A program made the position numbers and the translations under genes. From an uncultured Acidobacteriota bacterium (GTDB lineage: Bacteria; Acidobacteriota; Thermoanaerobaculia; UBA5066): a stretch of 64,000 bases of DNA. The notes beneath the pieces are model-generated. The model saw nothing but the letters and a program-made list of their open reading frames with translations, did no database searches and was not told where the DNA came from. Of the stretch, positions 1-64,000 are shown piece after piece; positions within the stretch are counted from its first letter, which is position 1; each line of letters opens with the position of its first letter. The stretch covers positions 321,780 through 385,779 of the forward strand of contig CAVZPE010000008.1 of the NCBI GenBank assembly GCA_963776915.1, given 5' to 3'.

Positions 1-162
1 CCGGCCCGCCTTCTCGAGCCGCAGCTTGACGACGACCTTCGCGGGAACCTTCTCCTCGACCTTCGAAGAGCATTTGCAATCGTCCGCCGGCCAGCCGCAC
101 GTCGCGCAGACGCGGCCTCCCGCCGTGGAGTAGACGAGCCGGACGGGGTCGCGCCGGTTCAC
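1..162 (-). CDS. SUI1/YciH-like translation initiation factor, N-terminal part (runs off the window edge)
   Basis: Minus-strand translation from GTG at 162 gives VNRRDPVRLVYSTAGGRVCATCGWPADDCKCSSKVEEKVPAKVVVKLRLEKAGR. This matches the LVYST plus CxxC..CxC N-terminus and the start of the SUI1 fold seen in YciH-type proteins. It is truncated, so it is absent from the ORF track. Confidence 0.55.
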   Translation of the reverse strand, partial: MNRRDPVRLVYSTAGGRVCATCGWPADDCKCSSKVEEKVPAKVVVKLRLEKAGR

Positions 163-184
163 GCCGGGATTATGCTCGGCGCCC

Positions 185-616
185 ATGGCCGATCCGATCG
201 CGGCGCCGCCCCGCGTCTTCGTCCCCCCGGGCGCGATCGAGGTGCATGCGGTGCGCTCCTCGGGCCCCGGGGGCCAGAACGTCAACAAGGTCGCCTCGAA
301 GATCCTGCTCGAGGTGGATCTCTCGAAGGTGGAGGGGCTGGACGAGCTCGCGCGCCGGCGCCTCGCGACGCTCGCGGGCCGCCGCCTCGGCGCGGACGGC
401 ATCCTGCGCGTGACGGCGCAGCGGAGCCGCGACCGCTTCCGCAACCTCGAGGAGGCCCGCGGGCGAGTCCGGGACCTCCTCGGGAAGGCCCAGCTCGCGC
501 CGAAGGCCCGCCGTGCCACGCGGCCGTCCCGCGCCGCGAAGGAGAAACGCCTGAGGGCCAAGCGCGTCGCGGCGACGCTGAAGGCGCGGCGCGGCGCGGT
601 CCGCGACGAAGACTGA
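185..616 (+). CDS. arfB: alternative ribosome-rescue factor ArfB (peptidyl-tRNA hydrolase, RF-1 domain)
   Basis: 143 aa with the GGQ motif in context SGPGGQNVNKV, followed by a long basic C-terminal tail (KEKRLRAKRVAATLKARR), as in ArfB/YaeJ. Confidence 0.9.
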   Translation: MADPIAAPPRVFVPPGAIEVHAVRSSGPGGQNVNKVASKILLEVDLSKVEGLDELARRRLATLAGRRLGADGILRVTAQRSRDRFRNLEEARGRVRDLLGKAQLAPKARRATRPSRAAKEKRLRAKRVAATLKARRGAVRDED

Positions 617-621
617 CGCGG

Positions 622-1017
622 TCAGGCCCAGGCGCCGGAGGCGGGCTTCTTGATCGGCGCGGGCCGGCGGTCGTCGCCGACGTTGACGTAGGTGACCTCG
701 GCTTCCGTCACCTTGACGACGTTGCCCGGCTCCTTCCAGCGCTCCGCGGTGACGGTCACCTTCACCTTGATCGACGTCGTCCCGATGTGCACGACCTTCG
801 CGTAGAAGCTCACGACGTCGCCGACGTACACGGGCTCGTGGAAGACGACCTCGTCCATCTTGACGGTGACGACGAGGTTGCAGAACGGGCGCGTCGCGAT
901 GGCGCCGGCCTGGTCGATGTACGCGAGGAGGATCCCTCCGAAGATCGTCCCGTGCCCGTTCGTGTCGCGCGGGAGCATCGAGACGCGGATCGCCGGCTCG
1001 TGGGCGTTCGTGTCCAT
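622..1017 (-). CDS. acyl-CoA thioesterase, hotdog fold (YciA/4HBT-like)
   Basis: Starts at the internal ATG at 1017 of track ORF 622..1347. The sequence MDTNAHEPAIRVSMLPRDTNGHGTIFGGILLAYIDQAGAIA...VSFYAKVVHIGTTSIKVKV is typical of the hotdog thioesterase core. The upstream part of the track ORF is Arg/Ser-rich antisense of the next gene. Confidence 0.85.
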   Translation of the reverse strand: MDTNAHEPAIRVSMLPRDTNGHGTIFGGILLAYIDQAGAIATRPFCNLVVTVKMDEVVFHEPVYVGDVVSFYAKVVHIGTTSIKVKVTVTAERWKEPGNVVKVTEAEVTYVNVGDDRRPAPIKKPASGAWA

Positions 1018-1051
1018 GCCGCGACGATACCCCGGCGCTAAGATCGCGCGC

Positions 1052-3235
1052 ATGTCGGCCACGAAATCGGATCTCTTCCTGGGCCGGGCCGTCGACCCCG
1101 GGACGGGGAAGACGGGCGCGGACGCATTCCGCCTCGACCCGTCCGACCTGACGACGCACGGCCTGATCGTGGGCATGACGGGCAGCGGCAAGACCGCGCT
1201 GGGCATCGTCCTCATCGAGGAGCTCCTCCAGCGCGGGATCCCGGTCCTCGCCGTGGACCCCAAGGGCGACCTCGGCAACCTGCTCCTCGACTTCCCGACC
1301 CTTTCACCGGACGAGTTCGCGCCGTTCGTCGACCCCTCCGCCGGCACGCCGGAGTCCGAGGCGAAGAGGTGGAGCGAAGGCCTGGCCGGCTGGGGCCTCG
1401 GCCCGGCCGACGTGAAGGCTCTGCTCGCGAGCCGCGACGCCGTCGTCTACACGCCCGGCTCCACGGCCGGCGTCCCGCTGGACCTGTTCGGCGCGTGCGC
1501 CGCGCCCGCCGAGGGCGCGGACGAGGAGGACGGCCGCGACCTCGTGAGCTCCTGGGTCGGCGGACTCCTCGGCCTCGCGGGACGCGACGCCGATCCCGTG
1601 AAGTCGCGCGACTTCGTCTTCCTCGCCGCCTGCGTGGACGCGCTCTGGTCGGACGGGAAGACGGCCACGCTCGAGGCGCTCCTCGAGACCGCGTCGGCCC
1701 CTCCGTTCGCGAAGGTCGGCGCGCTCTCCCTCGACACGTTCTTTCCCGCGAAGGACCGCCAGGGTCTCGTCCTGGCGCTGAACGGCCTGCTCGCGTCGCC
1801 TGCGACGGCCGCGTTCCGGCAGGGCGACGCGGTCGACGTCGGCCGCATGCTCGCGCCCGCGAGGGACGGCAGGGCGCGGCTCTCGATCGTCTCGATCGCG
1901 CACCTCGGCGACGCCGAGCGCCTGTTCGTCGTCGCGACGCTCCTCGCGCGCGTCAAGGCGTGGATGCGGACGCTCCCCGGCAGCCCCGCGCTGCGCGCTC
2001 TCGTCTACGTCGACGAGATCTTCGGCTTCTTCCCGCCCTCGGCCGAGCCGCCGACGAAGAAGCCGCTCCTGACGCTCCTCAAGCAGGCGCGCGCGTTCGG
2101 CGTCGGCGTCGTTCTCGCGTCGCAGAACCCCGTCGACCTCGACTACCGGGGCCTCGCGAACTGCGGCTGCTGGTGGGTCGGCACGCTGCAGACCGAGCGC
2201 GACCGCAATCGTCTCGGCGAGGGGCTCGTCGAGGCCGGGGGGAAGGACGCGTCCGCGCTCCTCGACAAGACGAGGAAGCGCGTCTTCCTCCTGCACGACG
2301 TCCACCGCAAGGAGCCGGCCCTCGTCGAGACGCGGTGGGCGATGAGCTACCTGCGCGGCCCGATGACGAAGTCCGACCTCGCGCGGCTGCGCGGCTCCGC
2401 GCCGCAGGGGGCGAAGAAAGCGGACGCGGCGTCCGCGCCCGCGGGCTCCGCTCCGCCGCCGCTCCCGCCCGAGTGGCCGTCGCGCTGGGTCGAGAAGCGC
2501 GGCGCAGACCTGGCGTCGGCGGCGCTCTACGTGAGGTACGCCGTGCGCTACAAGACCGCGAAGGGCACGTCGCCCGAGGCGCAGGGCGTCAAGCTCTTTC
2601 CGCTGTCGGCCGCCACGGCCGCCGACGTCCTCGAGGGCGACGCGACCGACGTGAAGCCGGAGAGCCTGCTCGAGAAGGCGCCGCGCGCGCTGCGCTACCC
2701 GGACCTGCCCTCGTGGGTGGGCCCGGCGGGCGTGAAGGCGGCGGAGAAGGCCGTGCGCTCGCGCCTCCCGGACAAGCTCGCGACGACGCTCCTGCGCGAC
2801 CCGGTCACGGGAGCGCTCTCGCTTCCCGGCGAGTCGGCCGCCGACTTCGCGGCGCGCGCCGCGGCGGGGTCCGAGCCGCCGGCCGCTCTGCGCGAGAGGC
2901 TCGAGAAGAAGAAGCGCGACCTCGCCGCGGCCGAGAGCGTCGAGCAGGGAAGAGCGATGGAGACGTACGCCTCGATCGGCACGGCCGCCCTCGACGTCCT
3001 CGGCGGGTTCCTCGGGAAGAGAAAGACGATCCGCGTGAGCAAGGTCGGGTCCGTCCTGACGAAGAAGCGCATGGAGGGCACCGCCGAGGCGAGGGTCGAG
3101 GGCCTCAAGGCCGAGATCGCCGAGCTCGAGGCCAAGCTCGCGCCGCCGGACGCGACCCGGTTCGAGAAGGTCGAGGTCGTCCCGAGCGCGTCGAGCGTCG
3201 ACGTCCTCTCGATCGGCGTGGCCTGGGTCTGCTGA
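1052..3235 (+). CDS. HerA/FtsK-like P-loop ATPase (DUF87/COG0433 type) with a long coiled-coil C-terminal region
   Basis: Start ATG at 1052 (MSATKSDLFLGR...). Walker A is GMTGSGKTALG, followed by VDPKGDLGNL. Walker B-like is ALVYVDEIFGFFP, then ARAFGVGVVLASQNPVDLDY. The C-terminus carries LEKKKRDLAAAE...EGLKAEIAELEAKL. Confidence 0.8.
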   Translation: MSATKSDLFLGRAVDPGTGKTGADAFRLDPSDLTTHGLIVGMTGSGKTALGIVLIEELLQRGIPVLAVDPKGDLGNLLLDFPTLSPDEFAPFVDPSAGTPESEAKRWSEGLAGWGLGPADVKALLASRDAVVYTPGSTAGVPLDLFGACAAPAEGADEEDGRDLVSSWVGGLLGLAGRDADPVKSRDFVFLAACVDALWSDGKTATLEALLETASAPPFAKVGALSLDTFFPAKDRQGLVLALNGLLASPATAAFRQGDAVDVGRMLAPARDGRARLSIVSIAHLGDAERLFVVATLLARVKAWMRTLPGSPALRALVYVDEIFGFFPPSAEPPTKKPLLTLLKQARAFGVGVVLASQNPVDLDYRGLANCGCWWVGTLQTERDRNRLGEGLVEAGGKDASALLDKTRKRVFLLHDVHRKEPALVETRWAMSYLRGPMTKSDLARLRGSAPQGAKKADAASAPAGSAPPPLPPEWPSRWVEKRGADLASAALYVRYAVRYKTAKGTSPEAQGVKLFPLSAATAADVLEGDATDVKPESLLEKAPRALRYPDLPSWVGPAGVKAAEKAVRSRLPDKLATTLLRDPVTGALSLPGESAADFAARAAAGSEPPAALRERLEKKKRDLAAAESVEQGRAMETYASIGTAALDVLGGFLGKRKTIRVSKVGSVLTKKRMEGTAEARVEGLKAEIAELEAKLAPPDATRFEKVEVVPSASSVDVLSIGVAWVC

Positions 3236-3399
3236 AGAGAAGAAGAGAGAAAGAGGAAGATTTTCTTAGAAGGTGAAGAGGGGCTGGGCAAGCGCGGGCG
3301 CCGCACGGTGCGGCGCCGCGGCCGCCCGCCGCCTCATTCACCTTCTAAGAAATCTTCTCTTCTCTTCTCCTTCGGTCTCTCTTTCTCTACAATCTCCCC
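3236..3399. repeat. AT/purine-rich long imperfect palindrome, copy 1 (left arm 3236-3283, GC-rich loop 3284-3331, right arm 3332-3399)
   Basis: The left arm ...GAAGATTTTCTTAGAAGGTGAAGAGGGG pairs with the right arm CCTCATTCACCTTCTAAGAAATCTTC (about 24 of 27 bp). The pairing extends into a 26-nt pure purine run and matching pyrimidine runs. The loop holds its own perfect hairpin, GGCGCCGCA-CGG-TGCGGCGCC. The element lies exactly between the HerA-like stop codon and the next start codon. Confidence 0.75.
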
Positions 3400-3783
3400 A
3401 TGCCGAAGATTCCTCCCCGCGAGTCCGTTCGCGAGCACCCGCTCTACCGCGCCGCGATGGCGGCGCAGCACGCCGCCTACCAGCTCATGCGGGACGTGCC
3501 CGCGTCCGCGAAGGCGGACGCGACGCGCCTCGTCGGCGCGCTCGTCCACGCGGGGACGTGGGCGACGGCGATCGTGGACTCCGACGTCGCCGAGAAGGAC
3601 AGGGCCGCAGCGCGCGCGGCGCTCGCGGAGTCGACCGCGCAGGCGCAGGAGATGCTCGCGCCGCTCGCGCCGTTTGCGAACGACGCGGGGATCGTGGACA
3701 CGCTGGAGAAAGAGATAGGAAAGATAGAAGAGCTTAGAAAGGTTCAGAGCGAGGCGGAGCAACGGACCGAACCGGCCGCATGA
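3400..3783 (+). CDS. hypothetical helical protein (possibly four-helix-bundle-like); the C-terminal ~25 aa are encoded by palindrome copy 2
   Basis: 127-aa ORF with strong G/C third-position bias through about nt 3700. From there the tail switches to A/T-ending codons (aaa ata gga ata gaa ctt aga gtt) where the repeat arm begins. There is no SD; TACAAT lies 6 nt upstream of the ATG. Confidence 0.55.
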   Translation: MPKIPPRESVREHPLYRAAMAAQHAAYQLMRDVPASAKADATRLVGALVHAGTWATAIVDSDVAEKDRAAARAALAESTAQAQEMLAPLAPFANDAGIVDTLEKEIGKIEELRKVQSEAEQRTEPAA

Positions 3784-3827
3784 ATTCCCGCGGCCCTCTT
3801 CACCTTCCAAGAAAAAGCGCCTTTCCC
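3705..3827. repeat. AT/purine-rich imperfect palindrome, copy 2 (left arm 3705-3754 inside the ORF tail, right arm 3794-3827 after the stop)
   Basis: The left arm is GGAGAAAGAGATAGGAAAGATAGAAGAGCTTAGAAAGGTTCAGAGCGAGG. The right arm is CCCTCTTCACCTTCCAAGAAAAAGCGCC, whose reverse complement is ..TTTTTCTTGGAAGGTGAAGAGGG. It has the same core as copy 1. CCAAGAAA (3806-3813) can also pair with TTTCTTGG (3873-3880). Confidence 0.65.
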
Positions 3828-3862
3828 GTCTGTGCCGAAGGCAGGTCGACGCGCGAGGGAGC

Positions 3863-4207
3863 CTATTCTTCTTTCTTGGTCCCCAGCACCACGAGGACGA
3901 TCAGGAGCAGGAGGACGATGAGGCCGATGACGATCGTCGTCGTGCGCGACGAGCCGGCGGGCGGCTCGGGCGCGGGCGCCTCGGCCTTCGCGGGAGCGGC
4001 GGCGGTCGTGGCCGGCGCGGCGGATGCCGTCGTCGCGGGCGCGGGCGCGGCCGTGTCGGGTGCCGTGGCGGTCGTCGCGGGCGCGGCGGTGCCGGTCGCG
4101 GCGGCGGCGGCCGGCGCGGCGGGGCTCGCCGTCGACTGGGCGAAACCGGCGGACGCGGCGAGAAGGATCACGGCGAGGACGGCGGTGAGCGCGGAGCGAC
4201 GTTTCAT
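3863..4207 (-). CDS. secreted Ala/Pro/Thr-rich low-complexity protein with a C-terminal membrane anchor
   Basis: The N-terminal signal peptide is MKRRSALTAVLAVILLAASAGFAQS. About 60 aa of A/P/T repeats follow, then PEPPAGSSRTTT, the hydrophobic helix IVIGLIVLLLLIVLVVLG and KKEE. Confidence 0.55.
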   Translation of the reverse strand: MKRRSALTAVLAVILLAASAGFAQSTASPAAPAAAAATGTAAPATTATAPDTAAPAPATTASAAPATTAAAPAKAEAPAPEPPAGSSRTTTIVIGLIVLLLLIVLVVLGTKKEE

Positions 4208-4261
4208 GGTCCGGAAAACTATCGGTCGCGCCTCGACGCGTCAAGCGCATCGGGCGGGCGC

Positions 4262-5795
4262 ATGAACCGGGCCCGCGACCTCCTGCGCCTCGACGCGGCG
4301 GTCTTCCTCTCGGGCGCCGCCCTCATGGGCCTCGAGATCGTCGGCAGCCGCGTCCTGGCGCCCGTCTTCGGGACCTCCCTCTTCGTGTGGGGCGCGCTCA
4401 TCACGACGTTTCTCGCGGCCCTGGCGGCGGGCTATGCGCTCGGCGGCCGCCTCGCGGACCGCCGTCCCGACCCGTCGCTTCTGGCCGGCGTGCTCGTCGC
4501 CGCCGGCGCCCTCGTGATCGTCCTCTTCGCGGCGCCCGACTTCGTCCTCGCGGCGGCCAGCGCCGCGCCCGTGCCGGACCGCTTCCGGGCGCTCCTCGCG
4601 GCGGTCGTGCTGTTCGGCCCTCCGAGCGTCCTCATGGGCGCCGTGACGCCCTTCGCGGTGCGGCTCGCCGCGAAGGAGCTCGCGCTCGTCGGTTCGGCGG
4701 CGGGGCGGCTCTCGGCCGTCTCGACGACGGGCTCCATCCTCGGGGCGTTCTCGACGGCCTTCTTCCTGATTCCGACGTTCGCGACGCGCCCGATCCTCTT
4801 CGGGCTCGGCGCCTCGCTCCTCGCCGCGGCGCTCCTGATCCCCGCGCCGAAGGCGCTCCGGCGCCTCGCCTTCGTGGCCTTCGTGGGGACCGGCGCCGCG
4901 CTCGTGTTCCTCGTCGGGCCGGGCATCGCGAAGCCGGCCGCTCCGGCGGGGACGCTCGTCTTCGAGAAGGAGACGGCCTACCACCACATCCGCGTCGTGG
5001 ACCAGGGCCTGCGCCGCGCCCTCTACTTCGACAACCGGATGCAGGGCTACGCCCCCGTGAGGGAGGGGGTCTCGCTCGCGCTGAACTACACGGACGGCCT
5101 GGCGCTCTCCCTCGCGTTCGCGCCGCGCGCCCGGCGCGTCGTCGTGATCGGCCTCGGGGCGGGCATGTTCCCGACGCTCCTCTCCCGGCGCGCGCCCGAG
5201 GTCGAGACGACGTCCATCGAGATCGACCCGGAGGTCGTGGCCGTCGCGCGGAAGTACTTCGCCTTCGCCCCGGACGCGAACGACCGCGTCCTCGTGGGCG
5301 ACGGACGGCGCGAGCTCGGCCGCCAGGTGGACGGCGCGGACGTCATCATCGTGGACGCCTACTTCTCCGACAGCCTGCCGTTCCACCTCGTCACGAAGGA
5401 GTTCGACGAGCTCTGCGCGGAGAAGCTGGGACCCGACGGCGTCGTCGCCGTGAACTTCGGGGGCGAGCTGACGGGCAACCGGAACCAGCTCTTCTGGGCG
5501 GCCCTGCGGACTCTCGGCGAGGTCTTCCCGCGCGTCTACGTCTTCTCGGCCGAGCTGAAGGCCGGCGACCGCGCCGTTCAAGTCGACCGCGATCGTGATC
5601 GCGACGCGCTCACCCGAGCGCCTCGACCCCGGGACGCTCGCCGACCGCGCCCGCGCCGTCGCCGCGCGCATGGGGCGGCCCCCGATCGAGGAATGGGCGG
5701 GCCGGCTCTACGAGGGCGAGCTCCGGATCGGGGACGTCCCGGTCCTGACGGACGCCTACAGCCCGACGGACGCGCTCCAGCACCTGGCGCGATGA
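4262..5795 (+). CDS. fused membrane / spermidine-synthase-like protein (one frameshift near 5575)
   Basis: The N-terminus is polytopic (LSGAALMGLEIVGSRVLAPVFGTSLFVWGALITTFLAALAAGY...). A class I methyltransferase/spermidine-synthase-like domain follows (VVVIGLGAGMFP...EIDPEVVAVARKYF...IIVDAY). The C-terminus continues in the frame of track ORF 5595..5795. Removing one C around 5574-5575 joins ...AGDRA to FKSTAIVIATRSPERLD. Confidence 0.8.
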
Positions 5796-6739
5796 GGAGG
5801 CTCGCCGCGGCCGCGTTCGCGCTCCTCGCGCCGGCCTGCGCGAAGCCCCCCGCGCCTCCTCTGGCGGCGCGCCTCGCGGCGCGGGCGGAGGCGTCCCCGT
5901 CCGTCGAGGCCGACGCGCGCGCCCTCGCGGCCCTCGGGGCGCGCGTGACGGGCAGCGCCGCGTGCGCGAAGGGCGAGGAGCTCGTCGCCGCACGCCTGAG
6001 GTCCGCCAATCTCGCGCCCGTCTTCGAGACGTATCCGCGGCCGGCCGGCGCCGCCTCCGACGCCCCCGCGCGCAACATCTTCGCGGACATCCCCGGGACG
6101 GACACGACGCGCGGCCTCGTCCTCCTCGCGGCGCACCTCGACGGCGTCGCCGTGGGGGAGGGCGCGGCCGACGACGCCGTCAACGTCGCGGTGCTTCTCG
6201 AGGCCGCGCGCACCCTCAGGGCCTTCGCTCCCGCTCCGCGCCGCACGATCCGCTTCGCGTTCTTCACGGGCGAGGAGCAGAAGATGGCGGGCTCGTCGGC
6301 CTACGTGGCGGCCCACGCGGAGGAGGAGCCTCACGCCCTCGCCGCGGTCTTCGACCTCGGGTCCGGGCGGACGAAGGGCTTCTACATGAACGGGCGCAAG
6401 CAGGAGATGCGCGCCCTCTTCCAGCGCGCCCTCGCGCCCGACGCGAGGTGGCGGGCGGTGTTCGGGTCGTACGGGATCTGGGCGGGCTGCGACGCCCTTC
6501 CGTTCGTGAAGGCCGGAATCCCGGCCCTGACCGCGTTCCAGGTCGACCCGGGCTACGCGGCCCTGCACCACACGGCCGCCGACACCGCCGACCGGCTGGA
6601 CTTCGCGGCGGCGCGGGAGACCGCGGCGCTCGCGGCGGCTCTCGCCTGGGGGGCGGCGGACGACCCCGCACCCGACCTGCCGCGGATGACGCCGGAGCAG
6701 GTCGCCGAGCTTCTGAAGAGGTGGGGCATCCCGCCCTAG
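5792..6739 (+). CDS. M28 family metallopeptidase (aminopeptidase), lipoprotein-type signal
   Basis: The ATG at 5792 overlaps the upstream stop (ATGA). The N-terminus is MRRLAAAAFALLAPAC. Metal-ligand context: LLAAHLDGV, GAADDAVNVAVLLEAAR, FFTGEEQKMAGS, ALHHTAADT. This gene forms the C-terminal part of the chimeric track ORF 4262..6739. Confidence 0.85.
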   Translation: MRRLAAAAFALLAPACAKPPAPPLAARLAARAEASPSVEADARALAALGARVTGSAACAKGEELVAARLRSANLAPVFETYPRPAGAASDAPARNIFADIPGTDTTRGLVLLAAHLDGVAVGEGAADDAVNVAVLLEAARTLRAFAPAPRRTIRFAFFTGEEQKMAGSSAYVAAHAEEEPHALAAVFDLGSGRTKGFYMNGRKQEMRALFQRALAPDARWRAVFGSYGIWAGCDALPFVKAGIPALTAFQVDPGYAALHHTAADTADRLDFAAARETAALAAALAWGAADDPAPDLPRMTPEQVAELLKRWGIPP

Positions 6740-6755
6740 GGTGACGAGGCGCCTT

Positions 6756-7121
6756 TCAGTGGGTCGTCTCGCCCGTCCGGCTCGACCGGAGAGCCACGAT
6801 CTCCGCTTTCAGGCTTTCCAGGTCCTCGAGGAGGCCCTGGAGGTCGCTCCGGGGGATCGAGTCGAGGGACGGCTCGGACGTGAGCAGGCGCTGGACCTCG
6901 TCCAGCTTGACCTCGGCCAGGGCCAGAGCCTCCCCGACGTCCTTCCCGGACATGTCGAGGTAGGCCTCTCCGACGAGCGAGGGCACCGAAACGGCCGCCT
7001 TCCGGAGTCGGATCCCGGCTTCCGTACCCTTGGCCCCCGCCGCCTCCACGGCCGCGTAGACCGTGTGGGCGAGGGTCATCCCCCTCTTCCAGAGCGGGAG
7101 GTTCTTGTAGTCGCCGCCCAT
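6756..7121 (-). CDS. four-helix-bundle protein (TIGR02436 / 23S rRNA intervening-sequence protein-like family)
   Basis: 121 aa. The N-terminal DYKNLPLWKRGMTLAHTVYAAV matches the Y-K-x-L-x-x-W-x-x-A/G signature of this family, and a helical repeat pattern runs to the end. Confidence 0.7.
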   Translation of the reverse strand: MGGDYKNLPLWKRGMTLAHTVYAAVEAAGAKGTEAGIRLRKAAVSVPSLVGEAYLDMSGKDVGEALALAEVKLDEVQRLLTSEPSLDSIPRSDLQGLLEDLESLKAEIVALRSSRTGETTH

Positions 7122-7294
7122 CCCCCCCTTATACGCCCGGGGGACCGGGGACGTTCCCCGGACTCTTTGCCGGCGCCGACCGAACCCGGGCCGACTGATG
7201 GGTTTGCTTCATATCGGGTCGATTTGGCCCGGTGCTAGGCTGCCTCGCCGACGGCTCCGCCGCAAAATGCGAGGCGCCGGGGAAGGAACCATTC

Positions 7295-8222
7295 ATGCGA
7301 CGCAAAGTGACCGTGATCGGGGCAGGAAACGTGGGCGCGACCGTCGCCCAGCGCATCGTCGAGCAGAACCTGGCCGACGTCGTCCTCGTGGACGTGATCG
7401 AGGGGGTCCCGCAGGGCAAGGGACTCGACATGTTCCAGTCGGGCGCCGTCGAGGGCTTCGACATGAAGATCGTCGGCACGAACGGCTACGACGAGACCGA
7501 GGGCTCCGACCTCGTGATCGTCACGGCCGGGCTCGCCCGCAAGCCGGGCATGTCGCGCGACGACCTCCTGAAGAAGAACGAGGAGATCGTGGGCCAGTGC
7601 ATCGCGAAGACGACGCGCGGCTCGCGCGACCTCAAGGTCATCGTCGTCACGAACCCGCTCGACGCGATGTGCGAGGTCGTCCGCCGCGTCACGAAGCTCC
7701 CGAAGCAGAACGTGATCGGCATGGCCGGCATCCTCGACAGCGCCCGCATGCGCGCGTTCATCTCGATGGAGCTCGGCGTCTCGATGTCGAACATCCACGC
7801 GACCGTCCTCGGCGGCCACGGCGACACGATGGTCCCGCTCCCGCGTTACTCCACCGTCGCGGGCGTCCCGATCACCGAGCTCATGTCCCCCGAGCGCGTC
7901 GCGGCGATCGTGAAGCGCACCGCGGGCGGCGGCGCCGAGATCGTGAACTTCCTCAAGACCGGCTCGGCCTACTACGCGCCGTCCTCGGCGGCCGTCGAGA
8001 TGGCCGAGGCCATCTTCAACGACCGCAAGAAGATCCTCCCGTGCGCCGCGTACCTCGAGGGCGAGTACGGGATCAAGGGCCTCTTCGTGGGCGTGCCCGG
8101 TCGTCCTCGGCGCCGGCGGCATCGAGAGGATCATCGAGCTCAAGCTGACCCCGGAGGAGTCCGCCGCCCTCAAGAAGTCGGCCGCCTCCGTCCAGGAGCT
8201 CGTCGGACTCCTGACCGTCTGA
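7295..8222 (+). CDS. mdh: malate dehydrogenase (LDH-like MDH), interrupted by a 1-nt insertion near 8098
   Basis: The ATG at 7295 follows [26 protein letters not shown] is the Rossmann motif; further matches are [10 protein letters not shown] and [10 protein letters not shown]. After GLFVGVP the frame breaks at cccGgtcgtc. Read one base on, it gives [40 protein letters not shown] and a stop at 8220-8222. Confidence 0.9.
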
Positions 8223-8258
8223 TCCCGCCACCCATCTGAGGGGAGGAGAATCGCTCGA

Positions 8259-8932
8259 ATGGCTGCGCCCGCAACCCTCCTGAGTTCCTCGGTCGGCAAG
8301 AAGATCGTCATGGCGATCACCGGGATCGTCCTGTCGGCTTCGTCCTCGGCCACATGGCCGGCAACCTCCAGGCGTTCCTCCCGAACGGGCCGGAGGCGCT
8401 CGACCACTACGGCGCGTTCCTGCGCGAGCTGCTGCACGGCACGGGCATCTGGTTCGTCCGGGGCGGTCTCCTCCTCGCGGTCGGGCTCCACATCTGGGCG
8501 TACCTGTCGCTCACGCAGAAGAGCTGGGCGGCCCGGCCGAAGGGCTACAGCGTGACGGACTTCGAGGAGGCGACGTTCGCCTCGCGCTCGATGCTCTGGA
8601 CGGGCCCCATCCTCGCGGCCTTCATCGTCTTCCACCTCCTCCACCTCACGATCGGCACCGTGCACCCGCACTTCGTCGAGGGCGAAGGTCTACCAGAACC
8701 TCGTCACGGGCCTCGCGCCCGTCCCGATCGCGCTCTTCTACGTCGTCGCGATGGGCTGCCTCGCGTTCCACCTCTGGCACGGCGCGTGGTCGATGCTCCA
8801 GACGCTCGGCCTCTCGCACCCGAAGTACCTCGCGGGCGCGGAAGGTCTTCGCCGTCGTCTTCACGATCCTCGTCACGGGCGGATTCGTCCTCGTGCCGCT
8901 CGCGGTCCTCGCCGGGCTCGTCGCTGAAGTAG
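8259..8932 (+). CDS. sdhC: succinate dehydrogenase cytochrome b558 subunit (Bacillus-type SdhC), at least 3-4 frameshifts
   Basis: The pieces MAAPATLLSSSVGKKIVMAITGIVLS, HMAGNLQAFLPNG...GLHIWAYLSLTQKSW, KVYQNLVTGLAPVPIALFYVVAMGCLAFHLWHGAWSMLQTLGLSHPKYL and KVFAVVFTILVTGGFVLVPLAVLAGL lie in different frames. The breaks are near 8335, 8684 and 8835. The exact 3' end is uncertain. Confidence 0.75.
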
Positions 8933-8944
8933 GAGGTCGCGGAC

Positions 8945-10858
<1,914 letters not shown>

Positions 10859-10862
<4 letters not shown>

Positions 10863-11632
10863 GACTGACGCTGAACGTCTGGCGCCAGAAGGACGCGAAG
10901 TCCGAGGGGCGGTTCGTCACGTACGACGCCCCGGACATCAGCCCCGACATGTCCTTCCTCGAGATGCTCGACATCGTGAACGAGCGCCTCATCCTGAAGG
11001 GCGAGGACCCGATCGCGTTCGACCACGACTGCCGCGAGGGCATCTGCGGCATGTGCAGCATCGTCGTGAACGGCAATCCTCACGGCCCGCGCCGCGGGAC
11101 GACGACCTGCCAGCTCCACATGCGGAGCTTCAAGGACGGCGACACGATCACGCTCGAGCCGTGGCGCGCGACGCCGTTCCCGATCGTCAAGGACCTCATC
11201 GTCGACCGCTCGTCGTACGACCGCATCATCGCGGCCGGCGGCTTCATCTCGGTCCCGACGGGCAGCGCCCCGGACGGCAACGCGATCCCGATCCGGAAGA
11301 GCTGCTCGGACCTCGCGATGGACGCGGCCGCGTGCATCGGCTGCGGCGCCTGCGCCGCGGCCTGTCCGAACGCCTCGGCGATGCTCTTCGTCGCGGCGAA
11401 GGTCTCGCACCTCGCGCTCCTCCCGCAGGGCCAGCCCGAGCGCTACGACCGCGTGCTCTCGATGGTCGCGCAGATGGACGCCGAGGGCTTCGGCACCTGC
11501 ACGAACCACGGCGAGTGCTCGCGCGCCTGCCCGAAGGAGATCGGGCAGGAGTTCATCGCGCAGCTGAACCGCGACTTCTTCAAGGCGACGCTCATGAGCC
11601 GCCCGAAGATCGCGGAGGGCGGCTCCGGCTAG
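10859..11632 (+). CDS. sdhB: succinate dehydrogenase iron-sulfur subunit
   Basis: The GTG at 10859 overlaps the sdhA stop (GTGA). Cluster motifs are [22 protein letters not shown] and [12 protein letters not shown]. The reading frame is intact. Confidence 0.92.
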
Positions 11633-11652
11633 ACCACGACTAGACTCCGCGC

Positions 11653-12624
11653 ATGAACGCGCGGCGGGCGGCAATCCTCATCCTGCTGCTCGCCGCGCTT
11701 CGTCTTTACGCGGCCGGCCCTCCCGGACCCGCCCCTGCCCTCCGCATCACGCTCCTCGGCACCGGCAACCCGCGCCCGATGCCGGGGCGTTACGGCCCCT
11801 CGATCCTCGTCGAGGCCGCGACGGCGCCTCCCACGCGCATCCTCGTCGACGCCGGCCGCGGCGCGGCCGAGCGCCTCTTCACGGCCGGCGGCCGCGATCT
11901 CCTCTCCGGCATCGACCTCGTCCTCCTCACGCACCTGCACTCCGACCACGTGGTCGGGCTCCCGGACGTGTGGCTGACGGGATGGCTGTTCGGCAGGGCG
12001 AGGGCGCTTTCCGTGAAGGGTCCGGAAGGGACGGCCGCGATGATGGGACACCTCGAGAAGGCCTTCGAATTCGACGTGAAGACGAGAAGAGACGTCGACG
12101 AGAAATTGCCCGGCGCGGGGGTCTCCGTCGACGCGCAGGACGTGCGGCCCGACGCGCCCTTCGAAGTCTCCGGCGTGAGGGTCACGCCCTTTCTGGTGGA
12201 CCACGGACCCGTGAAACCCGCGTACGGCTACCGGATCGACTACGCCGGCAGGTCGGTCGTCCTCTCGGGTGACACGCGGTACTCCGAGAACCTGATCGCG
12301 CACGCGAAGGGCTGTGACGTCCTCGTCCACGAGGTGGTCGCGCCCGAGGTCGAGCGCCGCGCGAGCGTGATGAGGGACGCCGTGCTCACCCAGCGAATCA
12401 TCGACCACCACACGACGCCCGAGGACGCCGGCCGCGTCTTCACGGCCGTCAGGCCGAAGCTCGCCGTCTACTCCCACATCGTCCCGTCGCCCACGACCGC
12501 GAAGGACCTCGAAGGCCCGACCCGCAAGACCTGGGCGGGGCCGCTGCTCGTGGGGGAGGACCTGACGGTGATCGAGGTGGGGGAGAAGGTCGTCGTCCGG
12601 CCGGGGACGCGGCCGGCGCGCTGA
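11653..12624 (+). CDS. MBL-fold metallo-hydrolase (RNase Z/BN-like) with signal peptide
   Basis: LTHLHSDHVVG (HxHxDH motif), LGTGNPRP, and VLVHEV...DHHTTPEDA. The N-terminus is hydrophobic (AAILILLLAALRLYAA). Confidence 0.85.
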   Translation: MNARRAAILILLLAALRLYAAGPPGPAPALRITLLGTGNPRPMPGRYGPSILVEAATAPPTRILVDAGRGAAERLFTAGGRDLLSGIDLVLLTHLHSDHVVGLPDVWLTGWLFGRARALSVKGPEGTAAMMGHLEKAFEFDVKTRRDVDEKLPGAGVSVDAQDVRPDAPFEVSGVRVTPFLVDHGPVKPAYGYRIDYAGRSVVLSGDTRYSENLIAHAKGCDVLVHEVVAPEVERRASVMRDAVLTQRIIDHHTTPEDAGRVFTAVRPKLAVYSHIVPSPTTAKDLEGPTRKTWAGPLLVGEDLTVIEVGEKVVVRPGTRPAR

Positions 12625-12720
12625 CGCGGACACGGCGCGTCGCGCCGGTTCGCCGGACCCATGCAGATGCTTCAGTGCGTGCCGGGTGCGTCGTGACCCA
12701 ATAATCCCGGGGAGACTCTC

Positions 12721-14397
12721 GTGGACACCACAGGCGCCGCGGCCCGGATGCAGGAGAACCTCGTCGGTCTCCTCGCGGAGAGCGTGCGCCGCAACTGGAC
12801 GCGTCCCGCCGTCGCGGACTGGGAAGGCGCCGGGCTGACGTACGGGCAGGTCGCCGACGAGATCGCGCGGCTGCACGAGATCTTCCGGACCTGCCACGTC
12901 GCCCCGGGCGACAAGATCGCGCTCCTGGGACGGAACTCGGCGAGCTGGGCGGTCGTCTGGCTCGCCGCCGTGACGTACGGGGCGGTGATCGTCCCCATCC
13001 TTCCCGACTTCCGTCCCGACGACGTCCACCACATCGTGAATCACTCCGACGCCGTGCTCTTCTTCGTCGCGGACGCCCTCTTCGCGCCCCTCGACCCCGC
13101 GCAATTGCGCGACGTCGGAGCCATCCTCTCGCTGGCGGATTACCGGCCTCTCCACTGCCGGAAGGACAGCCTCGAGAAGAGCCTCGAGGCCGCCGCGCGA
13201 TCTCCCCGCGGCCGGCGCTTCCCGGATCCGGAGCACTTCCTTCTCCCGGAGGTCGAGAGCAGCCGCCTCGCGGCGATCGTCTACACGTCGGGGACGACCG
13301 GCTTCTCGAAGGGCGTGATGCTTCCGCACCGGAGCCTCCTCGCGAACGTCGTGTTCGCGCAGGAGAACATGCCGCTCGAGCCGGGCGACACGATCGTGTC
13401 GTTCCTGCCCCTCGCGCACGCGTTCGGCCTCGCCTTCGAGTTCCTGTTCCCGTTCACGTCGGGGTGCGCGATCACGTTCCTCGCCCAGACGCCCTCGCCG
13501 AAGGTCATCCTGGACGCGTTCGGCGCCGTGCGCCCCCGCCTGATCCTCTCGGTGCCCCTCGTGATCGAGAAGATCTACGCCAAGAGGCTCGCGCCCGCGC
13601 TGGAGAAGGAGACGACGAAGCTCCTGATGAAGATCCCGCCGGTGAGGCGGATCCTCCTCCGGAAGATCAAGGACAAGCTCGTCGCGGTGTTCGGCGGGCG
13701 CTTCCGGGAGATCGTCATCGGCGGGGCCGCGCTGAACGGCGACGTGGAACGCTTCTTCCGGGCGATCGACTTCCCGTTCACGTGCGGGTACGGGATGACC
13801 GAGTGCGGGCCCCTGATCAGCTATTCCGGATGGCACGACCACAGGCTGGGCGGCGTCGGAAAGAAGGTCGACACGCTCGAGGTGAGGATCGACTCGGCGG
13901 ACGCGCAGCGCGTCCCCGGGGAGATCCTCGTCCGCGGCGTCAACGTGATGGCCGGGTACTACAAGAACCCGGAGGCCACGGCGGCGGCGATCGACGCGGA
14001 CGGCTGGCTGCACACGGGCGACCTCGGGGTCGTCGACGCCGAGGGGACGATCTTCATCCGCGGGCGCTCGAAGACCGTGATCGTCGGGCCCTCGGGACAG
14101 AACATCTACCCCGAGGAGATCGAGGCGAAGCTGAACAGCCTTCCCTTCGTCGGGGAATCGCTCGTGATCGAGCGGAAGGGACGGCTCTTCGCGCTCGTCT
14201 ATCCCGACCTCGAGAGGGTCGACCTCCTCAGGATCGGCGAGCAGGACCTCGTCCAGCGGATGGAGAAGAACCGGCTCGCGGTGAACCGGATCCTCCCCCC
14301 GTACGCCACGATCTCGAGGATCGACGTCTACTCGGAGGAGTTCCAGAAGACGCCGACGAAGAAGATCAAGCGGTTCCTGTACTCCGGCGGCGCCTGA
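12721..14397 (+). CDS. AMP-dependent synthetase/ligase (long-chain acyl-CoA synthetase-like)
   Basis: GTG start. AMP-binding signature: IVYTSGTTGFSKGVMLPH; GYGMTECGP; WLHTGDLG; PTKKIKR near the C-terminus. Confidence 0.9.
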   Translation: MDTTGAAARMQENLVGLLAESVRRNWTRPAVADWEGAGLTYGQVADEIARLHEIFRTCHVAPGDKIALLGRNSASWAVVWLAAVTYGAVIVPILPDFRPDDVHHIVNHSDAVLFFVADALFAPLDPAQLRDVGAILSLADYRPLHCRKDSLEKSLEAAARSPRGRRFPDPEHFLLPEVESSRLAAIVYTSGTTGFSKGVMLPHRSLLANVVFAQENMPLEPGDTIVSFLPLAHAFGLAFEFLFPFTSGCAITFLAQTPSPKVILDAFGAVRPRLILSVPLVIEKIYAKRLAPALEKETTKLLMKIPPVRRILLRKIKDKLVAVFGGRFREIVIGGAALNGDVERFFRAIDFPFTCGYGMTECGPLISYSGWHDHRLGGVGKKVDTLEVRIDSADAQRVPGEILVRGVNVMAGYYKNPEATAAAIDADGWLHTGDLGVVDAEGTIFIRGRSKTVIVGPSGQNIYPEEIEAKLNSLPFVGESLVIERKGRLFALVYPDLERVDLLRIGEQDLVQRMEKNRLAVNRILPPYATISRIDVYSEEFQKTPTKKIKRFLYSGGA

Positions 14398-14444
14398 GCC
14401 GGGCGCCTCCCGTCGCCGGGGCGCCGGTTCGATACGATGTCCGG

Positions 14445-16571
14445 ATGAGACACGCCCTCGCCGCCGTCCTCGCCCTCGGCGCCCTTCCGGCCGCGGCCCA
14501 GCCGGCCACGCCGAAGATCCCGGTGACGGACACGTACCACGGCGTCAGGGTCGTGGACGACTACCGCTGGCTCGAGAACGGCTCGAACCCGAAGGTCAAG
14601 GCGTGGAGCGACGCGCAGAACGCCCACGCGCGGAAGTTCCTCGACCGCATCCCGGGCCGCAAGGCGCTCGCCGCGCGCATCGAGCACCTCGTCACGGCGC
14701 GCCCGGCCTCGATCGGGTCTCCCGTCGTGCGCGGCGGAAAGACGTTCGCCGTGTGCTCCGATCCGGCCCGCAAGCAGCAGCCCTGGATCGTCCTGCTGCC
14801 CTCTCTCGCGAGCGCGGACGGGATGCGAACGCTCGTCGACCCGAATGCGCTCGACCCGAGCGGCCGCACGGCCTTCGACTGGTTCGTGCCGTCTCCAGAC
14901 GGCAGCCGGATCGCGGTCTCGCTCTCGCAGGGCGGAAGCGAGGCGGGGACGCTGCACGTCTTCGACGTCGCGACCGGCCTCGAGACCGGCGACGTGATTC
15001 CTCTCGTCCAGAAGGGGACGGCCGGCGGCAGCGCGGCCTGGGCGGCCGACGGCAAGGGCCTCTGGTACACGCGCTACCCCCACGAGGGCGAGCGGGCGAA
15101 GGAGGACCTCGACTTCTACCAGCAGGCCTGGTTCCACGAGCTCGGCAGGCCGGTCGGGGAGGACCGGTACGCGTTCGGCAAGGACCTGCCGCGGATCGCC
15201 GAGATCTTCCTGCGTGCGAGCGAGGACGGGCGGCGGCACCTCGCCCTCGTCCAGAACGGCGACAGCGGCGATTTCGCCCTCTGGGTCCTGCCGGAGGGCG
15301 GCGCGGCCTGGCGGAGCGTGAGCACGTTCGCCGACGGCATCGTCGACGCGCGCTTCGGTCCGGACGGGTCGATCTGGGCGATCTCGAAGAAGGGCGCGCC
15401 GAGGCGGCAGGTCCTGAGGCTCCCCGCGGACGATCTCGCGCTGGGCGCGGCCCGGACCGTGCTGGCCCCGCGCGCGGGCGTCCTCGAGGCGATCGCGCCC
15501 GGGCGCTCGCGCCTCTACGCGGTCGAGGCGCTCGGCGGGAAGAGCCGCGTCCGCGCCTACGACCTCGACGGGACCTTCCTCGAGGAGCTGCCGGCGCCGG
15601 CGATCTCCGCGGCGGGGCACCTCGAGGCGCTCGACGGCGACCGCGTCTTCTACGGCGTCTCGACGTTCCTGACGCCGTACACCGGGTGGCTGTACGACCC
15701 GGCGACGAAGAGCGCCGCGCGCACCGTCGTCGGGAACCGGGCCGTCGCGGACTTCTCGGACGCCGAGGTCGTCGAGGAGAGCACGCTCTCGAAGGACGGG
15801 ACCCGGGTCCCGATGTTCATCCTCCAGCCGAAGGGCACGAGAAGGGATGGCCGCAATCCGGTCGTCCTCACCGGCTACGGCGGCTTCGGGATCTCGACGA
15901 CGCCCGCGTACAGCGACCTCGCGCACGTCTACACGGAACGCGGCGTCGTCCTCGTCACCGCGATCCTGCGCGGCGGCGGCGAGTTCGGAGAGGAGTGGCA
16001 CGACGCCGGCCGCCTCACGAGGAAGCAGAACGTCTTCGACGACTTCCTCGCCTGCGCGCACCGGCTGGTCGAGCTCGGCTACACGAAGCCCGAACGGCTC
16101 GCGATCGAGGGCGGGTCGAACGGCGGCCTCCTGATGGGGGCCGCGCTCACGCAGGCGCCGAAGCTCTTCCGCGCCGTCGTCTCCCACGTCGGCATCTACG
16201 ACATGCTGCGCGTCGAGGCCTCCTCGAACGGCCAGTTCAACACCGTGGAGTACGGGACGGTGAAGGTCCCGGACCAGTTCAAGGCCCTGTACGCGTACTC
16301 GCCGTACCACCACGTGAAGAACGGCACGCGCTACCCGTCCGTCCTCATGCCCACGGGAGCGAACGACCCGCGCGTCGACCCGATGCAGTCGCGCAAGATG
16401 ATCGCGCGCCTCCAGGCCGCGGACCCGAAGGGGACGTTCCTTCTCCGGACGAGCGGGTCGACGGGCCACGGCGGCATCGGCGCGAGCGTCGCGGACGTGG
16501 TGTCGCTCGCGACGGACGTCGACGCGTTCGTGCTCTCCCAGCTCGGCGTCCCGCTCGCGGGGAAGCGCTGA
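14445..16571 (+). CDS. prolyl oligopeptidase (S9A) with signal peptide
   Basis: ATG at 14445 (MRHALAAVLALGALPAAAQ). DDYRWLEN sits at the N-terminus. The catalytic serine lies in EGGSNGGLLMG. C-terminal DPRVDP and STGHGG complete the triad context. This gene is the C-terminal part of track ORF 13464..16571. Confidence 0.9.
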   Translation: MRHALAAVLALGALPAAAQPATPKIPVTDTYHGVRVVDDYRWLENGSNPKVKAWSDAQNAHARKFLDRIPGRKALAARIEHLVTARPASIGSPVVRGGKTFAVCSDPARKQQPWIVLLPSLASADGMRTLVDPNALDPSGRTAFDWFVPSPDGSRIAVSLSQGGSEAGTLHVFDVATGLETGDVIPLVQKGTAGGSAAWAADGKGLWYTRYPHEGERAKEDLDFYQQAWFHELGRPVGEDRYAFGKDLPRIAEIFLRASEDGRRHLALVQNGDSGDFALWVLPEGGAAWRSVSTFADGIVDARFGPDGSIWAISKKGAPRRQVLRLPADDLALGAARTVLAPRAGVLEAIAPGRSRLYAVEALGGKSRVRAYDLDGTFLEELPAPAISAAGHLEALDGDRVFYGVSTFLTPYTGWLYDPATKSAARTVVGNRAVADFSDAEVVEESTLSKDGTRVPMFILQPKGTRRDGRNPVVLTGYGGFGISTTPAYSDLAHVYTERGVVLVTAILRGGGEFGEEWHDAGRLTRKQNVFDDFLACAHRLVELGYTKPERLAIEGGSNGGLLMGAALTQAPKLFRAVVSHVGIYDMLRVEASSNGQFNTVEYGTVKVPDQFKALYAYSPYHHVKNGTRYPSVLMPTGANDPRVDPMQSRKMIARLQAADPKGTFLLRTSGSTGHGGIGASVADVVSLATDVDAFVLSQLGVPLAGKR

Positions 16572-16574
16572 GCC

Positions 16575-17552
16575 GTGAACAACCCCGAGTCGTTGCTCAC
16601 GCTCTCGCGCGCGTTCCAGGAGAGCCGCGTTCTCCTCACGGGCGCCGAGCTGAACCTCTTCACGCCCCTCTCGAAGGAGGTGCTGACGGCCGACGCCCTC
16701 GCCGCGAGGCTCGGCGCGGATCCGCGGGCGCTCGCCGTCGAGCTCGACGCCCTCGCGGCGATGGATCTCCTCGTCAAGGCGGACGGGACGTATCGCACGT
16801 CGCCGGACGCCGCCTGCCTCTCGGAGGACGACCCCGATTCGATCCTTCCGATGCTGCTCCACGCCGCGGCCCTCTGGGACCGCTGGACCGGCCTGACTCG
16901 CCGGATCGGCGGCACGCCGCTCTCCGAGCGGCCCCCGGCGGACGCGACGCGCGCGTTCATCGAGGCGATGCACGTCGTGTCCGCTCCCCGGGCGGCGCGG
17001 CTCGCGACGGACGTGGGGCTCGAGGGGGCGAGCCGGCTCCTGGACGTCGGCGGCGGGCCCGGCACCTACACCGCCGCGTTCCTGCGCGAGTCCCCGGGGC
17101 TCTCCGCGACGCTCTTCGACCTTCCGGCCGTCGTGGAGATCGCGCGCGAGCGGCTCTCGCGGGCCGGCCTCCTCGGGCGCGTCACGCTCGTCGCGGGCGA
17201 CTTCGAGACCGACGAGCTTCCGGGCGGGCACGACCTCGCGTGGCTGTCGGCGATCGTCCACCAGAACGGGCCTGCCCAGAACGACGCGCTCTACGGCCGG
17301 ATCCTCCACGCCCTCGTGCCCGGCGGCCGGCTCGTGATCCGCGACCACGTCATGGAGCCCGGCCGGACGCGCCCGCGCGCCGGCGCCCTGTTCGCCGTCA
17401 ACATGCTGGTCGGGACGGAGCACGGGGGCACGTACACGTTCGACGAGCTGCGGGCGGGACTCGAGCGCGCGGGTTTCGTCCGCGTCCGCCTGCTGCGCAC
17501 CGGCGACCGGATGGACGGGCTCGTGGAGGCCTTCCGCCCGGCTTCCGCGTAA
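16575..17552 (+). CDS. class I SAM-dependent O-methyltransferase (with N-terminal dimerisation/winged-helix domain)
   Basis: LLDVGGGPGTYTAAFL is the SAM motif I. The N-terminal helix-turn-helix-like region resembles plant/bacterial OMT family 2. The gene starts 3 nt after the peptidase stop. Confidence 0.85.
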   Translation: MNNPESLLTLSRAFQESRVLLTGAELNLFTPLSKEVLTADALAARLGADPRALAVELDALAAMDLLVKADGTYRTSPDAACLSEDDPDSILPMLLHAAALWDRWTGLTRRIGGTPLSERPPADATRAFIEAMHVVSAPRAARLATDVGLEGASRLLDVGGGPGTYTAAFLRESPGLSATLFDLPAVVEIARERLSRAGLLGRVTLVAGDFETDELPGGHDLAWLSAIVHQNGPAQNDALYGRILHALVPGGRLVIRDHVMEPGRTRPRAGALFAVNMLVGTEHGGTYTFDELRAGLERAGFVRVRLLRTGDRMDGLVEAFRPASA

Positions 17553-17573
17553 GGACCACGGCCCCGCCGGGAT

Positions 17574-18442
17574 CTAGATCGACCGGGAGCGCGCCTCGCG
17601 CTCCGCGGCTTCGGCCTCCTCGGAGGCCTTGCGCGCGGATGCGAGAGCGGCTTCGGCTTCGCCTCTTCGGCAGCGGCTGCGGCGAGCGCCTCCTCGAGCG
17701 ACTTCCTCCGGCGCCGGCTCGCCTCGACCGCCTTCTCGGCGTCGATCCGGAGCGCGCGCGCCACTCCGCGCCTCGTTCTTCCAGTGCTGCAACGCGCTTC
17801 TCGTCGTCGCGCCGCCGCTTCTCGTTCGAGCGCGCGTTCGCGCGCAGGATTCTTCTTCGAAGAAATTTTCGGCGGTTCGATGGCGGCGTCTTCACGGACA
17901 GCGAGGGAGTCGACACGGTGCGCCGGGCCGCCGGAACGACCGCCGCCGAGGAGACCGAGCGAGGCGACCTCGTCGAAACCCGGGGCCGGGACGTCCTCGG
18001 CCAGGCGACCGGCGACGGGCCCGCCGCGCCCGCTGCCGTAGGTCGCGATCGCCTCGAGCGTGGCCGAGATGCGGCGCGACGACGTCGGGGCTCGTCGCGC
18101 GACCCGCGCCCGAGACGGCGCGCTCGGCGGCCTTCACGGCCTCGTTCAGCGCTTCGCGCCGCGTGCGCATCGCCTCCTTCACGTCGGAGGGATTCGTCCG
18201 CGAAGGCGGTCGCCCGCGGCGATGAGGGCGTCGAGGAGGCGGGGCGAGGAGAAGGCGATCTGATTGACCGCCCACGCCGCGGCCGAGGGCTTCGCGAGCG
18301 CCTTCACCCGCGCGGCGTCGTCCTTGCGGCCCGCCGCGCCGAGATTCTTCGAGAGCGCGTTGCGCGCCTCCACGAAGTCCGCCAGAGGTGCGGCGTAGAG
18401 CGCGTCCAGCTGCGCCTCGAGGTCGTCACCGGCCCTCGCCAT
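17574..18442 (-). CDS. hypothetical protein with coiled-coil C-terminus, broken by about 5 frameshifts
   Basis: The N-terminus is MARAGDDLEAQLDALYAAPLADFVEARNALSKNLGAAGRKDDAARVKALAKPSAAAWAVNQIAF. It continues in other frames as TNPSDVKEAMRTRREALNEAVKAAERAV.., ..RRISATLEAIATYGSG.., ..AEKAVEASRRRRKSLEEAL.. and ..ASARKASEEAEAAEREARSRSI. No function is recognised. Confidence 0.45.
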
Positions 18443-18501
18443 GGCCCGATTCTGGCAGGACAGCGGAGTTCGCTGCCCGCGCCGTCTCTATACTTCCGGG
18501 C

Positions 18502-19455
18502 ATGAGAAGAGCCGCGCTCGTCCTGCTCGCCGCCGCACTGTCCCTCCCCGCACGCGCCGACGACGCGCTCGGCACGCTCACCGTGAACGGGAAGACGACG
18601 ATCCTCAAGGCGGTCGCCGCCACCGAGGAGACGGACAAGGACGGGGAGAAGTGGCTCGTGATCCTCGCCTCCGACCGGAAGGTCGAGGGCGACCGCTCGA
18701 TCGCGCGCCTCGCGGAGCTGGCGAAGGACGGCCGGCTCCACGCGGTGCGCATCCTCTGGCAGGTCGGGAGCGACGCGGTACGCGCCGTTCCGTACGACGC
18801 GAACCTGCCCGAGAGCGGCCGGATGGGCCAGGAGCGCCCCACGCTCGACCTCCGGAAGTACGGCTCGGGCCGCGTCGACGCCGAGTTCAAGTCGAAGATG
18901 GTCGGCCAGTCGTGGCACTTCCACGCGAACGTGAGGGCCGCCGTCGTGCCGGGCGGCACGCTGGAGGTCGAGCCCGAGGCGGAGACGTACGGCGCGGCGG
19001 CCCCGGGCGGCGACAGGAAGCTCGAGCTCGGGAAGCTCGGCTTCGCCTACGACGAGGAGTCGTTCGGCCACGCGATCTCGGACGCGAACCTCGACGCCGT
19101 GCGCCTGTTCCTCGAGATCGGGATGTCGCCGAACGCGCACGCCAAGGGCGGGATCCACCCGATGCTGCTCGCGTCGATGGGCTGCGGCCAGGCGGACGGC
19201 AAGCCCCGCTCGGAGATCCTCGAGGCGCTCGTCCTCGCGCACGGCGACGTGAAGGCGAAGGACGAGAACGGGTCGACCGCGCTCCTGTGGGCGGTCCAGG
19301 GCGGCTGCTCGCCGTCGAGCGTCCGGGCGCTCCTGAAGGCGGGCTCGGACCCGAACGTCCGCGCCAAGGGCGGCGCGACGCCGCTCATGTTCGCGGAGAT
19401 CTTCAAGCGCACGGAGATCGCGGAGATCCTGAAGAAGGCGGGCGCGAAGAAGTAG
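18502..19455 (+). CDS. secreted ankyrin-repeat protein
   Basis: ATG at 18502 (MRRAALVLLAAALSLPARA). The C-terminal half has ankyrin repeats (GSTALLWAVQGGCSPSSVRALLKAGSDPNVRAKGGATPLMFA). Confidence 0.85.
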   Translation: MRRAALVLLAAALSLPARADDALGTLTVNGKTTILKAVAATEETDKDGEKWLVILASDRKVEGDRSIARLAELAKDGRLHAVRILWQVGSDAVRAVPYDANLPESGRMGQERPTLDLRKYGSGRVDAEFKSKMVGQSWHFHANVRAAVVPGGTLEVEPEAETYGAAAPGGDRKLELGKLGFAYDEESFGHAISDANLDAVRLFLEIGMSPNAHAKGGIHPMLLASMGCGQADGKPRSEILEALVLAHGDVKAKDENGSTALLWAVQGGCSPSSVRALLKAGSDPNVRAKGGATPLMFAEIFKRTEIAEILKKAGAKK

Positions 19456-19474
19456 GCGCGATCTCGCTCCGTCC

Positions 19475-22400
19475 TCACCTCACCGGCATCGCCGGCCGTT
19501 TCGGCCTGACCGGCGGGTTCTTCTTCAGCTCCTCCATGACGATCGCGATCGCCTTCTCGAGCTGCGGGTCGTGGCCCGCGATGACGTCGGCGGGCGTCTG
19601 CTCGACCTCGACGTCGGGCGGGACGCCGACGTTCTCGACGCCGAAGCCCTCCTCCGGCGTCCAGAAGCCGAGGTTCGGCGCGGTGACGACCGCGCCGTCC
19701 ATGAGCGTCGGGAAGCCGAGGATGCCGACGAGGCCGCCCCACGTGCGTTCGCCCACGAGCGTCCCGACCTTGAAGTGCCGGAACATCCACGGCAGGAGGT
19801 CCCCACCGGAGCCGGCCGTCTCGTCGATGAGCATGACCTTCGGCCCCTGGATCGACGCCGACGGCGTCTTGAGGTCTTCGCCGTAGCGCATCGCCCACCA
19901 GGCGATCGGCTGGCGGGTCAGCGCCTCGATGTAGTAGTCCGCGACGCTGCCGCCGCCGTTGAAGCGCTCGTCCACGATGATCGCGTCCTTCGCGGCCTGC
20001 GGGTAGAAGTAGCGCTTGAAGTACGTGTGGCCGAGGCCCGCCGTGTTCGGGACGTAGACGTACGCGACGCGCCCGCCCGTCGCCGCGTCGACCTTCCGGA
20101 GGTTCCCTTCCACCCAGTCGCGGTTGCGGAGCTGGGCCTCGCTCGGCACGGGGACCACCGGGACCGTGCGGGAGCCCCTGCCGTCGGGATGGGGGCCGAC
20201 CGTGAGGTCGACGATCGTCCCGGCCGTCCTCTCGAAGCGGGAGTAGAGGTTCTCGGGCGGCGCGAGATCCCTGCCGTTCACGGCGAGGAGATACTCGCCC
20301 GCCTTCACCTCGACGCCCGGCTCGGAGAGCGGCGCGCGAAGCTCGGGGTTCCAGTTCAGGCCGCCGAACACCTTCTTGAAGCGGTAGCGGCCGTTCGCGA
20401 CCTCGTAGTCCGCGCCGAGGAGGCCGCCCGGCACCGGGGGCACCTCGAGAAACGACTCGCCGGGCGTGTTGCGGTGGTGGCCGACCGAGAGCTCGCTGCA
20501 CATCCACTGGATGAGGCGGTTGAGGTCGCCGCGCGACGAGAGGGCCGGCAGGAACGCCGCGTACTTCGCCTTCAGCGCGGGCCAGTCGTGCCCGTGCATC
20601 TTCGGGTCGTAGAAGTAGTCGCGGTTCACGCGCCAGGCCTCGTCGAAGATCTCGGGCCACTCGGCGCGCGGGTCCACGCGCACCGCGATCGCGTCGAGCT
20701 TCAGCTTGCCGCCGTCGTCCTTCGCGTCCGACTTCGCGTCGACCTTCCGGGGAGACGAGGCGACGATGGACCACGACTCCTTTCGCAGCGGCTCTCGCGA
20801 CGACTCGTTCAGCTTGAAGAGGATCTTCTTCCCGTCGAAAGAGACGAAGTAGTCGTCGGCCTCGGGGACCACCGTCACGGTCTTGCGGTCCCTGAAGTCG
20901 AAGCGCTGGACGGACGTCTTGCCGTCCGCGTGCCTCTCGAAGAAGAGCTGGCCCGCGCCGCCGGCCTGCAGGTTCGAGATCTCGGCGGGGTGCACGGGCA
21001 GGTCGACGATGCGGAGGTTGAAGCCGTCGAAGTCGATGACGACGGGTTCGGGCTTCTTCGGGTGCATGCCGCGGTCGCCCTTGCCGTCCGTCCGTGCGGC
21101 TGCGTCAACGCCCTTGGAATCGGCGGGGTGGCCACCCTTGCCGCCCTTCGAAGAATCTTCTTTCTCTTCTTCTCTTTCGTCTTCCTTCTTCCCGTCCTTC
21201 GCCGCGGCCGCGCCCTTCTCCTCGTCGCTCTCTTTCGCGAGCGGCGAGGGCGTGCCCTTCTTCAGCGTCGCGACGTAGATCGCGTTCGTGGTGCGCGCGT
21301 CCGCGTTCTGCAGCGAGAACCAGTTGCGCTGCGGGCCCGCGTCCGTGGAGGCGAGGAAGTAGAGGAGCTTGCCGTCCCTGTCGAAGGCGGGGTCGGAGAC
21401 GTCCGAGAGGCCGTCCGTGAGGGGGAACGAGCGGTCCTCCTCGACGGAGTAGACCCAGGCCGTGCGGATGTACGTCGGGCCGGAGAGCGTGTACGCGACC
21501 CAGCGCGAGTCCGGCGACCAGGACCCGCGCAGCATCCGCTGGCGGACCGGCGCGTAGAGGCGCTCGGACGCGATCTTCTTCGAGGCGCCGCTCGCGACGT
21601 CGACGATCCACAGGGTGAGGGAGTTGTCCGTGAGGACGATCTTCTTCCCGTCGGGGGAGAACGCGAGCGCGTCGTAGAAGCCGGCGCCGGGGACGTTGAT
21701 CCTCTTCGCGGCGCCTCTTCCGTCCTGCGCCCTCACGACGATCCGGTTCTCGCCGCCTTCGTCCGAGACGTACGCGATCGACTTGCCGTCCGGCGACCAC
21801 GCGGGCGCCGTCTCGTGGACGGCCGTCGTCTCCGTGAGGTTCCGGGCGTCGCCCTTCTCGGCGGGCACGGTCACGATCTCGCCCCGGAACTCGAACGCGG
21901 CCCGGGCGCCGGAGGGGGAGAGGGCCGCGCCGCGGATCCATTTCGCGCCCTTCGCCCAGCGCGGGCGCGTCTCGAGGAGGTCGCCCGCGACGGTGATCGC
22001 GAGGTCGGTCGTCTTCTTCGAGGCGACGTCGTACAGGTGGAGCGTCCCGGCCTGCTCGAAGACGATCCGGCCCTCGGCCGCCGCCGCGTTCAGCACGGGG
22101 AAGTCCGAGTAGCGGGTGAGGGGAGAGAGAGAAAGAGATTTCTTCGACGGGTCATGTGCGTCGGCCGTCTGGTCGAGAACGTAGAGATTGAACTCGCCGT
22201 CGCGATCGGACCTGAGGTACAGAGTGTGGCCGAGCCAGACGGGGTCGACGTCGTTGCAGCGCGTCGCGGGCTGCGGGACCTTCACGACCGCGTGCGACGC
22301 GACGTCGTAGAGCCAGATCGTCGAGACGAGGCCGCCGCGGTAGCGCTTCCACTGCAGGTGCGCCGGGTTGTTCGGGTTGTAGGCGATGGTCCGGCCGTCC

Positions 22401-22891
22401 GGGGAGAAAACGGCGCGGGCGGCGTACGGGATCGGCAGCGCCGTCTCGAGGCCGCCTCCCACGGGCACGGTGTAGAGCTGCGCGTGGCGGTTGTTGACGG
22501 CGGCGCGCGGAGAGGTGAAGAGGACGGACTTCCCGTCGGGCGTGAAGTCCTGGACGACGTCGCGGCCGGGGTGCCACGTGAGGCGCTTCGGCACGCCGCC
22601 CGCGGCGGGGACGACGAAGACGTCGAGGTTGCCGTCCAGCTCGGCGCTGAACGCGAGGAGCGCGCCGTCGGGGCTGAAGGCGGGGCGCATCTTGACGCCG
22701 GGGCCGGACGTGATGCGCTCGACGCCGGAGCCGTCGAGGCGGCACGTCCAGACGTCGTTCCCGTACACGAACGCGATGCGGTCCTTCGAGAGCGCGGGGT
22801 CCGTGAGCATCTTCGACGGTCCGGCGGGATCCGCGAACCCGGGAGATGAGAGGAGGAGGCAAAGGCCGGCGGCGGCGAGACGCACGCGCAT
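19475..22891 (-). CDS. tricorn protease homologue (TolB-like beta-propellers + PDZ + S41 peptidase domain)
   Basis: 1138 aa, intact. The N-terminus has a signal peptide and repeated PxFSPDG propeller motifs. The C-terminal S41 core includes IIVDERFNGGGSVADYY and MLIDETAGSGGDLLP. Confidence 0.9.
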   Translation of the reverse strand: MRVRLAAAGLCLLLSSPGFADPAGPSKMLTDPALSKDRIAFVYGNDVWTCRLDGSGVERITSGPGVKMRPAFSPDGALLAFSAELDGNLDVFVVPAAGGVPKRLTWHPGRDVVQDFTPDGKSVLFTSPRAAVNNRHAQLYTVPVGGGLETALPIPYAARAVFSPDGRTIAYNPNNPAHLQWKRYRGGLVSTIWLYDVASHAVVKVPQPATRCNDVDPVWLGHTLYLRSDRDGEFNLYVLDQTADAHDPSKKSLSLSPLTRYSDFPVLNAAAAEGRIVFEQAGTLHLYDVASKKTTDLAITVAGDLLETRPRWAKGAKWIRGAALSPSGARAAFEFRGEIVTVPAEKGDARNLTETTAVHETAPAWSPDGKSIAYVSDEGGENRIVVRAQDGRGAAKRINVPGAGFYDALAFSPDGKKIVLTDNSLTLWIVDVASGASKKIASERLYAPVRQRMLRGSWSPDSRWVAYTLSGPTYIRTAWVYSVEEDRSFPLTDGLSDVSDPAFDRDGKLLYFLASTDAGPQRNWFSLQNADARTTNAIYVATLKKGTPSPLAKESDEEKGAAAAKDGKKEDEREEEKEDSSKGGKGGHPADSKGVDAAARTDGKGDRGMHPKKPEPVVIDFDGFNLRIVDLPVHPAEISNLQAGGAGQLFFERHADGKTSVQRFDFRDRKTVTVVPEADDYFVSFDGKKILFKLNESSREPLRKESWSIVASSPRKVDAKSDAKDDGGKLKLDAIAVRVDPRAEWPEIFDEAWRVNRDYFYDPKMHGHDWPALKAKYAAFLPALSSRGDLNRLIQWMCSELSVGHHRNTPGESFLEVPPVPGGLLGADYEVANGRYRFKKVFGGLNWNPELRAPLSEPGVEVKAGEYLLAVNGRDLAPPENLYSRFERTAGTIVDLTVGPHPDGRGSRTVPVVPVPSEAQLRNRDWVEGNLRKVDAATGGRVAYVYVPNTAGLGHTYFKRYFYPQAAKDAIIVDERFNGGGSVADYYIEALTRQPIAWWAMRYGEDLKTPSASIQGPKVMLIDETAGSGGDLLPWMFRHFKVGTLVGERTWGGLVGILGFPTLMDGAVVTAPNLGFWTPEEGFGVENVGVPPDVEVEQTPADVIAGHDPQLEKAIAIVMEELKKNPPVRPKRPAMPVR
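21145..21193. repeat. solo arm of the AT/purine-rich repeat family inside the tricorn gene
   Basis: The plus strand reads CCTTCGAAGAATCTTCTTTCTCTTCTTCTCTTTCGTCTTCCTTCTTCCC, against the copy 1 right arm CCTTCTAAGAAATCTTCTCTTCTCTTCTCCTTCGGTCTCTC. It is translated (minus strand) as KKEDEREEEKEDSSKGG with A/T-ending codons. Confidence 0.6.
22118..22150. repeat. solo arm of the AT/purine-rich repeat family inside the tricorn gene (opposite orientation)
   Basis: GAGGGGAGAGAGAGAAAGAGATTTCTTCGACGG, against the copy 1 left arm GAGAGAAAGAGGAAGATTTTCTTAGAAGG. It is translated (minus strand) as DPSKKSLSLSPL, the same PSKKS reading as the arms at 3341-3360 and 46410-46430. Confidence 0.5.
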
Positions 22892-23005
22892 GAGGACCCC
22901 TTTCGGAGGATTCGATCGCAGGACGGGATTCTGGCACGCGCCGCCCGTCGCGCCGCGGGAGCGTTCCGGGCCGCGCGGCGCTCCGCCGGCCGACGCCCTC
23001 CGGGC

Positions 23006-24571
23006 TCACATGGTCGCAGCGCCTCGCTCGTCTTCGACGCCGTTCGGACGCGACCCGGGTCCGTGGCCGTGCGCGGAGCCGGACTCCGCCTTCAGGTACG
23101 CGTTCTGGTCGTGCGACAGCGCGCCCTCCGGCAGCCATCGCCAGAACGGCCCGAGGTCCTTTCGGACCTGCTCGCGGTAGAAGTCCGGAAGCGCGTCCGT
23201 CGTCTGCGCGAAGAACGCCCTCGTGGGCCAGTCCGTGTCGAGGCGCCGCCGGAGCGCCGTGTAGTGCCGGATCCGCCCGAAGCCCTCGGACGACACCGCC
23301 CGCACGAGGTTCAGCCACTTCGGAACCGCGCGCCGCGTCGCGGCGAGACGGCGCGCGATCGCGCGCCACGAGAACGTGTACCTCGTCAGGTCGATCACGT
23401 GGTCGTAGAGCTCGCGCCACTCGTAGTTCTGGGGTCTCACGTTCATGGCGTGGTTGTTGTCGAGGAAATGGAAGGGGAACGGAAGGACGCGGTTCGCGGT
23501 CTGGTACTCGAGATTCAGGGGCGCGGCGCGTCCGAACGCCGACAGGAGCGAGTAGCCGGGGAACGCTCCGGGCGTCCTGTCGATGAAGCGCTTCGTCAGC
23601 TCGAAGGGCTCGGCGCCGGACTCGCCGTCGAGGCCGAGGACGAAGTTCGTCTGGACGTAGGGGATGTACCTCAGGATCGTGTTGACGTGCTCCGAGACCT
23701 GGTCGACCTTGTCGAGACCCTTCGTCCGGCCCGTCCGCGACTTGTTGCCGAGGTCGTACCAGGACTCCACGCCCGGAAGAACCGCCCCGAAGCCGTTGCG
23801 CCGCATCCTCTCGAGGTGCGGCTCGGTGAGGATCGAGAGGCTGCTCTCGGCGATGAAGTCGATGCTGTCCGGCGGCGCGGCCTCCTCGATCGCGTCCATG
23901 AAGTCGCCGAACCTGACGCCGAAGTTCGGGTCGTGCCAGCCGACGAGCGGCCGCGCGATCTTCTTCAGGAGGAACCTCAGGTCGTCCTTCAGGACCTCGA
24001 GGTCGAGCGGCTGGTACGGCACGACCGAGTCGATGCAGAAGCTGCACGTGTACGGGCAGCCCAGGCTGCCGAGCATCGGCACCATCCTGATGAGCGGCGC
24101 CTTCGCGAGCGTGGGCTCGATGAACTTCCAGCGCTCGCGGACTCCCGGGAGCGTGAGCGGCTGGCGCGGCGCCGCGAGGTGGAGGCCGTAGGGCCGGTGG
24201 GGGCCGCCGTCCCTCAGGACGTCCCGGATCACGGAAAGGTCCGTGAAGCCGAGCACGTAGTCGAAGTACTTCCGGGCGTCCTCGGGATAGCAGCGCGCGT
24301 GGGGCCCGCCGAGGACGGTCACGGCGCCGCGGGAGCGAAAGAGGTTGCTGAGCGCGTAGGCGAGGAGCGCGGCCTCCGTGAACGCGCAGACGAAGACGAG
24401 GTCGACGTCGGCGGGCAGCTCGTCCGCGAGGTTCTCGAAGCCCGTGTAGCAGACGTGCGTGACGTCGTGGCCCTCCGCCTCGCACCACACGGCGACGACC
24501 TGCGGCATGATGCTCGCGAGGTTCGCGTTCATCACCCGGGCATAGAGAGCCCGGGTGGGGCCCTTGGCCAC
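23006..24571 (-). CDS. B12-binding-domain radical SAM protein
   Basis: The CxxxCxxC motif appears as LGSLGCPYTCSFC. The N-terminal cobalamin-binding-like Rossmann segment reads VDLVFVCAFTEAALLAYALSNLFRSRGAVTVLGGPH. GTG start at 24571 (an internal ATG alternative, MNANL, is also possible). Confidence 0.8.
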   Translation of the reverse strand: MAKGPTRALYARVMNANLASIMPQVVAVWCEAEGHDVTHVCYTGFENLADELPADVDLVFVCAFTEAALLAYALSNLFRSRGAVTVLGGPHARCYPEDARKYFDYVLGFTDLSVIRDVLRDGGPHRPYGLHLAAPRQPLTLPGVRERWKFIEPTLAKAPLIRMVPMLGSLGCPYTCSFCIDSVVPYQPLDLEVLKDDLRFLLKKIARPLVGWHDPNFGVRFGDFMDAIEEAAPPDSIDFIAESSLSILTEPHLERMRRNGFGAVLPGVESWYDLGNKSRTGRTKGLDKVDQVSEHVNTILRYIPYVQTNFVLGLDGESGAEPFELTKRFIDRTPGAFPGYSLLSAFGRAAPLNLEYQTANRVLPFPFHFLDNNHAMNVRPQNYEWRELYDHVIDLTRYTFSWRAIARRLAATRRAVPKWLNLVRAVSSEGFGRIRHYTALRRRLDTDWPTRAFFAQTTDALPDFYREQVRKDLGPFWRWLPEGALSHDQNAYLKAESGSAHGHGPGSRPNGVEDERGAATM

Positions 24572-24684
24572 GAGGTCGACGATTCCGATCCGGAACTTAC
24601 GCAGGAAAGCCCCGCCGCAAAGGGCACTATACAGCCGCTAAGATCGAATCTCATCGCGCAGGAAAGTGAGGCAGGTTCTTCACG

Positions 24685-27600
24685 ATGAAACGTCCGCCCG
24701 TCCTCCCCCTCTTCGTCCTCCTCGCGGCCGCCGCGGCGGCCGCGGACGTCTCCGCGCAGCCGATCGACCCGAGCCTCTTCTCCGGCCTCGGCTGGCGCCT
24801 CGTCGGCCCGTTCCGCGGCGGGCGCGCGGTGACGGCGGCCGGCGTCCCCGGCGTGCCCGAGCGTTTCTACTTCGGCGCCGTCGGCGGAGGCGTCTGGCGC
24901 ACCGACAACGCCGGCCGCACGTGGGAGCCGATCTTCGACTGCGCAGCCCGTCGCGTCGATCGGGGCGATCGCGGTCGCGCCCTCCGATCCGAACGTCCTC
25001 TACGTGGGGTCGGGCGAGGCGGACATGCGCTCGGACATCTCCTACGGGAACGGGATGTACAAGTCGACGGACGGCGGGAAGACATGGACGCACATCGGCC
25101 TTTCGGACACCCGCCAGATCGGCCGGGTCCTCGTGGATCCGCGCGACCCGAACCTCGTCTTCGTGGCCGCGCTCGGGCACGGCTACGGGCCGAACGCCGA
25201 ACGCGGCGTCTTCCGCTCGAAGGACGGGGGGAAGAGCTGGGCGCGCGTCCTCTTCAGGGACGCGGACACGGGCGCGGTCGACCTCGATTTCGAGCCGGGC
25301 GACAGCCGCACGATCCTCGCCGCTCTCTGGCAGACGCGGCGCCCGCCCTGGAACGTCTATCCGCCCTCGAACGGACCCGGCAGCGGACTCTGGCGCTCGG
25401 AGGACGGCGGCGACACGTGGAAGCCGGTGACGGACGGCCTGCCGACCGAGAAGCCCGGGCGCATCCGCATCGCGTTCGCGCCGTCCGACCCGAAGCGCGT
25501 CTACGTCATCGCGGACGCGAAGGAGGGCGGGCTCTTCGTGTCCGGGGACGCGGGCGTCTCGTTCCGCCGCGTCTCGTCGGACCCGCGCATCTGGGGCCGG
25601 GGCTGGTACTTCTCCGGCGTGACGGTCGACCCGAGGGATCCCGACGTCGTCTACGCGTGCAACACGGCGATCTACCGGTCGACGGACGGGGGCAAGACGT
25701 TCCTGCCGTGGAAGGGTGCGCCGGGCGGCGACGACTACCACCGGCTCTGGATCGACCCGGCCGACGTGCGCCGCATGATCGTCGCGAGCGACCAGGGCAC
25801 GGTCGTCACCGTGGACGGCGGCCGCACGTGGAGCTCCTGGTACAACCAGCCGACCGCGCAGTTCTACCACGTGGCGACGGACGACCGGTTCCCGTACTGG
25901 ATCTACGGCGCCCAGCAGGACAGCGGCGCCGCGGCGACGCCCGTGCGCACCGATTACCGCTCGATCACGCAGCGCGACTGGAAGGAGATCGCGGCGGGAG
26001 GCGAGAACGGGTACATCGCGCCGGATCCCGCCGACCCCGACGTCGTCTGGGGCGGCGCCGTCACGCGCTTCCAGTGGAAGACCCTGCAGAACCAGAACGT
26101 CGACCCCACGCTCGCCGTCCCCGGCGAATACCGCGGCGAGTGGACGCTGCCTCTCGCGATCTCGACGAAGGGCCCGAAGACGGTCTGGTTCGGCAACCAG
26201 TTCCTCTGGAAGACGGTCGACGGCGGCCGGCACTGGGCGAAGGCGAGTCCCGACCTCACGCGCGAGGACGCCGGAATCCCGCCGAACCTCGACGCCGTGA
26301 CGGCCGACGATTCGGAGGTCAAGGGGCCGAGGCGGAGCGTGATCTACGCGATCGCGCCCTCGCCGCTCGAGGCGGGCCGGGTCTGGTGCGGCACGGACGA
26401 CGGTCTCGTCTGGGTGACGAGAGACGACGGCGCGCACTGGGAGAACGTGACTCCGAAGGCGCTCACGCCCTGGTCGAAGATCGGGATCCTCGAGGCCTCG
26501 CACTTCGACGCGGCCACGGCGTACGCCGCGGTCGACCGGCACCGGATCGACGACGTCGACCCCTACATCTACCGCACCCGCGACGGGGGGAAGAGCTGGA
26601 CGCCGATCGTGAAGGGGATTCCCGCGGGCAGCTACGTGAACGTCGTGCGCGAGGACCCGGTCCGCCGCGGCCTCCTCTACGCGGGAACCGAGACGGGCGT
26701 CTTCGTCTCGTTCGACGACGGCGGAGACTGGCAGCCGCTCCAGCTGAACCTGCCGAACTGCTCGATCCGCGACCTCGACGTCCGGCACGGCGACCTCGTC
26801 GCCGCGACGCACGGCCGGTCGTTCTGGGTGCTCGACGACGTCTCGCCGCTCCGCCAGGTCGACGCGGCGGCCGCCGCGCGGGACGTCTTCCTCTTCGCGC
26901 CGCGCGACGCCGTGCGCCTTCACCCCTCGGGGTTCCAGGGCACACCCGAGCCGAAGGACGAGCCGATGGCGGAGAACCCGCCGAACGGCGCCGTCCTCGA
27001 CTACGTCCTGAAGGCGGCCGCGCCCGGTCCGGTGGTCCTCGAGGTCCTCGACGCGAAAGGCGAGGTCGTCCGCCGGTTCGCGAGCGACGAGAAGCCGCGC
27101 CCGGCGGACCTCGCGCGGATCGTGACGACGCCGGACTGGGTCGCCACGTCCGGGCCGCCCCCGGCGGCGGCCGGGATGCACCGCTTCGTCTGGGATCTCC
27201 ACGAGACGTTCCCGAAGGAGCTCGCGACGCCCGGCTCGATGCGCGGCGCGAGCGGCCCGTGGGCTCCGCCGGGCCGCTACACCGTGCGCCTGACGGCCTC
27301 CGGACGGACGGTCACGCGCCCCCTCGTCGTCGTGAAGGACCCGCGGCTGCCCGCGTCGACGACCGACGCCGATCTCGTCCTCCAGAACGAGCTCGCCCGC
27401 GAGATCCAGGCCGAGCGTGTCCGGGTCGCGGCCGCGCAGAGGCAGGCGACCGACCTGAGGGCGCAGATCGCGGCGCGGCGCAAGGACTCGCCCGCGGCCG
27501 CCTCCGCGCTCGACGCGTTTTCGAAGGCCGTCGACGCCGCCGCGGGCCCGCCGGTCCGGACGCCTGTCGGGGAGTTCTACGAGACCGAGGAGGTCTCACC

Positions 27601-27820
27601 CACGGCGCTGCGCCGGCTCGCGACGTCGCTCGCCGGCCTTCAGTCCGCGGTCGAGAGCGCCGACGCCGCGCCGAGCCCGGACGCCCGGACCGGCCTCGCG
27701 GAGCGCCGGAAGATGGTCGAGGAGGGCCTCGCACGCTGGCGGGACGTCCTCACCTCCGGGAAGGCCAAGGCCGACGAGGCCCTCCGGCGCGCGGGGCTCG
27801 AGCCACTGGGCGGGAAGTGA
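24685..27820 (+). CDS. secreted BNR/Asp-box repeat protein (sortilin/VPS10-like, glycosyl-hydrolase-like), one frameshift near 24940
   Basis: A signal peptide is followed by GGGVWRTDNAGRTWEPIFD. Shifting the frame by one base gives AQPVASIGAIAVAPSDPNVLYVGSGEADMRS. There are repeated S/T-x-D-G-G-x-T/S-W motifs (KSTDGGKTW, RSKDGGKSW, RSEDGGDTW, RSTDGGKTF, VTVDGGRTW, TRDDGAHW, RTRDGGKSW, SFDDGGDW). Confidence 0.85.
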
Positions 27821-27838
27821 CGGCTCGTTCCGGGGGCG

Positions 27839-28300
27839 TCAGAGCGCGGGCAGACCGAGCGCCGGCTCGCGCGCCGGCGCGCCGGCGCCGGAAGCCACCG
27901 CCTCGAACGCGGCCCCGAGCGCGTCGGCCACGCGGCGCGCGTCCATCGTCTGGATCTCGCTTCGCCCGAGCATGAAGACGAGCCGGCCGTCGCGGACGAT
28001 CGCGATCGACGGCGACGATGGCGCATAGCCCGTGAAGTAGGACCGGGCGCGGGCCGTGGCGTCGACGTCGGCGCCGGCGAAGACGGTCAGGAGCCGGGCG
28101 GGCGCCTTCGGGTGCCGCGCGGCGAGAGCGACGCCGGGCCGGGCCTGGCCGGCCGCGCAGCCGCACACGGAGTTCACGACGACGAGGGCCGTGCCCTTCT
28201 CGCCGAGCGCGGCGTCCACGTCGTCGGCGTTACGGAGCTCGACGAAGCCGGCATCCGTCAGCTCGTCGCGGAGGGGCTGGATGGCGAGGGGGTCGTACAT
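27839..28300 (-). CDS. bacilliredoxin (BrxA/BrxB, YphP/YqiW family, DUF1094)
   Basis: ATG at 28300 (MYDPLAIQPLRDELTDAGF). The CGC redox motif appears as VVNSVCGCAAGQARP. Thioredoxin-like fold, about 150 aa. Confidence 0.8.
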   Translation of the reverse strand: MYDPLAIQPLRDELTDAGFVELRNADDVDAALGEKGTALVVVNSVCGCAAGQARPGVALAARHPKAPARLLTVFAGADVDATARARSYFTGYAPSSPSIAIVRDGRLVFMLGRSEIQTMDARRVADALGAAFEAVASGAGAPAREPALGLPAL

Positions 28301-28404
28301 GACGGGAGAATACGACAGTTGAGAATGTATCTCATCAAATCGCCTCGGGCGCGCGAACCGTCCGCGGGTCGCCGGTGCGCTAGCCTTCCGCGTGCGGAGG
28401 GCCC

Positions 28405-29259
28405 ATGCGCATGCGCGTTTCCGTCGCGACATTCGTCCTGACCGCCGCCTTGGCCTCCCGCGTGATGGCCGAACCGGAAACCGTCCACTTTCCAAGTGAG
28501 GACGGCAAGACCCGGCTCGTCGGTTATCTCTTCCGACCGTCCGGAGGCGGACGCCACGCCGCCCTCGTCCTCCTTCACGGGCGGGCGGGCCCGTACTCGT
28601 CGCTCGCCAGGGGGCGGTACGACGCCACGACGCTCTCGAAGAGGCACAGGGAGTGGGGAGAGCTGTGGGCGAGGCGCGGCTACGTGGCGCTCCTCGTCGA
28701 CAGCTTCGGGCCGCGCGGGTTCCCGAGGGGCTTCGGCCGCGGGAGCTATTCCGAGCGCCCCGCCGAGGTCAGCGAGCAGACGGTGCGGCCGCTCGACGCC
28801 TACGGCGGCCTGCGCTACCTGAGGTCGCGCTCCGACGTCGACCCGGCGCGCATCGGCGTTCAGGGCTGGTCGAACGGCGGCATGACCGTCCTCGTCACGA
28901 TGAGCGACAAGGCCCCCGGCATCCGGAATCCCACGCCCGAAACGGGCTTCCGGGCCGCGCTCGCGCTCTACCCCGGCTGCCGCATGGAGGCCGTCCGGGG
29001 CGACTACCGGCCGTACGCGCCGCTGACGATGCTCATCGCCGGCTCGGACGAGGAGGTCGACGCGGAGGCATGCGAAAAGTTCGCGAAGAAGGCCCGGAAA
29101 GGCGGCGCGGACGTGCACTACCACGTCTACCCGGGCGCGGAACACAACTTCGACGACCCGGGGAGGAAGAAGCAGGCGGTCCCGGCGAATGCGCAGGCCA
29201 CCGAGGACGCCATGCGCCGCGCGGAAGAGTTCTTCGGGGAGCAGCTGGGCGCGCGCTGA
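28405..29259 (+). CDS. dienelactone hydrolase family alpha/beta hydrolase with signal peptide
   Basis: VLLHGRAG, the nucleophile elbow GVQGWSNGG, and C-terminal YPGAEHNFDD. Confidence 0.8.
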   Translation: MRMRVSVATFVLTAALASRVMAEPETVHFPSEDGKTRLVGYLFRPSGGGRHAALVLLHGRAGPYSSLARGRYDATTLSKRHREWGELWARRGYVALLVDSFGPRGFPRGFGRGSYSERPAEVSEQTVRPLDAYGGLRYLRSRSDVDPARIGVQGWSNGGMTVLVTMSDKAPGIRNPTPETGFRAALALYPGCRMEAVRGDYRPYAPLTMLIAGSDEEVDAEACEKFAKKARKGGADVHYHVYPGAEHNFDDPGRKKQAVPANAQATEDAMRRAEEFFGEQLGAR

Positions 29260-29379
29260 CGCCGGGGAATCCAGGTCCGCACCGTGCCGCGCGCTCCGCG
29301 GAAAGGTGACGGCGGGTTTCCACGGAGCCGAAGTGGCGCGACCGGTCGGGTCCGCGATTTGCTTCGGAATCCGGGTGGA

Positions 29380-30138
29380 ATGGAAGGGATCCGGCGGATC
29401 CTCTGCGCGACCGAGCGCGGCCACGAGACGGGCGAGGCCGTCACGCAGACCGAGGCGATCGCGCGGACGCACGGGGCCGAAACCGCGTTCCTGGCTCTCG
29501 CGCCGGGCGACCCCGTCTCTCTCGTCCTGCGCAAGGCGCAGGCCTTCGGCGCGGACCTCGTCGTCGTCGACGCCGCCAGCCCCGGCGGGTCGGGCGGCGA
29601 CCTCGTCGAGTCGGTGATCCGGCACGCGCCGTGCGCGGTGCTCGCCGCGCGCCCCTCGCCGCGAAGCGGGAACGTCCTCGTCACGTCGGACCTGCTCGAT
29701 CCGGCGCTGCCCGCCGTGGCGACGGCCGTGGACGAGGCGCAGCGCCGGCACGGGCACATCCTGCTCGTCCACGACGTCGACACGAGGTTCTCGGGCCTCG
29801 GGTGGGGGATCCTCACGACGCTGATCGGGATCGTCTCGAACGACCTCCTCGCCGGGGTCGAGGATGCCGCGCGCGACCGGATGGCGGACGCGCTCGCCCA
29901 CTTCGGGGCCCGGGGCGAGACGATCCTCGCTCACGGCGCGCCGGCGGCGTCCGTCCTGAGACTCGCGGGCTCCCTGCCGGCCGAGCTCGTGGTCATCGGC
30001 TCGCCGGGCGAGACGTCCTTGAAATCGCTGCTCTTCGGGAGCGTCGTCGAGACGATCGTCCACTGGGCGCCGTGCGCCGTGCTCGTCGTGCCCGTCCTCG
30101 TCGCGGCACACGTGGCGGCACATGCCGCGGGACGTTGA
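29380..30138 (+). CDS. tandem universal stress protein (UspA family)
   Basis: ATG at 29380 (MEGIRRILCATE). There are two USP halves, each ending in ...HAPCAVL(V/A). GSPGETSLKSLLFGSVVETIVHWAPCAVLVV is the ATP-binding G-x2-G-x9-G(S/T) context. Confidence 0.8.
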   Translation: MEGIRRILCATERGHETGEAVTQTEAIARTHGAETAFLALAPGDPVSLVLRKAQAFGADLVVVDAASPGGSGGDLVESVIRHAPCAVLAARPSPRSGNVLVTSDLLDPALPAVATAVDEAQRRHGHILLVHDVDTRFSGLGWGILTTLIGIVSNDLLAGVEDAARDRMADALAHFGARGETILAHGAPAASVLRLAGSLPAELVVIGSPGETSLKSLLFGSVVETIVHWAPCAVLVVPVLVAAHVAAHAAGR

Positions 30139-30159
30139 GGAACCGCGCCTCTTTCCGGC

Positions 30160-31965
30160 TCAGAACCCCCGCGGCCGCTCCGTCCGCACGCCGAAGGCCC
30201 GCTCGAGCGCGATGCCCGCACGGCCGATCGTGCCCTCGTCGAAGAGGCGCCCGACGAGCGTCACGCCGTGCGGGACGCGGCGCTTCGGCGAGAGTTTCGG
30301 GAGCGGCCGGGCCGGGTCCGGCGCCCAGTCGCTGCGCGCCCGGTCGATCTCGACGAAGCCGGCGGGCAGCGTCAGCGACGGGTGGCCCGTGAAGTTCCCG
30401 ACGGTCATCATCTCGTCGCGCAGCGACGGCACGAGGAGGAGGTCGACCTTCTCGAAGAGCCGGGCCATCTCCTGCGCGACCTTGCGGCGCAGGCGGTCGG
30501 CCTGCACGTAGTCGACGGCCGAGAGGAAGCGCGACTGCCGGAACGTGTTCGGCCACGCGTCGGGCACCTGCATCTTCAGCTGGTCGAGGCCGCCGGAGAG
30601 CGTGAGGTCCTCGAACGCGGCCGCGGCCTCTGCGAAGAGGATCGTGTTCAGGGATCCGTACGGCCAGTCCGGAAGGCTCACCTCGACGGGCGTCATCCCG
30701 AGGAGCTTCGCGGTGCCGAGCGCGGCGCGGTCGACGTCGGTGGCCGGCGCGTCGTTCATCCAGGCGGGGAAGAACCCGACCCTCAGGCCGGCCACGGCGC
30801 CGTCGGCCTCGAAGTCCAGCCGGCTCGGGATGCCGGACACGTCGCCGGGGTCGGTGCCCGAGATGGCGGCGAGGACGAGGAACGCGTCCTCGACGGCGCG
30901 CGTCATCGGGCCGAGCTTGTCCATGGACCAGCAGAGCGTCATCGCGCCCGTGCGCGCGACGCGCCCGAACGTCGGCCTGAGGCCCGTGATCCCGCAGCGC
31001 ATGGACGGGTCGATGATGGAACCTTCCGTCTCGCTGCCGATCGCGAAGCCGACGAGGCCCGCCGAGACGGCGGCGCCGGGTCCGGCGCTCGACCCGCCCG
31101 AGCCTTCCTCGGGGACCCACGGGTTCCTCGTGTCGCCGCCGAACCAGACGTCGTTCAGCGCGAGCGCGCCGAGGCTCAGCTTCGCGACGAGGACCGCGCC
31201 GGCCTCGTGGAGGCGCCGCACGACGTACGCGTCGGCGTCCGGCACGCGATCCCTGTAGGGCTCGGCGCCCCACGTCGTCCGGATGCCCTTCGTGTCGAGG
31301 AGGTCCTTGACGCCCCACGGAATGCCGTGGAGCGGGCCGCGGTACTTCCCGGCCGCGATCTCGGCGTCCGCCCGCGCCGCCTGCTCGAGGGCGAGCTCGG
31401 GCGTCAGCGTGATGACGCACTTGAGCTGCGGGTCGAAGCGCCGGAGGCGGTCGAGGTAGATCCGCGTGAGGCGCTCGGAGGAGAGCGCCTTCGACTCGAT
31501 CCACCGCGACAGGGCCGAGACCGGCGCGAACGCGATGTCCTCGTCCCGCTTCGGGAGCGGGCCGGGGTCTGCCTTGCTCCGCGCGAAGACCCCCCGCGCG
31601 GGGCCGGCCGACAGGCCCGGCAGCACGGGATTCCACCGCGAGGCCGGGGCGAGCGCCGGCTCGAGGACGACCTTCCGCGGCCCCGTGCGCCGTTCCATCG
31701 TGCCGGCCATCGCCTGGCGCCAGTTGCCGGCGGCCTGCGCCCGGTCCTTCGGCGTCAGCGCGACGCGGACGAGCTTCTCGGCCTCCGCGAGCGTTTCGGC
31801 GGTGACCTCGGGCCCGACGGGCGGCGCCGTCCCGAAGGCGGGCGGCGTTCCGGCGGCGGGCGTTCCGGCGGCGGGCGGTGACTGCGCGTCGCCGCGCGGT
31901 CCGACGGCGAGGCCAAGGGCGCCGGCGGCGGTCGCGGCGAGGAAGTCCCGGCGGGTTTTCGGCAT
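30160..31965 (-). CDS. Tat-exported amidase (amidase signature family) with an N-terminal ~110-aa extension
   Basis: The twin-arginine signal is MPKTRRDFLAATAAGALGLAV. AS-family motifs: GIPWGVKDL, GGSSAGPGAAVSAGLVGFAIGSETEGSI. Confidence 0.9.
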   Translation of the reverse strand: MPKTRRDFLAATAAGALGLAVGPRGDAQSPPAAGTPAAGTPPAFGTAPPVGPEVTAETLAEAEKLVRVALTPKDRAQAAGNWRQAMAGTMERRTGPRKVVLEPALAPASRWNPVLPGLSAGPARGVFARSKADPGPLPKRDEDIAFAPVSALSRWIESKALSSERLTRIYLDRLRRFDPQLKCVITLTPELALEQAARADAEIAAGKYRGPLHGIPWGVKDLLDTKGIRTTWGAEPYRDRVPDADAYVVRRLHEAGAVLVAKLSLGALALNDVWFGGDTRNPWVPEEGSGGSSAGPGAAVSAGLVGFAIGSETEGSIIDPSMRCGITGLRPTFGRVARTGAMTLCWSMDKLGPMTRAVEDAFLVLAAISGTDPGDVSGIPSRLDFEADGAVAGLRVGFFPAWMNDAPATDVDRAALGTAKLLGMTPVEVSLPDWPYGSLNTILFAEAAAAFEDLTLSGGLDQLKMQVPDAWPNTFRQSRFLSAVDYVQADRLRRKVAQEMARLFEKVDLLLVPSLRDEMMTVGNFTGHPSLTLPAGFVEIDRARSDWAPDPARPLPKLSPKRRVPHGVTLVGRLFDEGTIGRAGIALERAFGVRTERPRGF

Positions 31966-32012
31966 GGCCCTACTCTACCGGACCATAATCGCGAAAGCCC
32001 ATCGGAGGTCCC

Positions 32013-34658
32013 ATGCGAAGCGTCCGCTTCCTCCCGTTCCTCCTTCTGTCCTCCCTCGCGCTCGCCGTCCCGCCGTTCGCCGAGAAGACCCTTCCGGACG
32101 GGCTGACGGTCGTCGTCGTCGAGAACCACGCGCAGCCGCTCGTGACGGTCGAGATCGGCGTCAGGAACGGCTCGATGACGGAGCCTCCCGAGTACAACGG
32201 CCTCTCCCACCTCTACGAGCACATGTTCTTCAAGGCGAACGCCGCGCTTCCGAGCCAGGAGGCCTACATGGCCCGGGCCCGCGAGCTCGGGCTCGTGTGG
32301 AACGGCACGACGAACACGGAGCGCGTGAACTACTTCTTCACGACGACGACGCCGCACTTCGCCGAGGCGATGGTCTTCATGCGCGACGCGATCGTCTCGA
32401 CGTCCTTCGACGCGAAGGAGCTCGAGAAGGAGCGCGTCGTCGTGACGGGCGAGATCGACCGCAACCTCTCGAACCCGTACTTCCACCTCTACCACGACGT
32501 CGGCCAGAGGCTCTGGTGGAAATACCCGACGCGCAAGGACCCGCTCGGCACGCGCGCGACCGTCCTGGCCGCCACGCCGGACATGATGCGGACGATCCAG
32601 AAGCGGTACTACGTCCCGAACAACTCGATCCTCGTCGTGACGGGCGACGTGACGCCGGACGAGGTCTTCGCGTCGGCCGGGAAGCTCTATGCGGGCTGGA
32701 AGAAGGCCGAGGACCCGTTCGTGAAGTTCCCGCTCGTGGTCCATCCGCCGCTCCCGAAGACCGAGGTCGTCCTCGTCGAGCAGCCCGTCCGGACGGTCAC
32801 GGCGTCGTTCAACTGGCACGGCCCCTCGACCGAGGGGCCGGACGTCGCGTCCACCTACGCGGCCGACCTCCTCGGCTACGCGGTCGCCCAGCCGTCGTCC
32901 CGGTTCCAGAAGGCGCTCGTCGACTCGGGCGCCTGCGTCAACGCGCAGTTCGGCTGGCAGACCCAGCGGAACGTCGGCCCGGTCACCCTGAGCGTCTCGG
33001 CCACGCCGGAGAAGGGCGAGGCGTGCCTGGCGGCCGCCCTCGCCGAGCTGCCGCGCATGAAGGAGCCGGACTACCTGTCCGACGAGGAGATGACGAACGC
33101 GGCCCTCGCGCTCAGGGTCGACTTCGCGAACCAGCGCGAGCAGCCGAGCGCGTTCGCCCACGCGCTCACGTTCTGGTGGGCCTCGGCGGGGCTCGACTAC
33201 TACCGCGGCTACGAGGAAAACGTGGCGAAGGCGACGCGGGCCGACGTCGCGCGCTTCCTCGACACGTACGTCCTCGGGAAGCCCTACGTCCTCGGCGTCA
33301 TGGTCTCGCCCGAGACCGCGAAGGCCGTGCTCGGCCGCCCGCAGGTGGAAGCGCTCGTCGCGAGGGCCGCGGCCGCTCCGCCCGCCGCCGCGGCGGGCGC
33401 TCCGCCGCCCTCGGCCGTGGACGGAGACGTCACGGCGTACGACGTGAACGGGCTCGAGGTCCTCGTCAAGCGGATTCCGGGCGCCGAGTTCGTCGCGACG
33501 TCCCTCGTCGTGAAGGGCGGCGTCGCGAACTGGACGCAGCCCGAGTCGGGGATCGAGGAGCTCGCGCTGTCCGCCGCGGCGACCGGGGGAACGGAGCGGC
33601 TGGACAAGGACGCGTTCGCCCGGCGGCTCGAGACGATGGGGAGCACGATCTCGACGCTTTCCACGAACGACTTCGGGATGCTTTCCGTCAAGAGCCTGAG
33701 GGAGTCCTTCGGGCCCACGTTCGACCTCCTCGCGGACGCGTTCCTGAGGCCGGCCCTGCCCGCGTCCGAGGTGGAGCTCGTCCGGCAGCGCATGCTCACG
33801 GACCTCAAGCGGCAGCTCGAGGACCCGGACGGGGCGCTCGCGCTCCTCGGCGAGAAGGCGCTCTTCTCGGGCCATCCTTACGCGAGGCGGTCGGGCGGGA
33901 CGCTCGAGTCCGTCGCCGGCCTGACGCGCGACGCCGCCGCGCGGCACCTCGCGAAGCTGCGCGAGACGCGGCACCTCCTCCTCGTCGTCGTGGGGGACGT
34001 GGATCCTGCGGCCGTGGCCGGGAGGGCGCGCGCCGCGTTCGGGTCGCTCCCGCGCGGGACGTTCGCCGGCGAGGCGCCGGCGCCGCCCGCCTTCGCGAGA
34101 CCGGCCCTCGTCTCCGAGTCCCGCCCGCTCGAGACGAACTACGTCGCGAGCCTCTTCCCCGTCCCGCACCCCGGCGAGCGCGACTACCCCGCGGCGCGCG
34201 TCGCGATGAACTTCCTGAGCTATCGCCTGTTCGAGGAGGTCCGCACGAAGCGCAACCTCTCCTACGCTCCCTACGCGGCGGTGAACAACGGCGCCGTGAC
34301 GACCGGGGAGCTCTACGTGACGGCCGTGGACCCGAAGACGACGCTGAAGGTCATGGCCGGCGAGGTCGAGCGGCTCAAGACGAGGCGCCTGTCGGAGAAG
34401 GAGCTGACGGACACGAAGGAGGAGTACCTGAGCGCCCTCGTCGCCGCCACGCAGACGACGGACGCGCAGGTCCGCTTCCTCGCGGCATGGCGCCTCTTCG
34501 CGGGAGACTTCCGCGAGGCGCGGCGGCTCCCCGGGAGGATCCGCGCCGTGACCGCCGCCGAGGTCCAGGCGTTCGCGAGGAAGTACCTCGTGAACATGCA
34601 GACGGCCTACCTCGGCGACCCGTCGAAGATTCCGGCCGGGCCGGCGCCGCTGCCCTGA
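32013..34658 (+). CDS. M16 family (pitrilysin/insulinase-like) tandem peptidase with signal peptide
   Basis: The inverted zinc motif HxxEH appears as [14 protein letters not shown]. There are two M16 active/inactive halves (881 aa). GGAGG lies 5 nt upstream of the ATG. Confidence 0.9.
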
Positions 34659-35167
34659 ACGAGCTCCGGCAGCGCCCGGAACGCCTCCCACACGTCCTCC
34701 CCGAACGCGACGAAGGTGACGCGCGCGGGCTGGTCGTGTGCGGCGAGGAAGGCGGCGGCCTCGTGCGCGGCGATCGCGCAGGCCTCGCGGACGGGGTAGC
34801 CGTAGACGCCGCAGCTGATCGCGGGGAACGCGACACTCCGGCACGCGTTCTCCCGCGCGAGCCGCAGGCTTTCCCGATAGCACGAGGCGAGGAGCGCGGG
34901 CTCGCCGCGGTCGCCGCCCCTCCAGACCGGGCCGACCGCGTGGATGACGAATCGTGCCTTCAGGCCGTGGCCGGCCGTGATCCGGGCCTCGCCGGTCGGG
35001 CAGCCGCCGAGCCGGCGGCACTCCGCGAGGAGGCCCGGTCCCGCGGCGCGGTGAATCGCGCCGTCCACGCCGCCGCCGCCGAGGAGCGCGGAGTTCGCGG
35101 CGTTCACGATCGCGTCGACGTCCAGGGCCGTGATGTCTCCGCGGACGAGGTCGAGGCGGGAGGCCAC
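34607..35167 (-). CDS. macro domain protein (O-acetyl-ADP-ribose deacetylase, YmdB/Appr-1-p processing family)
   Basis: [34 protein letters not shown]...[13 protein letters not shown]. The 3' end overlaps the convergent M16 gene by 52 nt. Confidence 0.9.
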
Positions 35168-35325
35168 GGCCGAAGACTAGCAACGCCGCGCGGCCGGTAA
35201 CATGGGCCATCGCCTCTTCGCGCGTCGACCCGCTCCCCGCGGCGCCCGGAACGGCCGGCGGTCCGGCGCCGTTCCGCGCGCGCGAGCTCTTCCTTCCGGC
35301 CGGCCTCGCGCTCGTCCTCGGCGCC

Positions 35326-36675
35326 GTGGCGCTGGGCCGCGGCCCCAGGTTCATCGACGACGCCTACATCACGTTCCGGTACGCCCGGAACCTCGCGGGG
35401 GGCGCGGGCCTCGTCTACAACGTGGGCGAGCGCGTCCTCGGCACGTCCGCGCCGCTCTTCGCGATCCTCCTCGCGCTCGTCCACCGCGTGACCGGGGCCG
35501 CGATTCCCGGCATCGCGTTCGGGACCGGCGCGGCATGCCTGCCGCTCGTGGCGCTCGCCGGCTACCGGCTCGCGCGGCGCGTGAGCGGCCCGGCTCTCGC
35601 GGCTCTCTTCGTCGCGGCGAGCCTCGCGCCGCGGGAGTCGCTCCGCGTGTTCGCGTCCGGGATGGAGACGCCGCTGTACATGCTCGGCCTCCTCGTCGCG
35701 GTCGAGCTCGCGTGCCGGGGCCGTGACACCGCCGCCTTCGCCGTCGCGGGAGCGCTCGCGTTCGTCCATCCCGACGCCGTCCTCCTCGTTCCCGCGCTCG
35801 CCGTCGCGCTGCGCCTCGCGCGCGGGCGCTGGCCGTGGCGCGCGGGGGCCCTGGGGCTCGCCCCCGCGGCGGCGGCGGCGGCGGCGCTCGGGGCGTTCTA
35901 CGGGTCGCCCGTTCCCCACAGCGTGACGGCGAAGCGGCTCGTGTACGCGATGCCCTCCGGCCACGCCTTCTCGCAGCTCGCCGAGACGATCCTCGATCCT
36001 CTCCGCGTGGCGCGGACGCCGGTGCCCGAGGCGATCACGACGCTCGCCGCCCTCGCGGGGCTCGCGCTCGCCCTCGCCTTCGGGCGGGCCGCGCTCGCCG
36101 CCCTTCCGGCCCTCGCCTGCGCCCTCTTCGCCGTTTTCTACGCCGGCGCCTTCGGGATCGCGAACCCGCTCGTCTTCGAGTGGTACCGCCCGCCGCTCGC
36201 GCTCGCCGCGACGTTCGCGGTCGTCGCGTGCGCGGCGCGCCTTCCGCGGACGGGCCGGGCCGCCGCGGCCGTCCTCCTCGCGGGCGCGGCGGCCAGCCAC
36301 GTGGCCGCGTTCCGGCCGTACGACCCGTTCGCCCGCGAGGACGTCTACGCCCGCGCGGCCGCGGCCCTGGACCTCGGGCCCGGGGACACCGTCGCGGCGC
36401 CGGAGATCGGCGCCCTGGGCTGGGCGACGCGCGCGCGCGTCCTCGACACGACGGGGCTCGTCTCGCCGGCCGCCCTCGCCTTTTCCGGGAGGCCCGAGAA
36501 CTCGGGGGGCGCGATCCCGCCGCGGCTCCTCCGCGAGTCCGACGCGGTCGCGCTCGTCACGTTCGACCGCTTCCTGGCCCCGTCGCTCGCCGCCGACCCG
36601 GGCGCGCTGGACGGGTGGACGGAGCTCGTCGTGCCCGGCGCGGGGAACGCGCGCGTCTTCCGCCGGAAGCGCTGA
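35326..36675 (+). CDS. polytopic membrane protein, GT-C-like glycosyltransferase candidate (N-terminus probably longer)
   Basis: RFIDDAYITFRYARNLAGGAGLVYNVGERVLGTSAPLF is followed by about 10 hydrophobic helices. The in-frame region upstream (..ELFLPAGLALVLGAVAL) has no start codon, so the true start may be the ATG at 35202 joined through a frameshift. Confidence 0.6.
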   Translation: MALGRGPRFIDDAYITFRYARNLAGGAGLVYNVGERVLGTSAPLFAILLALVHRVTGAAIPGIAFGTGAACLPLVALAGYRLARRVSGPALAALFVAASLAPRESLRVFASGMETPLYMLGLLVAVELACRGRDTAAFAVAGALAFVHPDAVLLVPALAVALRLARGRWPWRAGALGLAPAAAAAAALGAFYGSPVPHSVTAKRLVYAMPSGHAFSQLAETILDPLRVARTPVPEAITTLAALAGLALALAFGRAALAALPALACALFAVFYAGAFGIANPLVFEWYRPPLALAATFAVVACAARLPRTGRAAAAVLLAGAAASHVAAFRPYDPFAREDVYARAAAALDLGPGDTVAAPEIGALGWATRARVLDTTGLVSPAALAFSGRPENSGGAIPPRLLRESDAVALVTFDRFLAPSLAADPGALDGWTELVVPGAGNARVFRRKR

Positions 36676-36676
36676 G

Positions 36677-37489
36677 TCAGGCGGGTTCCGACCCGACCTT
36701 CGCGATCGCGAAGACCGTGTTCCCGAACGCCGTGAAGCCCGCCGCCTCGTAGACGCGGCCCGCGCGGGCGTCGGCCGCCGACAGGAATGCCACGGAGACC
36801 CCGCTCGCGAACGCCTCGCGGAGGGCCGCGTGCGTGAGCGCCCCCGCGAGGCCGCGGCGGCGGTGCGATTCGAGCGTGCAGATCCCGACGAGCTCCGTGA
36901 GCCCGTCCTGCGGGTCGAGGAACATGGAGACCGCCACGGCCTCGCCTCCGGTCCGCCCGACGAAGCAGCGGCCGGCGCCGAGGCCGTCGCGCAGCCAGCG
37001 GGCGTCCGGGTCCGAGACCGCGCCGGGGTCGCCGAGGCCGAACGCGCGCCGCTGGACGGCGAGAAACTCGCGGAACGCGTCGAGCGGCGACGTCGCCGGG
37101 AGCGTCTCGATCGCGAGACCGGGGGCGGGCGGGACGTCGCGGAGGGCGTCGGGGGTGCACACCATGAGCTGCGGACGCGCCTCGATCTCGAAGCCCGAGG
37201 CGACCAGCGCGTCGGCGAGCGCGGGGAAGACGGCTCCGACGAACTCGAAGCGCGGCTTGCGGCCGCGCCGCGCGAACTCGGACTTCAGCCGCGCGAGCGG
37301 CTCCGCCAGCGAGGCGGCGTCGCCCGGCGGCTCGTCGGGAATCGCGTAGTTGAGGTACGGCAGCGGGTCCGTCGGGTGGAAGAAGAGCGTGAACGGCGGG
37401 ACGTGCACGGCGTCGTACTGCTGGCGCGCCACGGCCCTCATGTGCGCCTGGAGGCGCTCGGGCGACGTGGAGGCCGAGGCGGCCGGCAT
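36677..37489 (-). CDS. GNAT family N-acetyltransferase
   Basis: The acetyl-CoA binding motif context is ICTLESHRRRGLAGALTHAAL (Q/R-x-x-G-x-G/A), with C-terminal RVYEAAGF. 270 aa with an N-terminal accessory domain. Confidence 0.8.
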   Translation of the reverse strand: MPAASASTSPERLQAHMRAVARQQYDAVHVPPFTLFFHPTDPLPYLNYAIPDEPPGDAASLAEPLARLKSEFARRGRKPRFEFVGAVFPALADALVASGFEIEARPQLMVCTPDALRDVPPAPGLAIETLPATSPLDAFREFLAVQRRAFGLGDPGAVSDPDARWLRDGLGAGRCFVGRTGGEAVAVSMFLDPQDGLTELVGICTLESHRRRGLAGALTHAALREAFASGVSVAFLSAADARAGRVYEAAGFTAFGNTVFAIAKVGSEPA

Positions 37490-37561
37490 CCCGCCATTCT
37501 AGGGATCCTCGTCAGCGGCCCGCGCGGCTGGTAAGGTTCACGCGCCCTTTCAGGAGGTTCC

Positions 37562-38872
37562 GTGCCGAAATCCCGAGTCCCGCGCCTCGCCCCGTTCGCC
37601 GCCGCGCTCCTCGCGGCTCTCGCGCTCAACGCCGAGACGCCCGCCCCGAAAACCGCCGCGCCGAAGAAGGTCGTCCTCGTGAGAACCGGAGCGCTCGTCG
37701 ACGTCCTCGCGGGCCGCGTGCTCTCCGGCCAGGACGTCCTGATCGAGGACGGCGTCGTGAAGGAGGTCGGCCCCGCCCTTCAGGCGCCGGCGGACGCGAC
37801 GGTCGTGGACCTCTCGAAGCGGACGGTCCTGCCGGGTCTCATCGACGTCCACACGCACGTGACGTCGCAGCCCGAGGATTACTACGCCGACCGGTTCCGC
37901 CGCTCGCCCATCGACGTCGCCGTCACGGCGCACGTCTACGCGCGGCGGACGCTGGAGGCGGGCTTCACGACCCTGCGCGTCGTCGGGTCTCCCGAGTACG
38001 TCGACGTCGCGCTCCGGAACGCGATCGACGCCGGCAGGGTCGTCGGCCCGCGCCTGAAGGTCGCCGGCCTCGCCATCGGCTCGACGGGCGGCCACGCGGA
38101 CCTCACGGGCTTCTCGCCTTACCTCAGGTTCGAGCGCTTCTCCGGCGTCGCGGACGGCGTCGACGCCGTGAGGAAGCTCGTGAGGCAGAACGTGAAGTAC
38201 GGCGCGGACGTCATCAAGATGATCGCGTCGGCGGGCGTCCTCTCCGAGGAGGAGAGCGTCGGCGCGCCGCAGTACTCGTTCGAGGAGATGAAGGCGATCT
38301 GCGACGAGGCCGCGATGTGGGGGCGCAAGGTGGCTGCCCACGCGCACGGGACCGAGGCGATCAAGCTCGCCGTGCGCGCCGGCGTGGCCTCGATCGAGCA
38401 CGGGAGCCTCGTCGACGACGAGGGCATCCGCATGATGAAGGAGAGGGGCACCTTCCTCGTCGCGGACGTCTACAACGACGACTGGATCCTCGCGGAGTTC
38501 GCGAAGATGGGCTACCCGGAGAAGATCATCGAGAAGGAGCGCTCCGTCGGGCGCCTCCAGCGCGAGAACTTCGCGAAGGCCGTGAAGGCCGGCGTCAAGA
38601 TCGCGTACGGGACGGACGCGGGCGTCTATCCCCACGGCCTGAACGCCCGGCAGTTCAAGTACATGGTCGCGGGCGGCCTCACGCCCATGCAGGCGATCCA
38701 GTCCGCGACGTCGGGCGCGGCCGAGCTTCTCGGCTGGGACAGGGTCGGCGCGATCGCGCCGGGACGCTTCGCCGACCTCGTCGCGGTGGACGGCGACCCG
38801 CTGAAGGACGTGACCATCCTCGAGAAGATCCCCTTCGTCATGAAGGGCGGCGCGGTCGTGGTGTCGCGATGA
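37562..38872 (+). CDS. amidohydrolase family protein (metal-dependent, imidazolonepropionase-like) with signal peptide
   Basis: GTG start after AGGAGG. VLPGLIDVHTHV (HxH), KVAAHAHG, ASIEHGS and AYGTDAG form the metal-ligand pattern of the amidohydrolase superfamily. Confidence 0.9.
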   Translation: MPKSRVPRLAPFAAALLAALALNAETPAPKTAAPKKVVLVRTGALVDVLAGRVLSGQDVLIEDGVVKEVGPALQAPADATVVDLSKRTVLPGLIDVHTHVTSQPEDYYADRFRRSPIDVAVTAHVYARRTLEAGFTTLRVVGSPEYVDVALRNAIDAGRVVGPRLKVAGLAIGSTGGHADLTGFSPYLRFERFSGVADGVDAVRKLVRQNVKYGADVIKMIASAGVLSEEESVGAPQYSFEEMKAICDEAAMWGRKVAAHAHGTEAIKLAVRAGVASIEHGSLVDDEGIRMMKERGTFLVADVYNDDWILAEFAKMGYPEKIIEKERSVGRLQRENFAKAVKAGVKIAYGTDAGVYPHGLNARQFKYMVAGGLTPMQAIQSATSGAAELLGWDRVGAIAPGRFADLVAVDGDPLKDVTILEKIPFVMKGGAVVVSR

Positions 38873-40553
38873 GCCGGAGCGCTCCGCTCGCCGCTTCTCC
38901 TGGCGCTCGGCCGCGCGCGCGTTCGCGGCCGATCCGGCCCCGACGCCGCCGCCCGTCCCGACCCCGGACGCGGGCACGCTGTTTCGCGGCGCGTCCGTCT
39001 ACACCGCGTGGGACGAGATCCCGCGGAGGGCCGCGATCCTCGTGAGGGACGGGAAGGTCGTCTCCGTCGGCAACGAGAACGAGGCGCGCGCCGCCGCGCC
39101 CGGGGCGAAGGTCGTCGACCTCTCCGGCACCGTCCTCGTGCCCGGCCTGACGGACGCGCACGGCCACGTGCCCTCCCTCGGCGCGCTCCACCGGATGATC
39201 GACTGCCGCGGGCTCTCGAAGGAGGAGATCCTCCTGAGGGTCCGGGCGCTCTCGGCCTCGGCTCCGAAGGGCACGTGGATCCGCGGCCGCGCCTGGGACC
39301 AGAACCGCTGGACCGACACGGCCTTCCCGACGGCCGCCGACCTCGAGGCCGCCGCGCCGAGGACGCCCGTCGTCCTCTCGCGCGTCGACGGCCACGCGAT
39401 CTGGGTGAACCGGGCCGCGCTGAAGGCGGCGGGCGTGACGAAGGCCACGCCCGACCCGCCCGGCGGGCGCATCGAGCGCCTCAAGGACGGGTCGCCCGCG
39501 GGCGTCCTCGTGGACAACGCGAAGGAGCTCGTCACGCGCGCGATCCCGGCGCCCGGTCCCGACGAGGCCCGCAAGGACTTCGTGGCGGGCCTCGAGGCCT
39601 GCGCGAAGGCCGGCCTCACGGGCGTGGGCGAGGCGTCCGGCTCCTCGCTCGCCGACCTCGAGATCCTCGAGGGACTCGCCCGCGAACGGAAGCTCCCGAT
39701 CCGCGTCTACGCGACGGTCGGGCCGCACGACCTCGACGCGGCCCTCGCGCGAGGCCCCGTCTCGCTCGACCGGCTCACCGTGCGCGCCGTGAAGCTGTAC
39801 GCGGACGGCGCGCTGGGCTCGCGCGGCGCCGCGCTCCTCGCCGACTATTCCGACGCGCCCGGCAACCGGGGCCTCGACGTCACGCCGCCCGGGGAGATCG
39901 AGCGGATCGCCGAGAAGGCGTTCCGCGGCGGCTTCCAGGTCTGGACGCACGCGATCGGCGACCGCGCGGTGAGAACGACGCTCGACGCGTACGAGAAGGC
40001 CCTCGAGGCCGTCAAGCCCGTGGACGCGCGCCCCCGCATCGAGCACGCGCAGAACGTCGCGCCCGAGGACGTCCCGCGCTTCGCGAAGCTCGGCGTGATC
40101 GCCTCGATGCAGCCGACGCACGCCACGTCCGACATGGGGTGGGTCGAGGCCCGGCTGGGCAAGGCGCGCATTCCGGAGTCGTACGCGTGGCGAACGCTGC
40201 TGAAAGCGGGCGCGAGGCTCGCCGGCGGAAGCGACTTTCCGGTCGAGAGCGAGCGGCCGCTCCTCGAGGTCTACGCCGCCGTCACCCGGCAGGACGTCTC
40301 CGGGAAGCCGCCCGGCGGCTGGCGCCCCGAGGAAGAGCTCGGGCGGGCGGAGGCGCTGCGCCTCCTGACGTCGGACAACGCGTACGCGGAGTTCGCCGAG
40401 AAGCGCCGCGGGCGGATCGCGCCGGGGTTCGACGCGGACTTCACGGTCCTCGACCGCGAGATCTTCGCGCCCGGCACGCCCGCCGCCGAGATCCTCAAGG
40501 CGAAGGTCGTGATGACCGTCGTCGGCGGCGAGATCGTCTACAAGGCGAACTAG
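38869..40553 (+). CDS. amidohydrolase 3 family protein (N-terminus disrupted by frameshifts near 38890-38930)
   Basis: The ATG at 38869 overlaps the upstream stop (ATGA). The signal-peptide-like pieces sit in three frames. The body is intact: VLVPGLTDAHGHV...KLYADGALGSRGA...HAIGDRA...PRIEHAQ...GSDFPVE. Confidence 0.85.
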
Positions 40554-40740
40554 GCCGGAGCCGGGCCGGAGCGGGTGGCGCGGGAGCCGGAGCCGGAGGC
40601 TTCGGCGGCTCGCCGTTCGGGTACGACTCCGTGGAGCAGAAGGAGCACTTGACCTTCGGCTGCGCGACGTCGTCGAGCACCCAGTACCAGAACTTCCTGC
40701 CGCACTTCGGGCAGGTGAACAGCTTGCGATCGCCCTTCAT
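40495..40740 (-). CDS. small zinc-ribbon protein with a Pro/Ala-rich tail
   Basis: MKGDRKLFTCPKCGRKFWYWVLDDVAQPKVKCSFCSTESYPNGEPPKPPAPAPAPP has two CxxC pairs. The position of the stop is uncertain: an alternative TAG at 40550-40552 lies one frame away. Confidence 0.5.
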   Translation of the reverse strand: MKGDRKLFTCPKCGRKFWYWVLDDVAQPKVKCSFCSTESYPNGEPPKPPAPAPAPPAPARLRPSSPCRRSRRRRRSSRPSP

Positions 40741-40750
40741 GCCCCCGATC

Positions 40751-41617
40751 CTACCCGTTCGGGAGGCGCCGCGCGCTCCGCGCGACGAGCGCGGCGAGGA
40801 CGACCGCGAGGACGAGCGTCGAGACGAGCGAGCCCTCCGGCCCGAACGCGCCGCCGGAGAGGAGGGGCCTTCCGGCGCCCGCGACCCCGGTCGCGACGAG
40901 CGGCATCCCGAGGGCCATCCCGCTGACGGGCAGGCCGAGCGCCGAAAGTCCCCAGTTCCAGAACGCGTGGAACGCCCACGCGCCCGCGAGGCCTCCGCCC
41001 GACCAGAAGAGCCAGCCGAGGACGGCGCCGGCGAGGCCGATGTTGACGAGCGCGAGAGGCGTGACGTGCGGGTTGCCGGCGTGGAGCGCGGCGAAGGCCG
41101 CGGCCTGCACGGCGTTCGCGGCGAGGCCCGCGGCGAACCAGCGCCCGCCGAAGCGGGGCAGGCCGGCACCGTCGCCCGGTGGCGGGAGCGGTCCGCGCAG
41201 GAGCCGGGCGACGCCGAGCGCGAGAGCCGCGAGGAGCGTCAGGAGCGCGGCGCGGAAGAGGAGCTCCTCGACGAGGGACTGGACCGCGAAGAACGCGAGG
41301 GAGGCCGGCGCCGCGGCCGGGTCCGCGGCCGACGGGGGCGGCGCGAAGGCCGTCCACCCCGGGGCCGCGGGGAGGAACGCGCCCGCCGCGGCCGGCGGAA
41401 GGACGGCGGCCGCGAGGAGGAGGAACGCGAGCGCGGCGCCGCCGAGGGCGCGGCGCCACGCGGGCCGCGCGGGCTCGGGGAGCGAGCGGCCCGGGCCGCG
41501 GAGCAGGCGCAGGCGCAGGAGCGCGAGCCCCGCGAGGCCGAGAGGCAGCGCGTACAGGAGGTCCCGCGACGCGAGGACGGAGTCCGGGAGGAGCGGGACC
41601 GGGGAGGCGAGCGTCAA
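40751..41617 (-). CDS. CPBP family intramembrane glutamic endopeptidase (CAAX protease/Abi)
   Basis: Motif 1 is SLVEELLFRAAL (EExxxR), motif 2 is FAALHAGN (FxxxH), and motif 3 is WAFHAFWNW (HxxxN/W). Multiple TM helices. Confidence 0.85.
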   Translation of the reverse strand: MTLASPVPLLPDSVLASRDLLYALPLGLAGLALLRLRLLRGPGRSLPEPARPAWRRALGGAALAFLLLAAAVLPPAAAGAFLPAAPGWTAFAPPPSAADPAAAPASLAFFAVQSLVEELLFRAALLTLLAALALGVARLLRGPLPPPGDGAGLPRFGGRWFAAGLAANAVQAAAFAALHAGNPHVTPLALVNIGLAGAVLGWLFWSGGGLAGAWAFHAFWNWGLSALGLPVSGMALGMPLVATGVAGAGRPLLSGGAFGPEGSLVSTLVLAVVLAALVARSARRLPNG

Positions 41618-41627
41618 TCCGGTCGCG

Positions 41628-42209
41628 CTACTTTTTCTCGGCGGGCTTCTCGGACGGCTTGGCCTGCTTCGCCATGCGCGCGGCCGTCCACGGCGGGACG
41701 ATCCCGTTCATGCGCGCGTACGCGATCGACTGGCCGAGGTGCTCGTGCTCGTGGTTCGCGGTCGCGAGGAGAACGCCGCCGACCGTCGTCTCCTGACCGA
41801 ACATCTTCACGGGCTTCTCGAGTTCGGCGTCCGGCGTCGCGTCGACCGCGGCGCGCAGGTGCGCAAAGGACTTCTTGAGCGCCTCGATCACCGCGGACTT
41901 CTCGGTGACGGACTTCTCGATGGCGCCGGACATTCCCTCGGGCGTCTTGGCGCCGATGAAGCCGGTCAGGAGGTAGTTCGCGAAGGCGAGATGCGTGTAG
42001 ACCTCGCTCACGGAGCGGACGCCCTCGGCGGGGCGCCACGAGAACTTGTCCGCGGGGGTGGCCTCGGCGAGACCGAGGATCTCCTTCTCGACCCCGGCCT
42101 GCTGGTGGAGGAAGTCGGCGCGGAACCCCTTCGTCGGGGCCTGCGCCGTGGCGGCGGAGGCGGTGACGGCCAGGACCGTGACGACGAGGGCCGACGCGAT
42201 TCTCTTCAT
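41628..42209 (-). CDS. DinB family protein with signal peptide
   Basis: The ATG at 42209 follows AAGGAG. The histidine triad context is VYTHLAF...ANHEHEHLGQ (DinB/YfiT-like metal site). Confidence 0.8.
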   Translation of the reverse strand: MKRIASALVVTVLAVTASAATAQAPTKGFRADFLHQQAGVEKEILGLAEATPADKFSWRPAEGVRSVSEVYTHLAFANYLLTGFIGAKTPEGMSGAIEKSVTEKSAVIEALKKSFAHLRAAVDATPDAELEKPVKMFGQETTVGGVLLATANHEHEHLGQSIAYARMNGIVPPWTAARMAKQAKPSEKPAEKK

Positions 42210-42304
42210 GGGCAGTCTCCTTTGAGACGGGATCTTATCCATCCGCGTAGAATTCGCGGCCTCGAGGCGTTCCGCCCGAAAAACGACCCGTGGAGGACAC
42301 ACCG

Positions 42305-43157
42305 ATGTCGAAGATCCGCCTTTCCGCCGCCGCCCTCGCCCTGGCGGCCGCCCCGGCGCTCGCGCAGCTCGCGACGCCGGCCCTGAGCCCGAACGCGACC
42401 GTCGCCCAGACGATCGGCATCACGAAGGCCGAGGTCGTCTACAGCCGCCCGTCCGTGAAGGGCCGCGTGATCTGGGGCGAGCTCGTTCCGTGCGACAAGG
42501 TCTGGCGCACCGGCGCGAACGCCGTGACGAAGATCTCGTTCGACACGGACGTGACGGTCGAGGGCCAGAAGCTTCCGGCCGGCGCGTACGGCCTCTTCAC
42601 GATTCCCGGCACGGACGGAGTGGACCGTCATCTTCAACAGGCAGTCGGCGGGCTCGCCCTTCGACTACGCGGCCGACAAGGACGCCCTGCGCGTGAAGGT
42701 CAAGCCCACGGCGCTCGCCGAGCCCAAGGAGCTCTTCACGATCTCCTTCCCGGCCGTCTCCTCGAGCGGGGCGACGCTGCAGCTCGCGTGGGAGAAGCTC
42801 CGGCTCTCGCTCGCGATCGGCGTCGACACGAACGCGGTGTTCCTCCACCGTGCGAAGCTGGCCGTCGCCGACGCGAAGGTGGACGACTGGCGCACGTCGT
42901 ATGTCGCGGCGCGCGGCCTCTACGACCTGAAGTACGCGCCCGAGGACGCCTCGAAGTTCCTCGAGCGCTCTCTCTCGACCAAAGAGACGTTCGCGAACCT
43001 CGCGCTGAAGGCCCGGGTCCTCGCGGGGCAGGGCGACCGGAAGGGCGCGGTCCTCTGGGGCGAGAAGGCCCTCACGGCGGCCAAGACCGCCGACCCGAAG
43101 CCCGACGCCGAGGCGGTCACCGAGCTCGAGAAGTCGATCGCGGGCTGGAAGAAGTAA
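42305..43157 (+). CDS. DUF2911 domain protein with helical C-terminal region (one frameshift near 42617)
   Basis: A signal peptide is followed by KVWRTGANAVTKISFDTDVTVEGQKLPAGAYGLFTIPGTD. After removing the extra G in acggacGgagtgg, the frame continues EWTVIFNRQSAGSPFDYAADKDALRVKVKP. Confidence 0.75.
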
Positions 43158-44809
43158 CGCCGGCCGTCCGCTCGACGAGCGTGCGGCCGGGACTCCGCGC
43201 GAAGGGTACGAGTCCGGCCTCCCGGAGGTGGCGGGCCCACGCGTCCGTATCGGGGGCGACGACGAACCGCGTGTGGAAGCCGAGCTCGAGGTGCGCGGCG
43301 ATCGCGTCGGCGCTCCACGGGACGGCCGCCGCCGGGTCCCCGAGCATCCGGAGCACCGGGTCGTCCCGCCGGCGCGCGACCGCTTCGAGGGGATTGCGCG
43401 ACAGGTAGCCCGAGACGAGCGGGTGGCCGTGGACGAGCTGGCGGACGAGCGCCCCGGTCCCGCCCTCGACGTCGAGGACGACCGAGCCGCTGCGGTCGCG
43501 CGCGAGCGCTTCGAGGGCCGGGTCGGCGGGGGTCAGCGGCCACGTCTCGACCGGGATGCGCCACGGCACGTACTCGACGAACGCGAGGGAGACGGCGGCG
43601 GCCGCGAGCGCCGGGCGGGGCCGGAGCCGGTCGACCCAGAAGCCGAACGAGACCGCGAGGGCGAGGAGCGCGAGCTGCTCGAAGCGGTTCACGCAGCCGC
43701 CGAGCCTGAGCGCGGGGAAGACGTGCTCGAGCCACGCGTAGGGGAGCGGCACCGTCGAGGAGCCGGTCGAAGACGCGTGGCTGCGGGCCGAGGCTCAGGA
43801 CGAGGGCGGCAAGGCCGCTCGCCCAGAGGAAGTCGAGCTGGCGGGGCCGTCGCCCCCGGGAGGAGGGCGACCGTTGCCACGAGCGGGAATCCATCCGAGG
43901 TAGCCGACGCCCTCGACGAGGTTCTGGTGGTTGCGCCCGGTCAGCGGCGCCGTCGCGGCGGACAGGGCCTGGATCCGCGACGGGATGACGAGGGACGTGA
44001 GCGCGACCGAGCACCACTTGCTCGGGTGCCCCGCCTCCACGAGCGGCAGGTCCCGCTTCACGCGGACGAGGAGAGGCGCCGAGAGCGCCACGGCGGCCGC
44101 GGCGACGCCGAGGAAGGCCAGCGCCCGCCGGACGCGCGCCGCATCGCGCCAGAGTGCCACGGCGCAGTAGGCGGAGGCCGCGAGCGCGCCGAGGAGCGCG
44201 AGGTAGAGGTCTGCGTAGACGAGCGCCGCGAGAGAGAGAGACGCCTCGGCCGCGCCGATCCACCTCGTGCGGCGCCGCGCGTCGCCCGTCAGGACGAGCC
44301 CCTCGAGCGCGAAGCCCAGGAAGCCCAGCCCGAGGAGGTTGAGGTGCCCGTAGGCCCGCGCGAACCGCGGGGGGCAGAACGCGAAGCAGAGCGCGGCGAC
44401 GGTCGCGCCGGCGTTGCCGGCCCCGAGACGCCGCGCGAGCCGGAAGACGCCGGCGCCGGCGACCGCGAAGGACAGGAGGACCGCGAGGTTGTAGGCGAGC
44501 GGCAGCCCGGTGACCGTCGCGGCGAGCGCCGCGGGCAGGCTGAACGGCAGGCTCAGCGTGTGCGTCGCGAGGCTCGCGCCCTCGGGTGCGAAGAGCCGCG
44601 TGGTCGAGAAGAGCGGCAGGCCGTCGCAGACGGAGCGGCGGACGTGCTCGACGTTCCAGAGGTTCTGCCACGCGTCGCCGCCGCCGATGACGCCGCGCGT
44701 CCAGTTCCGTCCGAAGCCGAGCGCGCCGAACGCGAGGAGCGTCGTGCCGAGCGCGACGGCCGCCGTCGCGGCCGCCGACGGTACCTCGCTCGCGCTGCAT
44801 CGCGCGCAT
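43117..44809 (-). CDS. polytopic membrane protein (GT-C/YfhO-like glycosyltransferase candidate), at least 4-5 frameshifts
   Basis: The pieces ..AAVALGTTLLAFGALGFGRNWTRG...NLWNVEHV...LAYNLAVLLSFAVAGAGVFRLARRLG.., ..MALWRDAARVRRALAFLGVAAAAVAL.. and MPLPYAWLEHVFPALRLGGCVNRFEQLALLALAVSFGFW.. lie in different frames. The breaks are near 44790, 43880, 43850 and 43755. Confidence 0.55.
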
Positions 44810-44839
44810 CTTAAGGCGCGGGGCCGGAGATCCCCTGCG

Positions 44840-47486
44840 TCAGCGCGACGTCGGCGCCGCGGGCGCGTGCGGCGCGAGCCCGGAGCCCGCGCCGGCCGAC
44901 ACGAGGTTCACGAAGAACCGGTACGCGCCCGGGACGCCGGCCGGCAGCTGCCGGAAGAACGCGTAGCCCGTGTAGACGTACGCCCCCTTGCCGACCCTCG
45001 CGTAGAGGAGGCCGCCCTTCTTGTCGGTCTCGCCGGGGTCGTGCGACGCGATCGGGGTCTCGTACCGCGGGTCCCACGTGCCCGCGAAGTAGAGCCCGCG
45101 CTCCTGCACCCAGCCGTCGAAGTCGGCGGACGTGAGCCTGTTCGGGAAGTTCAGGAGGGGGCTGCCCGGCTCGAGGAACGTGACGGGGGCCTCCTCGACG
45201 GTCACGCGGTCGCGCGAGATCTTGAACGGGTACGGCCCGATCTCGTTCGTCACGAGGTCGCCCGTCGTGTCGTACTGGACGACGAGCGGTGCCGCCCTTC
45301 TCGGCGTACGCGAGGAGGCGGCCCTCGACCTGCTTCAGCCGCGGCCGCGTGTTGTACGCGCGGATGCCCGTCACGATCGCCGCGTAACGCGAGAGGTCGC
45401 CGGTCTCGAGGTCGTCGTCCGAGAGCAGCGTCACGGAGTACCCCATCTGCCGGAGCGCGTCGGGGCCCGCGTCGCCCGAGCCCATCACGTAGCCGATCGG
45501 CGCGCGCGGCGCCTTCACGTCGATGCGCAGGACGCGCGCCTCGGCGGGCGGGAACAGGGTCTGGAGCGGAATGTGGGGATAGTCGACGCGCACCACGGAA
45601 TGCGATTCCGTGCGCCCGGCGACCGTCGTCTCCGCCGAGAGCGTGCCGGAGGCCTGGCCCGGCGGCGGCGTCACCGTGAACGCCACGGGCTTCTCCTCGC
45701 CCTTGGCCGCGAGCTCGAACAGCACCTCGGCCGGGGTGACGTGGAACCCGGCGGGCGCCCGGAGGCGCACCGCGCCCGAGACCTTCGGCGCTCCCGCGAC
45801 GAGCGTGACGCGCACCGTCTTCGCGGCGCCGCTCCCGAACGCGTAGACCTTCTCGTCGAGGTTCGCCATGACGGGCGGGACGATCTCGAACGGGCTGTAC
45901 ACCTCGCCCCTCACGGGGTCGGTCCGGCGGAAGACGACGGGGGTCTCGAACGGGATCGTCACCCCCGCGACGCGCACGGCGAACCGCGCGACGAGCGGCG
46001 GCGCGTTCTCGGGCCGGCCGACGAGACGGGGATCCGGCACGGAGTAGAGGCCCTTGCCGGCGGGCGCGAGCAGCCAGTAAGGCTGCGTGGTGGCGGCGTC
46101 CGCCGGGAGCGCCACCGTCGCGGTCCCCCGCAGCGGCTCGTTCGGCGCGAGGGCGCCGCCCGGGAGCGGCGCGGCGACGCCGCCCTCGACCTCGACGTTC
46201 TCGAGCGACGCCGGGAAGGCCGAGCGGTTCAGGGCCATCGTCGCGACCTTGACCCCGGTGCCCGGCGCGGCCGAGACGTCGGCCGCGATCGCCTCCGTCC
46301 ACAGCCCGAGGCACGCCCGGATCGCCTCGGCGACCTCGGCGCGCTTGGCGGCGAGGAGGGGATCCGGGGAGGAAGACGACGCCGGATCGACGAGAGACGA
46401 GGATTCGGATTTCTTAGAAGGGGAAGAGGGGGAGGGCGGAGCGGCCTGCTGAGCCCCCGCCTCGAGCATCCGGCCGATCGCCGTCCACGCCTCCACGAGC
46501 CCCGGGACCGACGCCGCCGGGTCCGATTCGCGAAATCCTTCCTCCACCTTTCTAAGAATCTTTCCGATTTCTTCTCCCTCGGCTCCGTATCTCTTCCAGG
46601 AGAGATCGACGCCCTCGAAGAGGTCTTCCTTCGCCGGCTCGCCCGCGATCAGCTTGAAGTCGTTCAGCCAGACGCCGCGGCGCTCGGCGGCGCCGAAGCC
46701 CTGGCTCTTGTGCATGGAACGGCTCTGGCCGGCGATCTCGGTGTACGAGCGGCCGAGGAGCGCGTTGTAGCCGCCGAGGTCCACCGCGATCTCTCCCGGC
46801 GCCGGCGTCCGCGGGGCGTTTGGTCCGAAGCGGAAGACGTTCCAGAGGACCCGCTTCACCTGCCAGGGCCGGACCCACTGGAGCTGCTCGGGAAAGCGCT
46901 TCGGGTCGGCCGCGGCCGTGAACGCCTCGACCGCGAGGATCGCGGAGGCGGTGTGGTTGCCGTGGCCTCCCTCGCCGGTCGTCGGAAACCGCGTGACGAT
47001 CACGTCCGGCCGGAAGGAGCGGATGACCCAGACGACGTCGGAGAGGACCTGCTCGTGGCCCCAGATCGCGAACGTCTCCCCGGGGTTCTTCGAGTAGCCG
47101 AAGTCGATCGCCCGCGTGAAGAACTGCCGCGCGCCGTCGATCCGCCGCGCCGCGAGGAGCTCCTGCGTGCGCAGGACGCCGACGAGCTCGCCGGTCTCGT
47201 TCCCGATCAGGTTCTGGCCGCCGTCGCCGCGCGTGACGGAGAGATAACCCGTCTCGAGAAGGCGCCCCTTCGCGCCCCAGGCGAGGAAGGCCGAGTTCTC
47301 GTCGTCCGGGTGGGCCGCGAGGTAGAGCACGCTGCCGACGACGTTCAGCTTCTTCAGCTGGAGCGCGATCTCGGAGGCGCTGAGGTTCTCGGCGGGCGCG
47401 GCGGCCCGGGCCGGGCGCGCGGCGAGGGCGATCAGGGCGGCGAGGACGGGGAGGGCGCGGAGCAGGCGGCGCGTCATGCGCCGCAT
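44840..47486 (-). CDS. PIG-L/LmbE family deacetylase fused to a C-terminal ThuA/GATase1-like domain (one frameshift near 45285)
   Basis: A signal peptide is followed by LYLAAHPDDENSAFLAW...VTRGDGGQN...GHGNHTA (PIG-L motifs). The C-terminus continues in the frame of track ORF 44840..45253 (..VVQYDTTGDLVTNEIGPYPFKI...YVYTGYAFFRQLPAGVPGAYRFFVNL). Confidence 0.85.
46391..46582. repeat. AT/purine-rich imperfect palindrome, copy 3 (arms 46391-46436 and 46537-46582), inside the PIG-L gene
   Basis: The left arm is CGAGAGACGAGGATTCGGATTTCTTAGAAGGGGAAGAGGGGGAGGG. The reverse complement of the right arm is CCGAGGGAGAAGAAATCGGAAAGATTCTTAGAAAGGTGGAGGAAGG. The arms share ATCGGA..TTCTTAGAA..GG.G.AG. They are translated as EGEEIGKILRKVEEG and PPSPSSPSKKSESSSLV with A/T-ending codons. 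Confidence 0.7.
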
Positions 47487-47501
47487 TCTAGAGGGGGAGT
47501 C

Positions 47502-48785
47502 TCAATCCGAAGGCCCCTTCCCGAACGTCTCCTCGACCAGGAACGTTCCGGCGCAGGCGAGCGCGAGCGTCCCGAGCGAGGCGAGGAAGGCCGCGTGGTA
47601 CCCCGCCGTCGGGTAGCGCCGCGCCCCCTGCTCGAGGACGCCGAGCCAGTGGGCGTCGAGGATCCGCCCGAGGACGTTCTGCATGACGGCCGCCCCGAGG
47701 AAGCCGCCGGCGTTCACCGTCGCCGTCGCGATGCCCGAGAACCGCGGCGGGTTCACCTCCCGCGCGAGCACCCACGTGAGCGTGAAGCAGCTCGCGGTCA
47801 GGCCCACGAGGAAGCACAGCGGGCCGAGGAGGAACCGCGGCGGCCCGCCGGCGGGGACCGCGATGCACGCCCAGACGGCCGTGTAGACGAACGTGAAGAG
47901 GACGTAGGGGAGGCGGCGCGCGCGGAAGATCCGGTCCGAGAGGAACCCGGCCGTGGGCGCGCCGAAGACGACGCCCACCCCGACGAGCGACACGAGCCGC
48001 GCCGCGTCGCGGGCCGTGAGCCCGTAGACGTCGCGCATCCACGGCACCGCCCAGAGCCCCGAGAACGAGATGAGCGTCCCGTACTGGCAGAAGAAGACGA
48101 GGAACATCGGCCACGTCTTGCGGTTGCCCCACACCGTGCGGTAGCCCTGCGCGACGCTCAGCTTCGGCGCCGGGCCGCGCGGGACCGGCGGCGGGAACCC
48201 CGCGTCCTCGGGCCGGTCGCGGACGACCGCGAGGCAGAGCGCCGCGAGGGCGAGCGAGAGGGCCGCGACGCCGCCGAACGTCGTGCGCCAGCCCGCGAGC
48301 GACACGACGAAGGCGAGCGGCGCGGCGGCGAGGAGACCGCCGAGGTTGCCGGCGACCTGCGTGAGGCCCGACCACGTCCCGAACTCGTCCGGCCGGAACC
48401 ACGCCCCGATCTGCTTCAGCGTCCCGATGAAGACGACGGAGGCGCCGACACCGACGACGACGCGCGCCCCGTAGGCGACCGGCAGGGCGTGGGCGGCGGC
48501 GAAGACCGCGCCGCCCGCGCCCATCACGAGAGCGCCCGCGGCGACGGCCTTGCGCGGGCCCCACGCGTCGACCGCCGCGCCGACGACGAACTGCATCGCG
48601 GCGAACGCGTACAGGTAGAGCGCCGCCATCGTCGCGACCTCGACGCCCGTCGCCGTGAAGCTCCGCATGAGGTCCTTCGCGAGGACCGCGGGCGCGATCC
48701 GGTGGAAGTACGACACGACGTACACGAGGGCGAGGACGCCCCAGACGAGGACGCGGCGCGAGCGGAAGTCAGGCGAGACGGCGAT
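47502..48785 (-). CDS. MFS transporter (start codon unresolved)
   Basis: It has 12-TM MFS features: VLALVYVVSYFHRIAPAVL, GAAVDAWGPRKAV and GFLSDRIFRARR. It forms the C-terminal part of chimeric track ORF 47502..51782. There is no ATG, GTG or TTG in frame between the upstream stop (48809) and the first TM helix. The ATC at 48785 after AGGAGG is used as a provisional 5' end. Confidence 0.8.
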   Translation of the reverse strand: MAVSPDFRSRRVLVWGVLALVYVVSYFHRIAPAVLAKDLMRSFTATGVEVATMAALYLYAFAAMQFVVGAAVDAWGPRKAVAAGALVMGAGGAVFAAAHALPVAYGARVVVGVGASVVFIGTLKQIGAWFRPDEFGTWSGLTQVAGNLGGLLAAAPLAFVVSLAGWRTTFGGVAALSLALAALCLAVVRDRPEDAGFPPPVPRGPAPKLSVAQGYRTVWGNRKTWPMFLVFFCQYGTLISFSGLWAVPWMRDVYGLTARDAARLVSLVGVGVVFGAPTAGFLSDRIFRARRLPYVLFTFVYTAVWACIAVPAGGPPRFLLGPLCFLVGLTASCFTLTWVLAREVNPPRFSGIATATVNAGGFLGAAVMQNVLGRILDAHWLGVLEQGARRYPTAGYHAAFLASLGTLALACAGTFLVEETFGKGPSD

Positions 48786-48808
48786 CCTCCTCGCGGGGAC
48801 GGGCGACG

Positions 48809-51782
48809 TTACCTCACGAGGCGGAACGCGCGGGGCGGCAGGGTGCGGCGGCGTCCGTCCGGGGTCTCGAGCTCGACGACGAGGCTGTGGTCGCCGGGAG
48901 CGAGGCCGCTCACGTCGAGGTCCGCCGCGAAGCCCGTCTCCTTCGGCTCCACGACGTACGGGAGCACCGCCACGACGTCGGGCCGGTCGGGACGGGTCGA
49001 GCGGAGCGGGATCGCGGCGCGGCCGTCGATGGTGAAGAGGACGGGGTCGATCCGCCCTCCTCCCCGCTCGCGGCACCAGCCCGCGGCCGAGAGGACGCCG
49101 CCCCGGATCAGGCTCCCCTCCGCCGGCGCGTCCAGGTTCCCCGGGAGGTCGCCGGAGCCCCCGCGCGGCGTCGGGTGCGCCGCGTCGAGCGTGAGGTCGA
49201 GCGCGGCGATATGGACGTCGCCCGTCGTGCCCGGCACGGACGGGAGGATCGAGATGCGGTTGCGCCCCGCCCGCCACGCTCCTCCTTCGACCCGGAACGC
49301 GGCCGCGCGCGGGTCCGCGGGCGCACGCTCCATGGGCCTGCCGTTGAGGCTCGCCCTCAGCGATCGGACGAGCTCTTCGGTCCCGTCCACCTCGAGGGCC
49401 GCGGCCGTCGCGGGCGCGTCGAGGGGCGGGATCACGAGCTCCACGCCCGCGGGCGGCACGTCGAGCGTCGGGGAAACCTTCCCGTCGCGTGGCTCCGGCC
49501 GCCGGCCGGCCAGGAGGTAGTAGTCCGACTCCGGTCGTCCGAAGTCCACGCGCAGGCGATCGGGTTGCGGCGGCGCGTCGCGGACCGCGAAGACCTCCGT
49601 CCGGGCATCGCGGAAGACGCGCGTGAAGGCCCCGGGCTCGAGGGCGATCCAGTCCCGTTCGGGAAGCTCCTCCCCGGTCCGGACCACGACGACGAAGCCG
49701 ACCCCGAGCCGCCGCAGGTTCTCCCTCCATTCCGCGTGGACGGCGCGGTGATGCGGGAACTCCAGCGGCCCGCCCCACGAGAAGAACGACGCGCCGAGCG
49801 GCGGGACGAGTCCGCCCCGCGCGTCGGGACCGCGATAGGTCGGCACGTAGAGGAGACGGTTCTGGAGGCGCCGCCCGAAGAACAGGTACGGCTGGTTCCC
49901 GCCGCAGAACGCGATCGTCGTGCCGGGGGGCGCCGCACGATCGAGGAACGAGGCCGCCGGGACCGGACCCAGCTTGCGTGTCAAGTACGTCTCGAGGAGC
50001 CGCCCACCGGCCAGCGAGGCGAGCACCGCGAGCGCCGCCGCCGCGACCCCGGACGCGGCCGAAGACCCGAACCCCGGCGACGGCGCGAGGCGGCGCCGGA
50101 AGACGTCGAGAAGCACGACCGCGCCGCTCAGCGCGGCCACGACCCACGCGCTCCGCGCGCCCCCCCGCCTGACCTGGGAGACGACGAGCGTCAGCGACAC
50201 CGCGAGGAGGACCGCCGCGCGGCCCAGGCGGGCGGCCCGGGGCGGAAGGCGCTCGAGGAGCCACACGGCGGAGATTCCGGCGAGGGCGAGCGCCCCGTAC
50301 ACGTACCGGACGTCGCGGTGGTCGGCCATCAGCCGGACGAACGTCGCGTACAGGACGACCGGGAGCGCGAGGAGGACGACCTCTCCCGCGGAGACCCGCC
50401 GGCCGTCCGAAGGCCGGGAGCGCCGCACCCGGGAGGCGAGCCACGAGACCAGCGCGAGGAGGGGCGCGACCACGGCGGCGGGAAGCAGGACCCAGCGGAA
50501 CAGGGGCCCGAGGAGATCGACGCGGTCGAGGAGGAAGCGGAGCGCCTCGCGTCCGGCGCCGGCCGTCGTCCAGAGCACCGCGATCGTGTCCGCCGCCCAG
50601 CCCTGGAAGAGTCGAGCGGCCGAAGACGCTGACCGTCGCGGGGTAGAAGGGGTTGCCGGTCGCGGCCGCGTTGCGCAGGTACGTGTACCCGCCGACGCCG
50701 AGCATCGTGAGGCTCCCGACCAGGCACGCGATCGCCGCCGACCGGATCGCGGGCCCCCGGCCCCCGGCCGGAGGCCGCCCGATCGCCGGCGCGGCGCACG
50801 CGCCCGCGAGGAGCAGCAGCGGAGGCAGGAACATCGCCCCGGTGTACTTGGTGCCGATCAGCAGGCCGAGCGACGCGCCGAGGAACGCCGCCCGGCGGGG
50901 ATCGGGGCCGCGCCGGAGGAGCAGGGCGCCCGAGACGCTCGCCAGGACGAAGAAGCAGACGGCGTGGTCGTTGCCGGCTCCGAGCATGCCCGTCGGGAAG
51001 ACGCGCGGGCTCGCCGCGTAGAGGAGGACGGCGATGCCCGCCGCCTCCGCGCGCAGCGGGAGGAGGCGTGCGATCGAGGCGAGCGCGGCGATCGAGGCGA
51101 GCGCGAACGGCGCCTCGCTCCATCGTGCCAGGAAGTCCGTGCCGCCGAACGGGGCGAGGAGAAGATACGAGAACAGCTCGCCGGCGACCGGATAGAACGT
51201 GGTGCTGCCGTCGCCGACGGGGAACTTCATGCTCCGGAGGTCGTGCCACTGCCACCACGTCGCGACGGCGGAGAGGTGGTAGGAGGTGTCGTCATAGCCC
51301 TGCGCGCCGGGAGGGTCGTAACGCCGGGAGAAGACCGCGACCGCCGTCGAGATTCCGAAGAACGCGAGGGCGGCCAGGATCGCGGCGCGCTCCGTCGAGA
51401 GCGCGGTCGGGGGGCGGCGCTTCGGGGGCGCTTCCGGGTGGACCGGAAAGGCCGCGTTCGCGGCCAGGCCGAGCGCCGCGACGAGAAGAACGGCTCGCGG
51501 CGTCAGGGCGCCGGCGTGCCCCAGCGTCGTCGCGACGACGGTCCAGCCCGCGCCGAGGAGGACGAGAGTCGCCGTGACCGTGGTTCCGAGGTCCTCGCCG
51601 GGGAGGAGAAATCTCGCCAGGCGGAGGGAGAGCCGGCCGATCCCGAAAAAGAAGACGAGCGCGAGGGCCGCGCCCGCGGCCGCGGGCAGCCGGGAGACAT
51701 CGACGGCTCCCAGGACGAGGAGAGCCGCGATCGCGGCGTCGAGGCGACGGGCCGGCCCGGAGCCGGTTCTAGGGCCGTGCAC
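48809..51782 (-). CDS. large polytopic GT-C-like (PMT/ArnT-type) glycosyltransferase candidate with an extracytoplasmic C-terminal domain (one frameshift near 50598)
   Basis: The N-terminal half (frame of 51782) has many TM helices (..YDDTSYHLSAVATWWQW.., ..GTKYTGAMFLPPLLLLAG..). The join is FYPATVSVFGRSTLPG to WAADTIAVLWTTAGAGREAL (frame of track ORF 48809..50578). The C-terminal ~350 aa are soluble and end with an Ig-like module (GWCRERGGGRIDPVLFTIDG..RPDV..GFAADLDVSGLAPGDHSLVVE). Confidence 0.65.
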
Positions 51783-53355
51783 GCCTGACCGGTGCGAGGG
51801 GTCCGAGCGTGCCCACCGGCTCGTGCGCGGGGACGGCCTGCGCGGGATCCGTCCTGACGATCACGTCCGCGTAGGCGCCGAGGCCGTGGGCCTGGAGACC
51901 GACGGCGCCGCTCGCGAACGTGCCGTCGCGCGTGACGAGGACCTCGTCGCCGTCGACCGAGACGGCGATGCGGTCGCCCGAGCCGCTCAGCCCGAGGCGC
52001 ACCGGGACCGCCTTCGGGTCGCGGCCGGAGGAGGTGATGAGGTTCAGCCCGCTCCTCGCGCAGAAGAGGCCCACGAGGCCGTTGGACTCGATGTACGCGA
52101 GGTATCCGCTCCGCGATCCGCCGTCGCCGGGCGCCTGCGCCCGGCCCGTGAGTCCGATCCAGCTCGAGGGGCTCCCGAGATCGTCCGTGATCCTCACGCT
52201 GCTCGAGATCTCGAAATCGTTGACGACGAGACCCTGCACGTTCGCCCTGAAGTCCCTCACCGCGTTCACGAGACGTCCTCCGGACACCGAGCCGCCGCCG
52301 TCCGGCAGGAGCCAGCGCCAGAGGACGTCGCTCCAGGGGCCGTCGAAGCGGTCGCGGAAGGCGGGCGGCACCGGGCCGAGGTCGGCGAGCCGGTCCGCGA
52401 GCGTGTTCGCCCCGGGCTTCCACGACCCGTCCGAGCGCAGGAGGCCGAGGGCGGGGGTCACGCACCCGACGCAGTCGATCAGCTCGTAGTCGAAGAGGGC
52501 GGCCACGCGGGAGCGCGGGAGGAAGAGCTGGTAGACGCGCAGGACGTCGTTTCCGCCCCCCGAGTCGCCGCCGCCGTGGAAGCCGAACTCCGTGATCCAG
52601 ACGTCGCGCGAGGCGAGGACGCTGCGGTCGATCCAGTAGAGGAGCGACCGGTGGAACGTGTCGCCGTCGAAGAACTTGTGGAGGATCCCGTCGGGCCCGG
52701 TCAGGGACCCCTCCTCGTAGACGTGCTGGCTCACGATGTCGACGAGGCCCGCGGCGTTGCGCTGGGCGATCGCGTCGAAGAACGCGGCGGGCGGGCGCGG
52801 GGCGCCCCACGAGCCGGAGAGCTCGGGCGCGGCGATCTTCGCGAAGGGATCCGCCTCGCGGATCGCCGTCGCGGCCGGGATCAGGAGCGAGTCGACGTAC
52901 GAGAGGGGCTCGCCCTGGAAGAACTTCGGATCGTCCGGCTCGTTCCCGATCGCGTAGACGGCGATCGCGCCCCGGTAGCGCGTCGCGACCGCCTTCGCGA
53001 AGCGTCCGAAATAGCCCTCCTGCGGGACGCACGAGCCCTCGACCGGCGGCACTCCCATCCGGCAGGCCCACGCCGGCGTCGAGCCGAGGCCCGCGTAGAT
53101 CGCGAGGCCGCGCGACCGGTACGACTGGACCATGCGGTCGAGGTCGTCCCAGGAATACACGCCGTTCGCGATCTCGACCGACCTCCAGAAGACGTCCATG
53201 CGGACGAAATTCATGTGCATCGCCGGGACGGCGTCGACCTCCGGACCGGTCGCCGAGTGGAGGTTCACGCCGCGGAAGCGGGTCTCGGCCACGGCGGGCG
53301 GCGCGGCCAGAGAGGCAGCGAGCAGGAGGGCGGAGGCCAGGACGCGGCGGGACAT
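51769..53355 (-). CDS. secreted glycoside hydrolase, GH5-like TIM barrel plus C-terminal lectin/LamG-like domain
   Basis: A signal peptide is present. FRGVNLH, the acid/base context YAIGNEPD, and the nucleophile context VWITEFGF identify the barrel. The C-terminal ~170 aa is a beta-sandwich-like region (..GYLAYIESNGLVGLF...AVGLQAHG). Confidence 0.75.
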   Translation of the reverse strand: MSRRVLASALLLAASLAAPPAVAETRFRGVNLHSATGPEVDAVPAMHMNFVRMDVFWRSVEIANGVYSWDDLDRMVQSYRSRGLAIYAGLGSTPAWACRMGVPPVEGSCVPQEGYFGRFAKAVATRYRGAIAVYAIGNEPDDPKFFQGEPLSYVDSLLIPAATAIREADPFAKIAAPELSGSWGAPRPPAAFFDAIAQRNAAGLVDIVSQHVYEEGSLTGPDGILHKFFDGDTFHRSLLYWIDRSVLASRDVWITEFGFHGGGDSGGGNDVLRVYQLFLPRSRVAALFDYELIDCVGCVTPALGLLRSDGSWKPGANTLADRLADLGPVPPAFRDRFDGPWSDVLWRWLLPDGGGSVSGGRLVNAVRDFRANVQGLVVNDFEISSSVRITDDLGSPSSWIGLTGRAQAPGDGGSRSGYLAYIESNGLVGLFCARSGLNLITSSGRDPKAVPVRLGLSGSGDRIAVSVDGDEVLVTRDGTFASGAVGLQAHGLGAYADVIVRTDPAQAVPAHEPVGTLGPLAPVRRARP

Positions 53356-53375
53356 CGGAAGCGCGGAAACTTACT

Positions 53376-54156
53376 TCATTTCATCGCGGCGCGCACGTCG
53401 GCGAGATACCGGTCGAACGACTCGACCCGGATCAGGCCGATGCGCGGGTACTCGAAGTCGGCGATCACGTAGAGGATGAACGCGACCCCGACGGCGTAGG
53501 CCATGACGTGCAGCCAGCTGCGCGTCGTGCTCGCGCCCATCTCGTAACCGGCGAGGAGCGCGCACCCGAAGGAGACGACGAAGAGGACGCCGTACACGAT
53601 CATCGGCGGGTGCATGTCCGTGGCGGCGAGCCGGGTCGTCGTGATGTCGATCATCGCGTTGAGGGCCGGGAGAAGGACGATCGTGGCCTGCGACGGGGCT
53701 TCGCGGCACGCCGCGACCGCGCCCGCCCAGATCTCGTTCTGGATCGCGACCGGCCCTGGCGTACTCGGCGCGGGCGCCGTCGAAGTCGAGGTCGGCGATT
53801 TTCTTGTACATGAGGATGCGCGAGTCCGTGTAGCGCCGGAACGCGTCGCGCAGCGGCGGCTGGAAGGCGGGCGGCAGGAGGTCGAGCCTCAGCCACGCCG
53901 TTCCGATGTCGTTCGCCTCCTCGACGACGAGCGCGCGGCGCGCGTCGAAGCGGGACGCGGCGCCCGAGAACGTGAACGCGAGGAGGAGTCCGAGGACGCC
54001 GAACGCGACGGTTTCGACGGTGCCGAGCCCGGCGGGCCGGTGCGCGTCGGGTCCGGAGAGAGCACGGCGCCCGACCCGGATGCCCGTCTCGAGGCAGCCG
54101 AGGGTGACGAGGAAGGCGGTGCCGAAGAAGAGGAGGGCTCCCAAGGTGTGGCTCAT
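53376..54156 (-). CDS. DUF4239 domain membrane protein (one frameshift near 53751)
   Basis: MSHTLGALLFFGTAFLVTLGCLETGIRVGRR...EEANDIGTAWLRLDLLP is joined to ..VAIQNEIWAGAVAACREAP..MIDITTTRLAATDMHPPMIVYGVLFVV. The ATG at 54156 overlaps the upstream stop (ATGA). Confidence 0.7.
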
Positions 54157-54791
54157 GGTACGAGAATACCGGGGACGGGCAAAACGGTCCCACGCGTCCG
54201 GAGCGTCCAGCCGAGGAGGAGGAGGCCGATCGCGGCGATCCAGCTGCCGGCCACGCGCACCGCGATGCGCGCCCACGGAGCCCTCAGCGAGACGACGAGC
54301 GCCGAGGCGAGAGCCACGAGGACGAACGCCACGGCGGCGATGCCGAGAAGCCCGAGGGCGCCCGGTCCGCTTCCCGCGAGCGCGGGTCCGTTCCAGAAGC
54401 CGTGGACGAGTCCGAGGCCGGCGGCGAGCGCCGCGACGGCTCCGTCGGCGAGCCTGATGTCGGCGGCGACGAGGAGGCCGAGCAGGATGAAAGAGAGCGC
54501 GGGGAGGGGCGCCGTCGCCGCGGCGCCGGCCGCGAGGCCGAGGAGGCCGCCGGCCAGCCACGCGACCGGCAGGACGAACAGGGCGAGGCGGCCCGCGCGC
54601 GCGCCGCGCAGGCCCGCGTAGAGCGCGAGCGCGACGATCGGCACGAGGTCCTCGGGCGTCAGGAGGAGGTGGCCGATCCCGTCGTAGACCGGCCCGAGGC
54701 CGGTCGTGACGAGGTGCGCGTCGGCGCGCGCCGGGATCAGGAGAGCGGCGAGGAGCGCGAGCGTTCCCGCGCCCGGCGCACGCGTCCTCAT
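54153..54791 (-). CDS. HupE/UreJ family metal (Ni/Co-type) transporter-like protein
   Basis: Signal peptide ending ARADAH, then HLVTTGLGPVYDGIGHLLLTPEDL with 5-6 TM helices. There is an ATGA overlap with both neighbours. Confidence 0.8.
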   Translation of the reverse strand: MRTRAPGAGTLALLAALLIPARADAHLVTTGLGPVYDGIGHLLLTPEDLVPIVALALYAGLRGARAGRLALFVLPVAWLAGGLLGLAAGAAATAPLPALSFILLGLLVAADIRLADGAVAALAAGLGLVHGFWNGPALAGSGPGALGLLGIAAVAFVLVALASALVVSLRAPWARIAVRVAGSWIAAIGLLLLGWTLRTRGTVLPVPGILVP

Positions 54792-55393
54792 CGAATCGCC
54801 TTCCAGAGAAATCCGAATCCGGCGATCGTCACCAGCGTGCCCGCAACACGAAGCGCGATGCGTCCCCACGTCCAGCGGTGGACGAGTCCGATCCCGATCC
54901 CCGTCAGGTGGAGGAGGCCCGTCGCGACGACGAAACCGATGCTGTAGAGGATCCCGCTCTGTCCGGGCGGCAGCTCGGTGCCGTGCGCGTGTCCGTGGAA
55001 GATCGCGAAGAAGCCCACGAGCGCGGCCGCGACGGGGAGAGGCGGACGCGCCTCGCGCGCGACCGCGAGCCCGAGGAGGATCGCCGAGAGCGCGATCGCG
55101 ATCTCGACGCCCGGCAGGGGGATCCCCGCGAGGCCCAGAAACCCGCCGAACGCCATGACCATCGGGAAGACGACGGGCAGGAGCCAGATGGCGGGCGCGC
55201 CGAGCTGCGCGCCCCACAGGCCGACGGACACCATCGCGAGGACGTGGTCGAGGCCCGAGACCGGGTGGCGGAATCCCGAGAGGAAGCCGCCCGCCTCGCC
55301 GGCCTGGATGTGCGCGCGCGCGGGCGCCATCGCGAGCGCCAGGACGAGAAGCGCGATGAGCCCCTCGGGCGACGGCCGGCGGCGCGGGATCAT
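54788..55393 (-). CDS. HupE/UreJ family protein
   Basis: ARAHIQAGEAGGFLSGFRHPVSGLDHVLAMVSVGLWGAQLG...FFAIFHGHAHGTE is the canonical HupE/UreJ H-x-x-x-G-x-D-H and HGxAHG signature. Confidence 0.85.
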   Translation of the reverse strand: MIPRRRPSPEGLIALLVLALAMAPARAHIQAGEAGGFLSGFRHPVSGLDHVLAMVSVGLWGAQLGAPAIWLLPVVFPMVMAFGGFLGLAGIPLPGVEIAIALSAILLGLAVAREARPPLPVAAALVGFFAIFHGHAHGTELPPGQSGILYSIGFVVATGLLHLTGIGIGLVHRWTWGRIALRVAGTLVTIAGFGFLWKAIR

Positions 55394-56409
55394 CGCGTCC
55401 CCGCCAGCAGGATCATGGTCCGCTGGATCGTCCAGTACGCGCCCAGGGAGCCCACGGTGTAGCCCGGGAGGGCCTCGGCCCAGCGCGGCCAGCGGATCGC
55501 GAGCGTCCGGAAGGAGCGCTCGAGGAGGAGGATGACCGCGACGAAGAACATCTGGCCGATCTCCACGCCGACGTTGAAGAGCAGGAGAGCGAGCGGGATC
55601 TCCGCCTTCGGGAGGCCCATCGCCGCGAGGCCGCTCGCGAAGCCGAAACCGTGAAGGAGGCCGAACGCGAAGGCGACGACCCACGGGTGGCGGATCGTGA
55701 AGCTCGTCTCGCCGCGCCAGACCCTCACGATCTCGGGGCCGAGGAAGAGGATCGAGAGCGCGATCGCCGCGTTGAGGGGCGGGAGGGGCGCGGACGCGAA
55801 GCCGAGAGTCGCGACGGCGAGCGTGAGGCTGTGCGCGAGCGTGAAGGACGTGATCGTCTTCAGGAGCATCCAGCGGTCGGACACGATGAGGAGGAGGCCG
55901 AGCACGAAGAGGAGGTGGTCGACGCCCATGAGGATGTGCTCGATCCCGAGCTTCAGGTACGACGCCGCGCGCTGGGCGCCGGTCGTCGCCGCCCCGAGCG
56001 TGACGGACGGGTTCGCGGGGCCGAGGAGACGGCTCTCGACGACGCCGTCCGCGCGCTTGACGCGCACGAGGACGTCCGTCGCCGTCGACTCGAGGCCGGC
56101 GATCGCGATCGTCCTGCCGGCGAGGCCGCCCTCGCAGCGCAGCGTTCCGCGCACGAGGATCGCCCCCGGCGTGAGCTGCTGGCGGTCGGGCGTGGCGAGC
56201 GTGCAGCCCGGCGGGAGGACCGGCGCGATCCGGAGCTCCACCTCGCCGCCGGCCGGCGCCTTCCAGAGGAAGGCGTAGACGCCGGGAGCCTTCTCTTCCA
56301 TCTCGAGAAAGCCGGGGCGCAGCTCGTGGGCCCGCGCGGGCGCGGCGGCGAGCGCGAGGACGGCGACGACGAGGGCCGTCCCGGCGCGTCGCGCGGGCCG
56401 CCGTCTCAC
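55390..56409 (-). CDS. HupE/UreJ_2-type protein with N-terminal periplasmic domain
   Basis: The GTG at 56409 overlaps the upstream stop (GTGA). A signal peptide and a ~130-aa beta-rich domain come first. Then GIEHILMGVDHLLFVLGLLL...AHSLTLA...LLHGFGFASGL...NVGVEIGQ. Confidence 0.8.
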   Translation of the reverse strand: MRRRPARRAGTALVVAVLALAAAPARAHELRPGFLEMEEKAPGVYAFLWKAPAGGEVELRIAPVLPPGCTLATPDRQQLTPGAILVRGTLRCEGGLAGRTIAIAGLESTATDVLVRVKRADGVVESRLLGPANPSVTLGAATTGAQRAASYLKLGIEHILMGVDHLLFVLGLLLIVSDRWMLLKTITSFTLAHSLTLAVATLGFASAPLPPLNAAIALSILFLGPEIVRVWRGETSFTIRHPWVVAFAFGLLHGFGFASGLAAMGLPKAEIPLALLLFNVGVEIGQMFFVAVILLLERSFRTLAIRWPRWAEALPGYTVGSLGAYWTIQRTMILLAGTR

Positions 56410-57242
56410 CTCTTCTCCGGCGCCGTCTCGATCACGACGGTCGACTTCGCGAGGAGGCGCGCATAGAGCGCGTCGAGCTCGCGCTTCCGCCGGTCGGCCG
56501 TGACGTCGCGCTCGACCGCGGACCGCACGTCGGCGAGGGCGGGCGTGCGCGCGGGGGCCTTTTCGGTGACGAGGACGGCGTGGACGCCGAAGGCCGAGGG
56601 AATCGGAGCCGCCCAGTGTCCGGGCGGGAGCCTGACGACGGCCTCGGCGAAGTCGCTCCCGAAGACGCGGGCGATCTCGCTCCTCGGCGAGAGCGGCATC
56701 TCGGGCGGCAGGAGGAGGCTGTCGCCGGCGGGCTCCGCGGCGCCGCCCTTCTTCTCGAGCGCGGCCGCGAGAGCCCGCGCGGCCTCCTCGGCGCGCGCGG
56801 GACCGCCGCGCTTTTCCGGCGTCAGGCAGACCTGCCGGAGGGCCACGCGCTCCTCGACGCGGTAGGAGTCGGGGTGGGCCGCGAGCCACGCCGCGAGCTC
56901 CGCGTCGGTCGGCGGCGAGGCGTCCACGCGGTCCTCGGCGATGAAGTCGACCTTCTGCTTGAGGCGCCGGCGGATGATCGTGTCGTCCCGGTCGAGGCCG
57001 GTCGCCATCGCCTCGTGGACGGCGGCCTCCTCGCGCACGTACTCGTCGATCAGCCCCTTCAGCTCCGGGGCGGTCGGGGGCCGCTGCCACGTGCGCTGGA
57101 AGCCGGCGGCGAGGGACTCGATCCGCGCCCGCGTCACGACGATCCGGCTGGTCGCGCCGCCTCCCTTCCACGCGAAGACGAGGAAAAGCGCGGCTCCGAG
57201 CGCGAGGAAATGGACGAGCGGCTCCCGGAGAATGCGCTTCAC
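56406..57242 (-). CDS. membrane-anchored parvulin-type peptidyl-prolyl isomerase (PpiC/SurA-like)
   Basis: The likely start is the GTG at 57242 (VKRILREPLVHFLALGAALFLVF, an N-terminal anchor typical of this family); the track ORF extends to 57302. The C-terminal parvulin-like segment reads GHWAAPIPSAFGVHAVLV. Confidence 0.75.
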   Translation of the reverse strand: MKRILREPLVHFLALGAALFLVFAWKGGGATSRIVVTRARIESLAAGFQRTWQRPPTAPELKGLIDEYVREEAAVHEAMATGLDRDDTIIRRRLKQKVDFIAEDRVDASPPTDAELAAWLAAHPDSYRVEERVALRQVCLTPEKRGGPARAEEAARALAAALEKKGGAAEPAGDSLLLPPEMPLSPRSEIARVFGSDFAEAVVRLPPGHWAAPIPSAFGVHAVLVTEKAPARTPALADVRSAVERDVTADRRKRELDALYARLLAKSTVVIETAPEKR

Positions 57243-57344
57243 GCCCGGGGCGTATACCAGAAATCGAGGCGCTCCGACGAGCGCCGCCGGGGCCGCCTCC
57301 ATGACGACTCCTACGAAGGCGGCGCGCTCGCCGGATCAGGAGGG

Positions 57345-57401
57345 GAAGTCCGCGCGCGTGACGTCGGGATGCCGACGTCGAGGACGGACTTCACGCGCGC
57401 G
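57345..57401 (-). terminator. GC-rich nested hairpin between two minus-strand genes (candidate terminator or attenuator, no U-tract)
   Basis: The outer 9-11 bp stem is CGCGCGCGT(GA) 57351-57361 with (TC)ACGCGCGCG 57391-57401. The inner 8-bp stem is GACGTCGG 57360-57367 with CCGACGTC 57372-57379. A competing pair is GAAGTCC 57345-57351 with GGACTTC 57386-57392. Direct GCCGGATC repeats flank the structure. Confidence 0.35.
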
Positions 57402-57430
57402 GGCCGGATCGGAGCCGGGGAGCTACTTCT

Positions 57431-57973
57431 TCACTTCTTCGCGATGCCCTTCAGCCAGATCGTCTCGGTGGACGAGTCCTCAGTCGTGAGGGCGCCGTCG
57501 TCGCGCAGCTTGATCTTCGCCGCCGGCGTGATTTCGCCGTCCCCCTTGCCGTCCGCGTCGAGGATGAGGACGGCGAGCGTGAGGTCGTAACCGGGCTTGG
57601 GCTGCATCCCCGAGAAGTCCGACTTGAGCGCCGCCAGCGGCTCCGCGGCGACGACGGTCAGGAGCCGGCCCGAGCCCATGGAGCGGGCGAACACGTATTT
57701 CACCTTGACCGTTTTCTTGCCGGCCTCGATGACGCCGATGTCCTTCATGCCGAGGAGGACCTTGCGTGCGGCTTCGTGGCCTCCGCTCTTCAGCGCGGCG
57801 GCGAGCGCGTCGCGCTCGGCAGGCGTCGAGAGGCCCGTGTAGGAGATCGTGACCGGCGCCTTGAGCACGCTGCCGCCGGCGCTCTTCGCCTCGGCGGTGG
57901 CGGTGAACGTCTCGGCGGCGGAGGCGGAGCCGGCGAACGCCAGGGTGAGGAGGGCTGCGGAGAGAATCTTCAT
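57431..57973 (-). CDS. secreted hypothetical protein
   Basis: 180 aa with signal peptide MKILSAALLTLAFAGSASA and good G/C third-position bias. No motif recognised. Confidence 0.6.
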   Translation of the reverse strand: MKILSAALLTLAFAGSASAAETFTATAEAKSAGGSVLKAPVTISYTGLSTPAERDALAAALKSGGHEAARKVLLGMKDIGVIEAGKKTVKVKYVFARSMGSGRLLTVVAAEPLAALKSDFSGMQPKPGYDLTLAVLILDADGKGDGEITPAAKIKLRDDGALTTEDSSTETIWLKGIAKK

Positions 57974-57989
57974 GATGTGCGTCCCGGCC

Positions 57990-58517
57990 TTACTTCTTGG
58001 CGGGCGGGAAGTTCTGGAAGAGCTGCTGCGCGACGTCGCGCAGCTTCTTCTCGCGCTCTTCGGGCGTGGCCTGCGTGTTGAGCGTGTCGCTCGCGATGCC
58101 GCGCCAGACCATGTCCTTCTTCTTGCCGTCGACGAGGTCCACGATCAGCGTGCCGACCGGGATCTCCGAGACCGTGGAGGTCTGCATCCCCATGCCGCCG
58201 TACCACCCGTAGCCGTAGCCCCAGCCCGAGTTGTACGTGTTGATCTGCGTCTGCTTCGAGAGCCGGCCGTGCACGACGAGCCACACGTCCCCGCCGCTGT
58301 CCACCTTCTTGAGTCCCTTGGCGGCCAGCGTGTCCGAGAGGACGTTCTCGAGCCGCTTGGCGAGGATGTCGTCCTTGATGTCGCCGGTGTCGTGCCAGCT
58401 GAAGGTCTTGTACTGGGTGAAGTCGACGGACTTGTCGAAGTCGGTCGAGACCTGGAGAGTCGAGCAGGCCGCTCCGGCCAGGGCCGCCGCGAGCGCCGCG
58501 ATGAGAATGCGTTTCAT
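57990..58517 (-). CDS. DUF4136 domain lipoprotein
   Basis: The ATG at 58517 follows AAGGAG. The lipobox is LAGAAC. DFTQYKTFSW...VWLVVHG...GTLIVDLVD...MVWRG is typical of DUF4136. Confidence 0.8.
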   Translation of the reverse strand: MKRILIAALAAALAGAACSTLQVSTDFDKSVDFTQYKTFSWHDTGDIKDDILAKRLENVLSDTLAAKGLKKVDSGGDVWLVVHGRLSKQTQINTYNSGWGYGYGWYGGMGMQTSTVSEIPVGTLIVDLVDGKKKDMVWRGIASDTLNTQATPEEREKKLRDVAQQLFQNFPPAKK

Positions 58518-58595
58518 TTTAGGAACTCCTTTGTCGTGACTGAACACGCGCGGATCTTATTACGCGAGGCGCCGTTCCGGGCGCGGAGCAGCCGC

Positions 58596-60029
58596 TCAGG
58601 GCTCGTCCTCGAAGGCCTTCTCCTCGGCCGGCAGCGCGACCGACCCGAAAAGGACGTGCTTCACGGTCCCGAACGCCGACTCGAGGAGGAGGGACGGGAC
58701 GGCTTCCTTCGCGAGCCCCTCGATCCTCCGCTTCAGCTCCGCCACCTTCTCCGGGTTCTTCGCGGCGAGGTCGGAGCTCTCGGACGGGTCCTTCGCGACG
58801 TCGAAGAGCTCGATCTTCGACGGCAGGGTGGCCTGCCAGACGAGCTTCCAGTCGCCCTCGCGCAGCGCGGCGCGGAAGGCCTCGATGCCGTAGACGACCT
58901 CGTGGCGCGGTGACGGCTTTCCGTCCGCGATCGCGGGCCAGACGTTCATCCCGTCGAGCGGCTTGCATTTCGCGAGCGACGCGCCCGCGAGGCCGGCGAG
59001 CGTCGGGTACATGTCGACGACGTGGATCGGGCCGTCGACGACCGTTCCCGCCTTGACCCGGCCCGGCGCGTTCAGGAGCGCGACGACGCGCGTCCCGCCC
59101 TCGTAGTACGAGCCCTTGCCGTCGCGGTACGGGCCGTTGTCGGCCGGAATCGTGCTCCTGGACATGTCGATCTCGCCGGTGAACTTCGCCGAGCGCGGCC
59201 CGCCGTTGTCGCTCCCGAAGAAGACGATCGTGTTCTGGCGCATCCCCTTCTTCTCGAGGGCCGCGAGGACCTTCCCGATCTCGTCGTCCATCGCGGTCGT
59301 CATCGCGGCGTAGGCGCGCCGGGCGGGATCCTCGACGTGCGCGTACCGGTCGAGGTACTCCTTCGGGGCCTGGTAGGGCGCGTGCGGGGCCGTGAACGCG
59401 AGGTAGAGGAAGAGCGGCACCTTCGGGTCGTGGCGCTCGATCAGCCGCACCGCGTCGCGGCCGAGGAGCTGCGTGACGTAGCCCTCCTCCTGCACCGGCT
59501 TGTTGTCGCGGTACCAGTCCCGTGTCCCGTGCGCCGCGTGCGTGAAGTAGTCGATCTCGCCGAGGAGCGGGCCGTACTGGTGGTCGAAGCCGCGCTGGCG
59601 CGGCCAGTACTTGCGGTCGGCGTGCCCGAGGTGCCACTTGCCGACGATGGCCGTCTCGTATCCTGCCGCCTTCAGGGCCTGAGGGAGGAGCCACTCGTCC
59701 GTCGCGAGGCCGTACGTTCCGGCCGACGGGATCACGAGGGTCTGAAGGCCGTACCGGAACGGGTACCGACCGGTCATGAGCGCCGCCCGCGACGGCGTGC
59801 ACATCGGCTGCGCGTAGAACTGCTCGAGCCGCGCGCCCTCCTTCGCGAGCGTGTCGATCGTCGGCGTCCTGATGTCGGAGCCATGGAAGCCCACGTCCTT
59901 CCAGCCGAGGTCGTCCGCGAGGATGTAGACGATGTTGGGGCGGGCAGGCGCCGGCTGGGCCTTCGCCGCCCCGGCGAGAAGGGCGGTCCCGGCCGTCAGC
60001 ACGGCGGCCGTGGCGAATCGTCTTCTCAT
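58596..60029 (-). CDS. arylsulfatase (formylglycine-dependent sulfatase family) with signal peptide
   Basis: The ATG at 60029 follows AGGAGG. NIVYILADDLGW. The sulfatase signature CTPSRAALMTGR (C-x-P-S-R) and GKWHLG are present. Confidence 0.9.
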   Translation of the reverse strand: MRRRFATAAVLTAGTALLAGAAKAQPAPARPNIVYILADDLGWKDVGFHGSDIRTPTIDTLAKEGARLEQFYAQPMCTPSRAALMTGRYPFRYGLQTLVIPSAGTYGLATDEWLLPQALKAAGYETAIVGKWHLGHADRKYWPRQRGFDHQYGPLLGEIDYFTHAAHGTRDWYRDNKPVQEEGYVTQLLGRDAVRLIERHDPKVPLFLYLAFTAPHAPYQAPKEYLDRYAHVEDPARRAYAAMTTAMDDEIGKVLAALEKKGMRQNTIVFFGSDNGGPRSAKFTGEIDMSRSTIPADNGPYRDGKGSYYEGGTRVVALLNAPGRVKAGTVVDGPIHVVDMYPTLAGLAGASLAKCKPLDGMNVWPAIADGKPSPRHEVVYGIEAFRAALREGDWKLVWQATLPSKIELFDVAKDPSESSDLAAKNPEKVAELKRRIEGLAKEAVPSLLLESAFGTVKHVLFGSVALPAEEKAFEDEP

Positions 60030-60111
60030 GGCGCTCCTCCTGTGAATCGACGCCGGATCCGGCATGTCGAAGGTGGATTGCGTCTCAATGGTAAGCGAGG
60101 GGGACGCCGCG

Positions 60112-61050
60112 TCAGCGGCTGAGCCAGAGGTACTGGTAGGCGATTCCGATACGAGTCGAAGCGGGATCCGATCCTGGCGTCCACCCCCCTGGAGGCCGGA
60201 CAGCTTGATCGAGTGGCCCCTCGCGACGGGGACCGAGGCGGTCAGGCCGGCGCGGCTGTTCGCCTGCCGCGTGTCGCCCGGGACGTCGTTCGTGTACGTC
60301 TTGCCGCCGGCGTAGTACGTCGCGTCCGCGGCGATCCAGAGGCCGGGCCTCACCGTGTATCCGACGTGCGCCTGGAAGCTGTAGAGCGGGTCCTGCGAGC
60401 GGACGTTCTCGCCGGGGTAGGTGTGGTCGTTGTCGAGGAACAGCCAGACGCCGGCCGCGGCCTCGAGCGTCCACCGGCCCGATCGGGAACGACAGGCCGA
60501 ACTCGGGCCGGAACGCCCAGCGGTTCGTCCCGATGTTGATGAGCTTCTCGTTGCTGTACTGGCCCGTCGGGACGACGACGATGAGGCTGAAGCCGAGCGT
60601 CGGCTCGGGCTTGCGGGTTCTGAACTCCTTCACCGACAGTGCCGGCCCGCCGATGAGGTTGACGACGAAGCGCAGGCGCATGTCGCCGAGCCCCGAGCGC
60701 GTGATCGACTGGTATGTCTCCCCCACGTTCCCGTCCACCGACGCCCAGACGTACGGGACCACGACGGCGACGGACGAGATCCGTCCGAAGAGGTTGAACG
60801 TGTGCCCGTACCCACCGACGACGCCGTTGATGAAGGCGCGAACGTCCGAGAAGGGCAGGGAGGGATCGAAGAGGACATCGCCGGACTGGTACGAGTAGTT
60901 CACGAGGAGGAAGTTCGCATCCTTCGGCGACGGGGCGTACGCGCGCGGCTCGAGGTCCTGGGCGCGAGCGGGCGCCGCGAGAACTCCGGCGAGCACTGCG
61001 GCGGCGACGAAGACGCAGGCGCGCGGGAGACGTGTCATGGTCGGGCGCAT
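60112..61050 (-). CDS. outer-membrane beta-barrel protein, MetA-pathway/phenol-degradation-like transporter family (2-4 frameshifts in the 3' third)
   Basis: A signal peptide is followed by QDLEPRAYAPSPKDANFLLVNYSYQSGDVLFDPSLPFSDV. It continues across frames as ..RWTLEAAAGVWLFLDNDHTYPGENV..GLWIAADATYYAGGKTYTND.. and ends IGIAYQYLWLSR. The breaks are near 60482, 60197 (a G6 run) and 60150. Confidence 0.7.
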   Translation of the reverse strand: MRPTMTRLPRACVFVAAAVLAGVLAAPARAQDLEPRAYAPSPKDANFLLVNYSYQSGDVLFDPSLPFSDVRAFINGVVGGYGHTFNLFGRISSVAVVVPYVWASVDGNVGETYQSITRSGLGDMRLRFVVNLIGGPALSVKEFRTRKPEPTLGFSLIVVVPTGQYSNEKLINIGTNRWAFRPEFGLSFPIGPVDARGRGRRLAVPRQRPHLPRRERPLAGPALQLPGARRIHGEARPLDRRGRDVLRRRQDVHERRPGRHAAGEQPRRPDRLGPRREGPLDQAVRPPGGWTPGSDPASTRIGIAYQYLWLSR

Positions 61051-61070
61051 CGTAGCCGAACGCGGCGCGG

Positions 61071-62483
61071 TCACAGCGGCGGCCTCTTCCGGTGCCACTC
61101 CGTCCGCGCCTGGACGGCGGTTCCGAGCGAGACGAGCGTCTCGTCCGAGAACGCCCGCCCCGTGAGCTGGAACGCGGTCGGGAGGCCGTTCTCGCCGAAG
61201 CCGTTCGGCACCGAGAGCGCGGGCTGGCCGGCGAGGTTGCCGGCGGCGATGACGGCCGGTCCGCCGCCGATCCCCGGGTAGACCTTGTCGAAGTCCGGGC
61301 CGATCGGGTACGACACCGTCGCGCGCGAAGGCGAGACGAGCGCGTCGAACTTCGCGTAGAGGGCGTCGAGCGCCTTCTTCATGGGCGCCCTGAGGCGCAG
61401 CGCCTGGAGGTAGTCGACCGCGAGGACCATCGAGGCCGCGTAGCCGCCCCAGCGGTCGTTCGGGACCCTCAGCTCCTTCGCGCGCCCGCTCTCGATGAGG
61501 TCGCGGAACGCGCTCGCGCCTTCCGCCCCGACGATCGTCCCGACGGCGGGCCCGTACGGAAAGTCGGGGAACTCGACGTCCGGGACGACGTCGCAGAACG
61601 CGGCGAGCACCTTCAGCGACTCCTCGAAGTTTCTCCGCACCTCGGGCTGCGCCTTCTCGAAGGAGCCCTTGATCACCCCGACCCGCGGGCGCCTCGCCTT
61701 CGCCGACGTCTTCGCCGCCGCGGGGCGGAACGGACGGTTCACGGACGTCGCGTCCTTCGGGTCCCGGCCCGCGATCGCGGCCATCACGAGGCCGCAGTCC
61801 TCGGCCGAGCGGCACATCGGCCCGAGCTTGTCGAGCGTCCAGCACAGCGCCATCGCGCCGTGCCGGCTCACGCGCCCGTACGTCGGGCGCAGGCCCGTGA
61901 CGCCCGAGAACGCGGCGGGCGTCACGATGGAGCCCGACGTCTCGGACCCGATCGAGAACGCGACGAGGCCGGCCGCCGTGGCCGCGCCGGGCCCCGAGGA
62001 GGACCCGCCCGACCAGAAGCCGGTGTTCCAGGGCGTGCGGCCCGGACCCGTGAAGGAGGCGTCCGCGTTGTTGTAGCCGAACCCGCCGGCGAGCTCGACC
62101 ATCGCGAGCTTGGCGACGAGGACCGCGCCCGCGTCGCGGAGCCTCGTGACGACCGTGGCGTCCTCGTCGAAGACCTGCTCGCGGAAGGGCGCGGCGCCCC
62201 AGGTGGTCGGGATGCCTTTCGTCGCGAGGAGATCCTTCACCCCGTACGGGATGCCGTGCAGGGGCCCGCGCCATTTCCCGGCCGCGATCTCCGCCTCGGC
62301 GGCCTTCGCCTCCGCGAGGGCGAGATCGCGGGTGACCGTGACGACCGCCCCGAGCTTCGGCCCGATCCGCTCGAGCCGCTCGAGGTATCCCTCGGCGAGC
62401 GCGACGGGCGAGAGCTGTCGCGACTTGAGCTTCTGGGACAGTTGCGGGACGGAAAGAAAGAAGACGGATTCTTCGAGGGTCAT
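61071..62483 (-). CDS. amidase (amidase signature family), no signal peptide of its own
   Basis: GIPYGVKDL and GGSSSGPGAATAAGLVAFSIGSETSGSI. The N-terminus MTLEESVFFLSVPQLSQKL aligns to residues ~150 onward of the fused paralogue at 30160..31965. Confidence 0.9.
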   Translation of the reverse strand: MTLEESVFFLSVPQLSQKLKSRQLSPVALAEGYLERLERIGPKLGAVVTVTRDLALAEAKAAEAEIAAGKWRGPLHGIPYGVKDLLATKGIPTTWGAAPFREQVFDEDATVVTRLRDAGAVLVAKLAMVELAGGFGYNNADASFTGPGRTPWNTGFWSGGSSSGPGAATAAGLVAFSIGSETSGSIVTPAAFSGVTGLRPTYGRVSRHGAMALCWTLDKLGPMCRSAEDCGLVMAAIAGRDPKDATSVNRPFRPAAAKTSAKARRPRVGVIKGSFEKAQPEVRRNFEESLKVLAAFCDVVPDVEFPDFPYGPAVGTIVGAEGASAFRDLIESGRAKELRVPNDRWGGYAASMVLAVDYLQALRLRAPMKKALDALYAKFDALVSPSRATVSYPIGPDFDKVYPGIGGGPAVIAAGNLAGQPALSVPNGFGENGLPTAFQLTGRAFSDETLVSLGTAVQARTEWHRKRPPL

Positions 62484-62843
62484 GAGGGCCTCCCCTCGAG
62501 TCCGGCCGTGAAGATGACGTCAGGCTCGTCCCCGTTGCCGAGCGCCGTCTTCTTCATCGTCTCCGCGGCCTTGAGCCTCCCGTCGATCGCCTTCGCGATC
62601 TGCCCGAGCTGCTCGCCCGACAGGTTCTTCCCCCATCGGATCCGGACGACTTCCGTGAGCGCCTCGGCCACGGAAGACGGCGCTTCCGGCGTCGGCACCG
62701 GAGGTCGGGGCGTCCGGCGTCGCCGCCGGCGTCACAGCCTGGCCGATGGCGGCGGCCGGGAGAAGCGCCGCGGGAGCCGCGGCCGCCGCCGCGAGCGTCC
62801 GGGCGAACGCGCGTCGCGAGATCGTGTGGGGGCGCTCGGGCAT
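62480..62843 (-). CDS. small Tat-signal protein, translationally coupled to the amidase (one 1-nt insertion near 62700)
   Basis: MPERPHTISRRAFARTLAAAAAAPAALLPAAAIGQA is the twin-arginine signal. Removing one G in tccGgtg joins ..DAPTS to VPTPEAPSSVAEALTEVVRIRWGKNLSGEQLGQIAKAIDGRLKAAETMKK. The stop overlaps the amidase ATG (ATGA). Confidence 0.6.
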
Positions 62844-63062
62844 TTTCTTCGCCTCCTTCGTCGGAATTCCTCTCTCTGCAATCTATCTTGATTCGGCGCG
62901 TGTCGCTCTCCATACTCCGCCGGTCATGACGGTCACGACCCTCGCCACCGGGCTCATTTCGTCGCTCCTCGAGAGGGAGGCGGAGATTCGCCTCGTTCTC
63001 GTCAAGCGCACGCGCGACGGCGGGCGAGGGGATTAGCCGGAGAAGGCGAACGGAACCCCCCG

Positions 63063-63095
63063 AGCCCGCTCATCGAGAGCGGGCTTTTTCGTTTT
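63063..63095 (+). terminator. intrinsic terminator-like hairpin with T-tract, 33 nt upstream of the gltB start
   Basis: A perfect 9-bp stem: AGCCCGCTC (63063-63071), loop ATCGA, GAGCGGGCT (63077-63085), followed by TTTTCGTTTT. Confidence 0.7.
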
Positions 63096-63127
63096 CGGGG
63101 CACTAAGTAATGGAGCAAGGAGCCGGG

Positions 63128-64000
63128 ATGCCCGAGGGACGCCGGAGACGCTGGACGGACGGGGTCGACGCGGGTCGAAATCCGTACCGGGAGTACGACG
63201 CGTGCGGCGTCGGCTTCGTGGCGCATCCCCGGCAGTCGTCGCACCGCGTCCTGCGCCTCGCGCTGGGCGGCCTCTCGCGCGTCGCGCACCGCGGCGCCAC
63301 GGGCAGCGACCGGACGGGCGACGGCGCCGGCATCCTGACCCGCATCCCGGACAGGCTGTTCCGCCGCGAGGCGGCGAGGCTGTCGTTCGCGCCTCGCCGA
63401 CGAAGCGCCGTTCGCCATCGGGACGTTCTTCCTGCCGCGGCGTCGGGACGGCCAGCTCTGGTCGATGGAGATCGTCGAGAAGGCTCTCGCCGACGAAGGG
63501 CTTCCGCATCTCGGCTGGCGCACCGTGCCCGTGCGGCTGGATCGACTGGGTCCCGCGGCGGAGGCGGCGCATCCCGCGATCGTCCACGCCTTCGTCGGTC
63601 TGCCGCCGGGCGTCGACCTCGAGGAGTGGGAGCGGAGGCTCTATCTGGCCGGGCGTGTCGCGGCCCGGCGCGCGCACCGCCAGGAGCTTCACGGCTTCTG
63701 CGTCGTGTCCCTCTCCCACCGGACGCTCGTGTACAAGGCCCTCCTCACGGGGACGGAGCTGAAGTCGTTCTACCCGGACCTCGAGGAGCCCGATTACACG
63801 ACGAGCGTCGCCGTCTTCCACCAGCGCTACTCGACGAACACGGCGCCGAGCTGGAGTCTCGCCCAGCCGTTCCACCTCCTCGCGCACAACGGCGAGATCA
63901 ACACGCTGTGGGGGAACCGCAACGCGATGCGCGCGCGCGAGCCCGAGCTCGCCTCGCCGGTCTGGGGCGAGAGGCTCGTGCGCCTCCTTCCGGTCCTCAC
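63128..64000 (+). CDS. gltB: glutamate synthase large subunit, N-terminal amidotransferase domain (partial, runs off the window; one frameshift near 63389)
   Basis: The ATG at 63128 follows AAGGAG. YDACGVGFVAHPRQSSHRVLRLALGGLSRVAHRGATGSDRTGDGAGIL. After the extra C in gcgCctc it continues LADEAPFAIGTFFLP...SLSHRTLVYKALL...FHQRYSTNTAPSWSLAQPFHLLAHNGEINTLWGN. Confidence 0.9.
   Translation, partial: MPEGRRRRWTDGVDAGRNPYREYDACGVGFVAHPRQSSHRVLRLALGGLSRVAHRGATGSDRTGDGAGILTRIPDRLFRREAARLSFAPRRRSAVRHRDVLPAAASGRPALVDGDRREGSRRRRASASRLAHRARAAGSTGSRGGGGASRDRPRLRRSAAGRRPRGVGAEALSGRACRGPARAPPGASRLLRRVPLPPDARVQGPPHGDGAEVVLPGPRGARLHDERRRLPPALLDEHGAELESRPAVPPPRAQRRDQHAVGEPQRDARARARARLAGLGREARAPPSGPH

Follow-up and report, generated by a model that had tools for sequence, protein, structure and literature searches.

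The window analysed here, a stretch of 64 kb of DNA, contains a HerA-like gene with its stop codon at 3233-3235, the open reading frame ORF127 on the plus strand (3400..3783) and a gene convergent with it. ORF127 encodes a conserved hypothetical protein of the clade, which belongs to no Pfam, NCBIfam or PADLOC family, and a look-up of its exact sequence matched no record in the collection searched. The neighbourhood's only stretches of at most 45% GC (over 40 nt) are 3223-3287, 3327-3397 and 3690-3755. A preliminary description of this DNA reported two related inverted-repeat structures with AT-rich arms, one on either side of ORF127. These (copy 1 and copy 2) and the other features it described are indeed present in the sequence, at the coordinates that it gave.

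As described earlier, copy 1 (3234-3390) fills the gap from the HerA-like stop codon to the ATG at 3400, and it forms a strong inverted repeat. In its 5' arm (3234..3284, plus strand), a polypurine tract (3234-3260) is followed by the box TTTCTTAGAAGG (3262-3273) and then by an inner extension, TGAAGAGGGG. The 3' arm (3333..3390, minus strand) has an extension, the box at 3341-3352 (minus strand) and a polypyrimidine tract. Each arm has its purine or pyrimidine tract outermost, and the GGTGAAGAGG end points toward the loop. Complementarity is 100% over 16 nt (3262-3277 and 3337-3352), and the computed folds are much more stable than those of shuffled sequences, both as RNA (-98.4 kcal/mol, z = -6.9) and as DNA (-58.1 kcal/mol, z = -8.4). 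The interior (3285..3332) is unique and GC-rich, with a symmetric hairpin on a perfect 9-bp stem (GGCGCCGCA/TGCGGCGCC), and has no paralog among all sequences compared. Against Rfam, copy 1 gave sub-threshold matches only, to generic miRNA-precursor hairpins; an Rfam scan of the window yielded nothing at the gathering threshold, and a search of the window found no tRNA or tmRNA genes. In three relatives (L118, L111, L115) the 3' arm alone follows the HerA stop, and the two arms of copy 1 were, judging from the sequences, gained sequentially. A reading of the HerA gene as cargo between two arms was rejected, because its upstream boundary carries no arm. Downstream, TACAAT (3388-3393), 6 nt and the ATG of ORF127 form a block (3388..3402, plus strand) that is kept in 9/9 ORF127 orthologs, arms or no arms; TACAAT looks like the putative -10 box of a leaderless mRNA.

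Copy 2 (3705-3827) combines one good arm with a degenerate, coding one. The earlier picture of two long inverted repeats suits copy 2 only by half, as its left arm is degenerate and its whole-region fold is no better than shuffles (z = 0.05). The degenerate 5' arm (3705..3753, plus strand; LEKEIGKIEELRKVQS) lies inside ORF127, where native purine-rich codons (LEKRMEELR in relatives) are lengthened by AGAAAGGTTCAGAG. The interior (3754..3793) includes the ORF127 stop codon (3781-3783), and its only homologues are the loops at the orthologous position in L087, L111 and L117. The 3' arm (3794..3827, minus strand) carries the minus-strand box TTTCTTGGAAGG (3803-3814). The C-terminal extension of ORF127 does come from copy 2: orthologs that lack this copy terminate in ...EELRA* and are missing the final ~14 codons. 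Comparison of filled and empty orthologs revealed the presence/absence polymorphism that the preliminary description had suggested looking for, but no target-site duplication, and the left junction is fuzzy within native purine-rich codons. The CCAAGAAA/TTTCTTGG pair, previously seen as linking copy 2 to the convergent gene, is present but native: it is the pyrimidine-rich coding end of that gene and also occurs in orthologs without the element.

The 20-mer TTTCTTAGAAGGTGAAGAGG, with 0 matches expected in shuffled sequence, occurs in the window at 3262-3281(+), 3333-3352(-) with 3 mismatches, 3795-3814(-) with 1 mismatch, and 46410-46429(+). The fourth of these sites, which the preliminary description did not include, belongs to a third copy. 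Its consensus arm (46380..46431, plus strand; box 46410-46421) lies inside a minus-strand PIG-L-family gene and is read in the protein as PSPSSPSKKSE; the box is invariant across four species amid a hypervariable linker. Its imperfect partner (46535..46585, minus strand; CCACCTTTCTAAGAATC at 46544-46560) is native coding sequence (GEEIGKILRKVEEGF) adapted to the box in part. For copy 3, the fold of minimum energy is the arm-to-arm hairpin that was predicted, yet it is not significantly better than shuffles. Two solitary arms lie in one tricorn-like protease gene: one (21137..21200, minus strand; box ATTCTTCGAAGG at 21145-21156) encodes the low-complexity insert KKEDEREEEKEDSSKGG, and the other (22116..22152, plus strand), a purine tract plus TTTCTTCGACGG at 22139-22150, gives PSKKSLSLSP when translated from the minus strand. 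A solitary degenerate arm (TTTCTTCGAAGA, 17854-17865) is found at 17843..17872 on the minus strand.

Copies 1 and 2, related to each other as had been stated, are thus members of a dispersed family of short repeats and not a device specific to ORF127. The hallmark of the family is an oriented 12-nt box, TTTCTTNGAAGG, within a purine-rich tract; 11 of its positions are invariant, one position in the middle is free, and half-boxes are never found separately. The repeat unit is a single arm of ~45-50 nt, built from a purine tract, (A/T)TTTCTTNGAAGG and a G/A-rich tract of ~15 nt. The window holds 7 boxes (4 exact, 3 with one mismatch) against 0.29 expected by chance. Many further copies exist in the genome and its relatives, so that the outcome which the preliminary description had named as refuting its reading is not what the genomes show. 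A scan for the exact 20-mer gave at least 110 loci, and ~100 of those listed are in Thermoanaerobaculia/Acidobacteriota MAGs. These loci are scattered along Mb-scale contigs and not arrayed, and box density is ~1 per 9-16 kb. The family spans the Thermoanaerobaculia, a class of uncultured soil and sediment bacteria, with many copies per genome. It is apparently without prior description, and no transposase, target duplication, Rfam family or publication was found to match it; a full-text literature search (core sequence; Thermoanaerobaculia plus repeats) returned nothing relevant. An adapter or assembly artefact is ruled out, because ~30 MAGs, independent of one another and drawn from both short-read and long-read projects, contain the motif. 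A phage origin was rejected on the basis of only 3 matches in 2.9 million viral contigs, and a protein-level motif because the box is also found outside coding DNA and, on both strands, in three reading frames.

Arms are solitary or, more often, form convergent pairs with their GG ends face to face around arbitrary sequence. Of the exact arms, 100 could be tested: for 57 of these a partner lies downstream within 350 nt, and for 2 it lies upstream (background 7.6%). Similarly, adjacent pairs less than 300 nt apart are convergent in 53 cases and divergent in 3; tandem arms exist besides solo arms. The box-to-box span peaks sharply at 85-87 nt. Pairs of 81-98 nt form a discrete length class, and a second, broad class extends over 121-180 nt and beyond; helical phasing of the spacing was not significant. 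The arms alone repeat. As the preliminary description had seen, the loops are unrelated while the arms are conserved, and this holds even inside one genome: only 9 of 946 loop pairs are similar, and 8 of these 9 are orthologous loci. At the 85-87 nt span, only about one third of the interiors are themselves structured. The arm duplex energy is -37.6 kcal/mol with an arm's own partner, -38.1 with partners from other elements and -24.5 with random genomic segments, and partner arms do not covary at variable positions or flanks. In view of this lack of excess complementarity with the own partner, an origin by inverted duplication and selected arm-to-arm covariation were both rejected. Strand-specific selection on RNA was not detected (sense versus antisense folding 21 vs 25, p = 0.73, with crude gene calls).

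Under crude gene calls, 21 of 67 pairs lie at a gene 3' end, against 8.8 expected under random placement, and 24 of 67 lie inside ORFs against 41 expected. Copies occur at gene ends and, in frame, within protein linkers and tails (e.g., in-frame insertions in the L032, L033, L009 and L001 proteins), and in-frame arms use only the three stop-free reading frames. In IspE and YciH, by contrast with such insertions, the arms align gap-free to structured residues of the native protein, and the stretch between the arms is native too; here the arms arose through substitution, with no indels, in structured parts of the proteins. The imperfect partners in PIG-L and IspE retain complementarity through 1-nt bulges and use rare codons. 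Arms were gained singly, some as short insertions in intergenic DNA, tails and linkers, and others as substitutions in native codons. A role of the arm as a ribosome-binding site was rejected, as start codons show no enrichment behind arms (6.4%, against 7.3% in controls).

We tentatively consider the best reading, at somewhat less than even probability, to be a REP/BIME-like element with arms that pair when the nucleic acid is single-stranded and with a box that a putative host factor reads. The two arms would pair in transcripts or in transiently single-stranded DNA. The all-purine versus all-pyrimidine design would allow any arm to pair with any partner with no need for co-evolution, and would at the same time leave the tracts free of stop codons. 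Only with the observed polarity would the transcripts of both DNA strands carry a purine-rich strand on the 5' side and a pyrimidine/U-rich one on the 3' side, which would be the geometry of a bidirectional terminator or of a stem-loop that protects 3' ends. The element may thus form a gene-boundary structure, acting as REP/BIME units do. Intragenic copies could be tolerated because translation melts them, and the invariance of the box suggests that a conserved host factor reads it. As to the bidirectional structured regulatory element that the preliminary description offered as an alternative for this locus, the distribution across the family argues that any function is generic and not tied to ORF127. 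Several results speak against arm pairing, namely the lack of covariation, the lack of RNA strand asymmetry and the shuffle-like folds of copies 2 and 3. In addition, about one third of the pairs are inside ORFs, and a consensus scan flagged no canonical terminator at the elements. Intrinsic terminators resemble the elements only in the purine-5'/pyrimidine-3' polarity and the enrichment at 3' ends, whereas the GC-rich stem followed directly by a U tract was not found in that scan. Structure alone explains neither the invariance of 11 specific nucleotides nor the clustering of spans at 85-87 nt around interiors of which only a minority are structured, and no reader protein for the box was identified.

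The likeness to the REP, BIME and REPIN repeats of Proteobacteria, which are GTAG- or CGTC-tagged palindromic units (PMC3733652, PMC3337134), is considerable. In both, a genome holds short repeats by the hundred, most of them as inverted dimers able to form larger hairpins. The repeats are, apparently here too, enriched 3' of genes and in the gaps that separate convergent or unidirectional neighbours; some copies sit in frame within genes, and inheritance is vertical over long periods. The family is nevertheless not REP or BIME, nor a classical MITE or attC; the preliminary description had not recognised the motif as any described family of these kinds. Inside the box TTTCTTNGAAGG there is no usable stem, the unit is not itself palindromic, and the arm consensus lacks a GTAG or CGTC tag. 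There is a single dimer polarity, some copies were created by substitution in structured protein regions, and the spacer between inverted units, homologous in REPINs, is unrelated between copies here. No RAYT gene flanked by the repeats was found either: in the 0.9 Mb of box-bearing loci and the window together, tblastn detected a single Y1/RAYT-like gene (97 bits on NF047646), bounded by its own 26-nt terminal inverted repeats, GGGGTCAGGTCTGTGTTATGTGTTAT, which have no box. A RAYT-driven REPIN was rejected for the loci searched, since their sole RAYT-like gene is a 'TIRtron', bounded by TIRs that are unrelated to the repeats.

A close rival, somewhat less probable than the pairing reading, is that the box is a double-stranded DNA site of a sequence-specific host protein and that pairs are two such sites, read together at a preferred distance of ~74 bp between centres, about seven turns of the helix. 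Candidates would be a nucleoid-associated, roadblock, recombinase-like or domesticated transposase-like protein, and the hairpin potential would be a by-product of two inverted sites. Eleven invariant positions around one free central position resemble protein-DNA contacts, and the indivisibility of the box, the lack of partner covariation and of RNA strand asymmetry, and a sharp spacing mode around unrelated, often unstructured interiors are all consistent with such sites. Known genome-wide words likewise arise by substitution in conserved proteins, and conservation across the class implies a conserved reader. However, no candidate protein was found, the broad spacing class is not significantly phased with the helix, and partners with 1-nt indels would break a rigid site. 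Moreover, a 74-bp loop in GC-rich DNA would be very stiff, and the purine and pyrimidine tracts would require a separate explanation.

It is improbable, in our judgement, that the family is a non-autonomous transposable element of the MITE, foldback or Rickettsia-palindromic-element type, with the arms as terminal inverted repeats and a transposase acting in trans. The fixed outer and inner ends with TIR-like polarity, the discrete 81-98 nt class, the insertion polymorphism among close relatives, the in-frame insertions in linkers and tails, and the solo and tandem arms are what such an element might leave. Like MITEs (e.g., the Correia elements of Neisseria), the pairs have arms of ~20-45 nt resembling terminal inverted repeats and could form hairpins in transcripts. 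Yet the interior is not common to the copies even within one genome, comparison of filled with empty sites at copy 2 gave no target-site duplication, the arms of copy 1 were gained one after the other, and the arms in IspE and YciH, gap-free on native structured residues, evolved in situ. A parent IS was also sought and rejected: arms 1-5 kb apart enclose only ordinary genes and no transposase, and the sole Y1 transposase in 0.9 Mb has unrelated termini of its own. An IS630/IS5-style origin from an empty-site palindrome with TA/YTAR duplication was rejected because there are no TTTCTTNAAGAAA sites and half-boxes never occur apart. Conservation of the arms throughout a class would also be unusual for a MITE. 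The palindromic element of Rickettsia, which is conserved over its whole ~100-150 bp and is always an insertion (PMC3733652), is similar in that palindromic repeats occur both between genes and in frame in unrelated protein genes, tolerated in surface or linker regions and kept at orthologous sites. It differs in that here only the arms are conserved and some arms are not insertions.

We think it quite improbable that the box is an uptake-signal-like word, spread by molecular drive through biased uptake and recombination, with the inverted pairs later recruited as terminators. It shares with the USS of Haemophilus and the DUS of Neisseria a short oriented word that is vastly over-represented (>20-fold in the window and >1000-fold by a base-composition estimate), conserved across the clade, embedded in coding DNA through tolerated substitutions and found in inverted pairs of fixed polarity at gene ends. 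The rare codons with which the word is written, by substitution, into conserved proteins and its near-absence from viral contigs also favour this reading. USS and DUS, however, occur at ~1 per kb, and the density here is at least 10 times lower. Furthermore, pairs predominate over single words, in genes too (57% of arms convergent), an uptake word leaves the preferred pair spacing unexplained, and the word here is flanked by purine tracts.

Integron attC sites offer a superficial parallel, with conserved paired boxes of fixed polarity around a centre variable in length and sequence and with copies that may overlap the 3' end of an ORF; here, however, the repeats are dispersed and not arrayed next to an integrase gene, the box is unrelated to RYYYAAC/GTTRRRY, and many copies lie in housekeeping genes. 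The arrangement of one small ORF bracketed by two related inverted repeats, with variable interiors between conserved arms, first suggested that mobile or recombinogenic hairpins frame a small gene, but ORF127 keeps its neighbours unchanged in nine orthologous loci with zero, one or two arms per end, and is hence not a cassette, its arms having been gained separately, while most family members flank nothing gene-like and many lie within ordinary genes. A locus-specific device, whether a cassette or invertible segment with attC- or inverton-like recombination sites or a dedicated regulator of ORF127, is therefore already contradicted and highly improbable, given also the dispersal of the family, the interiors in IspE, YciH and PIG-L that are essential native coding sequence, and the 8/8 orthologous comparisons in which interiors are collinear with their flanks, a result on which an inversion switch (inverton or shufflon) was rejected.

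To our knowledge, no other system joins repetition of the arms alone, fixed polarity, preferred spacing and an origin by both insertion and codon substitution in conserved enzymes. One possibility, on balance rather doubtful, is that the Thermoanaerobaculia possess an unrecognised genome-wide signalling system. An oriented 12-nt word would be set in convergent pairs with a ruler-like span of 85-87 nt around an arbitrary interior, dedicated and putatively clade-specific machinery would read and perhaps write this word, and selection or drive would be strong enough to overwrite codons for structured regions of housekeeping proteins, IspE and YciH among them. If true, such a system would be a new class alongside REP-RAYT and uptake sequences and a variant of neither.

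What is known of interspersed repeats in bacteria comes mostly from Proteobacteria, Neisseria, Haemophilus and Rickettsia. The family described here extends them to a poorly studied and mostly uncultured class of Acidobacteriota. Since the arms add C-terminal extensions and low-complexity inserts to proteins, they can mislead both gene calling and homology-based alignment in these MAGs. The box also offers a natural marker with which these genomes can be binned and typed and, if a specific reader exists, it would be a handle toward a new nucleic-acid-binding system.

The two AT-rich palindromes bracketing ORF127, a 127-aa gene (3400–3783, + strand), belong to a dispersed family of repeats and do not form a locus-specific device. 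The window has a GC content of ~70%, and near ORF127 this falls to ≤45% over 40 nt only at 3223–3287, 3327–3397 and 3690–3755. The 20-mer TTTCTTAGAAGGTGAAGAGG occurs at 3262–3281 (+) and, with three mismatches, at 3333–3352 (−), and again with one mismatch each at 3795–3814 (−) and 46410–46429 (+); it was absent from shuffled sequence. The preliminary description had proposed searching the genome and its relatives for further copies, and these were found. When one genome per species was scanned, the 20-mer matched at least 110 loci. Among the matches listed, ~100 came from Thermoanaerobaculia/Acidobacteriota MAGs of some 30 independent assemblies, with several along single Mb-scale contigs, and the six in unrelated taxa look like chance. 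A viral contig collection gave only three matches. Rfam and tRNA scans returned nothing for the elements, and a full-text literature search nothing on the repeat.

Copy 1 (3234–3390) fills, as first described, the whole gap between the stop codon of a HerA-like gene (3233–3235) and the ATG at 3400. Its layout is a polypurine tract, a box, GTGAAGAGG and a GC-rich centre, followed by the mirror image, and the folding suggested as a check gave energies far beyond those of shuffles, both as RNA (−98.4 kcal/mol, z = −6.9) and as DNA (−58.1 kcal/mol, z = −8.4). For copy 2 (3705–3827), the reported palindrome holds on the right, where the arm is good, but not on the left, where the arm is a degenerate, purine-rich coding stretch (z of the region 0.05 against shuffles). 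The conserved unit of the family is the 12-nt box TTTCTTNGAAGG, present in the window in four exact and three one-mismatch versions, against 0.29 expected. Further arms form a pair within a PIG-L-family gene (46380–46585) or stand alone, twice within a tricorn-like protease gene (21137–21200 and 22116–22152) and once at 17843–17872. The PIG-L-family ORF (44811–47486, minus strand) has an apparent frameshift with low-complexity nonsense at ~45250–45330, its true C-terminus lying in another frame (44840–45253), and ORF 4262–6739 has the same frameshift-like pattern around 5595–5795; indel errors in the assembly would explain both cases, unless the genes are pseudogenes. Near the ORF127 region, a 121-aa gene (6756–7121, −) encodes a 23S rRNA intervening sequence protein, a four-helix bundle (PF05635, 34.6 bits, barely over the cut-off), without an adjoining box.

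Across the class, the box is an oriented word within a purine tract and is strongly over-represented. In arms not chosen by the search pattern, box positions 1–5 and 7–11 show 87–100% identity and the seventh base is free. The ~16 nt upstream are 65–95% purine, ~15 nt rich in G/A follow the box inwards, and box halves were never found apart. Boxes mostly come in convergent pairs that share one polarity and favour a particular span, with arbitrary interiors. In loci retrieved by the exact 20-mer, which makes the pair statistics conditional on one consensus arm, a partner box (≤2 errors) lay within 350 nt downstream of 57 but upstream of only 2 of 100 testable exact arms (background 7.6%), and adjacent HMM matches <300 nt apart were convergent in 53 cases and divergent in 3. 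Hence, the polarity is fixed: either strand reads purine tract, box, interior, inverted box and pyrimidine tract. The loops, described from the outset as unrelated, were similar in 9 of 946 loop pairs, eight of these nine being orthologous loci, and four elements of one genome have their arms in common and nothing else. Among 67 pairs from the window and L001–L118 (box-bearing or orthologous loci of related MAGs), box-to-box spans were 81–98 nt in 26, with a sharp mode at 85–87 nt (n = 13); a single pair fell in the near-empty gap of 99–120 nt, and a broad class covered 121–180 nt and beyond. Helical periodicity of the spans was not significant, and about one-third of the interiors in the short class are symmetric hairpins themselves. 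The constraint on span persists although interiors are unrelated and often unstructured. Tandemly duplicated arms are present too. In copy 1 (3268–3276 / 3337–3345) and in the family consensus, the purine arm contains AGAAGGTGA, one mismatch off the full complement of the near-universal 16S rRNA 3′ tail, AGGAGGTGA, and TCACCTTCT in the pyrimidine arm presumably mimics that tail.

By crude, home-made gene calls (from GC3 and GC1–GC2), 21 of the 67 pairs lie at the 3′ end of a gene, against 8.8 expected by random placement, 24 lie inside ORFs, against 41 expected, and 22 lie elsewhere. Start codons were not enriched after arms family-wide. Arms within genes use three stop-free frames only (sense DFLEGEEG; antisense SSPSKK or PLHLLRN). 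Arms were gained singly, by insertion or substitution, and some were kept at orthologous sites. Evident in-frame insertions occur in tails or linkers, with hosts (identities read from translations) that include the N-terminus of a gamma-glutamyl-phosphate-reductase-like protein, an ABC ATPase C-terminus, a DnaE2 loop, a ComEA-like linker, an RNase R-like protein, a helicase tail and tricorn protease. Other arms are not insertions: when IspE (two species) and YciH/SUI1 are compared with the solved E. coli proteins, the two arms line up gap-free with structured residues, normal protein sequence runs between them, and the codons that make up the arms are rare in a 70% GC genome. In the PIG-L gene, one arm's box is invariant in four species inside a linker of varying length, and its partner is native coding sequence, adapted to a degree that differs by species. 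In a NagZ-like gene of two species (L078 6220–6400, L081 4740–4920), an arm directly upstream of the start codon has an imperfect partner ~35 codons downstream, in sequence encoding GFLLFKRN, and the two could possibly form a translation-masking structure.

Presence/absence polymorphism, which the preliminary description had named as a check, was evident among nine orthologous ORF127 loci, with 0–2 arms at either end. At the upstream end, relatives with the HerA-like gene (L118, L111, L115) carry the reverse arm alone after the HerA stop, those without HerA carry no arm, and the complete pair is confined to the window. At the downstream end, an element is missing from three of the nine, in which the ORF ends in ...EELRA and its stop codon overlaps that of the convergent gene; one short arm is present in two; and four, including the window, have a pair with homologous interiors. 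Target-site duplications, also named as a check, were not seen in these loci, and the left junction of copy 2 lies inside native purine-rich codons (LEKRMEELR). TTCTCTACAAT, with 6–7 nt and the ATG behind it, is kept in all nine orthologs, and ORF127 falls into no Pfam, NCBIfam or PADLOC family. The idea of a small gene framed by mobile hairpins is therefore not supported: because arms vary around it in relatives, ORF127 is not a cassette, but an ordinary clade-specific gene around which arms came and went. Hexamers resembling −10 elements end 6–7 nt before the ATG of ORF127 (TACAAT, within 3388–3402; this block is shared by all nine orthologs) and of the HerA-like gene (TAAGAT, within 1039–1054), neither with a Shine-Dalgarno sequence, which suggests that both mRNAs may be leaderless. 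The HerA-like ATPase gene (1052–3235; DUF87/HerA_C; PADLOC mad8, 2e-14), between a thioesterase gene and ORF127, is carried by only some of the relatives (orthologous loci L111–L118, L087). It is a variable insertion in a divergent intergenic region of 35 nt and is possibly defence-related.

Judging from sequence, two close rivals might explain how the arms act. Tentatively, we favour a model in which the arms would pair in single-stranded nucleic acid and a conserved host factor would read the box, giving a REP/BIME-like gene-boundary structure. This would account for the purine/pyrimidine design, the bulged yet complementary partners in situ, the scarcity of very short loops, the 3′-end enrichment and the polarity, which is the sole one giving a purine-rich 5′ and a pyrimidine-rich 3′ strand in transcripts of both strands. 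Neither the invariant box nor the spacing mode follows from it. Partner arms showed no covariation, an arm's own partner being no better matched than the partners of other elements, whether at variable positions or in either flank, and duplex energies were alike for own (−37.6 kcal/mol) and other partners (−38.1 kcal/mol), against −24.5 kcal/mol for random genomic segments. Complementarity is thus a property of the family as a whole, and the purine-versus-pyrimidine design supplies it without co-evolution. Sense and antisense strands showed no asymmetry in folding or duplex energy, a comparison of low power that gives no support to selection on one RNA strand. Alternatively, the boxes may be putative duplex DNA sites, two of which would be read by one protein at a set distance. 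This explains the invariance of the box, its free central base, the missing covariation and the spacing, but leaves the tracts and bulged partners unexplained, and we consider it rather doubtful.

A classical MITE is improbable, having failed at least one direct test; no transposase was found between distant arm pairs. The sole RAYT-like gene in 0.9 Mb of box-bearing loci plus the window (L087 5700–6694, MAG MFD04428.bin.1.167; 320 aa, Pfam Y1_Tnp, NF047646 97 bits) is intergenic, at the spot taken by the HerA-like gene in the window (~1045–3390). It is bounded by 26-nt inverted repeats, 96% complementary, GGGGTCAGGTCTGTGTTATGTGTTAT, with GGGGWSAS, a motif of the 'TIRtrons' described from Acidobacteria, and matches this TIRtron/TIRYT type (PMC3733652); its ends carry no box and were not repeated in the other sequences compared. 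An uptake-signal-like drive, which likewise failed at least one direct test, is very unlikely. A locus-specific cassette or switch, again contradicted by at least one direct test, is almost certainly not the explanation. Interiors were never flipped relative to their flanks (0 of 8 orthologous comparisons), and no canonical terminator was flagged at the elements.

The family partly resembles several known systems, yet fails the defining tests of each (REP/REPIN, MITE, RPE, USS/DUS, attC and invertons), in agreement with the initial impression that the motif is not a described REP, BIME, MITE or attC. It belongs among the interspersed bacterial repeats, and there is a genuine, if lesser, chance that it would constitute a separate system that has a reader of its own.

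Follow-up and report, generated by a model that had tools for sequence, protein, structure and literature searches.

Rickettsia palindromic elements (RPEs; Ogata et al., 2000, from the summary in PMC10969869) are whole elements of ~100–150 bp that have a family-specific conserved peptide and occur in AT-rich, reduced genomes; they are short repeated palindromic DNA, lying in frame in unrelated functional protein genes, inherited genus-wide and translated as extra surface or loop residues. The USS of Pasteurellaceae and the DUS of Neisseriaceae are clade-specific words that occur in their hundreds, as often on one strand as on the other; they are often arranged as inverted pairs at gene ends and, in coding regions, placed at poorly conserved residues (PMC2817400, PMC1939737). 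REP/REPIN sequences with their RAYTs are short palindromic units, often inverted doublets, that reach hundreds of lineage-specific copies (PMC3733652), and HIP1 (GCGATCGC) of cyanobacteria is a hyper-abundant palindromic word kept in coding sequences by DNA-level selection (PMC5861425). The TTCTTAGAAGG family of an uncultured Acidobacteriota bacterium, two single arms of which lie in a tricorn protease gene, resembles both the RPE and the uptake-sequence motifs and fits neither.

This family is real and is restricted to one genus, of which we know of no cultured member. In the source genome (4.49 Mb, 71% GC) the core TTCTTAGAAGG has 267 copies, balanced between the strands (138 and 129), and the exact TTCTTAGAA occurs 346 times on both strands, against an expectation of about one per strand. 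All 25 genomes searched in the genus carry the core (37–267 copies each), and 16 genomes from neighbouring genera of the same order have 0–2 copies. A family arm consists of a GA-rich tail followed by GAT-TTCTTAGAAGG-TGAAGAGGGG, the core being the dyad TTCT-N-AGAA. In the source genome, members were defined operationally by a core with at most one mismatch to TTCTTAGAA, the base at position 6 being variable, by a purine tail outside the core with GGTRAGAGGG inside it, by a significant profile score and by a facing arm 65–300 bp away. Profile models of the arm (nhmmer) were built from exact-core copies and then iterated, with the reversed genome as the control. The iterated model finds 798 arms of at least 10 bits, compared with 29 in the control, at a density of ~1 per 5.6 kb; 486 of these (61%) stand in convergent, facing pairs within 300 bp, and ~39% are solo. 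Paired arms lie ~75 bp apart around a GC-rich, non-conserved middle, and the middles of 59 paired copies show no sequence relation to each other. The two commonest natural core variants genome-wide are TTCTTCGAA, with TCG (338 occurrences, 200 with family-like flanks), and TTCTTTGAA, with TTG (102 copies). Seven kinase paralogues also retain the motif, with a rare TTA codon. Rfam gave no match anywhere in the window, that is, the whole 64-kb stretch of DNA analysed, and no description of a TTCTTAGAAGG repeat family was found in the literature searched.

There are also differences from each of the described systems. Like RPEs, the tricorn arms are short repeated DNA that is read in frame in a functional gene, yields extra loop residues and is passed on among the species of a genus. 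Unlike RPEs, they stand alone at ~30 nt and, differing in frame and orientation, encode different peptides (EDSSKG and PSKKSLSLS) rather than a family peptide; they stand out as AT-rich against a genome of 71% GC, their silent sites are retained, and the middle of the paired copies is not conserved. The likeness to uptake sequences lies in a clade-specific excess on both strands, in inverted pairs, often at gene ends, in coding copies at weakly conserved residues and in interspecies recombination of the tricorn gene. However, the arms have long purine tails and a fixed pair spacing of ~75 bp, their density is below the ~1 per kb typical of uptake sequences, and arm A differs between alleles as a 30-nt block and not by point-mutational accretion. 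The family shares with REP/REPIN the short palindromic units, the frequent inverted doublets and the lineage-specific copies in the hundreds; it lacks their GTAG or CGTC tag, however, and many of its copies are intragenic; a REPIN/RAYT system was rejected because the cognate Y1 transposase (PF01797) does not co-occur with the repeats, being absent from the source genome (G000) and present in 3 of 26 genomes of the genus. A MITE was likewise rejected, given the unrelated middles, the lack of a parent element (convergent pairs 0.3–3 kb apart, the candidate autonomous parents, are not in excess in the source genome) and an arm-sized indel with no evident duplication. HIP1, a GC-rich word of 8 bp, differs in lacking tails, fixed-spacing pairs and associated indels.

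The sequence-only reading of this DNA had placed the two arms in an intact tricorn gene of 1138 aa, and both the open reading frame and its translation agree. By its domains the host gene is an intact tricorn-like S41 protease. Its product contains PD40, Tricorn_C1, PDZ_Tricorn and Peptidase_S41 domains (Pfam), arranged as two beta-propellers followed by C1, PDZ and the S41 catalytic domain, and it matches the Thermoplasma tricorn structure 1K32 (E 1e-86). The catalytic serine of AGSGGD (S1028) and H805 are invariant in 57 homologues, and both align with 1K32. The orthologue in genome G005 has an in-frame TAG, which is a change of TCG to TAG at a conserved serine and is unrelated to the arms. 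The positions of the arms and their surroundings are collected in Table 1. Their sequences, translations and the TCG in place of the family's TAG are as that reading described them.

Table 1. Features of the window that bear on the two tricorn arms (positions from the first letter of the window).
Feature	Position	Strand	Description
Canonical paired copy (reference)	3234–3390		Arms facing, GC-rich variable middle; 28.2 and 26.4 bits
12-bp palindrome TTCTTCGAAGAA	17853–17864		Only the core is family-like; membership uncertain
Tricorn-like S41 protease gene	19475–22891	−	Intact ORF, 1138 aa; N-terminal signal-peptide-like segment
Ancestral charged K/E/D/G linker	21041–21238	−	Residues 552–617; variable length, in all 118 aligned homologues; hosts arm A
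Degenerate core-like word GAT TCC AAG GGC (DSKG)	21110–21121	−	Residues 591–594; direct orientation, 33 nt downstream of the arm A core; read from sequence
Arm A	21145–21193	−	Polypurine tract (...GAA GAG AAA GAA), then core GAT TCT TCG AAG GG; left-arm orientation on the coding strand; residues 567–582, KKEDEREEEKEDSSKG
Core 9-mer of arm A	21147–21155	−	Variant TTCTTCGAA
Arm B	22118–22150	+	GAGGGGAGAGAGAGAAAGAGATTTCTTCGACGG: GA-rich tract, then GATTTCTTCGACGG; minus-strand translation DPSKKSLSLSPL, residues 247–258; coding strand (−) CCG TCG AAG AAA TCT CTT TCT CTC TCT CCC CTC = PSKKSLSLSPL, residues 248–258
Extra codons beside arm B	22151–22177	−	LDQTADAHD, residues 239–247; in the +9-codon beta-hairpin extension; not repeat-like
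Second canonical paired copy	46381–46586		25.8 and 12.4 bits

Both arms lie in permissive, low-complexity parts of the intact gene. The charged segment of ~70 aa around arm A had been taken for a linker insertion, a view that does not hold: in 118 of 118 homologues, including Betaproteobacteria of ~60% identity, the conserved KESDEEKG is followed by a linker rich in K/E/D/G, and since it is found in every bacterial homologue aligned, the linker of ~65 aa is, on this alignment, ancestral and not inserted. For the linker, this is the result that the sequence-only reading had itself named as a refutation. Residues 553–611 have pLDDT below 50 in the AF2 model, and outgroup linkers are likewise coded by polypurine GAR/AAR codons. 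Arm B lies in a beta-hairpin, and there the earlier suggestion that PSKKS is inserted stands in part. Arm B alleles are 7 to 9 codons longer than the short turn of most bacterial homologues and 1K32, and the extra codons of Table 1 are missing in most homologues and in 1K32; however, the S-K of PSKKS falls on a D-A-K-S-K turn that is ancestral and already had TCG AAG, and only ~9 codons are extra. In the AF2 model strands span residues 235–243 and 251–257 with a turn at 244–250, so that arm B is predicted to supply both the turn and the returning strand of a lengthened hairpin. A single 1-kb insertion bounded by the two arms was rejected: the intervening 950 bp code for a conserved propeller present in all homologues and 1K32, and the arms face outward. 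Reading of the surrounding sequence found no facing partner 65–300 bp from either arm. The PKKP codons (CCG AAG AAG CC), 93 nt from arm A, were considered as a partner and form only a vague mirror in the source genome. The GAT of the degenerate DSKG word is retained in four of seven species.

From the source genome alone, the evidence that the arms belong to the family is weak. With the exact-core model arm B scores 3.7 bits and arm A goes undetected; since membership is not provable on that basis, orthologues were used. With the iterated model arm A scores 8.8–9.2 bits and arm B 8–9 bits, a range in which the real genome yields ~1000 matches and the reversed control ~40, so that ~4% are expected to be false. 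The flanks alone score 13.9 bits for arm B (background tail 0.0002), and its 17-nt polypyrimidine tail is typical of whole arms; its core TTCTTCGAC has two mismatches to TTCTTAGAA. The flanks of arm A are weaker (5.0 bits, background tail 0.002). Much of that score is the polypurine tract expected of any E/K linker. Arm A stays at or below ~10 bits in every species scored, and its core is the commonest family variant, within one mismatch of TTCTTAGAA.

These low scores leave room for the view that an E/K linker and a Ser/Leu loop simply give purine and pyrimidine runs, in which TTCTTCGAA would arise from ordinary codons (SSK, FEE). An unbiased model reaches at most 3.7 bits in the source genome, ~40% of the TTCTTCGAA occurrences lack family-like flanks, as does the palindrome at 17853, and all of this speaks for chance resemblance. 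The orthologues, however, argue against it. In L011, from a sister species, the codons of arm B read AAT CCT TCT AAG AAA TCC TTC TCT CTT and contain the exact family 14-mer CCTTCTAAGAAATC; trained on the source genome only, the model gives it 21.6 bits (E 0.0015 per genome), and no control match reaches 20 bits. The L002 orthologue reads CCT TCT AAG AGA TCT TTC TCT CTT, and the core is the exact TTCTAAGAA in both L011 and L002; relative to the canonical word, arm B of the source genome carries two synonymous T to G changes (CCT TCT to CCG TCG). Because L011 has the exact CCTTCTAAGAAATC at the same codons, arm B is almost certainly a member of the family, and for this arm chance resemblance is already disfavoured. 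The gene has, moreover, just two clusters of conserved rare codons, which coincide with the arms, and arm-bearing alleles are confined to the genus that has the family; for the two arms together we regard chance as very improbable. Of 18 orthologues of the genus, 14 have arm A at the corresponding codons (GAA GAT TCT T[C/T]G AAR GGN), and in L010 and L011 it is GAAGATTCTTTGAAAGGTAAAGAGGGCGGG with a GGTAAAGAGGGC flank, the inner part of the arm being matched too. The stop position of arm A is polymorphic between Ser and Leu across species (TCG, TTG, CTG), which mirrors the two top core variants genome-wide and was therefore counted toward membership. Arm A is thus probably a repeat-family member, and the earlier assignment of both arms to one family is near certain for arm B and probable for arm A.

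Compared with alleles that lack it, each arm appears to be a discrete in-frame unit of ~30 nt. The clearest case is that of the sister orthologues L008 and L018, whose flanks are near-identical: a single 30-nt indel separates them, and it corresponds exactly to arm A, with tail, core and inner arm. At this indel no target-site duplication is evident, only GA-rich microhomology; neither a donor copy, a target-site duplication nor an enzyme was identified for the arms, and insertion is inferred from indel patterns only. The match of the arm B core to the ancestral TCG AAG fits growth in place equally well.

Growth in place could indeed be general: a genome-wide drive or selection, whether biased uptake with recombination, as for USS and DUS, or selection of the kind proposed for HIP1, in favour of a word that a protein binds, might have converted near-matches stepwise by substitutions and small indels, the extra codons being unrelated length variation. 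It would have had suitable material, since the ancestral turn already read AAG TCG AAG and the ancestral linker was polypurine, and uptake sequences within genes are known to fall on residues of low conservation (PMC2817400). The family is dense as well as genus-specific and strand-balanced, the gene is an interspecies recombination mosaic, and the retained A/T-ending codons described below point to pressure at the DNA level. The allele of genome G024 (P0039) also speaks for conversion: it keeps the core CCT TCG AAG AAA TCC at the ancestral length, the extra codons around the core being lost, and its conserved PKKP site reads GTT TCG AAG AAG GTC, an exact TTCGAAGAA. However, P0039 also has the substitutions of the arm B haplotype (LTRYT) and is more simply an arm B allele with secondary deletions. 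Writing the core over the ancestral codons would need ~9 substitutions, the L008/L018 difference is one clean block, arm B brings a polypyrimidine tail of the whole-arm type, and uptake sequences lack both the long purine tails and the pairing at fixed spacing. We therefore consider stepwise conversion unlikely, while leaving it some weight.

The arms differ from the rest of the gene in their silent sites. A/T at third codon positions averages 6.6% in the tricorn gene, and only 6 of 1136 columns have it in at least 70% of species; four consecutive ones (577–580) lie in arm A (P = 4e-7), and TCT stands at residue 580 in 14 of 14 arm-bearing species. In the species bearing arm B, 19 of the 27 columns with A/T in at least 50% fall in the two arms (P = 1e-20). 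Co-occurrence of A/T at third positions between species is 0.72–0.82 in arm A and 0.59 in arm B, compared with 0.12 in the rest of the gene. By a two-state estimate, per-lineage retention of A/T is ~85%, where 31% would be expected, so that A/T-ending codons persist in the arms for roughly six times as long as A/T at other silent sites, a figure from a crude model with non-independent lineages. Silent-site divergence beside arm A (0.18–0.21) equals the gene average, and a recent sweep therefore does not explain the retention. A broader statement, that the arms are more conserved than other silent sites, was abandoned, because inside them the raw silent differences amount to 0.32 and 0.43, no less than the gene average of 0.18–0.28. 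The constraint is visible only as retention of A/T.

If the arms were two selfish, MITE-like half-elements drifting toward host GC3, the A/T codons that they share would reflect common ancestry only. Such drift would account for the two T's that arm B of the source genome has lost to G at silent sites, for TCC or TCG in place of TCT in several species, for raw silent differences as high as or higher than elsewhere and for the deletion of arms in some lineages. It does not agree with the co-occurrence and retention values, with the invariant TCT at residue 580, with the motif and rare codon kept in the seven kinase paralogues, or with normal silent divergence in the flanks, by which the arms are not younger than the gene. 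Neutral relics are thus quite improbable, and decay, with which the earlier reading had found the arms consistent, is not the main trend that the persistence of these codons indicates.

The history of the alleles within the genus is complex. Over residues 170–300, L010 is closer to alleles that lack arm B, and elsewhere it is closer to L003 and L011. AU tests disfavour monophyly of the arm-bearing alleles for either arm (p = 0.03), and the gene tree for the genus is shaped like a star, 9 of its 18 inner forks being unresolved, so that the number and timing of arm gains and losses are uncertain. A single gain per arm was accordingly set aside, given the AU result, the star-like tree and the recombination mosaic, and no event count was drawn.

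It had also been noted that the TCG of arm A removes what would otherwise be a stop codon, in keeping with domestication of an inserted element. TAG in its place would indeed be a stop in the frame used there, and reading of the frame agrees. However, TCG and TTG are already the commonest natural variants of the core, so no stop-codon repair is needed. Most copies of both variants lie outside called coding frames (173 of 200 for cores with TCG), and only 16 of the 27 called coding TCG sites lie in the two frames in which TAG or TAA would be a stop. Repair was rejected on this census, which is indicative only, as the frame caller is strict and under-calls. The 12-bp palindrome cited as a relative exists, one nucleotide further on than reported (17852–17863). 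The claims that it is related to the family and lies inside a gene are not borne out: its flanks score −8.0 and 1.7 bits (10–11 bits with the iterated, core-dominated model), and the 835 nt around it (17553–18387) show neither coding periodicity nor a Pfam match.

Overall, we lean toward the view that both arms are old, in-frame solo half-copies of a genus-restricted inverted-repeat family that are kept by constraint on the DNA itself. Each would have entered as a ~30-nt unit in an ancestor within the genus, at a tolerant site: arm A in a pre-existing disordered linker that was natively polypurine-coded, and arm B in the turn of a propeller beta-hairpin, where the ancestral TCG AAG already matched the core. 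Microhomology with such native sequences may have guided a templated copy or gene conversion rather than cut-and-paste transposition. The copy at arm A carries TCG, or TTG in other species, in place of the canonical TAG. From their entry on, the arms would have passed down by descent, with homologous recombination moving them between species and occasional deletion removing them. The long retention of A/T-ending codons suggests that a double-stranded DNA word, with the dyad TTCT-N-AGAA as its core, is either constrained or renewed time and again from other copies.

The likeliest function of an arm is that of a putative binding site for a genus-specific protein. More tentatively, the arm could possibly be the cis-signal of an undescribed, genus-specific DNA-recognition system, in which a putative dimeric protein reads TTCT-N-AGAA and serves in uptake, recombination, nucleoid organisation or the 'writing' of repeats. 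If so, a single arm would be functional alone, in conserved genes the need for the signal would prevail over codon bias, and tolerant loops and linkers of proteins like tricorn would be its parking places.

The tricorn locus is a clean natural experiment, as close relatives have the same gene with and without each arm. For annotators it carries a warning that a repeat can be the origin of low-complexity patches of rare codons in high-GC genes. Finally, if it is for their DNA sequence that the arms are retained, they would represent a lineage-specific word that constrains the coding of conserved proteins outside Proteobacteria and cyanobacteria, and that word would also shape protein loops and linkers.

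The intact gene of a tricorn-like protease, which contains PD40 propeller repeats, Tricorn_C1, PDZ_Tricorn and Peptidase_S41 domains (Pfam) and matches the Thermoplasma tricorn structure 1K32 (E 1e-86), carries two single arms of a repeat family in a draft genome of 4.49 Mb and 71% GC. The names carried by the nearest homologues assign this genome to Thermoanaerobaculia (Acidobacteriota). Each arm is an AT-rich half of an inverted repeat, with a GA-rich tail, a core and an inner part, and both stretches match the sequence-only reading. A second tricorn paralogue, 39% identical, is found in the same genome (G000:C13:194365-197640), and several relatives also have paralogues. In one relative's orthologue (L008, G005:C214), an in-frame TAG replaces a conserved Ser (TCG) at codon ~461 (..VAYTL*GPTY..), through either a nonsense mutation or faulty assembly; it has no connection to the repeat arms.

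Features of the tricorn locus and its surroundings (window coordinates)
Feature	Position	Strand	Sequence read	Translation or product
Tricorn-like protease gene	19475..22891	minus		intact ORF, 1138 aa
Arm A	21145-21193	minus (coding strand)	...GAA GAG AAA GAA GAT TCT TCG AAG GG	KKEDEREEEKEDSSKG
Arm B	22118-22150	plus	GAGGGGAGAGAGAGAAAGAGATTTCTTCGACGG	DPSKKSLSLSPL
Core-like word	21110-21121		GAT TCC AAG GGC	DSKG
12-bp palindrome	17853-17864

The repeat family is real and restricted to one genus. The word TTCTTAGAA occurs in 346 copies in the genome (both strands), against about 1 expected per strand, and the 11-mer TTCTTAGAAGG is present at 37-267 copies per genome in 25 of 25 genus genomes versus 0-2 copies in each of 16 genomes from other genera of the same order. 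In the consensus arm, GAT-TTCTTAGAAGG-TGAAGAGGGG is preceded by either a GA-rich tail or repeated GGATTC-type units. A profile iterated once detects 798 arms at 10 bits or more (29 in the reversed-genome control); 61% of them face a partner arm within 300 bp, and the remaining 39% are solo. The 59 facing pairs with exact cores have a modal core-to-core spacing of ~75 bp, and their GC-rich middles show no sequence relation to one another. Outer tails come in two forms, polypurine runs and short tandem arrays of GGATTC/TTCGGA-type units (e.g., TTCGGATTTCGGATTTCGGATTTCTTAGAAGG), which suggests two tail subfamilies. In addition, at least seven Ser/Thr kinase paralogues on other contigs share an in-frame canonical arm at one common position (..VKVLPEDFLEGEERKQRFEREA..), where the very rare Leu codon TTA is used and GATTTCTTAGAAGGTGAAGAGAG is nearly invariant though flanking silent sites vary.

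This family matches none of the known types tested. An Rfam search of the whole window gave zero matches, this genome lacks a Y1/RAYT transposase domain, which just 3 of 26 genus genomes have, and no indication of an autonomous parent element was found. Unlike REPIN/RAYT systems, the family has no RAYT and no GTAG tag and has intragenic copies; unlike MITEs, it has no conserved middle, target-site duplication or parent element. Closest in behavior are Rickettsia palindromic elements (PMC10969869), which are likewise in-frame repeats in functional genes, and uptake sequences, which likewise have copies within coding regions; however, the defining traits of the former, whole elements with a conserved peptide, are missing here. 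A literature search returned no description of the family, and this genus-specific in-frame repeat family is apparently undescribed.

Evidence from the window genome alone that the tricorn arms are members is weak: with an unbiased model, arm B reaches 3.7 bits and arm A goes undetected, the iterated model brings both to 8-9 bits, a score at which ~4% false hits are expected, and scoring the flanks alone yields 13.9 bits (arm B) and 5.0 bits (arm A). Membership was decided by orthologue sequences, for which the tricorn locus was taken from 20 relatives and codon alignments were made. In one relative (G013, locus L011), the arm B codons AAT CCT TCT AAG AAA TCC TTC TCT CTT contain exact CCTTCTAAGAAATC and score 21.6 bits (E 0.0015 per genome) with a model trained on the window genome only, while no control hit reaches 20 bits. 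The nearest relative (G019) reads CCT TCT AAG AGA TCT TTC TCT CTT, and the window's CCG TCG AAG AAA TCT has two T-to-G changes, both synonymous. For arm A, GAA GAT TCT T[C/T]G AAR GGN is found in 14 of 18 genus sequences, and in L010 and L011 the continuation GGT AAA GAG GGC GGG fits the inner part of an arm. Arm B thus almost certainly belongs to the family, and arm A quite probably does.

The TCG in the arm A core had been taken as removing what would otherwise be a stop codon. Across orthologues, arm A encodes Ser (TCG) or Leu (TTG or CTG) at this position, and the two commonest core variants genome-wide are TTCTTCGAA, with 200 copies that have family-like flanks, and TTCTTTGAA, with 102; most of these copies lie outside coding frames that could be called. 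Because TCG and TTG cores are the commonest variants, TCG is a natural state of a subfamily and need not come from repair of a stop. The palindrome, a possible family member, is also present, though one base from the 17852-17863 assigned to it, with flank scores of -8.0 and 1.7 bits. It lies in a region (17553-18387, 835 nt) flanked by genes for an O-methyltransferase and an ankyrin-repeat protein; this region lacks GC periodicity across codon positions, its long ORFs have no Pfam match, and it may represent either a degraded gene or extended intergenic DNA.

The view that the charged segment around arm A is itself a linker insertion does not hold, as a K/E/D/G-rich stretch of variable length, between conserved KESDEEKG and conserved P-x-P-V-x-ID, is present in 118 of 118 aligned homologues, including ~60%-identical Betaproteobacteria. 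Outgroup linkers are likewise coded by polypurine GAR/AAR codons, and residues 553-611 have pLDDT <50 (AlphaFold2). Inside this linker, arm A is a discrete block indel of ~30 nt: the sister loci L008 and L018, with almost identical flanks, differ by one 30-nt indel (GAA AAA GAA GAG GAT TCT TCG AAA GGA AGA) that is exactly the tail, core and inner part of arm A. Downstream of the arm A core, at 33 nt and in direct orientation, lies a second, degenerate core-like word (DSKG), and the matching ADSK of relatives often keeps the rare GAT codon.

At the arm B site, the turn is short (NLYAY-DAKSK-ALTRLT) in 1K32 and in the majority of homologues, and a subset of close relatives has 7-9 additional codons; the structure model shows an extended beta-hairpin (strands 235-243 and 251-257). 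Because the ancestral turn already had TCG AAG, the arm B core overlies native codons, and what is new is a polypyrimidine tail (SLSLSP) and QTADAH. The tricorn allele of G024 (P0039) keeps the core CCT TCG AAG AAA TCC at ancestral length and, given its LTRYT substitutions linked to arm-B alleles, is read as an arm-B allele minus the surrounding extra codons. The host sites of both arms are permissive. Five of the eight arm-B-bearing sequences (L003, L006, L011, L013, L021) also have a 3-7-aa Gly/Pro insertion (..WVNGPGGAT..) at residues ~219-222 in the alignment of tricorn sequences; arm B follows ~25 codons downstream.

In the linker of the same G024 allele (L031), which is without arm A, the codons read ..GTT TCG AAG AAG GTC GAT CCC.., and the conserved PKKP site downstream reads SKKV, its codons containing the exact TTCGAAGAA core variant; this may be the motif written over native Lys codons. 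The main rival explanation, in which the motif arose in situ under a USS- or HIP1-like drive (PMC2817400, PMC5861425), fits this TTCGAAGAA, the ancestral seed codons and the P0039 allele, and is considered less likely than the preferred one. In the preferred mechanism, the arms would have entered the gene as pre-formed half-elements through a templated or conversion-type event, in which microhomology to the polypurine linker and to TCG AAG, both native, served as the guide.

The arms are conserved at orthologous positions. The gene tree of the genus is star-like, and AU tests give mild evidence against one clade of arm-A-bearing sequences and against one clade of arm-B-bearing sequences (p = 0.03 each). 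Over residues 170-300, L010 has an identity of 0.83-0.89 to arm-B-lacking alleles versus 0.74-0.82 to its clade mates L003 and L011, to which it is closest elsewhere. The arm B region is therefore a recombination mosaic of two haplotypes swapped by homologous recombination, and repeated insertion is not needed.

Codons ending in A or T (A/T3) are retained in the arms. Their mean frequency in genus tricorn orthologues is 6.6%, and 6 of 1136 columns have at least 70%, four of them consecutive in arm A (GAA GAA GAT TCT, residues 577-580; P = 4e-7, even against the full 16-codon arm first described). Among arm-B-bearing species, 19 of 27 columns with A/T3 of at least 50% fall in the two arms (P = 1e-20). 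Given A/T3 in one species, the chance of finding it in another is 0.72-0.82 in arm A and 0.59 in arm B, compared with 0.12 outside the arms. When a two-state estimate is made on the gene without its arms, ancestral A/T3 is expected to survive in ~31% of lineages, against ~85% observed in the arm A core, a loss roughly six-fold slower than predicted by this rough calculation on non-independent lineages. A reading of the arms as "more conserved" at silent positions was rejected, since raw silent differences (0.32 in arm A, 0.43 in arm B) exceed those elsewhere (0.18-0.28).

At silent sites on either side of arm A, divergence is normal (0.18-0.21), and hence a recent sweep is not the explanation. 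The retention argues for DNA-level constraint or repeated refreshment from other copies, and not for neutral decay, though the window's arm B has lost two T's. The dyad core TTCT-N-AGAA is a putative protein-binding word that would act as double-stranded DNA, and the opposite orientation of the two arms relative to transcription counts against a strand-specific RNA role.

Overall, the observation made in the sequence-only reading is confirmed and its interpretation is supported in part. The tricorn arms are a well-resolved instance of a genus-specific in-frame repeat family, and the chief interest of the case is that this locus provides natural with-arm and without-arm alleles, useful for asking why the DNA word persists.

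Follow-up and report, generated by a model that had tools for sequence, protein, structure and literature searches.

In-frame palindromic repeats are a textbook oddity of the AT-rich, reduced genomes of Rickettsia. A pair of inverted arms inside a deacetylase gene of an uncultured Acidobacteriota bacterium raises the question of whether a palindrome of this kind, arms and interior together, has been inserted into a coding sequence of a high-GC lineage, as an initial annotation had proposed. The window analysed here, a stretch of 64,000 nucleotides, has a GC content of 72%, and both arms form low-GC islands in it. The comparisons bear out that proposal in part only: the two arms are not one inserted palindrome, the downstream arm being a copy of a repeat family and the upstream arm a native helix whose codons mimic the repeat core. 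The locus consists of the following features.

44811..47486, minus strand: host gene, a PIG-L/LmbE-family deacetylase with a large C-terminal extension; PF02585 at aa 54-188
44840-45253, minus strand: ORF holding the true C-terminus of the PIG-L protein, continuing after a 1-nt frameshift near 45289
46391..46436, plus strand: downstream arm (relative to the gene), a purine tract plus core GATTTCTTAGAAGGGGAAGAGGGG at 46408-46431; antisense to the gene
46437..46536, minus strand: spacer between the arms, ancestral GC-rich coding sequence FRESDPAASVPGLVEAWTAIGRMLEAGAQQAA of 100 nt and 33 residues, outside any insertion
46537..46582, minus strand: upstream partner arm, GAA ATC GGA AAG ATT CTT AGA AAG GTG GAG GAA GG, read as EEIGKILRKVEEG, aa 303-317

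The reading frame 44811..47486 does run through both arms, which it translates as EGEEIGKILRKVEEG (aa 303-317) and PPSPSSPSKKSESSSLV (aa 350-366). Its annotated length of 891 codons was not upheld, since a 1-nt insertion near 45289 shifts the frame of the last ~158 codons and leaves an artefactual tail. Every one of the PIG-L orthologues (93-55% identity) is intact. Distant orthologues, with 40-52% identity among the matches listed, were obtained by a metagenome protein-guided search and used as outgroups.

The inverted arms are present at 46391-46436 and 46537-46582 and have in common, in inverted orientation, the exact 9-mer TTCTTAGAA, which occurs elsewhere in the 64-kb window only in the arms at 3.26 and 3.35 kb. 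When up to one mismatch is allowed, this 9-mer has 12 matches in the window against 1.1 expected, a number reached in none of 100 shuffles. The plain alignment score of the PIG-L inverted repeat is unremarkable, being equalled by 9.6% of random window pairs, and a composition-weighted score places it in the top 0.13%. Folded as RNA, the arm region did no better than its shuffles (z = -0.15), and duplex energies between the arms gave a mixed picture in six orthologues (z from -0.4 to -5.6), in which purine/pyrimidine tracts are a confounder. It had been claimed that the arms match each other best and that a shared ATCGGA is specific to the pair. The alignments contradict both points: aligned with the 3.26-kb arm, the arm at 46391-46436 has 40/51 matches (score 43), and aligned with its own partner it has 32/45 with 3 gaps (score 21), and TCGGA stands immediately 5' of the core in 20 of 140 arms at unrelated loci. 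In the upstream PIG-L arm, TCGGA is an ancestral Ile/Val-Gly codon pair. The argument from mutual best matches for a maintained pairing was given up, and the idea that pairing matters was retained on the grounds of family-wide partner enrichment and synonymous-site conservation.

The atypical codons noticed earlier in the arms were confirmed. Of all 15-codon windows in the gene, the two with the most unusual codon usage are the arms, with log-likelihoods of -31.4 and -29.6 (gene mean -10.5, sd 5.0), and the most atypical is the upstream arm. A/T-ending codons identical to those of the window amount to 10/15 in the arms, and elsewhere to 1/29 (L083) and 3/29 (L084). The codons ATT CTT AGA are kept in 5/6 close orthologues, and ATT CTT AGA A(A/G)G GTN together with CCT TCT AAG AAA is retained down to 69% protein identity. 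These data indicate that both PIG-L arms are held at the nucleotide level across species.

The downstream arm encodes SPSSPSKKSESSS (aa ~352-364) and, with a family profile match at 46390-46437 (E = 2.8e-9, window scan), is a true copy of the dispersed repeat. Its frame, PSSPSKK, is among the few stop-free ones. In the alignment, the insertion that holds this arm is lineage-specific and missing from orthologues of 67% identity or less, and its loop, residues 346-372, is predicted to be disordered (pLDDT 32-34). The downstream arm arrived as part of an insertion that is variable and rich in Ser, and that falls in the disordered loop separating two helices.

The upstream arm was not detected by the family profile in the window (E > 10). 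Its residues are homologous in all orthologues, other phyla included, where they are encoded by unrelated codons that are GC-rich or AT-rich. In the predicted structure they form a confident alpha-helix, H297-316, with pLDDT ~96. The same confident helix is found in orthologues down to ~42% identity, and the rare codons that mimic the core (ATT CTT AGA AAG GTG) are found only in this clade. The spacer likewise aligns with all orthologues and includes the start of a second confident helix, H323-346; the upstream arm and interior together differ in length from the orthologues by 1 residue only. The alignment therefore indicates that the upstream arm is a native ancestral helix (...V/I-G-K-I-L-x-x-A/V-E...) and not an insertion. 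Of two lineage-specific ~15-aa insertions in surface loops that had been envisaged, the downstream one is borne out by orthologues and predicted structure alike; the upstream one falls on both counts. The initial annotation had itself named homologous residues in distant taxa, encoded by unrelated nucleotides, as an outcome that would speak against insertion, and this is what the upstream arm presents.

The codons of the upstream helix were presumably rewritten to mirror the repeat core. The ancestral helix may have had a weak prior resemblance to the core and could have become a mirror arm through a few replacements and synonymous shifts to the rare codons. Compared with the consensus, which would place a TGA in this frame, the upstream arm has one additional A and no TGA, and the 1-nt offset of the converted helix may thereby sidestep that stop. 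Orthologue L199 has the recoded upstream arm and lacks the downstream arm, so the insertion in PIG-L may have come before or after the recoding.

Further copies in the same window are as follows.

3232..3397, plus strand: intergenic paired copy with cores at 3260-3283 (plus) and 3331-3354 (minus); profile E = 1.3e-8 and 3.6e-5
3704..3830, plus strand: second pair, with a left arm-like segment at 3704-3755 and a right core at 3793-3816 (minus), E = 1.2e-4
22115..22150, plus strand: degenerate solo arm in the tricorn-like protease gene 19478-23005 (minus), read DPSKKSLSLSP; weak profile match, E = 5.9
21137..21200, minus strand: degenerate solo arm in the same tricorn-like gene 19478-23005 (minus), a purine tract plus GATTCTTCGAAGGG, read EEKEDSSKGGK

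The copy at 3232-3397 begins at the stop codon of a HerA-like gene and ends 3 nt ahead of the ATG at 3400. Its 45-47-nt spacer is GC-rich and palindromic, and the RNA hairpin has an energy of -98.4 kcal/mol (z = -8.1). In the second pair, which has an orthologous pair in L173, the left segment is the 3' end of ORF 3400-3783 and the right core follows the stop codon. As had been noted, the end of this ORF, read LEKEIGKIEELRKV, uses a frame solution identical to that of PIG-L. The PSKKS readings reported for two other places fared differently, the one at 22115-22150 lying in a real gene and the one at 3341-3360 in a spurious ORF of intergenic DNA. The scan gave no terminator or promoter match and no intrinsic-terminator site in 3000-4000; the 3' flank of the 3-kb copies is a C/T tract with no T-run, which does not qualify as an intrinsic terminator. 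Rfam gave nothing at the gathering score over the whole window, and below threshold only generic 'miRNA precursor' matches on the 3.3-kb hairpin.

The family core has the low-GC consensus GATTTCTTAGAAGGTGAAGAGGGG of ~24 nt, whose edge is sharp at GGGG and whose other side carries a variable tract of purines, (GAR)n. Its only internal symmetry is the 9-nt TTCTNAGAA, a small palindrome. A scan of one genome per species recovered more than 111 stretches. The 105 high-GC ones belong to at least 27 Thermoanaerobaculia/Acidobacteriota MAGs, which confirms that the arms are not confined to the window. The two free positions of the scan pattern were T in 92% and 75% of matches. Outside these MAGs the motif gave low-GC chance matches only. 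The repeat is thus specific to Thermoanaerobaculia, being found almost only in high-GC Thermoanaerobaculia/Acidobacteriota MAGs. Two matches in viral contigs, both low-GC, were rejected as chance. The likeness of the core to a Shine-Dalgarno sequence (AGAAGGTGA) was set aside as a function because copies run in either orientation and are present within genes. In 270 kb not chosen for the motif, the density was roughly 4 strong and 4 weak elements, not counting the PIG-L site.

For 67 of 125 arms (54%), an inverted core with no more than 3 mismatches in 14 nt lies on the GGGG side at a distance of at most 300 nt, compared with 3-10 of 125 in three control configurations. Strong arms no more than 300 nt apart form 8 convergent pairs and 0 divergent ones. 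About half of the arms have their convergent inverted partner 10-250 nt away, and a long hairpin is therefore possible around an unrelated GC-rich spacer. The spacers differ between loci without any relationship and may be native coding sequence. Of the elements outside genes, 4 lie between convergent genes, 13 between co-directional ones and none between divergent ones, and copies also sit directly after stop codons. A census inside and outside coding sequences, proposed initially, placed 27 of 125 classified elements (~22%) within genes, with the stop-free frames PSSPSKK in 13 of them and DFLEGEEG in 9, counts that are small and depend on gene calls by a home-made GC3 test on the whole element. 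Verified host genes encode Pol III alpha, RNase R, a tandem ABC ATPase, a MeaB-glyoxalase fusion and a GHMP kinase. In NamZ, an indel of 5-7 aa separates the orthologues that have the arm from those that lack it; with the arm, the HHH_6 domain of Pol III has an excess of ~40 aa, and in the ABC ATPase linker of L106 both arms lie within one short insertion with a 9-nt spacer. Different species keep orthologous arms in RNase R, the ABC ATPase and NamZ, and at intergenic sites as well.

Among the loci examined (1.03 Mb), no transposase was linked to the arms, and nothing transposase-like was found between arm pairs 0.6-3 kb apart. Using phmmer with a putative RAYT query, a single Y1_Tnp gene was identified in these loci (L173:5718-6725); its flanks carry a perfect inverted repeat of another sequence, which is absent from the rest of the loci. 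A target-site duplication could not be defined for the arms.

Several known repeat systems offer comparisons. Rickettsia palindromic elements (RPEs) are dispersed palindromic repeats, often in frame in unrelated housekeeping genes, where they add a conserved peptide compatible with the fold (PMC10969869). The present family resembles them as a multi-copy dispersed palindromic repeat with in-frame copies that add a conserved peptide, ~22% of its elements being intragenic and the inserted PIG-L arm lying in a predicted disordered loop. However, RPEs are units of ~100-150 bp inserted whole in AT-rich, obligate intracellular Rickettsia, whereas the unit here is ~24 nt plus a purine tract in free-living Acidobacteriota of ~70% GC, and the spacers of different copies are unrelated; the PIG-L palindrome was not inserted whole, its upstream arm and 100-nt interior being ancestral. 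The family does not belong to the Rickettsia RPE families, from which it is set apart by the taxon range of its motif rather than by alignment to the RPE consensus. The earlier proposal of an RPE-like, translation-tolerated palindrome accordingly holds for the repeat family and its in-frame tolerance, and fails for a 192-nt palindrome as the inserted unit.

REPINs and REPs show the same features of common singlets, placement behind genes and long persistence at orthologous sites (PMC3116915, PMC3337134, bioRxiv 10.1101/2021.07.10.451892), and the arrangement of two conserved ~25-nt inverted repeats around a spacer, forming a hairpin, is that of a REPIN. Each REP is an imperfect palindrome, commonly tagged GTAG or CGTC (PMC3733652), while the consensus here has neither such a tag nor an internal hairpin. 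REPs are moreover extragenic and tied to a RAYT transposase that they flank; here a fifth of the copies are in coding sequence, so the family is not extragenic. Overall, the family is RPE-like in behaviour and nearer to a REPIN in architecture. MITEs such as SPRITE, Correia, ERIC and BOX are likewise short and non-autonomous, form hairpins and are transcribed together with genes (PMC10969869), and some create in-frame fusions (PMC10969869). The outer ends of a MITE are terminal inverted repeats, its interior is conserved, and it has target-site duplications. The arms described here turn their sharp edge inward and have a fuzzy purine tract on the outside, and what lies between them is unrelated from locus to locus or native coding sequence, which is not the architecture of a MITE. 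Unlike terminator-like MITE hairpins, the present ones are without a T-run terminator. Uptake sequences occur as inverted pairs behind genes, in terminators. As USS/DUS they are clade-specific motifs found in both orientations and in tolerated coding frames (PMC2346458), and these properties recur here; the density of the present family is orders of magnitude lower, its motif is longer, and it has indels and purine tracts.

The locus is probably explained by a short clade-specific repeat of the REPIN/RPE type, of which an inserted downstream arm recruited a native partner in PIG-L. Such a unit would act as a non-autonomous repeat, and its persisting state would be paired, hairpin-forming arms in transcribed DNA or RNA. 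Partners may be co-inserted or recruited from adjacent sequence, either by selection for pairing or by quasi-palindrome template switching. Several observations were counted against this explanation: no transposase linked to the arms in the loci examined and no definable target-site duplication, the inward-facing sharp edge of the core, the unrelated or native spacers, the unremarkable RNA fold and mixed duplex energies of the PIG-L region, and the recoded upstream arm of L199, which has no downstream partner. Long-term conservation of synonymous sites in the arms fits a host-selected signal equally well or better than a selfish repeat. The signal could be a binding site, perhaps for a protein specific to the clade, or an RNA or DNA structure, for instance an mRNA-stabilising or processing hairpin; selection would create and retain it where it is of use, with copies arising mainly by convergent substitution. 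Besides the conservation of both PIG-L arms across species, the apparent birth of the upstream arm by substitution in an ancestral helix, the retention of orthologous arms at the genic and intergenic sites named above, the absence of copies between divergent genes and the palindromic TTCTNAGAA, as expected of a dimer binding site, all favour such a signal. We nevertheless consider it unlikely: typical arms bring extra DNA (the PIG-L loop, the NamZ indel, the Pol III HHH_6 excess), the variable purine tract is needed by no binding-site model, and the need for a signal in mid-linker of housekeeping enzymes is hard to see. A DNA uptake signal, in which a competence-favoured clade motif is carried by molecular drive into tolerant coding positions and into inverted pairs behind genes, is quite improbable. 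The motif is clade-specific and on both strands, about half of the arms are paired inverted after genes, coding copies are limited to compatible frames, the upstream arm was apparently made by point changes, and orthologous sites persist; uptake sequences are also known within genes, with orientation and position biases (PMC2346458). Their numbers, however, reach hundreds to thousands per 2-Mb genome (PMC2346458), and the density found here is far too low; the insertions and purine tracts of the arms and the length of the 24-nt core are likewise out of keeping with such a motif.

The remaining explanations carry little weight. In-frame insertion of a whole ~190-nt palindrome, arms and interior, into PIG-L in the manner of an RPE agrees with the inverted, in-frame arms, with the existence of a repeat family and with the double-armed insertion in L106, but it is hardly credible any longer, being refuted at this locus by the orthologue alignment: the upstream arm and interior are ancestral, with a length difference of 1 residue, the interior belongs to a predicted confident helical hairpin, and the indel covers the downstream arm only. 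The arms might also be recombination sites of an intragenic inverton, in which flipping of the segment recodes the protein. Inverted repeats do bracket a coding segment, and the mirror symmetry of the frame pair DFLEGEEG ... PSSPSKK should, by reasoning, put a flipped spacer in the GC3-aligned antisense frame, which is usually open. Nonetheless, spacer orientation always agrees with the flanks, with 0 inverted spacers in ~20 orthologous element pairs between species, spacers of 9-50 nt are below synapsis length, the sites are too numerous and the arms have no linked recombinase, which makes an inverton very improbable. Chance likeness among low-complexity charged or Ser-rich coding segments would account for the unremarkable plain score (9.6% of random pairs) and fold (z = -0.15) of the inverted repeat. 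It is already exceedingly unlikely in view of the rare exact 9-mer common to the family, the profile match of the downstream arm (E = 2.8e-9), the rare codons kept across species and the family-wide enrichment of partners.

Under the preferred reading of a REPIN/RPE-type repeat with a recruited native partner, in-frame palindromic repeats comparable to those of Rickettsia are now seen in free-living, uncultured Acidobacteriota of ~70% GC. The conserved unit is a single short arm, and its partner can derive from native coding sequence. Retention of both arms at synonymous sites argues that something in the cell sees the paired state. In many housekeeping proteins the family flags where linkers and loops lie, and it can serve as a clade-specific sequence tag. 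The rare-codon clusters and low-complexity insertions to which it gives rise affect how Thermoanaerobaculia MAGs are annotated and aligned. A bolder and rather doubtful suggestion is that the repeat causes or selects the rewriting of adjacent native codons into its own mirror, and that essential enzymes keep nucleotide-level hairpin pairs over the long term. If true, it would imply either a dedicated factor, specific to the clade, by which paired arms are read in RNA or DNA, or genome-wide templated quasi-palindrome conversion. Candidate cases of rewriting are the PIG-L segment ...VGKIL..., changed to ATT CTT AGA AAG GTG, and the RNase R segment ...ILQG..., changed to DFLEGEEG.

Within the 72% GC window, two low-GC stretches lie in the minus-strand PIG-L deacetylase gene, one purine-rich on the + strand (46391-46436, the downstream arm) and one pyrimidine-rich (46537-46582, the upstream arm). 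An arm is one copy, or a mimic, of a short repeat with a 24-nt low-GC core. The 9-mer TTCTTAGAA occurs exactly, and in inverted orientation, in both PIG-L arms and otherwise in the 64 kb only in the arms at 3263 and 3343. Allowing one mismatch, 12 matches occur against 1.1 expected, a number reached by no shuffle. The gene and its arms are read as follows.

44811..47486, minus strand: host ORF, reading through both arms; PIG-L domain at aa 54-188
aa 303-317 of this ORF: upstream arm, read as EGEEIGKILRKVEEG
aa 350-366 of this ORF: downstream arm, read as PPSPSSPSKKSESSSLV
44840-45253, minus strand: ORF of the true PIG-L C-terminus

The initial annotation had described the two inverted arms as an in-frame palindrome with atypical codons, and the arms, the frame and the codons were all recovered. 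In the 13 other genes of the window, used as codon reference, ATT (3%), CTT (3.8%), AGA (1.9%), GGA (7%), TCT (2.5%) and CCT (2.8%) are rare within their own amino acids, and when the PIG-L gene is scored in stretches of 15 codons, the arms rank as its two most atypical, at -31.4 and -29.6 (mean -10.5, sd 5.0). The proposed 891-codon frame spans both arms but contains a 1-nt insertion near 45289, and the true C-terminus goes on in another frame. This extra single C (GGCACCGCT in the window, GGCACGCT in the 93%-identical orthologue of the related locus L081) puts the last ~150 residues out of frame; the frameshift reflects a sequencing error or else a gene that became a pseudogene very recently. 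The arms had also been said to match each other best, which was contradicted by alignment, as 46391-46436 gives 40/51 with the 3.26-kb arm and 32/45, with gaps, with its own partner. As a plain inverted repeat the pair is equalled by 9.6% of random window pairs, and only under a composition-weighted score is it exceptional (0.13%). The RNA fold of the region has z = -0.15.

Full-length relatives of the PIG-L protein number in the hundreds; those nearest to it are labelled Thermoanaerobaculia/Acidobacteriota, and 37 of the relatives were aligned. The upstream-arm peptide and the 33 inter-arm residues were found in every orthologue aligned (GGESVASLLAEAERTF at 62% identity, GGEAVGKILEEAERTY at 57%), and the length of this region differs by one residue. 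At outgroup loci (40-52% identity, 32-72% GC) the same helix, W-x-R-x-x-G-G-E-x-V/I-G-K-I-L-x-x-A-x-x-x-F, is encoded with the usual codons of each locus, for example GTC GGC AAG ATC CTG CAG CAG GCC, an observation named beforehand as speaking against an inserted arm. The downstream arm sits within a variable-length Ser/Pro-rich insertion that is missing in orthologues of 67% identity or less; PSKK is present twice in some orthologues. In an AlphaFold model based on the same alignment (mean pLDDT 74.5), the upstream arm is inside a confident helix (H297-316, pLDDT ~96) and the downstream arm in a disordered loop (346-372, pLDDT 32-34) separating helices 323-346 and 376-393. Because alignment and model treat the arms differently, the 192-nt PIG-L palindrome is not an inserted unit; one arm was inserted, and the other is a recoded native helix. 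Lineage-specific insertion and a position in a loop, both to be checked for the two arms according to the initial annotation, hold for the downstream arm only. The initial observation is partly confirmed, and its interpretation is partly supported.

Many PIG-L orthologues carry within the insertion a further conserved module, ...RGEGPKQ(T/M)DPLL (e.g. L082:11130-11200, L084:11090-11160), encoded by GGTCCGAAGCAAA..GACCC, a small hairpin; the window gene is without this module.

Both arms show nucleotide-level conservation. When the DNA of ten PIG-L orthologues was compared codon by codon, ATT CTT AGA A(A/G)G GTN GAG in the upstream arm and (TCA/TCC) CCT TCT AAG AAA TC in the downstream arm were retained in orthologues with as little as 69% protein identity; in the 62% orthologue both rare-codon strings are absent. 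A/T-ending codons of the window's PIG-L gene are identical in the orthologue at 10/15 positions in the arms, against 1/29 (L083) and 3/29 (L084) elsewhere in the gene, so that either constraint or continual restoration must act on both arms at the DNA or RNA level. Compared with the family core, the upstream arm has one extra base (AGAAAGGTG or AGAAGGGTN in place of AGAAGGTGA), abolishing the TGA that the core would give in that frame. The related locus L199 is without the downstream insertion, yet the recoded upstream helix is present (AGA TTG CTT AGA AAG GCG GAG GAA), which fits either order of downstream insertion and upstream recoding.

The arms belong to a repeat family specific to the Thermoanaerobaculia/Acidobacteriota clade, with copies beyond the window; confinement to the window had been named beforehand as a refutation. 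Scanning bacteria and archaea, each species represented by a single genome, with the pattern TTTCTNAGAAGGNGAAGAGG gave at least 111 stretches, 105 of them high-GC; at least 27 MAGs, carrying the names Thermoanaerobaculia or Acidobacteriota, account for the 80 stretches listed. At the two positions left free in the pattern, T stands in 92% of matches at one, and T or G in 75/25% at the other. The consensus has a 24-nt core, GATTTCTTAGAAGGTGAAGAGGGG, bounded sharply after GGGG; on its other side conservation gives way gradually to a purine (GAAGAG)n tract. Six low-GC matches were attributed to chance. A profile built from the scan stretches and run against the window and 1.03 Mb of related sequence matched the PIG-L downstream arm (E = 2.8e-9) and the window arms at 3254, 3362 and 3829, missed the upstream PIG-L arm in the window, and found 143 arms at E < 0.01 in the related sequence.

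Arms tend toward convergent pairs. Flanks were long enough for analysis in 125 arms, and 67 of these are followed within 300 nt on the GGGG side by an inverted core, matched over 14 nt with at most 3 mismatches, compared with 3-10 in three control configurations, and strong arms up to 300 nt apart are convergent in eight cases and divergent in none. Spacers range from 9 to ~250 nt, many being ~40-50 nt; their sequence is unrelated from locus to locus and in places is the end of the neighbouring gene. Copies sit in transcribed, promoter-free DNA. Neighbouring genes are co-directional at 13 elements, convergent at 4 and divergent at 0; these location counts are small, and the gene calling behind them was an approximate in-house procedure. 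The stop codon is often the start of the purine tract. In 11/140 arms (L092, L104, L112, L124, L125, L146, L152 and others) the core is preceded, 20-45 nt on its 5' side, by a second recurrent motif, (G/T)(T/A)CCGAAGAG, which suggests a longer repeat subfamily.

PIG-L is one of many in-frame cases, and the proposed RPE-like (Rickettsia palindromic element) coding tolerance in a high-GC lineage was upheld by a census of genes and frames. A GC3-based local test assigned 27 of 125 elements to genes, 19 of them paired. Three of the six frames of the core are open, DFLEGEEG (forward), PSSPSKK and PLHLLRN (both reverse), and its G variant opens a fourth, FLRRGRG; the intragenic elements use PSSPSKK 13 times and DFLEGEEG 9 times, a typical pair reading ...DFLEGEEG - spacer - SSPSKKS(S)n.... 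Arm-bearing NamZ orthologues read FLPLSSPSKKISSFSPPLSR, the arm-less orthologue FRPGGHGR-------VPLSR. Host genes confirmed by Pfam, and further arm-bearing frames of the window, are these.

Pol III alpha: HHH_6 domain longer by ~40 residues
RNase R: arm inside the RNB domain
Tandem ABC ATPase: arm in linker
MeaB-glyoxalase fusion: arm in linker
GHMP kinase: host gene
19478-23005, minus strand: tricorn-like protease (PD40, Tricorn_C1, PDZ_Tricorn, Peptidase_S41) with two degenerate in-frame arms
22115-22150: degenerate arm of this protease, reading DPSKKSLSLSP, the PSKKS frame noted initially
21137-21200: degenerate arm of this protease, reading EEKEDSSKGGK
3400-3783, plus strand: 127-aa ORF without Pfam match, with arm-like end LEKEIGKIEELRKV

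The two protease arms were excluded as a pair, being divergent and 950 nt apart. ORF 3400-3783 ends with the extra-A frame solution also seen in the PIG-L upstream arm, and directly past its stop codon comes the partner of the arm-like end (element 3704-3830); the related locus L173 holds the orthologous pair (ETLEKRMEELREVKSE...). Genes seem to end within an arm at L155, L167, L147:6087 and similar sites. Three of the six frames of the core contain a stop (TAG, TGA or TAA), and the repeat may therefore create or replace C-termini besides internal loops.

The most likely reading of the unit is a non-autonomous repeat able to form hairpins, which would persist in the paired state. Partner arms may be either co-inserted, as in short-spacer copies, or recruited from nearby core-like sequence, for which the ancestral PIG-L ...GTC GGC AAG ATC CTG... 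would have been a pre-adapted site. RNase R shows the same pattern, with native ...ILQG... in E. coli against DFLEGEEG in the hosts of this family. Recruitment could proceed by selection for pairing or by quasi-palindrome template switching.

The repeat resembles RPEs in its in-frame translation (PMC10969869), but the inserted unit is not a whole palindrome. It resembles REPINs, or REP doublets, in architecture and persistence (PMC3116915, PMC3337134, bioRxiv 10.1101/2021.07.10.451892). Unlike REPs, which are defined by a GTAG/CGTC tag and an internal hairpin (PMC3733652), it has neither and is not extragenic. It also differs from MITEs in having no outer terminal repeats or conserved interior, and from intrinsic terminators in having no T-run. 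Rfam holds no family for it, and no description was found in the open-access literature on Thermoanaerobaculia or Acidobacteria repeats.

The strongest rival to a mobile repeat is a purely host-selected signal, which would account for the synonymous-site conservation but not readily for the indels and purine tracts that typically accompany arms. An uptake signal fits several features, although the density where sequence was taken irrespective of the motif, about one element per 35-70 kb, is far below that of known uptake sequences (PMC2346458). Inversion of the segment between arms, as in an inverton, finds no support, since ~20 pairs of orthologous elements all share one orientation. The 1.03 Mb of related sequence revealed no mobility machinery tied to the arms, nor any transposase-like gene between distant arm pairs. 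No RAYT link as in REPINs emerged within this sequence, whose one Y1 transposase gene is bordered by its own, unrelated inverted repeats.

L173:5700-6690: IS200-like Y1 transposase gene (PF01797, E = 1e-10)

A perfect inverted repeat, GGTCAGGTCTGTGTTATGTGTTAT, absent elsewhere in the 203 loci, borders this gene on both sides. The gene adjoins the pyrimidine tract that forms part of the 3232-3397 hairpin in the window, and appears to take the place of the core of that element.
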